Origin: Candidatus Thorarchaeota archaeon
GTDB taxonomy: Archaea > Asgardarchaeota > Thorarchaeia > Thorarchaeales > Thorarchaeaceae
Assembly: GCA_048882385.1 (NCBI GenBank)
Contig: JBHLRQ010000064.1
Location: 1-18,311, forward strand
Direction of reading: 5' to 3'
Length of the DNA: 18,311 nt
Shown here: positions 1 to 18,311 of the stretch, piece by piece
How positions within the stretch are numbered: the first letter of the stretch is position 1
Layout of the letters: each line of letters starts with the position of its first letter
Program-made: the position numbers and the translations under genes
Notes under the pieces: model-generated
What the model saw: only the letters and a program-made list of their open reading frames with translations
What the model was told of the DNA's origin: nothing
Database searches by the model: none

Positions 1-17
1 TAACCACTCAATCTCAA

Positions 18-32
18 TTTCCGTCACGGAAA
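18..32. repeat. Perfect 7-bp inverted repeat TTTCCGT-C-ACGGAAA
   Basis: Read directly from the sequence upstream of the ArsR gene; function unknown. Confidence 0.5.
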
Positions 33-47
33 GCTTTTTGTGCTATT

Positions 48-75
48 ATTTGAATGTTTGAACAACTATTCAAAT
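48..75. promoter_or_regulatory. SmtB/CzrA-type metalloregulator operator
   Basis: TTTGAA-caacta-TTCAAA (57-74) fits the TGAA-N6-TTCA core of SmtB/CzrA operators. An overlapping inverted repeat ATTTGAAT (48-55)/ATTCAAAT (68-75) is also present. The site lies about 10 nt upstream of the ArsR-family gene. Confidence 0.75.
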
Positions 76-84
76 GAGTGAGAT

Positions 85-411
85 GTGTTGACTAAATTAA
101 AACAAATTTCAGAGTCTGAGGAATTTGAGGAAACTGAAATGAGCGACATGATCAGCATCTTCAAGTCACTCTCAGATCCGTCAAGAATTCGAATCATATC
201 TGTTCTAAGCAGGCAACAAGATATGTCTGTCAGTGATATTGCGAATCATCTTGATCTTGAGATAAGTCTTGTAAGTCACCATCTCAGTACGTTGAGACTT
301 CAGGGATTCGTAAAATACCGGAAAGAAAAGAGACAGGTATTCTATAGCATTGATGATGACTGTATAATCGATATTCTACAGAGGGCAAGAGATCATGTCG
401 CAGGAAGTTAG
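85..411 (+). CDS. ArsR/SmtB-family metal-sensing transcriptional repressor
   Basis: FKSLSDPSRIRII, HTH segment SVSDIANHLDLEISLVSHHLSTLR, wing RKEKRQVFYS and an alpha5-like segment DDC...DH. Its 3' end overlaps the ATPase start. Confidence 0.93.
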   Translation: MLTKLKQISESEEFEETEMSDMISIFKSLSDPSRIRIISVLSRQQDMSVSDIANHLDLEISLVSHHLSTLRLQGFVKYRKEKRQVFYSIDDDCIIDILQRARDHVAGS

Positions 412-2305
412 TACTGATACCTGTGCATCCTGTGCAACAACTGCAGGTGTAGAGACTCAAAGATCAAAACGATACAAGTATACAATGGCAATTCTATCAG
501 CATCTACTCTAGCAATTGGCATATTATTTGAGTTACTCTCTTTTGAGGTCATCGTGCTTTATGCAATATTCATTATTTCTATGTTATCAGCGGGACAGTT
601 CATAATTCCAAGAGGTGTGAGAGGTCTCATTCATTTACACCTCGATATGCACTTTCTTATGAGTTCTGCTTCAATTGGAGCCTTCATAATTGGTGCACCT
701 GCAGAGGGGGCAGCGGTTATGTTCCTATTCTACATATCCATGCTGCTTGAGGAACGAGCAGAGGATCAAGTAAAGAGAGAGATACAGAGTCTTGTGGAAT
801 TAGAACCACAAACAGTCACAATCCGTTTGAAGGGAGCAGAAGCATGTATCCCACCAACAGAAGCACAAAGAGGAGACATTCTGATTGTGCGGCCAGGTTC
901 TAGGATTGGACTAGATGGAATAGTTGTTTCTGGTTCAACCTCTGTGAATCAAGCTCCGATAACAGGAGAATCTGTTCCTGTTTCCAAAGTGGTTGGTGAT
1001 CAGGTCTATGCTGGCACGATAAATAATGAAGGATATATTGAAGTTGAAGTCACCAATGAATCGAACGACACGGTACTCTCAAGAATCGTCACTCTAGTTG
1101 AAGAAGCAAAAAGCAAGAAAGCTCCTACTGAGAAATTAATCTCACGATTTTCGAAAGTATATACTCCTATAATGGTAATACTCACGATACTGCTTGGTTT
1201 GGTATCCTTGATTCTTGGGGCATCACTTATTGAAGCAACATATCGAGCATTGACTTTACTTGTGATCAGTTGTCCATGTGCATTTGTTGTGTCTATCCCT
1301 GTCAGCATGGTCTCTTCAATTGCTGGTTCCGCAAGAGATGGTGTTCTTGTGAAAGGAGGAATTCACATCGAACAGTTAGCAAAAACCAAAGTAGTTGCAT
1401 TTGATAAAACAGGCACTCTTACGGAAGGAGTACTATCAGTCAGTGATGTGTGTCTGCACAATGAACATACTCGATCCAAGGTCCTTTCAGTTGCCGCATC
1501 CATTGAGCAAAAGTCAGAACATCCAATTGCACGAGCCTTGGTGTCAGCTCTTGAAGAAGAAAAGATGCACATAACAGAAACTGGAGATTTTCTTGCATTT
1601 CCTGGAAAGGGAGTAGGGGGACAGATTGGGGAGAATAGATACCTTGTTGGTAATCGTCGACTTCTGGATGATGAAAAGATACCATTAGTCAGACTATCAG
1701 AACATAGCTGTGGAATTGGTACTATGGTATATGTTGCTGAAGAGTCTGAACATCTTGGAACTATTGTTTTGTCTGATACTTTGAGACCAGGATCATCTGA
1801 AGCAATACATGAGCTAAAACTGATGAATATTAACACATTCATGCTAACAGGTGACAGCAGAGATTCTGCGGAAAAAATAGCTGCAGAGATTGGAATTGAC
1901 GAGTGGCAAGCTGAACTTCTTCCTGAAGAGAAGGTCGCGACAATAGATGACCTCCGAAGAGTTGGTTCAACAATTATGGTCGGAGATGGAATCAATGATG
2001 CACCTGCATTGGCTGCAGCTAATGTTGGTGTTGCAATGGGAGCTGTTGCATCAGACGCAGCTTTAGAAACATCTGACGTAGCTCTTATGGAACAAGACCT
2101 GACGAAAATTCCAGCTTTGATAAAGAAGGCAAGAAAGACTATGTCCATCGTTCGTCAGAACATCGGACTATCGATATCCATCAAGCTCATCACAGGAATT
2201 CTCGCTGCGCTGGGTCTCGTTAATCTTTGGTTTGCAATAGGAATTGGAGACATGGGTCTAACTTTTGCTGTTATTGTGAATGCATTAAGGCTGGTTCGCA
2301 AGTAG
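395..2305 (+). CDS. zntA: P1B-2 heavy-metal (Zn/Cd/Pb) translocating P-type ATPase
   Basis: TGES, CPC, DKTGTLT, SEHP and GDGINDAPALA motifs. P1B-2 signature T-x5-QN-x7-K (TMSIVRQNIGLSISIK) and D-x-G in the last helix. Short N-terminal CASC. Confidence 0.93.
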   Translation: MSQEVSTDTCASCATTAGVETQRSKRYKYTMAILSASTLAIGILFELLSFEVIVLYAIFIISMLSAGQFIIPRGVRGLIHLHLDMHFLMSSASIGAFIIGAPAEGAAVMFLFYISMLLEERAEDQVKREIQSLVELEPQTVTIRLKGAEACIPPTEAQRGDILIVRPGSRIGLDGIVVSGSTSVNQAPITGESVPVSKVVGDQVYAGTINNEGYIEVEVTNESNDTVLSRIVTLVEEAKSKKAPTEKLISRFSKVYTPIMVILTILLGLVSLILGASLIEATYRALTLLVISCPCAFVVSIPVSMVSSIAGSARDGVLVKGGIHIEQLAKTKVVAFDKTGTLTEGVLSVSDVCLHNEHTRSKVLSVAASIEQKSEHPIARALVSALEEEKMHITETGDFLAFPGKGVGGQIGENRYLVGNRRLLDDEKIPLVRLSEHSCGIGTMVYVAEESEHLGTIVLSDTLRPGSSEAIHELKLMNINTFMLTGDSRDSAEKIAAEIGIDEWQAELLPEEKVATIDDLRRVGSTIMVGDGINDAPALAAANVGVAMGAVASDAALETSDVALMEQDLTKIPALIKKARKTMSIVRQNIGLSISIKLITGILAALGLVNLWFAIGIGDMGLTFAVIVNALRLVRK

Positions 2306-2313
2306 TTGCATTA

Positions 2314-3891
2314 TTACTTGTAAGAATTCAATGAATACACTGATGCTGCAAGAAAAACAAAGACTAGACTCAACGTGAAGATTGGAAGAACCAGAAGTAC
2401 ATAATATGTATCTGCGAGAATGGCGACAAGATATACCATTATTGTTCCTAAACTCAGGTTGATAATTGGGAAAGAAAATGCTAGAGGAACAGGAAGCGTT
2501 TGTGGATCATTTGTCATTACTGGAACATAAGAACCAATGAGATTACCAGTGGCTGTAAAAAGTAGCACAAGTGGACCAGTTAGAGTTATGATTGCTAGAT
2601 AGCCCTCAATGTGTAAAAGATATATCAAGAAACCACAGGCTGGAACAACTGTGATTACAACTTCAAAAAGGCTGAGTAGATACTTTGCTAGGATAATATC
2701 ACGAGGTCTGAATGGTGAAGCTTTCAGCAGATAGACATTTTCTCGTTCATCTGCAAAGCTAAGCATCGATGTGACACTCCCCATTTGTACAAACATAATC
2801 ATCAATAGGATAAATGCAGGTACAATAGCAAATGCAAGTCCTGATGGTATCTCAAGTGTAGGAAACCATGAAGGTCTGACTATATTAAGAAATAGAATAA
2901 ACAAGGTTCCGAAAATTGCATAGATATACTTCCATATCTGCATCGGTGATCGTAGTCGACTCCAAAAATCTTTCAACATAATCCAAATCATTGGGTCATT
3001 AAAACGTGAATTGGAAAAGTCAACTTCACCATGTATTATCCTGCTGAAACGACCTTCAGTTTGCTCCTGACCCTTTATTGCAGCAAAGATCTCATAGTAT
3101 TCATATCCTGTGAGATTTGCGACAAGAAGCAGACAGATTGCAAAGTCGTTAATTATCAAAATGACACTCCAAAAGGGATCCACTCCCTGCGCGAATAGAC
3201 CTGTAAACTCGGTTAATGTAAGAGCCAAAGCGTTTGATGGGAAAACCAAAACAGCTTGGAAATTCTCAATGAGCCAAGGAGAAGCAGGGAGCAATACAAG
3301 TAAAACCAATCCGATAACCAGAAAATGTCGTAGTGGATTAGATGTCCTTCTAGAAATCCAAAGACGGGCATATGAGCTCATTGCACCAAGTAGATAATTG
3401 ATTTCGAGAAAGAGAATGACAATCACAATGACGGTAGCTACGGTAAAGAAAAGAAATCCTGCGGAATTTAAGAGCGGAAATATTGATAGTAAACCAAGGA
3501 CAATGAAAGAGATTTTACGTAGTACCCGACGGCCATAACGGCTTAGAAAGAGTTGATGCGGTTTTACTGGCATAGACATCATAAGACTCTCATCGATATT
3601 TGTGAGGACAGCAGCAGGACCAATACCAAAGTATCCACTCACCACAGCTGTAGCGCTGAGGACAGCAATAGCAGCATAAACCATCCAAACATCAATCGTA
3701 TCTTCTAGGAGAGTACTGATTCTTCCAATTAGGGGGGTGAATGTAATAAGACTCGATATAACTGAGCTTACAAACAGGACACCAAAGAATGTGATACCAT
3801 AGAACATAAGCATACTTGGAGTTGTGAGTGCAGACCTGAACTGGTTGTACAACATTCGAAACTCATTCTTGAGAAGTTTGAATGTTGTCAT
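2314..3891 (-). CDS. ABC exporter permease (multi-pass, two ABC-2-like halves)
   Basis: Highly hydrophobic 525 aa protein with repeated permease-like motifs (LMMSMPVKPHQLFLSR and LLKASPFRPRDIILAK). Lies 10 nt downstream of the ABC ATPase on the same strand. Confidence 0.78.
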   Translation of the reverse strand: MTTFKLLKNEFRMLYNQFRSALTTPSMLMFYGITFFGVLFVSSVISSLITFTPLIGRISTLLEDTIDVWMVYAAIAVLSATAVVSGYFGIGPAAVLTNIDESLMMSMPVKPHQLFLSRYGRRVLRKISFIVLGLLSIFPLLNSAGFLFFTVATVIVIVILFLEINYLLGAMSSYARLWISRRTSNPLRHFLVIGLVLLVLLPASPWLIENFQAVLVFPSNALALTLTEFTGLFAQGVDPFWSVILIINDFAICLLLVANLTGYEYYEIFAAIKGQEQTEGRFSRIIHGEVDFSNSRFNDPMIWIMLKDFWSRLRSPMQIWKYIYAIFGTLFILFLNIVRPSWFPTLEIPSGLAFAIVPAFILLMIMFVQMGSVTSMLSFADERENVYLLKASPFRPRDIILAKYLLSLFEVVITVVPACGFLIYLLHIEGYLAIITLTGPLVLLFTATGNLIGSYVPVMTNDPQTLPVPLAFSFPIINLSLGTIMVYLVAILADTYYVLLVLPIFTLSLVFVFLAASVYSLNSYK

Positions 3892-3901
3892 TTAATGCCC
3901 C

Positions 3902-4813
3902 CTACTCAGGAATACCGCCAGTCAGACCCAGGAAGACTTCTTCAAGGGATTCTGCTCCTGGTTGAAGTTCAAGCAATTCTTCAAGAGTACCTTTGCCAAC
4001 GACATCACCTTCATTCATTATGACGAATCTATCACAAAGGTCAGTTGCAACTTCTAGAATGTGAGTAGAAACCAGAATTGCTGAACCTTTATCCTTTAGT
4101 TGTTTCAGTAGTTTCTTCAGATTCCAGGCTCCTCGTGGGTCAAGCCCATAAATTGGTTCATCTAAAGCGAGTATGTAAGGAGGTTCTCTCACAAAAATCC
4201 CGATCAACAGAGCTCTTTGTAGGTTTCCTTTTGATAGAGTGCCTATATAGGAGTCTATGAATTCATCAAATTGAAATAGTTCAACATATTTCCTTGTTCT
4301 AATCAGGGCTGTTTCTTGAGGAACATTGTATATGCGAGCTACAAAGGCAATGTATTCTCTAGAGGTTAAGCTAGGATAGCAAGTTGGCTTTTCAGGGATG
4401 TACCCAATCCGTGACTTGGCTTGTAAAGGAGATTGTCGAATATCATAACCATTCACATGAATTTGACCACCTGTCGCACGAATGATGCCGGTCAACATTC
4501 GAAGCGTTGTTGTTTTTCCAGCCCCATTGGGACCAACTAACCCTAGAATCTCTCCAGGATGTACTTCGAGATTGAGTTTCTTTACAGCAACAGTCTTTCC
4601 AAACGTCTTAGTAACTTTTTCCAACTTGATTGCTGGATTATGAAGCTCTATCTTTGGAACAACCTCAGGCGTTCTTTTAACGAGCTCTTCCATGAGCTCG
4701 TTGATTAGCCAACTACGCTGAATAGTACGTTTTGTAATTGGCACCTTCAGTACACGAGCCAAATTGATCAGTTCGTCGCCTTTCATACGTTCGATGTCAA
4801 CACGATCAATCAA
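3902..4813 (-). CDS. ABC transporter ATP-binding protein (exporter type) with N-terminal helical extension
   Basis: Walker A GPNGAGKTT, signature LSKGNLQR, Walker B ILALDEP and H-loop STH. TTG start at 4813; an alternative ATG is at 4786. Confidence 0.93.
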   Translation of the reverse strand: MIDRVDIERMKGDELINLARVLKVPITKRTIQRSWLINELMEELVKRTPEVVPKIELHNPAIKLEKVTKTFGKTVAVKKLNLEVHPGEILGLVGPNGAGKTTTLRMLTGIIRATGGQIHVNGYDIRQSPLQAKSRIGYIPEKPTCYPSLTSREYIAFVARIYNVPQETALIRTRKYVELFQFDEFIDSYIGTLSKGNLQRALLIGIFVREPPYILALDEPIYGLDPRGAWNLKKLLKQLKDKGSAILVSTHILEVATDLCDRFVIMNEGDVVGKGTLEELLELQPGAESLEEVFLGLTGGIPE

Positions 4814-4909
4814 ATATGAGTACGCTCCCGCCTAATATGACCCCTTTCAAGCATGAATCCTTTTTTTATTCTTCGCCAATATCAACTAGCTGGTTTGCGT
4901 ACAACCGTA

Positions 4910-5620
4910 CTATTTCTGAAAATAGTAATCAAGTTCATACGGTATCTTTCGGATAAACCTCAGATTCCAATCAACCACTTCGGTAATCAAAGGATAGATT
5001 TCAACCCCTCCAGAATGAGCTTTGCGAAGGGCATCGCCAAACAAAGGATCAGTCCTATCATTGGGAGAAAAGACAAGTGCATCAGGTCTTTGAATAACAA
5101 ATATTATCGCAGCTCTTGAAGCAGATCCATCTTTTAGTGAAGCTGCAAGGTGCATAAGATGACGAGTACCACGAATAGTAGGAGCATCAGGGAAAATAGC
5201 TCTTCCATCCTCAACAAGAGTGCAGGATTTTATCTCGATGTATGTAATTCCTTCAGGTCCTTCTAGTTTGAAGTCGAAACGCCCATCATATGCGCAGGGT
5301 TCCGAAATTACTTGATCATAGTTTGCAAAGAAAGGAAGTCTATGAGATAGGAGAAGTTTTTTGATGAATCTGTTGGGAAGATTGGAATCGATCGAAACCA
5401 ACACACCATTATATTCTATACCAATCATATCAAAGTCAGTCTTTCGATGAGGAGCCACGTTCTCTCGAAGGTAGATTTCATTTCCAGGAACCATAAACTC
5501 ATACATACGACCGGGATTAGGAATGAAAACCTCAGTTTCTTTGTTTTCAAGTTTCACTATACCTAGGAATCGATTGGGTCGTTCAATGAGAGTTGCCTTT
5601 CTGATTCTAGGATTCTCCAT
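4910..5620 (-). CDS. sfsA: DNA/RNA nuclease SfsA (sugar fermentation stimulation protein A)
   Basis: RPNRF, PNPGRM, RFDF...EIKSCTL (PD-(D/E)xK type), FPDAPTIRGTRHL and DPLFGDAL...GVEI motifs characteristic of SfsA. Confidence 0.95.
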   Translation of the reverse strand: MENPRIRKATLIERPNRFLGIVKLENKETEVFIPNPGRMYEFMVPGNEIYLRENVAPHRKTDFDMIGIEYNGVLVSIDSNLPNRFIKKLLLSHRLPFFANYDQVISEPCAYDGRFDFKLEGPEGITYIEIKSCTLVEDGRAIFPDAPTIRGTRHLMHLAASLKDGSASRAAIIFVIQRPDALVFSPNDRTDPLFGDALRKAHSGGVEIYPLITEVVDWNLRFIRKIPYELDYYFQK

Positions 5621-5766
5621 TACTGCTTGTCTCCATTTGTTTGTACACCAATTGTTCTTCTAAAATACATTCAGATGGAGGAGGTTGACGCGAAAACCTA
5701 TTACGAAAATTGAGTACATGTAACTGCTGCGAGTCGTTCTGAATTAGTTGGAAGGGAGAGGTCAAG

Positions 5767-6387
5767 TTGGAAACACGAGTCCTTCTTGTTGATGATGACA
5801 TGGAGCTCCTAGATATTGCTAGAATTCTTTTACAACAGAAGAATCCCGATTTGGAAATTGTTGTAGCCACGTCGGTGAAGGAAGCACTTGAGAAATTAGA
5901 TGATGAAACATTCGATGTGATAGTTTGTGATTTCCTCATGCCAGATTCGACAGGATTGGACCTGCTTGAAGCGCTCAGAGCCGCGGATAATAATATTGGA
6001 TTTGTAATTTGGACAGGTCACTCAAGTGAAGAAGTGGCAATTAAAGCACTAAATTTAGGCGCTGATCATTACATTCTGAAAAGTACAGACTATCGAAACC
6101 AATTTTCTACAATCAAGGACATAATTCATGAAGTTCTCCTTCATAAAGAGGACAAAGGAAAAGTTTCTCCCAAGATCACCCAAGAAGATGCAAGTAAATT
6201 CATTCACAAGCTTTCTCATGATGTTACTGGGATTGCTCATAACATCATGGGTTACGCAACACTCCTGGAGGAAGAAATCAATCCAGAATACATTCAGGGT
6301 ATCTCCCGATTGGTTTCTAAATTGAATGACAGAATCAAACGGGCTGTCACAGAAATCGATGAAGAAACACTTGTCAAAAGATCCTAG
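5767..6387 (+). CDS. Response regulator receiver domain fused to a HisKA/DHp-like helical domain, with no HATPase domain
   Basis: REC motifs LLVDDD, CDFLMP (phospho-Asp), WTG and YILK. C-terminal H-box-like FIHKLSHDVTGIAHNIMGYATLL. TTG start preceded by GGGAGAGG. Confidence 0.88.
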   Translation: METRVLLVDDDMELLDIARILLQQKNPDLEIVVATSVKEALEKLDDETFDVIVCDFLMPDSTGLDLLEALRAADNNIGFVIWTGHSSEEVAIKALNLGADHYILKSTDYRNQFSTIKDIIHEVLLHKEDKGKVSPKITQEDASKFIHKLSHDVTGIAHNIMGYATLLEEEINPEYIQGISRLVSKLNDRIKRAVTEIDEETLVKRS

Positions 6388-7484
6388 AGGAATTCAGTCA
6401 AACATGCTTGCTCAGAAGCTTCACTCAAACCTGATACTTTTACACCAATGAGCCTCAGAGATTTTTCACGATCCCTGCTGTGTTCGAATATTTCTACAGC
6501 CAATCGATTTAGAAGTTCAGAATCATCAGATTCAACAGGAATGCTTCTACTTCTTTGAATTGTGAAATAATCACTGTAACGAATTTTAATTGTTACAGTT
6601 CTAAACCGCAATTCCTTTTTTCTGAGTCGTTCTCCAATCCGATCACACATTTTCTTGAGAACAGTATGCACGTAGTCCATGGCATCCGGTTCTATATCCT
6701 CCATGAAGGTTCTGTCTTTACTGATAGATTTCCTTATTCTCGGACCATTATCAATGATTGGTCGCTCATCGATACCTCTGGCTCGGCGATACAACCAACC
6801 GGAAGAACGACCCATGGCTGGCCACAACTCTGGAATGGTCATCTTCTGAATCTGACCAAGAGATGAGATACCAAACTTTGCCAGTCGCTCTGCAGTCTTT
6901 TTTCCAATACCGTTGATTGCATCAACAGGAAGTGGTTCAAGAAATCTCATGACATCTGATGGATCGGGACCAACAATTGTGATGCCTCGTGGTTTGTTCA
7001 TACCTGTCGCTACTTTAGCAACAGCCATATTTGGAGCAACTCCAATCGAACAGGGGAGCTTTGCGTTATGCCAGATCGACTCCTGTATCATTGAAGCGAG
7101 TTTGTGAGGACCTCCAAATAACTGGACACCGTCTGTAACTTCTATATACGCTTCATCAATACTTGCACGTCTAATTCGTTCTCCATCAGCGTATTCACGT
7201 AACAATTCCATGAATTCATCAGAAGCAATACCGTAGCTTTCAAATTCTCCTTCCACAAAAGCTGCTTCAGGACATAACCTGTAAGCTTGTGAAACCGGCA
7301 TTCCAGATCGAATTCCCTTTGCCCTTGCTTCATATGATGCCGCTCGGACAACACCTCTTCCCTTTCCACCCTTGGGATCATGTCCAACACAAACAGGTCT
7401 ACCAGCTAACTCAGGATGATTCCTATATTGCTCAACAGATGCAAAAAATGCATCCATATCAACATGCATGACCCAACGTGACAT
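6384..7484 (-). CDS. dinB: Y-family DNA polymerase IV
   Basis: HVDMDAFFASVE, ASYEAR, SIDEAY, KPRG, GIGKKT, little-finger LRLIGV and C-terminal PIP-box-like QACLTEFL. Confidence 0.96.
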   Translation of the reverse strand: MSRWVMHVDMDAFFASVEQYRNHPELAGRPVCVGHDPKGGKGRGVVRAASYEARAKGIRSGMPVSQAYRLCPEAAFVEGEFESYGIASDEFMELLREYADGERIRRASIDEAYIEVTDGVQLFGGPHKLASMIQESIWHNAKLPCSIGVAPNMAVAKVATGMNKPRGITIVGPDPSDVMRFLEPLPVDAINGIGKKTAERLAKFGISSLGQIQKMTIPELWPAMGRSSGWLYRRARGIDERPIIDNGPRIRKSISKDRTFMEDIEPDAMDYVHTVLKKMCDRIGERLRKKELRFRTVTIKIRYSDYFTIQRSRSIPVESDDSELLNRLAVEIFEHSRDREKSLRLIGVKVSGLSEASEQACLTEFL

Positions 7485-7657
7485 TTACGACCCAGTTATT
7501 ATTGTAAATTATTCCAATAGCAGTTCTCCATACTAATCATAACCTTGAGTAGATAGATTGGTCTCAGGGAGATAACCGAACGTATTGATTATACATCGCA
7601 GAGAATCCTATATGGATTTTCGAAGTTCAGTATCAATCAAAGGCAGATTAATCATGA

Positions 7658-9955
7658 GTGGAAAGACAAATGGAACAAGAGGTTCAAGAGAATTCAGATA
7701 ACAAGCTTAGCCAAGAAGAAGAGGCATTCAGGTACAGAGCCATAGTCGAATCAATGAATGATGGTCTTGGTATTATCAATGATAAAGGCATTTTCACTTA
7801 TGTTAATCCAAAATTCGCTCAGATGCTTGCGTATCTGCCATCTCAAATGATTGGTAAACCACTTACAAATTTCGTTAACGAGCTAAACAAGAAAATAATT
7901 CGAGAAAACATCAGAAAGAGGTCTATGGGAGAAGCTACTCACTACGAACTTGAGTGGACCACAAGCCGAGGAGAGCAGATTCCAACAATAGTTTCAGGAG
8001 CCCCAATGATAGATGAAAAAGGGAATCACAGAGGATCATTTGCTGTCATCACTGATATCTCCGAGCTAAAAGAGTCAAGGATTGCTCTAGAAGAAAACAC
8101 AGAAATGATGCGCCGAATTTTCGAGGAGTCTCAAGTTGGAATCGAAATTTTCGATGAGAATGGAGTTCTAGTATCAATAAACCAAGCCGCGTTGGACATC
8201 TTCGGACTCTCAGATAGAGAAGACGCCATTGGCTTCAGTTTGTTCGATGACCCAAATGTTCCTAATGAAATCAAGGCAAAACTAATCCGGGGTGAAGCTG
8301 TTCACTTTGAGAATCTCTTTGACTTTGATATTGTCAAGGAATACGGATTCTATCCGTCCAGTAGAGACGGAACAGTTGTTCTTGATACATTCGCAACTCC
8401 ATTAGGACTCGAGAATGGTGGAGAACTACGTGGATATCTCATGCAAATACTTGAAAGGACTGAGGAGAGACTCACTGAAGCTGCGCTTGTAGATACTGAA
8501 CAGAAATACAAACTACTTGCAGAAAATGTGACTGATATTATCTTCACATCAGATCTCGAGCTGAATATTACGTACTTAAGTCCCTCAGTTGAGTTGTTGC
8601 TTGGATATACAGCAGATGAACTTCAGGATCAATCCATTATTGAACTTATGTCACCAGAATCAGTATGGGTTGCCATTGAAGCAGTAAAAACAGCTCTCGA
8701 AGAGGAGAAAACTGCAGACCAGACTTTAACAAGAGGAGAATCTCCCCCATTAACGATTCAATTGAAAAGAAAAGATGGATCTACAATCTGGGTCGAGGTT
8801 GCTCGTACATTCATGAGAGATGAAACCAGCAAACCAACCGGAATCTTGGGTGTCGCAAGAAATATCGAAGAACGAAGAGCTGCTGAAAAAGCACTCAGAG
8901 ATTCGGAGCTGAAATACAGGACACTAATCGACCAGTCTTTCCAAGGTTTTATGATAATTCAGGTTTTGCCATTGCAAGTCAAATTCTGCAATCCTGCTTT
9001 TGCTAATTTCCTTGAACATACAGTTGAAGAAGTGCTTGAATTCTCTTCGGCAGATATTCAAAAAATGATTCATCCTGAAGACTGGGAAGCTGTGATGGTT
9101 AGATTGCAGGAACTAATGGCTGGTGAGCCTCCAGCTGTAATTCCAATGATTATCCGAGTTTTTCAAAAAGACGGAGATATGCAGTATCTGGAAATGTTCG
9201 GAAGACGTGTTGAATTCGAAGGTAGTCCTGCCTTACAACTTGTAGCAATCAATGTCACTGAACGTTTGGATGCTGAAAGGCACATACAAACTCAGAAAGA
9301 GAGAGCAATGCTATATCTTGATCTTATGAGCCATGATTTCAGAAACCAACTACAGATTATCCTCGGAAGCACGATGGTAATGGAAGCGACTCTTCAGGAC
9401 CCAGAAGCAAGACGGTTACTAGGACAGATTGTTTCGTCAGTCGAAAGGTGTCAGAGTATGATATCAAAGGTGAAAGTAACCGAACCTCTAATGTCGGTTC
9501 CATTGAGACCACGAAATCTGAATCAGGCAATTGATGCACTGGTTAAGTCTCAAATGAGCCAACACAGAGATGTTTCGTTTGACGCTAATTTGATTCCGAT
9601 GGATGCTATTGTTGATGCAGACCAATTTCTTGAACAGTTGATCGATAATCTCATAGAAAATGCGATTCAACACAATCCTCGGTCAGAGAGAAAAGTCTGG
9701 ATTAAACTGATTGAAAGTGGCGATGGATATGAGATATCTATTGGAGACAATGGTCACGGAATCTCAAGTTCATTGAAAAGCGCAATATTTGACATTTCTA
9801 GAAGATATGGAGGAGTAGGGTTGCATCAGGCTAAGCAGATATGTGACAAATATGGCGGACGCATTGACACAAGAGACCGTGTGCCAGGAAAGCCGAACCA
9901 AGGAGTGGAATTTGTGATTTGGCTTCCTAAAACAAGAGAATCAAATGGAACGTAG
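7658..9955 (+). CDS. Soluble sensor histidine kinase with four PAS domains, HisKA and HATPase
   Basis: Four PAS repeats, intact H-box MSHDFRN (His codon 9332-9334), N-box NLIENAIQH, G1 DNGHG and G2 GVGL. No transmembrane helices. The start may be ATG 7670. Confidence 0.93.
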   Translation: MERQMEQEVQENSDNKLSQEEEAFRYRAIVESMNDGLGIINDKGIFTYVNPKFAQMLAYLPSQMIGKPLTNFVNELNKKIIRENIRKRSMGEATHYELEWTTSRGEQIPTIVSGAPMIDEKGNHRGSFAVITDISELKESRIALEENTEMMRRIFEESQVGIEIFDENGVLVSINQAALDIFGLSDREDAIGFSLFDDPNVPNEIKAKLIRGEAVHFENLFDFDIVKEYGFYPSSRDGTVVLDTFATPLGLENGGELRGYLMQILERTEERLTEAALVDTEQKYKLLAENVTDIIFTSDLELNITYLSPSVELLLGYTADELQDQSIIELMSPESVWVAIEAVKTALEEEKTADQTLTRGESPPLTIQLKRKDGSTIWVEVARTFMRDETSKPTGILGVARNIEERRAAEKALRDSELKYRTLIDQSFQGFMIIQVLPLQVKFCNPAFANFLEHTVEEVLEFSSADIQKMIHPEDWEAVMVRLQELMAGEPPAVIPMIIRVFQKDGDMQYLEMFGRRVEFEGSPALQLVAINVTERLDAERHIQTQKERAMLYLDLMSHDFRNQLQIILGSTMVMEATLQDPEARRLLGQIVSSVERCQSMISKVKVTEPLMSVPLRPRNLNQAIDALVKSQMSQHRDVSFDANLIPMDAIVDADQFLEQLIDNLIENAIQHNPRSERKVWIKLIESGDGYEISIGDNGHGISSSLKSAIFDISRRYGGVGLHQAKQICDKYGGRIDTRDRVPGKPNQGVEFVIWLPKTRESNGT

Positions 9956-9960
9956 AATCA

Positions 9961-10908
9961 TCAAGAATATTTCTCAAAGAAATCGGATAAATCTACATTT
10001 CCTCCACTCAAGATTATTCCAACTCGTTTTCCTGATATTTCGTTCTTTAGTTTAAGAAAACCCGCAAGTGAAACTGCACCAGAAGGTTCTACTACTAACT
10101 TCATTCTTTCCCACAAAAAGCGCATAGCCTTTACAATTTCATTCTCAGATACTGTTATTATATCATCAACGTTGTTTTGGATAATCGAGAAGGTTAGCTC
10201 ACTTAGTTGTGTTCTCAAACCATCCGCAATAGTATCAGGATATACACTTGGGTAGATCTTGCCTTCTCTGAAAGATCGAAATGCATCGTCTGCTTTTTCA
10301 GGTTCTACTGCAATCACTGTTGCATTAGGACATAGACCTTTAGTGGCGATGGAAGTACCACTGATGAGACCTCCGCCCCCAACTGGTGCAAACATATAAT
10401 CAAGACAACCTATATCCTCTATCAATTCCAAAGCTGAAGTTCCTGCGCCTGCAATAATTCGTTCATCATCATATGGATGAATAAGAGTATAGCCATGCTT
10501 CTCAATCAATTCATTTGCGACACTTACTCGAGCTTCCGCAGAATTCTCGCAGAATACAATATTAGCACCATAATCCCTTGTTGCTTCTAACTTGACCTCG
10601 GGAGAATTTCTGGGCATGACAATTGTAGCTTTAACACCCTCCATGGAAGCAGCTAATGCCAAGGCTTGTGCATGATTACCTGAAGAGTGAGCGATTACTC
10701 CACGTTCACGTTCACTCTCTGACAAAAGAGATACCGTATTCAATGCCCCTCTGAATTTAAACGCACCAACTCTTTGATAATTCTCGCACTTCAAGAAGAC
10801 TTGACAACCTGTATTCCTATCAAGTGTTGTAGATGTCATTATGGGAGTTCGAATTATGCGATCACGAATACGGTCATGAGCATCTTGTATTTCTTGAAGG
10901 TCGACCAT
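9961..10908 (-). CDS. Fold-type II PLP enzyme, serine racemase / threonine-serine dehydratase family, with no regulatory ACT domain
   Basis: KCENYQRVGAFKFRGA (PLP lysine), HSSGNHAQA, PVGGGGL, TIADG, EPSGA and SGGN. Confidence 0.92.
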   Translation of the reverse strand: MVDLQEIQDAHDRIRDRIIRTPIMTSTTLDRNTGCQVFLKCENYQRVGAFKFRGALNTVSLLSESERERGVIAHSSGNHAQALALAASMEGVKATIVMPRNSPEVKLEATRDYGANIVFCENSAEARVSVANELIEKHGYTLIHPYDDERIIAGAGTSALELIEDIGCLDYMFAPVGGGGLISGTSIATKGLCPNATVIAVEPEKADDAFRSFREGKIYPSVYPDTIADGLRTQLSELTFSIIQNNVDDIITVSENEIVKAMRFLWERMKLVVEPSGAVSLAGFLKLKNEISGKRVGIILSGGNVDLSDFFEKYS

Positions 10909-10972
10909 ATCCTAGGGAAAGACCTAGGATAGAAAAGGATTACTCGAAATCCTTAAAGCTAGGAGGTCTCCT
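10908..10972. repeat. Three consecutive inverted repeats in a divergent intergenic region
   Basis: TATCCTAGG-N6-CCTAGGATA (10908-10931), AAGGATT-N6-AATCCTT (10935-10954) and AGGAG-GT-CTCCT (10961-10972). Confidence 0.6.
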
Positions 10973-10974
10973 TT

Positions 10975-11481
10975 TTGAAGAGGATTGTGATGAGAGGAAT
11001 TCGACGTAAAGAGAAAGAAATCAAAAACAGCGACGAGATGATATCAATCCTCATGTCTGCAAAATATATCACCATAGCTATGAGTATCAATGATGAACCA
11101 TATCTGGTAACTTTGAGCCATGGCTTTGACAGAGAAAACAACTGTATCTATTTTCATTGTGCTCAAGAAGGAAAGAAAGTCGATATTCTCAGGAAGAACA
11201 ATGTTGTTTGGGGACAAGCTATTGAAGATCATGGATATGCTGATGGTTCCTGCGACCATCTGTATGCAACCACCCAGTTCAGAGGGCGGGTTGTTTTCAT
11301 CAGTAAAGCCGAAGAGAAGAAACATGCGTTATCTACTATGATTCATCAGCTCGAGTCAAACCCTGATAAGGTGTTTGAGGAGCAAGTAACAGATGAATCG
11401 ATGAATCGCGTCAACATTGGAAAAATCATCATCGATTATATGAGTGGCAAGAAAGCAAAGGAAGTCATAATTTCACTGTGA
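10975..11481 (+). CDS. Pyridoxamine 5'-phosphate oxidase-like (NimA-type) flavin-binding split-barrel protein
   Basis: RRKEKEI N-terminus, EPYLVTLSHG, IYFHCAQEGKK and C-terminal MSGKK typical of this family. The real start is probably ATG 10990. Confidence 0.87.
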   Translation: MKRIVMRGIRRKEKEIKNSDEMISILMSAKYITIAMSINDEPYLVTLSHGFDRENNCIYFHCAQEGKKVDILRKNNVVWGQAIEDHGYADGSCDHLYATTQFRGRVVFISKAEEKKHALSTMIHQLESNPDKVFEEQVTDESMNRVNIGKIIIDYMSGKKAKEVIISL

Positions 11482-11877
11482 GTAGTCTTTAGATAGTTGA
11501 GTAAGAAGCTCTATTGTTTTCCGTACATCTGTGAATGGAACAAACAAATGATCATGATAGTAAGCAGAAACAACATTTACACTTACACCAGCTTTTGCTA
11601 GGTATTGTGTGACTTTTGCAAGAAACCCTACTGCAGCCAGGTCAGAATGAACAGACAATGTTACAAGACCCCAGGTCGTATCGAACTCTAGCTGATGTGA
11701 TTCAGCTGCACTGCGAGATATCACAATGGTTAATCCTTCTGCTTCCCTGAATGATAGAAGAGGAGGAGCTTCAAGGATTATTCTTTTTTCATCTATTGAA
11801 CAAAAGACAAACTCGCCAGGTATCTGAATTGGTTTCATATTCTTGAGAAGAAACCCAAGATCTTTACTACCAGCCAT
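11473..11877 (-). CDS. ACT-domain protein (ACT_3/ACT_7, DUF2241/CASTOR-like)
   Basis: MAG.KDL..LL..MKP, GEFVFCS, FREAEGLT, LSVHSDLAAVGFLA and NVVSAYYHDHLFVP. Confidence 0.88.
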   Translation of the reverse strand: MAGSKDLGFLLKNMKPIQIPGEFVFCSIDEKRIILEAPPLLSFREAEGLTIVISRSAAESHQLEFDTTWGLVTLSVHSDLAAVGFLAKVTQYLAKAGVSVNVVSAYYHDHLFVPFTDVRKTIELLTQLSKDYSQ

Positions 11878-11890
11878 TAGAATTCACACA

Positions 11891-12403
11891 TCATTTCTTA
11901 GATCCATACTTTTCCCAAGAAACTAGATCTTCCAATGGAAATCGTGTACTAGTGCGTTCCTGATCACCATGGCCTAACGAGATTGAACAAACCACTCGTA
12001 GATCTTCTGGAATGTCAAGAGCTTCACGGAACTTAGGTTCATAGCCTGTATCTCTAACTCCCATCCAGCAAGTTGCTAGACCAAGAGAGCGAGCAGCCAA
12101 CAACATGTTCTGAACTGCTTGATGAGGATCTGCAAGATAGTAGCGGTGATGTTTCTTGGGATCGCCAAGTACTACAATGACAATTGGGGACTCTCTCATG
12201 AAACGTCCATAATCATGGATCCCTGCAAGCTTTTCCCGCATATTGGTGTCCTTAATTACAATGAAATGCCAAGGTTGTTTATTCGATGCAGATGGTGCCC
12301 ATCGACCTGCTTCAAGAATTGTGTTTAGAGATTCATCATCCACAGCATCTGAGCGATACTTTCTGATGCTCCTTCTCTCTCGGATTGTCTTTAAAGTATC
12401 CAT
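11891..12403 (-). CDS. Nitroreductase family protein
   Basis: RRSIRKY, APSASNKQPWHF and QNMLLAARSLGLATCW. Confidence 0.94.
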   Translation of the reverse strand: MDTLKTIRERRSIRKYRSDAVDDESLNTILEAGRWAPSASNKQPWHFIVIKDTNMREKLAGIHDYGRFMRESPIVIVVLGDPKKHHRYYLADPHQAVQNMLLAARSLGLATCWMGVRDTGYEPKFREALDIPEDLRVVCSISLGHGDQERTSTRFPLEDLVSWEKYGSKK

Positions 12404-12423
12404 AATTTATTCTAAGTCTGCAG

Positions 12424-12482
12424 TTCCTTTTAGTTTTGACCCAAAGGACTAATTTTGCGCCTTACAGTCAACCTAAAAGGGA
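12424..12482. promoter_or_regulatory. Imperfect inverted repeat between the divergent nitroreductase and eutA genes
   Basis: CCTTTTAG-tt-TTGAC (12426-12440) and GTCAA-c-CTAAAAGG (12467-12480). The same motif therefore faces each gene. Confidence 0.45.
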
Positions 12483-12497
12483 GTCAACAACCGCAGT

Positions 12498-13958
12498 GTG
12501 AACACGGTGAACACAACAATGATTGTCAAGACAAGGCGTAAGGAACTTACTAGTGTGGGTGTCGATATTGGCTCATCGACATCTCATGTTGTGTTCAGCC
12601 AGATTGTATTGGAAAAGAATGAAAAATCAAGGACTGAAAAATTCGAGATTAAAGAAAGGAAGATACTCTACTCAGGTCCAATTCATTTGACTCCTTTCAA
12701 AGATCCAGACAATGTAGATTTCTTTGCATTAAGAGACCTACTACTTACAGACTACAGAAATGCAGGACTCTCAATAACTGACATAGATACAGGAGCAGTG
12801 ATAATTACAGGAGAAACTGCACGAAAAGAGAATGCAGAATGGATTGTCAGCGAACTCGCTGGAGAAGTTGGGAAGTTTGTTGCTGCGACTGCAGGACCAA
12901 ATTTCGAAAGTGTACTTGCTGCGTATGGTTCAGGTGCTGTTTCACGATCAGCTGAAACTGGTGAAACTATCATGAACGTTGATATTGGCGGAGGTTCATC
13001 GAACATTGCTATCTGCAAAGATGGACGAGTGGTTGCTACAACTGCTATAAATGTGGGAGGCCGTCTCGTTGCATTCGATGATGATGGTAGCATTGTTCGT
13101 CTAGAAAATACTGGAAGAAAACTTGGAGAACTAGTCTGTTGCAACCTTGAACTCGGTCAATCCCTCGATGAAGCACACAAACGTGTGTTAGCTGATGCGT
13201 TAGCCGGAGCATTGATTGAATGCATCCAAGGCAAACAAGATTCTAGAATTACTTCAATGCTCATGATGGCAGCTCCTCTCGATTACCATGAGCCAATTGA
13301 TTGCATTACTTTCTCTGGTGGAGTTGCAGAGTTCCTTTACAATATAGAAGATAGACAATTCAATGATCTTGGAGTTTACCTAGCCAATTCGATTAGGGAG
13401 AAGACTGATACTCTCAATCTTCCAATTGAAAAACCAGAGCATCGAATTCGAGCAACAGTGATTGGCGCAGGTAATTTTAGTCTACAGGTAAGTGGTTCAA
13501 CAACATTCCTTTCCTCAGGTCTTGAGTATCCACTCAGAAATCTGCCAGTTGTTGTTCCCCACATAAAAACAAGACAGGCGCCTGCTGAGGAAGTGAAGCA
13601 AGCAGTTATGAATGCCATATCCAGATTTGATCTAAAGGAAGGAGAAGATCCACTGATTCTTGCGTTTAACGGTTCTGTTCGACCCTCCTATGAGAATCTA
13701 AGACAGTTTGCCATAGGTGTCATACAGGCACTCCCAAACACTATCAAGAATCAGGCACCGATCTTCATGTGTTTTGACGCAGATATTGGGAACAGTGTTG
13801 GAAACGTCATGAAAAGAGAAACCGGTGTGACAAACGAAATCCTCTCCATAGATGAAATCCATGTGAAAGAAGGGGACTTCCTCGATATTGGTGAGCCAAT
13901 CATTGAAGATGTAGTTGTTCCTGTTGTCATCAAAACACTAGTTTTTGACTCAGATTGA
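12498..13958 (+). CDS. eutA: Ethanolamine ammonia-lyase reactivating factor EutA family (ASKHA/actin-like ATPase fold)
   Basis: SVGVDIGSSTSH, GAVIITGETARKENA, FVAATAGPNFES, DIGGGSSN, NVGGRL, FSGGV, IRATVIGAG, QVSGST and PVVIKTLVF. The likely start is ATG 12519, with GGTGA at 12506-12510. Confidence 0.92.
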   Translation: MNTVNTTMIVKTRRKELTSVGVDIGSSTSHVVFSQIVLEKNEKSRTEKFEIKERKILYSGPIHLTPFKDPDNVDFFALRDLLLTDYRNAGLSITDIDTGAVIITGETARKENAEWIVSELAGEVGKFVAATAGPNFESVLAAYGSGAVSRSAETGETIMNVDIGGGSSNIAICKDGRVVATTAINVGGRLVAFDDDGSIVRLENTGRKLGELVCCNLELGQSLDEAHKRVLADALAGALIECIQGKQDSRITSMLMMAAPLDYHEPIDCITFSGGVAEFLYNIEDRQFNDLGVYLANSIREKTDTLNLPIEKPEHRIRATVIGAGNFSLQVSGSTTFLSSGLEYPLRNLPVVVPHIKTRQAPAEEVKQAVMNAISRFDLKEGEDPLILAFNGSVRPSYENLRQFAIGVIQALPNTIKNQAPIFMCFDADIGNSVGNVMKRETGVTNEILSIDEIHVKEGDFLDIGEPIIEDVVVPVVIKTLVFDSD

Positions 13959-13962
13959 TATT

Positions 13963-15108
13963 CTAATGTCTTCTCAGTCTTCGAAATTGCGACATAATCA
14001 TGTATGTTATTGGCACCTTGATTCCTGGTTCCATTTGTGGTGGAGGTGGCTTCTCTGATTCATACCACATTTTATGTTCTTCATCATCCCAAATCTCCTC
14101 TGTAAGGGGAGGACTTTTGTCACGCCACACATATAGAAAACCCAACAGTGCAAAAGCTGGAACCGGTGTTACTGCTATATAGTATCCTGTGGTGACCCAT
14201 CCAAATATCGACATTAATGCCACTGGTGCAATTTCTACAAGTAGCCCAACTGAGATTAATCTGGATTTTGGAATTCTTCTATCCTTGAATCGATAGATAT
14301 CTCTAACAAAGAAATATCTTAGAGAGAAAATCAAAGCTATGACAGGCAAAATGTACATAGGAATGATTGTTAGAGTAACGGTAGAGTAAGGAAACGGAAG
14401 AATAGCTTCTCTTATCAAAAAGTTTGTGTAGACTATTGCACTATAGAGCGGTGAGATGAAGTCCAAACTCCAATATTGGTAATTCATTATTGGAGAAAGT
14501 AGTAAACCAAACCATAGTATCAAAGGTAGGAATCTTTGTTTACCAATCTGGTCTTTGAAAACCCTCGACAAATAGGAATAAGAAAGAGTTCTCTGATTAA
14601 GGGGAACACTCCGAATTACTAGTTCTCGTTTAAGTATTGGCCAAATAATAAAAAGTGGAATTGCCAGAGTCGGTACTGAATTCATAGCGTTGGAGGTTAT
14701 TTCAAAATACATGTACGGATCAACAACACCAGGCATGAAAGCTATGATATAAATGAGAAATGAACTTCCAAATGAGAAAAGCCACGTTCCGACAGCAGAG
14801 GCAATAGCTTTTCTTTTCATTGAAGAAGATATTGGTGCTGCTTTGATTTTCCTGTCAAAATAGATAGCTGGAAGCATCAGGAAAATGGCAAATATTATTG
14901 AGAATGTTGGAATATGCCAATCGAATTGGATAGGACTAGATTGAAGGGAAAAGCTGAAAGAAAGAGACGTCCATATTAATAGAAAGAAGCTGCTTGATGT
15001 CCAGACTCCTCCTGTATCCAATATGAGATACAATGGAAATATGAGTAGGATGATCATTTTAAGAATAGTACCTCTCCAACTCACTTTTTCGAATGTATCT
15101 TCGATCAT
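13963..15108 (-). CDS. Hypothetical multi-pass membrane protein
   Basis: 381 aa ORF with about 9-10 hydrophobic segments and a soluble acidic, Pro-rich tail. It fills the gap between eutA and mscS. I recognise no family. Confidence 0.75.
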   Translation of the reverse strand: MIEDTFEKVSWRGTILKMIILLIFPLYLILDTGGVWTSSSFFLLIWTSLSFSFSLQSSPIQFDWHIPTFSIIFAIFLMLPAIYFDRKIKAAPISSSMKRKAIASAVGTWLFSFGSSFLIYIIAFMPGVVDPYMYFEITSNAMNSVPTLAIPLFIIWPILKRELVIRSVPLNQRTLSYSYLSRVFKDQIGKQRFLPLILWFGLLLSPIMNYQYWSLDFISPLYSAIVYTNFLIREAILPFPYSTVTLTIIPMYILPVIALIFSLRYFFVRDIYRFKDRRIPKSRLISVGLLVEIAPVALMSIFGWVTTGYYIAVTPVPAFALLGFLYVWRDKSPPLTEEIWDDEEHKMWYESEKPPPPQMEPGIKVPITYMIMSQFRRLRRH

Positions 15109-15229
15109 CTCAACCTAGTTTAACATGAGACAAATCCCTATTAATAGTACGCAGATTATAGCAATTGCACCAAGTTGCTATTGGTATCATTCATATACTG
15201 GAGAACATAACTTTGCCAAGGAACCAACC

Positions 15230-16141
15230 ATGCAAATAACAACCCCTCCCGGATTCTTTGAAGACCCAGTTGGATTTATTCAGTTCTATTGGGAAGCATT
15301 GTGGCCTTACATACTGCTTATAATATCACTCATTGTTCTAATGCTAATTTATCTCGTAGTCACAAGTTTGACCAGGAGATCTCTGCGCACGATAGGGATG
15401 GGACCAGAAGCAGCCACAGGAATCGTCATGGTCCTAAGGCTCATTTTCTTCATTGCTGCAGTAATGATTGTGGTAAGTGCGTTTCAAACAAATCTGACCA
15501 CAATTCTTTCACTCACTGCAATTTTCGGAACAGCCCTGGGTCTTGCTTTCTCTCAAGCTCTTGGAAATATTGTAAGTGGTCTGTACGTTCTTACAGCAAG
15601 ACCGTTTCGAGTAGGCGATTATGTCCGCATTGGAACTGTAGAGGGTGTTGTGAGAGAGGTCACGTTGAACTACACAAGAGTTCTAATGCCAGATGAGTCT
15701 ATTCAGCTTGTTCCAAATAGTAAAGTGGTTGGTAGCGAGGTTACTAATTTTAGGATTAATGTCGAGGAACTTATCGAATCTAGAGAAGAAGAAGTGCAAA
15801 TGTCAATAGAGGAGGGGAAGGGTGTTTCGTATATCAGAAAAATCGACAATGCATTGGACAGACTCAAAGATATGGCAACCGATATCATAGCTTTTAGATA
15901 CTTATTTGATCTAACGATTCACATGAACCATGATCATAAAGCAATGAGAAAACACTTCGACAAAGTTTGCAAAGAATATGAATCGATTTTCCTTGATAAA
16001 CCAACTTACATGGTCTGGGCAAAACCAAATGCTGCTGTCACGTATCGATTTGCATTTATCACCGAGGATCCAATGGTTATCCTCCATAAGAGTAATGAGT
16101 TCATGAACGACTTGCTTGGCCTATATATGGAAGGTAAGTAA
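15230..16141 (+). CDS. mscS: Small-conductance mechanosensitive channel (MscS family)
   Basis: Three TM helices, GTALGLAFSQALGNIVSGL, RPFRVGDYV, GVVREV and VPNS. The ORF is open from 15125, but ATG 15230 gives a more typical N-terminus. Confidence 0.87.
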   Translation: MQITTPPGFFEDPVGFIQFYWEALWPYILLIISLIVLMLIYLVVTSLTRRSLRTIGMGPEAATGIVMVLRLIFFIAAVMIVVSAFQTNLTTILSLTAIFGTALGLAFSQALGNIVSGLYVLTARPFRVGDYVRIGTVEGVVREVTLNYTRVLMPDESIQLVPNSKVVGSEVTNFRINVEELIESREEEVQMSIEEGKGVSYIRKIDNALDRLKDMATDIIAFRYLFDLTIHMNHDHKAMRKHFDKVCKEYESIFLDKPTYMVWAKPNAAVTYRFAFITEDPMVILHKSNEFMNDLLGLYMEGK

Positions 16142-16143
16142 AC

Positions 16144-17883
16144 TCATCCAGAGGTAAGTAGCATAGTTGAAACTGCTACTCGAAGATCATCATCTGCCAC
16201 AAACCCTGCTAGGCGTTCTTTGCCAAGATGAATTGTAGGTAGTGCAGGTAAATCATCTTCTGTCACATCAGAATTGGGATCATCAACATTCCTTAGCTCA
16301 ATTACTGACTGGCTTATCCCCAATTCCCTTAGAATCATTGTCAGGGAATCATAGACTGGTCCACAAAAGACACAGTGGTCTGATTTATAGAAGACTATTG
16401 GCGGAACTTTTAGCTGCTCCTTCCACGCAGGAATAAGAAGAACAAACTTACTTCCCTTTGAAGGATCGGATTTGATTCTGTTCTCGACCCACACCCTCCC
16501 TCCAAGATCCTCAATATATCGGTCCACTACTGTAAGCCCAAGTCCCTTTCCAGCAAACTGCTCTTCAGGACCTCCGGTTCTTCTGAATATTTGGTCCTTA
16601 AGTTCATCCGGAATGGCTGGACCATAATCTAGAAACTCAATACGAACCATGTCACCATCTTCAGTCATATCAGCGTTGATGTCGATCCTGACTGTTGAAC
16701 TTGAATCTGCACTTGCTGAATAGTGAATTATATTGAAAAATAAATACCAAAGGAAAGCATGGCCCACAACATCAAATGATTGCTCGGAAATATTCGAATT
16801 AATTTCGAGAGTCTTCCATTCAAAATCACGAGTGGCTTCACGTACAGCTTTATTGAAGTGAGGTTGGAGGCGAGTCAAAACCTTGTCAGGGGGATTTTGT
16901 CCCAATGAAATTAGGACACCCATATTTGCTATCATCCTACCCGCACTACGAACACTCCATGCAGTCTCACTGACAACTCCCTGAAGACGCTCAGGTAGGT
17001 CAAGTGAGATACTCAGATCCTCCATTGCAAAGAGCACATTCTGATTTGTCATGTTCAAATCACTGCTCATTACTTCCATGTACAGATTCGCTCTTTGACT
17101 TTCTACTCGCAGTCTCTCCTCGAAGTTACGTCTACTCGTTACATCAAAGGCAGTAATGCCTATTTCATCAGGTTTCTCAGTCCCAGAAACAAGAGCGCGT
17201 GAAGAAATGTTAACCCAGATTAGTTTCCCGTCACTACGCTTCATCTGAATCTCAAGCCCCGTAACTGGATTACCACGAAGAACCTCTTTTACAATATCGG
17301 CACCTGGATCATAGCGTGGTTCAGGTTCAGGGAGATACATGGAGAGTGACTGACCTATGAGACTATCTGCTTCACTTCCAAGCAAATTCTCAGCTGCTTC
17401 ATTCACCTGCTCTATCATACCATTTCGATTAAGTGTGAAATATGCGACCGGAGACATATCGTATAGTGTGGCAAAACGGTTTTCCAATTCAGAAACGGCG
17501 GCCTCTAGTTCCATCTGAGAAGTGACATTCCTGATCGTTGCAATGACAGCTGGTTCTCCTTCAAGCTCAATTTTAGTTGGAGTTATTTCTACATGCAGAA
17601 CGTTGCCATCCTTGGCAGCAAGACGTGTGATAAACCGTTCAGGATTGCTTCCTCTAACAAGAGCTTCAATTAGATCCTTGTCACGATTTTGTGATTTTCG
17701 GTCAACAAGGTCTTCGAATCCTGTGTCCAACAAACCATCTCGTTCATAGCCTAACATGTCTGAAAAAGCACTGTTAGTCAAGATGATGTCTTCATCCTGA
17801 ATAACAACAAACCCATCACGCACTACTTCCATCACTTTGTGTAGCCATGAAGAGTTTGCTTTTTTGTCTGTCACAGACCGCAC
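16144..17883 (-). CDS. 2xPAS + degenerate HisKA (His to Ser) + degenerate HATPase + C-terminal CxxC thioredoxin-like domain
   Basis: Two PAS domains, H-box position MSSDL, N-box NIIHYSA, G1 DYGPA and G2 GKGLGL. Tail VFYKSDHCVFCGPV...LPALPTI is thioredoxin/glutaredoxin-like. Confidence 0.88.
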   Translation of the reverse strand: MRSVTDKKANSSWLHKVMEVVRDGFVVIQDEDIILTNSAFSDMLGYERDGLLDTGFEDLVDRKSQNRDKDLIEALVRGSNPERFITRLAAKDGNVLHVEITPTKIELEGEPAVIATIRNVTSQMELEAAVSELENRFATLYDMSPVAYFTLNRNGMIEQVNEAAENLLGSEADSLIGQSLSMYLPEPEPRYDPGADIVKEVLRGNPVTGLEIQMKRSDGKLIWVNISSRALVSGTEKPDEIGITAFDVTSRRNFEERLRVESQRANLYMEVMSSDLNMTNQNVLFAMEDLSISLDLPERLQGVVSETAWSVRSAGRMIANMGVLISLGQNPPDKVLTRLQPHFNKAVREATRDFEWKTLEINSNISEQSFDVVGHAFLWYLFFNIIHYSASADSSSTVRIDINADMTEDGDMVRIEFLDYGPAIPDELKDQIFRRTGGPEEQFAGKGLGLTVVDRYIEDLGGRVWVENRIKSDPSKGSKFVLLIPAWKEQLKVPPIVFYKSDHCVFCGPVYDSLTMILRELGISQSVIELRNVDDPNSDVTEDDLPALPTIHLGKERLAGFVADDDLRVAVSTMLLTSG

Positions 17884-17979
17884 CTGTGTTTATACTCTTT
17901 CACAAAGTCATACATAAGTAAATGTATCGAGTCTTCAATTCGATTTTTAAGAAAACTGGAGCAGATTTAGTCATTGTGA

Positions 17980-18311
17980 ATGGTGTTCATAATGCAATAC
18001 GAGTGTGTTAAAGCAAAATCCTTGCTCTCGAAGCCACACGTCGCAGATAGTTGGTTTCACATGAACAGGAGTTTGAATGCATATCGTGGTTGTGAACATG
18101 GCTGCGTCTACTGTGATGGGAATTCGGAGTATTACCATGTAGACAACTTCTACTCTCGTGTTAGAGCAAAAGAAAATGCTGCTCAAGTTCTTCGAAAGGA
18201 ACTGAAAAAGTTAGGTTTTACATCCAAGAGCGAGCTCGAAACGGAAACACTCTGGTCTTTTCTAGACAAAGAAGACGCTAGAAGAATAGCTGAAAAAGTC
18301 CCTAGAAAAAT
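17980..18311 (+). CDS. Radical SAM protein, spore photoproduct lyase-like (SplB/Rv2578c-type); truncated by the window end
   Basis: Manual translation gives MVFIMQYECVKAKSLLSKPHVADSWFHMNRSLNAYRGCEHGCVYCDGNSEYY...RAKENAAQVLRKEL. CxxxCxxC lies at 18091-18114 and the frame is open to the window end. Start is ATG 17980 or 17992. Not in the supplied ORF track. Confidence 0.88.
   Translation, partial: MVFIMQYECVKAKSLLSKPHVADSWFHMNRSLNAYRGCEHGCVYCDGNSEYYHVDNFYSRVRAKENAAQVLRKELKKLGFTSKSELETETLWSFLDKEDARRIAEKVPRK

What the first reader, a model, noticed from the sequence alone, without database searches (positions are those of the whole stretch)
16144..17883. PAS-PAS histidine pseudokinase fused to a C-terminal CxxC thioredoxin-like domain
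Seen: against the intact kinase in this window (RAMLYLDLMSHDF), this protein reads RANLYMEVMSSDL, so the phospho-accepting His is Ser (AGT, 17062-17064). The N-box has lost the conserved Mg/ATP-binding Asn (NIIHYSA vs NLIENAI) and G1 is DYGPA, while G2 is retained. After the HATPase fold comes an ~85 aa domain with a beta-strand, CVFC-GP (16363-16374) and a later LPALPT cis-Pro-like motif. Established: CxxC plus cis-Pro defines thioredoxin/glutaredoxin folds, and the KaiB-like domain of SasA is a thioredoxin fold but lies N-terminal on an active kinase. Inference: this is a non-phosphorylating signal transducer coupling PAS sensing to thiol redox or protein docking, or a redox-gated partner or inhibitor of true kinases. 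The ORF is intact over 579 aa, which argues against simple decay. I know of no characterised protein with this architecture.
Basis: partly seen in the sequence, partly recalled or inferred. Interest (0 to 1): 0.8.

Follow-up and report, generated by a model that had tools for sequence, protein, structure and literature searches.

The report
Dead histidine kinase with thioredoxin tail
This is a well-conserved Thorarchaeota signalling protein that looks like a sensor histidine kinase but has lost its phosphorylation site. It keeps an intact thioredoxin-type CxxC domain at its end, so it probably signals through thiol chemistry or protein binding rather than phosphate transfer.

Summary
ORF 16144-17883(-) encodes PAS-PAS-DHp-CA plus an 85-residue tail. 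The phospho-His position is Ser274 (AGT 17062-17064), the N-box Asn is Tyr388, G1 reads DYGPA and G2 is kept. The only two cysteines in the protein are C504 and C507. The tail models as a thioredoxin fold (pLDDT 87.5; VIA Z 10.1 to Thermus thioredoxin) and its profile matches PDB thioredoxins (E 8e-4).

It is not decay or an assembly artefact. Full-length orthologues occur throughout one Asgard family (Thorarchaeota), with dN/dS of 0.05-0.15.

It has the same architecture but keeps His, Asn, G1, G2 and six tail cysteines. On a 109-sequence tree His was lost once. Four accessory cysteines were lost next, then the N-box Asn. H-C-x-x-C and the cis-Pro position never changed.

My best reading is a soluble, PAS-regulated histidine pseudokinase whose remaining active element is the CxxC thioredoxin domain. 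That domain would act as a redox sensor or effector, perhaps in the same pathway as the live paralogue. The function itself is untested. I rate it a new variant of a known kind, interest about 0.6.

The parts
16144..17883 (-). Whole ORF, 579 aa plus stop: PAS-PAS-DHp-CA-thioredoxin-fold protein (P0001). Alternative starts at 17874 (GTG) and 17832 (ATG).
17524..17823 (-). PAS domain 1 (about residues 21-120). It is LOV-like in sequence but has no Cys at the LOV position.
   Evidence: Pfam PAS_3 34-111. The PDB profile matches LOV proteins over residues 7-133, with 'NCRFLQ' aligned to 'iafedl'.
17134..17478 (-). PAS domain 2 (about residues 136-250).
   Evidence: Pfam PAS_9 145-249, E 1.7e-23
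16888..17133 (-). DHp-like helical hairpin (residues 251-332). AF2 helices 249-293 and 298-329. No Pfam HisKA hit.
17062..17064 (-). Ser274 codon (AGT) at the phospho-accepting His position.
16420..16887 (-). HATPase_c (CA) domain, residues 333-488, partly degenerate.
   Evidence: Pfam HATPase_c 381-486, E 5.3e-14, 53.1 bits against a cut-off of 26.4
16720..16722 (-). Tyr388 codon at the N-box Mg/ATP Asn position.
16615..16629 (-). G1 box D419-Y-G-P-A423. The Asp is invariant across the family; the second Gly is Ala here.
16534..16551 (-). G2 box G445-K-G-L-G-L450, retained.
16147..16401 (-). C-terminal thioredoxin-fold domain, residues 495-579 (beta1 496-500, alpha1 507-520, beta2 528-532, beta3 550-553, beta4 556-559, alpha2 564-578).
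16363..16374 (-). C504-V-F-C507, at the N-terminus of alpha1 and preceded by the invariant His503. These are the only two Cys in the protein.
16234..16251 (-). L545-P-A-L-P549-T. Pro549 lies directly before beta3, which is the thioredoxin cis-Pro position.

Best explanation
The gene encodes a soluble, probably dimeric, PAS-regulated histidine pseudokinase. It arose by duplication of a working PAS-PAS-DHp-CA-thioredoxin kinase that is still present in the same genome.

The copy lost the phospho-accepting His. It later lost four accessory cysteines of the tail, and later still the Mg/ATP-binding Asn. It therefore no longer autophosphorylates or passes phosphate on.

All five domains have stayed under strong purifying selection. 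That includes the H-C-x-x-C plus cis-Pro thioredoxin active site, which holds the only two cysteines in the protein.

The most likely mechanism is that the PAS domains sense a cytoplasmic cue and pass it through the DHp/CA scaffold to the CxxC domain, or the reverse. The output or second input would then be thiol-disulfide chemistry (a redox switch, or disulfide exchange with a target) rather than phosphotransfer, probably in the same pathway as the live paralogue.

Shown here: the sequence features, the fold, the conservation, the paralogy and the order of losses. Inferred: dimerisation, lack of kinase activity, redox activity and pathway sharing.
For: Anatomy.

Thioredoxin fold:
- The tail-only AF2 model has pLDDT 87.5 and pTM 0.78, with beta-alpha-beta-beta-beta-alpha topology.
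- Almost all of the Foldseek PDB rows shown (ranks 1-50) are thioredoxins or thioredoxin fusion tags, from E 6.6e-4, with TM up to 0.69.
- VIA gives 1v98_A thioredoxin Z 10.1, rmsd 2.6 A over 86 residues.
- The tail profile matches 6mos_A thioredoxin (E 8.2e-4) and 1fo5_A (E 5.6e-3). CxxC and the Pro are aligned, and in 1fo5 the alignment covers residues 5-83 of 85.

Family and constraint:
- More than 120 full-length clusters at 50-86% identity.
- 52 loci from other species genomes.
- dN/dS of 0.05-0.15 in the 7 of 12 pairs with whole-gene dS below 1. CA-domain values are 0.05-0.22 where dS is below 1.
- Mean column conservation is the same as in the His-bearing clade in every domain.

Paralogue:
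- P0122 on contig C142 is 590 aa and 40% identical over 568 residues. It carries RANLYLEVMTHDLN, FNLLHNAM, DHGPG, GRGLGL and six tail Cys.
- Of 76 genomes with fetched copies, 50 hold both types, 17 only the His type and 9 only the His-less type.

Order of losses on the 109-row tree:
- His changes once. The 53 His-less rows form one side of a branch (SH-aLRT 99.9).
- The only state combinations seen are His/4Cys/Asn 56, noHis/4Cys/Asn 16, noHis/no4Cys/Asn 12 and noHis/no4Cys/noAsn 25.

Conserved and relaxed positions:
- H503, C504, C507, P509 and P549 are at least 0.96 conserved in all three groups.
- C-x-x-C is present in all 125 rows that cover it (one mis-picked row corrected).
- DHp columns next to the His (278, 289, 313, 322) are conserved in the His clade and relaxed in the His-less clade. 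This fits a lost phosphotransfer surface.
Against: - No experiment or expression data exists.
- Pfam and NCBIfam give no thioredoxin-family hit on the tail, even at E 10. Family placement rests on a weak PDB profile hit and on a predicted fold.
- The full-length AF2 model has pTM 0.44, so how the tail sits against the kinase core is unresolved.
- Fold-switched KaiB scores within 1 Z unit of the thioredoxins (Z 9.2 and 8.9 against 10.1). Structure alone cannot exclude a KaiB/SasA-like docking role.
- The HMMER alignment to ThkA (3a0r) places ThkA's His four residues later, at column 278, not 274. Neither column holds His in the window protein or in the 29 family members aligned in A1, but the register is not absolutely fixed.
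- The ATP pocket is largely intact (D419, F-box and G2), so nucleotide binding may persist.
- Nine genomes show only the His-less copy. None of the nine reaches both 90% completeness and 5% or less contamination, and one holds an unclassified fragment. An obligate partnership with the paralogue is therefore not shown.
- No conserved operon partner was found.
- The genomes are close kin, so the counts are not independent events.
Confidence: 0.55

Rival explanations
1. Partner or inhibitor of the live paralogue. The pseudokinase forms DHp heterodimers with the His-bearing PAS-PAS-DHp-CA-Trx kinase, or competes for its partners, and tunes its activity. In the intermediate clade, which still has Asn, G1 and G2, the dead subunit's CA domain could even phosphorylate the partner's His in trans. 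This overlaps with the best explanation rather than excluding it.
For: - Both types are found in 50 of 76 genomes.
- In the window's genus they often lie 17-20 kb apart on one contig, for example G033:C68, G041:C431 and G032:C41.
- The DHp has the highest share of columns conserved with the same residue in both clades: 21 of 82, against 6 of 100 in PAS1.
- The H-box flanks are nearly identical in the two types (RANLY.EVM..DLN).
- DivL is a precedent for a PAS-rich histidine pseudokinase that modulates an active kinase (abstract of 10.1101/812529).
Against: - No interaction was tested.
- 9 genomes have only the His-less copy and 17 only the His copy.
- DHp columns 278, 289, 313 and 322 diverge between the clades.
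- The two genes are not in one operon.
Confidence: 0.25
2. KaiB/SasA-like docking module. The thioredoxin-fold tail is a protein-binding domain, for example for a KaiC-like ATPase. The CxxC would then be structural or metal-binding rather than redox-active.
For: - Fold-switched KaiB (5jyt) at Z 9.2 and KaiB-RS (8fwj_M) at Z 8.9 are tied with the thioredoxins within 1 Z unit.
- SasA uses an N-terminal thioredoxin-like domain to bind KaiC (passages of 10.1101/2020.06.17.158394).
- In this genome a small relative of the tail lies directly upstream of KaiC/RecA-like ORFs, which I recognised by eye from their Walker-type motifs (L068).
Against: - The invariant H-C-x-x-C at the alpha1 N-terminus and the Pro before beta3 are the redox signature. 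I recall that KaiB and SasA lack it.
- Pfam KaiB does not hit the tail at E 10.
- The sequence-profile hits are thioredoxins, not KaiB.
- No KaiC-like gene lies in the window.
Confidence: 0.12
3. Still a kinase of another kind. The protein uses its GHKL domain to phosphorylate Ser/Thr, either on itself at Ser274 or on a partner, as the anti-sigma Ser kinases and mitochondrial PDK-type enzymes do.
For: - HATPase_c is recognisable.
- The G1 Asp, F-box and G2 are conserved.
- Ser is the commonest residue at position 274, in 45 of 59 His-less copies.
Against: - Position 274 is also Q (7), N (4), K, T or R, so it is not a conserved acceptor.
- The window protein and 28 of the 58 His-less copies that cover the column lack the Mg-binding Asn (Y 24, F 2, S 1, H 1).
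- The window's own small clade also has G1 as DxGPA or DRAPA.
Confidence: 0.05
4. Decaying pseudogene or assembly chimera.
For: Catalytic residues have been lost.
Against: - The 579-aa frame is intact.
- dN/dS is 0.05-0.15.
- Conservation equals that of the active paralogue.
- The same contiguous ORF appears on dozens of independent contigs and assemblies.
Confidence: 0.01

Closest known systems
His-bearing paralogue in the same genome (P0122, contig C142; uncharacterised)
   Same: Identical PAS-PAS-DHp-CA-thioredoxin layout, 40% identity over 568 residues. It has the same H-C-x-F-C and Pro motifs and the same H-box flanks.
   Different: It keeps His, the N-box Asn, G1 DxGPG, G2 GRGLGL and four extra tail Cys. 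It looks like a competent kinase.
DivL of Caulobacter crescentus (histidine pseudokinase)
   Same: A PAS-rich histidine-kinase-like protein that signals without its own phosphorylation and modulates an active kinase (abstract of 10.1101/812529).
   Different: It is bacterial. The phospho-His is replaced by Tyr (recalled, not from a call). It has no thioredoxin-fold domain, and no sequence relationship was tested here.
SasA of Synechococcus elongatus
   Same: A histidine kinase fused to a thioredoxin-like fold (passages of 10.1101/2020.06.17.158394). KaiB-type folds score Z 8.9-9.2 against the tail model.
   Different: In SasA the fold is N-terminal, on an active kinase, and serves to bind KaiC. 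I recall that it has no CxxC. Here the domain is C-terminal, with an invariant CxxC and cis-Pro position.
Small archaeal/bacterial thioredoxins such as 1fo5_A (85 aa) and 6mos_A
   Same: Profile match at E 5.6e-3 and 8.2e-4. For 1fo5 the alignment covers residues 5-83 of 85. CxxC and the Pro before beta3 are in register. Same minimal fold.
   Different: These are stand-alone proteins. The active-site dipeptide differs (CPHC and CSVC against CVFC), and they lack the conserved His before the first Cys.
PsmA of Streptomyces venezuelae (histidine pseudokinase)
   Same: Described as a histidine-kinase-like pseudokinase (search listing and start of abstract only, PMC12963549).
   Different: It is a hybrid-type bacterial protein involved in polar growth. 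No thioredoxin domain is mentioned in what I saw. It was not compared by sequence.

Membership tests
Sensor histidine kinase (HisKA-type, two-component) | Phospho-accepting His in the DHp helix 1 H-box | tested here: not met
   Ser274 (AGT), aligned to His559 of the window's HisKA-positive kinase and to the His of 56 of 56 paralogue rows. Under the alternative register from the ThkA alignment the residue is Met278, also not His.
Sensor histidine kinase (HisKA-type, two-component) | N-box Asn that holds Mg-ATP | tested here: not met
   Tyr388. Asn is kept in 30 of the 58 His-less copies that cover the column, and in all His-bearing copies that cover it: 65 of 65, plus L106.
Sensor histidine kinase (HisKA-type, two-component) | G1 (DxGxG), F-box and G2 (GxGxG) of the ATP lid | tested here: inconclusive
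   G1 is DYGPA (Asp kept, second Gly changed to Ala). F-box IFRR and G2 GKGLGL are kept. Whether nucleotide still binds cannot be told from sequence.
Sensor histidine kinase (HisKA-type, two-component) | HATPase_c domain above Pfam's cut-off, and a DHp helical hairpin | tested here: met
   HATPase_c scores 53.1 bits against 26.4. AF2 helices 249-293 and 298-329. Pfam HisKA itself does not hit, and it does not hit the His-bearing paralogue either.
Thioredoxin-fold thiol-disulfide oxidoreductase (Trx/Grx-like) | beta-alpha-beta-beta-beta-alpha core fold | tested here: met
   AF2 tail model pLDDT 87.5. VIA Z 10.1, rmsd 2.6 A over 86 aa to 1v98_A, with 248 chains at Z of 8 or more. Almost all of the Foldseek rows shown (ranks 1-50) are thioredoxins or thioredoxin fusion tags. 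This is a predicted structure, not a solved one.
Thioredoxin-fold thiol-disulfide oxidoreductase (Trx/Grx-like) | CxxC at the N-terminus of helix 1, after strand 1 | tested here: met
   C504 and C507 are model residues 21 and 24. Strand 1 is 13-17 and helix 1 is 24-37. Present in all 125 rows that cover it.
Thioredoxin-fold thiol-disulfide oxidoreductase (Trx/Grx-like) | Pro (cis in known structures) immediately before strand 3 | tested here: inconclusive
   Pro549 is model residue 66 and strand 3 is 67-70. It is invariant and aligned to the Pro of 'AVPTI' in 1fo5. The cis conformation cannot be read from these outputs.
Thioredoxin-fold thiol-disulfide oxidoreductase (Trx/Grx-like) | Sequence membership in a curated Trx/Grx family | tested here: inconclusive
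   Pfam gives 0 families at E up to 10. NCBIfam gives only a spurious 0.028 hit. The tail profile against PDB gives thioredoxins at E 8.2e-4 and 5.6e-3. Atlas feature search returns Trx/Grx clusters at 0.88-0.89, which is a lead only.
Thioredoxin-fold thiol-disulfide oxidoreductase (Trx/Grx-like) | Reversible dithiol/disulfide redox activity | not testable with these tools
   Needs protein chemistry.
KaiB/SasA-type docking domain | KaiB family sequence signature and binding to a KaiC-type hexamer | tested here: inconclusive
   Pfam KaiB does not hit the tail. Fold-switched KaiB scores Z 9.2. Binding was not tested.

The most novel reading that the evidence does not exclude
The protein is a signalling device whose output is disulfide exchange instead of phosphoryl transfer. 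It would be a dead histidine-kinase chassis (PAS sensors plus a DHp/CA dimer scaffold) that gates a C-terminal thioredoxin active site. Asgard archaea of this family would then run a 'redox relay' alongside the ancestral phosphorelay of the His-bearing paralogue. The stepwise loss of His, then the four accessory Cys, then the ATP-site Asn would record the hand-over from phosphate chemistry to thiol chemistry. A variant of this idea is that two CxxC tails of a dimer jointly hold a metal or Fe-S centre.
Probability: 0.25. Interest if true: 0.8.

Novelty: new variant of a known kind. Interest (0 to 1): 0.6.

Why it matters
Histidine pseudokinases are known from only a few bacterial cases. This one is an archaeal family, present in most genomes of one Asgard lineage, with its live ancestor-like paralogue still alongside it. 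It also shows a clean, ordered record of which catalytic parts were given up and which were kept.

A histidine-kinase core joined to a CxxC thioredoxin-fold domain did not turn up in three full-text searches. It was also absent from the passages I read of the 2018 archaeal two-component census.

If the CxxC is the working part, this links PAS sensing directly to thiol redox chemistry in anaerobic sediment archaea. The paired live and dead proteins would form a natural system for asking what a kinase scaffold does once phosphotransfer is gone.

Tried and rejected
- Pfam (E up to 10) and NCBIfam on the 97-aa tail gave no thioredoxin family.
- Synteny around the gene across 52 loci shows a radical-SAM gene divergent upstream in 10 loci and an MscS-like channel convergent downstream in 14. 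All of these are close kin. I found no matches to the flanking response-regulator-free genes that would suggest an operon. The window's own REC gene at 5767-6387 was not included in that comparison.
- Own-genome census: 9 REC matches and 18 HATPase_c matches, with none adjacent to this gene. The nearest REC ORF is about 10 kb away.
- RNA evidence: no RNA holder is listed for this stretch.
- The ESM Atlas has no structure model for this protein. Its feature hits are leads only.
- Complex prediction was not used. A heterodimer of two paralogous kinase cores would be expected to pass through likeness to solved kinase dimers, so a pass would not separate the hypotheses.
- An antisense 146-aa ORF containing 'SDHCLFC' in L106 misled my automatic ORF picker. 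It lies inside the real gene on the other strand and is a chance match.
- LOV-type photochemistry for PAS1 is rejected. The LOV Cys motif aligns to a stretch without Cys, and the protein has no Cys outside the tail.
- dN/dS for 5 of 12 pairs was unusable because synonymous sites are saturated.
Full report
**1. The observation**

ORF 16144..17883 on the minus strand is intact and encodes 579 residues from a GTG start. Pfam finds two PAS domains (34-111 and about 136-250) and HATPase_c (381-486, E 5.3e-14). It finds no HisKA and nothing on the last 90 or so residues.

The DNA reads aga gcg aat ctg tac atg gaa gta atg agc agt gat ttg aac, that is RANLYMEVMSSDLN, with AGT at 17064-17062. It also reads aaa tca gac cac tgt gtc ttt tgt gga cca, that is KSDHCVFCGP, with CVFC at 16374-16363.

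The window's second kinase (7658-9955) reads RAMLYLDLMSHDF, with His559 inside its HisKA match. Aligned to it, the protein has Ser274 at the His position, FFNIIHYSA against IDNLIENAI at the N-box (Tyr388 for Asn), G1 DYGPA and G2 GKGLGL.

C504 and C507 are the only cysteines in the protein, and there is no membrane-like segment.

**2. The tail is a thioredoxin fold**

- A 44-sequence tail alignment (A2) folded with AF2 gives pLDDT 87.5 and pTM 0.78. The order is strand 13-17, helix 24-37, strand 45-49, strands 67-70 and 73-76, helix 81-94. CxxC therefore sits at the start of helix 1, and Pro549 sits directly before strand 3.
- Almost all of the Foldseek PDB rows shown (ranks 1-50) are thioredoxins or thioredoxin fusion tags, with E from 6.6e-4 and TM up to 0.69.
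- VIA-align gives Thermus thioredoxin 1v98_A Z 10.1 (rmsd 2.6 A, 86 residues). 248 chains score Z 8 or more. Fold-switched KaiB (Z 9.2) is within the tie range.
- By sequence, the A2 profile hits PDB thioredoxins 6mos_A (E 8.2e-4) and 1fo5_A (E 5.6e-3; residues 5-83 of 85), with CxxC and the Pro in register.
- Pfam and NCBIfam do not reach the tail. The Atlas feature search gives Trx/Grx clusters at 0.88-0.89, which are leads only.

**3. A conserved family, not decay or artefact**

The word-index search returned more than 120 full-length clusters at 50-86% identity, all about 562-614 aa. The named ones are all Thorarchaeota or Asgard MAGs. A scan of species genomes gave 56 loci with a relative (L001-L056) plus 7 spurious PAS hits.

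Of the 53 rows I could extract (the window plus 52 loci):
- All 53 have H-C-[VI]-F-C.
- Of the 50 rows that cover the H-box, 49 lack His. The exception is L055, the most divergent row at 30% identity.

dN/dS is 0.05-0.15 for the 7 of 12 pairs whose whole-gene dS is below 1. The degenerate DHp and CA domains are as constrained as the rest.

**4. The key new fact: a live paralogue**

Searching the window's own genome with the tail profile found six places:
- the window gene;
- a 590-aa ORF on contig C142;
- four small stand-alone ORFs of 115-139 aa.

The C142 protein (P0122) has the same PAS-PAS-DHp-CA-tail layout and is 40% identical over 568 residues. It reads RANLYLEVMTHDLN, FNLLHNAM, DHGPG and GRGLGL, and it has six tail cysteines (HCGQKTC ... 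HCVFC ... KIC ... NCYP).

A class-wide search with P0122 matched 80 of 87 genomes at E up to 1e-40, and 23 of 24 high-quality genomes. I fetched 130 copies (30 loci plus 100 regions) and classified them by alignment, with one mis-picked ORF corrected.
- Of 76 genomes with a fetched copy, 50 have both types, 17 only the His type and 9 only the His-less type.
- None of those nine genomes reaches both 90% completeness and 5% or less contamination, and one (G076) holds an unclassified fragment.
- The His position in the 59 His-less copies is S 45, Q 7, N 4, K 1, T 1, R 1.
- The N-box residue in those copies is N 30, Y 24, F 2, S 1, H 1, with one copy not covered.
- All His-bearing copies that cover the N-box have Asn (65 of 65, plus L106).
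- In the window's genus the two genes often lie 17-20 kb apart on the same strand of one contig. They are linked but not co-transcribed.

**5. The order of losses**

In a 76-row tree rooted on the window's other kinase, the His-less clade is nested inside His-bearing diversity. The outgroup and L055 are long branches, so I do not rely on the root.

A 109-row tree was built with the trait columns removed.
- His changes state once, and the 53 His-less rows form one side of a branch (SH-aLRT 99.9).
- Only four state combinations exist: His/4Cys/Asn 56, noHis/4Cys/Asn 16, noHis/no4Cys/Asn 12 and noHis/no4Cys/noAsn 25.

The losses are therefore nested: His first, then the four accessory cysteines, then the Mg/ATP Asn. 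In the window's immediate clade the second Gly of G1 has also changed (DxGPA or DRAPA).

Several positions stay at least 0.9 conserved in all three groups:
- D419 (G1 Asp), K429, F433 and R435;
- G447, L448, L450 and T451 (G2);
- H503, C504, C507, P509 and P549.

DHp columns 278, 289, 313 and 322, which flank the His, are conserved in the His clade and relaxed or changed in the His-less clade. These genomes are kin, so the counts describe clades and not independent events.

**6. Distribution**

With the tail profile against 301 Asgard genomes, all 76 sampled genomes of family f1 match. All of the 150 best places listed lie in f1, and about 110 of them sit in frames of roughly 450-640 aa. Outside f1 the best E-value is 2.8e-14 or weaker. 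That is weaker than the stand-alone 110-aa proteins listed within f1 (E 1e-21 to 1e-16). The frames of the outside-f1 matches were not listed.

In the library of 1.84 billion representatives only 108 proteins reach E 1e-3.
- 13 of them are proteins of 450 aa or more with the domain at the C-terminus. The five I scanned were all PAS plus HATPase_c.
- Most of the others are stand-alone proteins of about 105-120 aa. Pfam gives these no hit, or only weak Trx/Grx hits (E 3e-4 to 5e-3) below Pfam's cut-offs.

**7. Mechanism**

Shown: there is no His at the acceptor position, no Mg-Asn in this protein, an intact thioredoxin-type motif set, equal constraint on all domains, and descent from a kinase with the same tail.

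Inferred from what is established for histidine kinases and the GHKL fold: the protein dimerises through the DHp bundle and cannot autophosphorylate. I recall from the literature, not from any call, that the N-box Asn holds the Mg-ATP and the G1 Asp contacts adenine.

The only chemically reactive motif that never varies is H-C-x-x-C with the cis-Pro position. I therefore take the thioredoxin domain to be the working end. It could be a redox-sensing switch that resets the PAS/DHp/CA scaffold, or an effector that exchanges disulfides with a target under PAS control.

The retained adenine pocket suggests that nucleotide may still bind as an allosteric ligand.

Sharing a pathway with the live paralogue, by heterodimerisation or competition, is plausible but untested.

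**8. Literature**

- Full-text searches for histidine kinase + thioredoxin + Asgard found 6 papers.
- 'Thioredoxin-like domain' + histidine kinase + fused found 3 papers.
- Thorarchaeota + histidine kinase + PAS found 2 papers.

No title or abstract start in these listings describes this architecture. Of these papers I opened only the 2018 census.

In the 2018 census of archaeal two-component systems I read only the passages around my search terms. 'Thioredoxin' there refers to REC-thioredoxin-reductase fusions (PMC5847659). Its supplementary tables were not examined and could list these proteins.

DivL (abstract) and SasA (passages) are the nearest characterised analogies. PsmA was seen only in a search listing.

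**9. Verdict**

This is a new variant of a known kind: a histidine pseudokinase, here fused to a redox-type thioredoxin fold and paired with its live paralogue. Interest 0.6.

Noticed in passing
L065 (G000:C142) 235-537(-), 647-1048(+), 1063-1425(+): The His-bearing paralogue is followed, convergently, by three ORFs: a TusA-like ORF, a small hydrophobic (membrane-like) ORF and a DsrE-like ORF. All three names are my reading by eye, not a family scan. tblastn finds the DsrE-like ORF in 23 of 30 paralogue loci and the TusA-like ORF in 18 of 30. Nearly all of these are from the window's genus, plus L096. This may hint at sulfur or thiol metabolism, but the loci are close kin.
   Followed up: partly
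L066 1465-1812(+); L067 1483-1827(-): Stand-alone proteins of about 100-115 aa related to the tail (E 1e-20 and 3.8e-13). They carry the same extra cysteines as the paralogue's tail (PCGRxxC before strand 1, RIC/RVC after strand 3, C near the end) plus further CGC-type pairs. The four accessory Cys behave as one unit in evolution, which suggests a metal or Fe-S site or structural disulfides.
   Followed up: partly
L068 1462-1830(-) and 719-1528(-), 2-715(-): A small CxxC thioredoxin-like ORF (SDSCAFC) lies directly upstream of two ORFs with KaiC/RecA-like Walker motifs, which I recognised by eye. This could be a KaiB-like/KaiC-like pairing in this archaeon.
   Followed up: no
L127, L130, L133, L135, L155 (genomes G017, G010, G019, G016, G015): Shorter His-bearing versions matching only residues about 122-588 of the paralogue, in open frames of 477-505 aa. 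They have one PAS domain fewer and the same six-Cys tail. Representatives P0123, P0127 and P0129 (453-472 aa) look the same.
   Followed up: partly
P0194, P0229, P0199, P0215 (representative library): Other signalling proteins carry a related thioredoxin-type domain: PAS-Trx-...-HATPase_c (660 aa), PAS-Trx-PAS (334 aa), Thioredoxin_3 plus an Arf-family GTPase (306 aa) and Thioredoxin_3 plus V4R (485 aa). Their organisms are unknown.
   Followed up: no
P0145 (369 aa): An odd protein with an NADH_4Fe-4S fragment (1-39), HATPase_c (47-154) and the start of the tail domain (148-213). It may be a chimeric or frameshifted gene call.
   Followed up: no
window 5767-6387(+), 7658-9955(+): The window also holds a 206-aa response-regulator ORF (REC 5-110 plus about 95 unassigned residues) and an intact triple-PAS HisKA kinase. 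They are separated by a Y-family DNA polymerase gene on the other strand. The REC ORF overlaps a 110-aa minus-strand ORF (5607-5939) that has no family.
   Followed up: no
G029:C54:7668-9389, G034:C41:658-2364, G015:C58:3425-5113, G051:C83:10139-10744: Four matches carry one in-frame stop (TGA, TGA, TAA, TGA). These could be sequencing errors, broken copies or start-region effects. The long frames I extracted from three of them still hold all motifs.
   Followed up: no
window 13963-15108(-), 2314-3891(-): Two sizeable ORFs (381 and 525 aa) have no Pfam family at E 1e-3 or better. The 381-aa one has weakly similar counterparts (22-44% identity) at the same place in 15 related loci.
   Followed up: no
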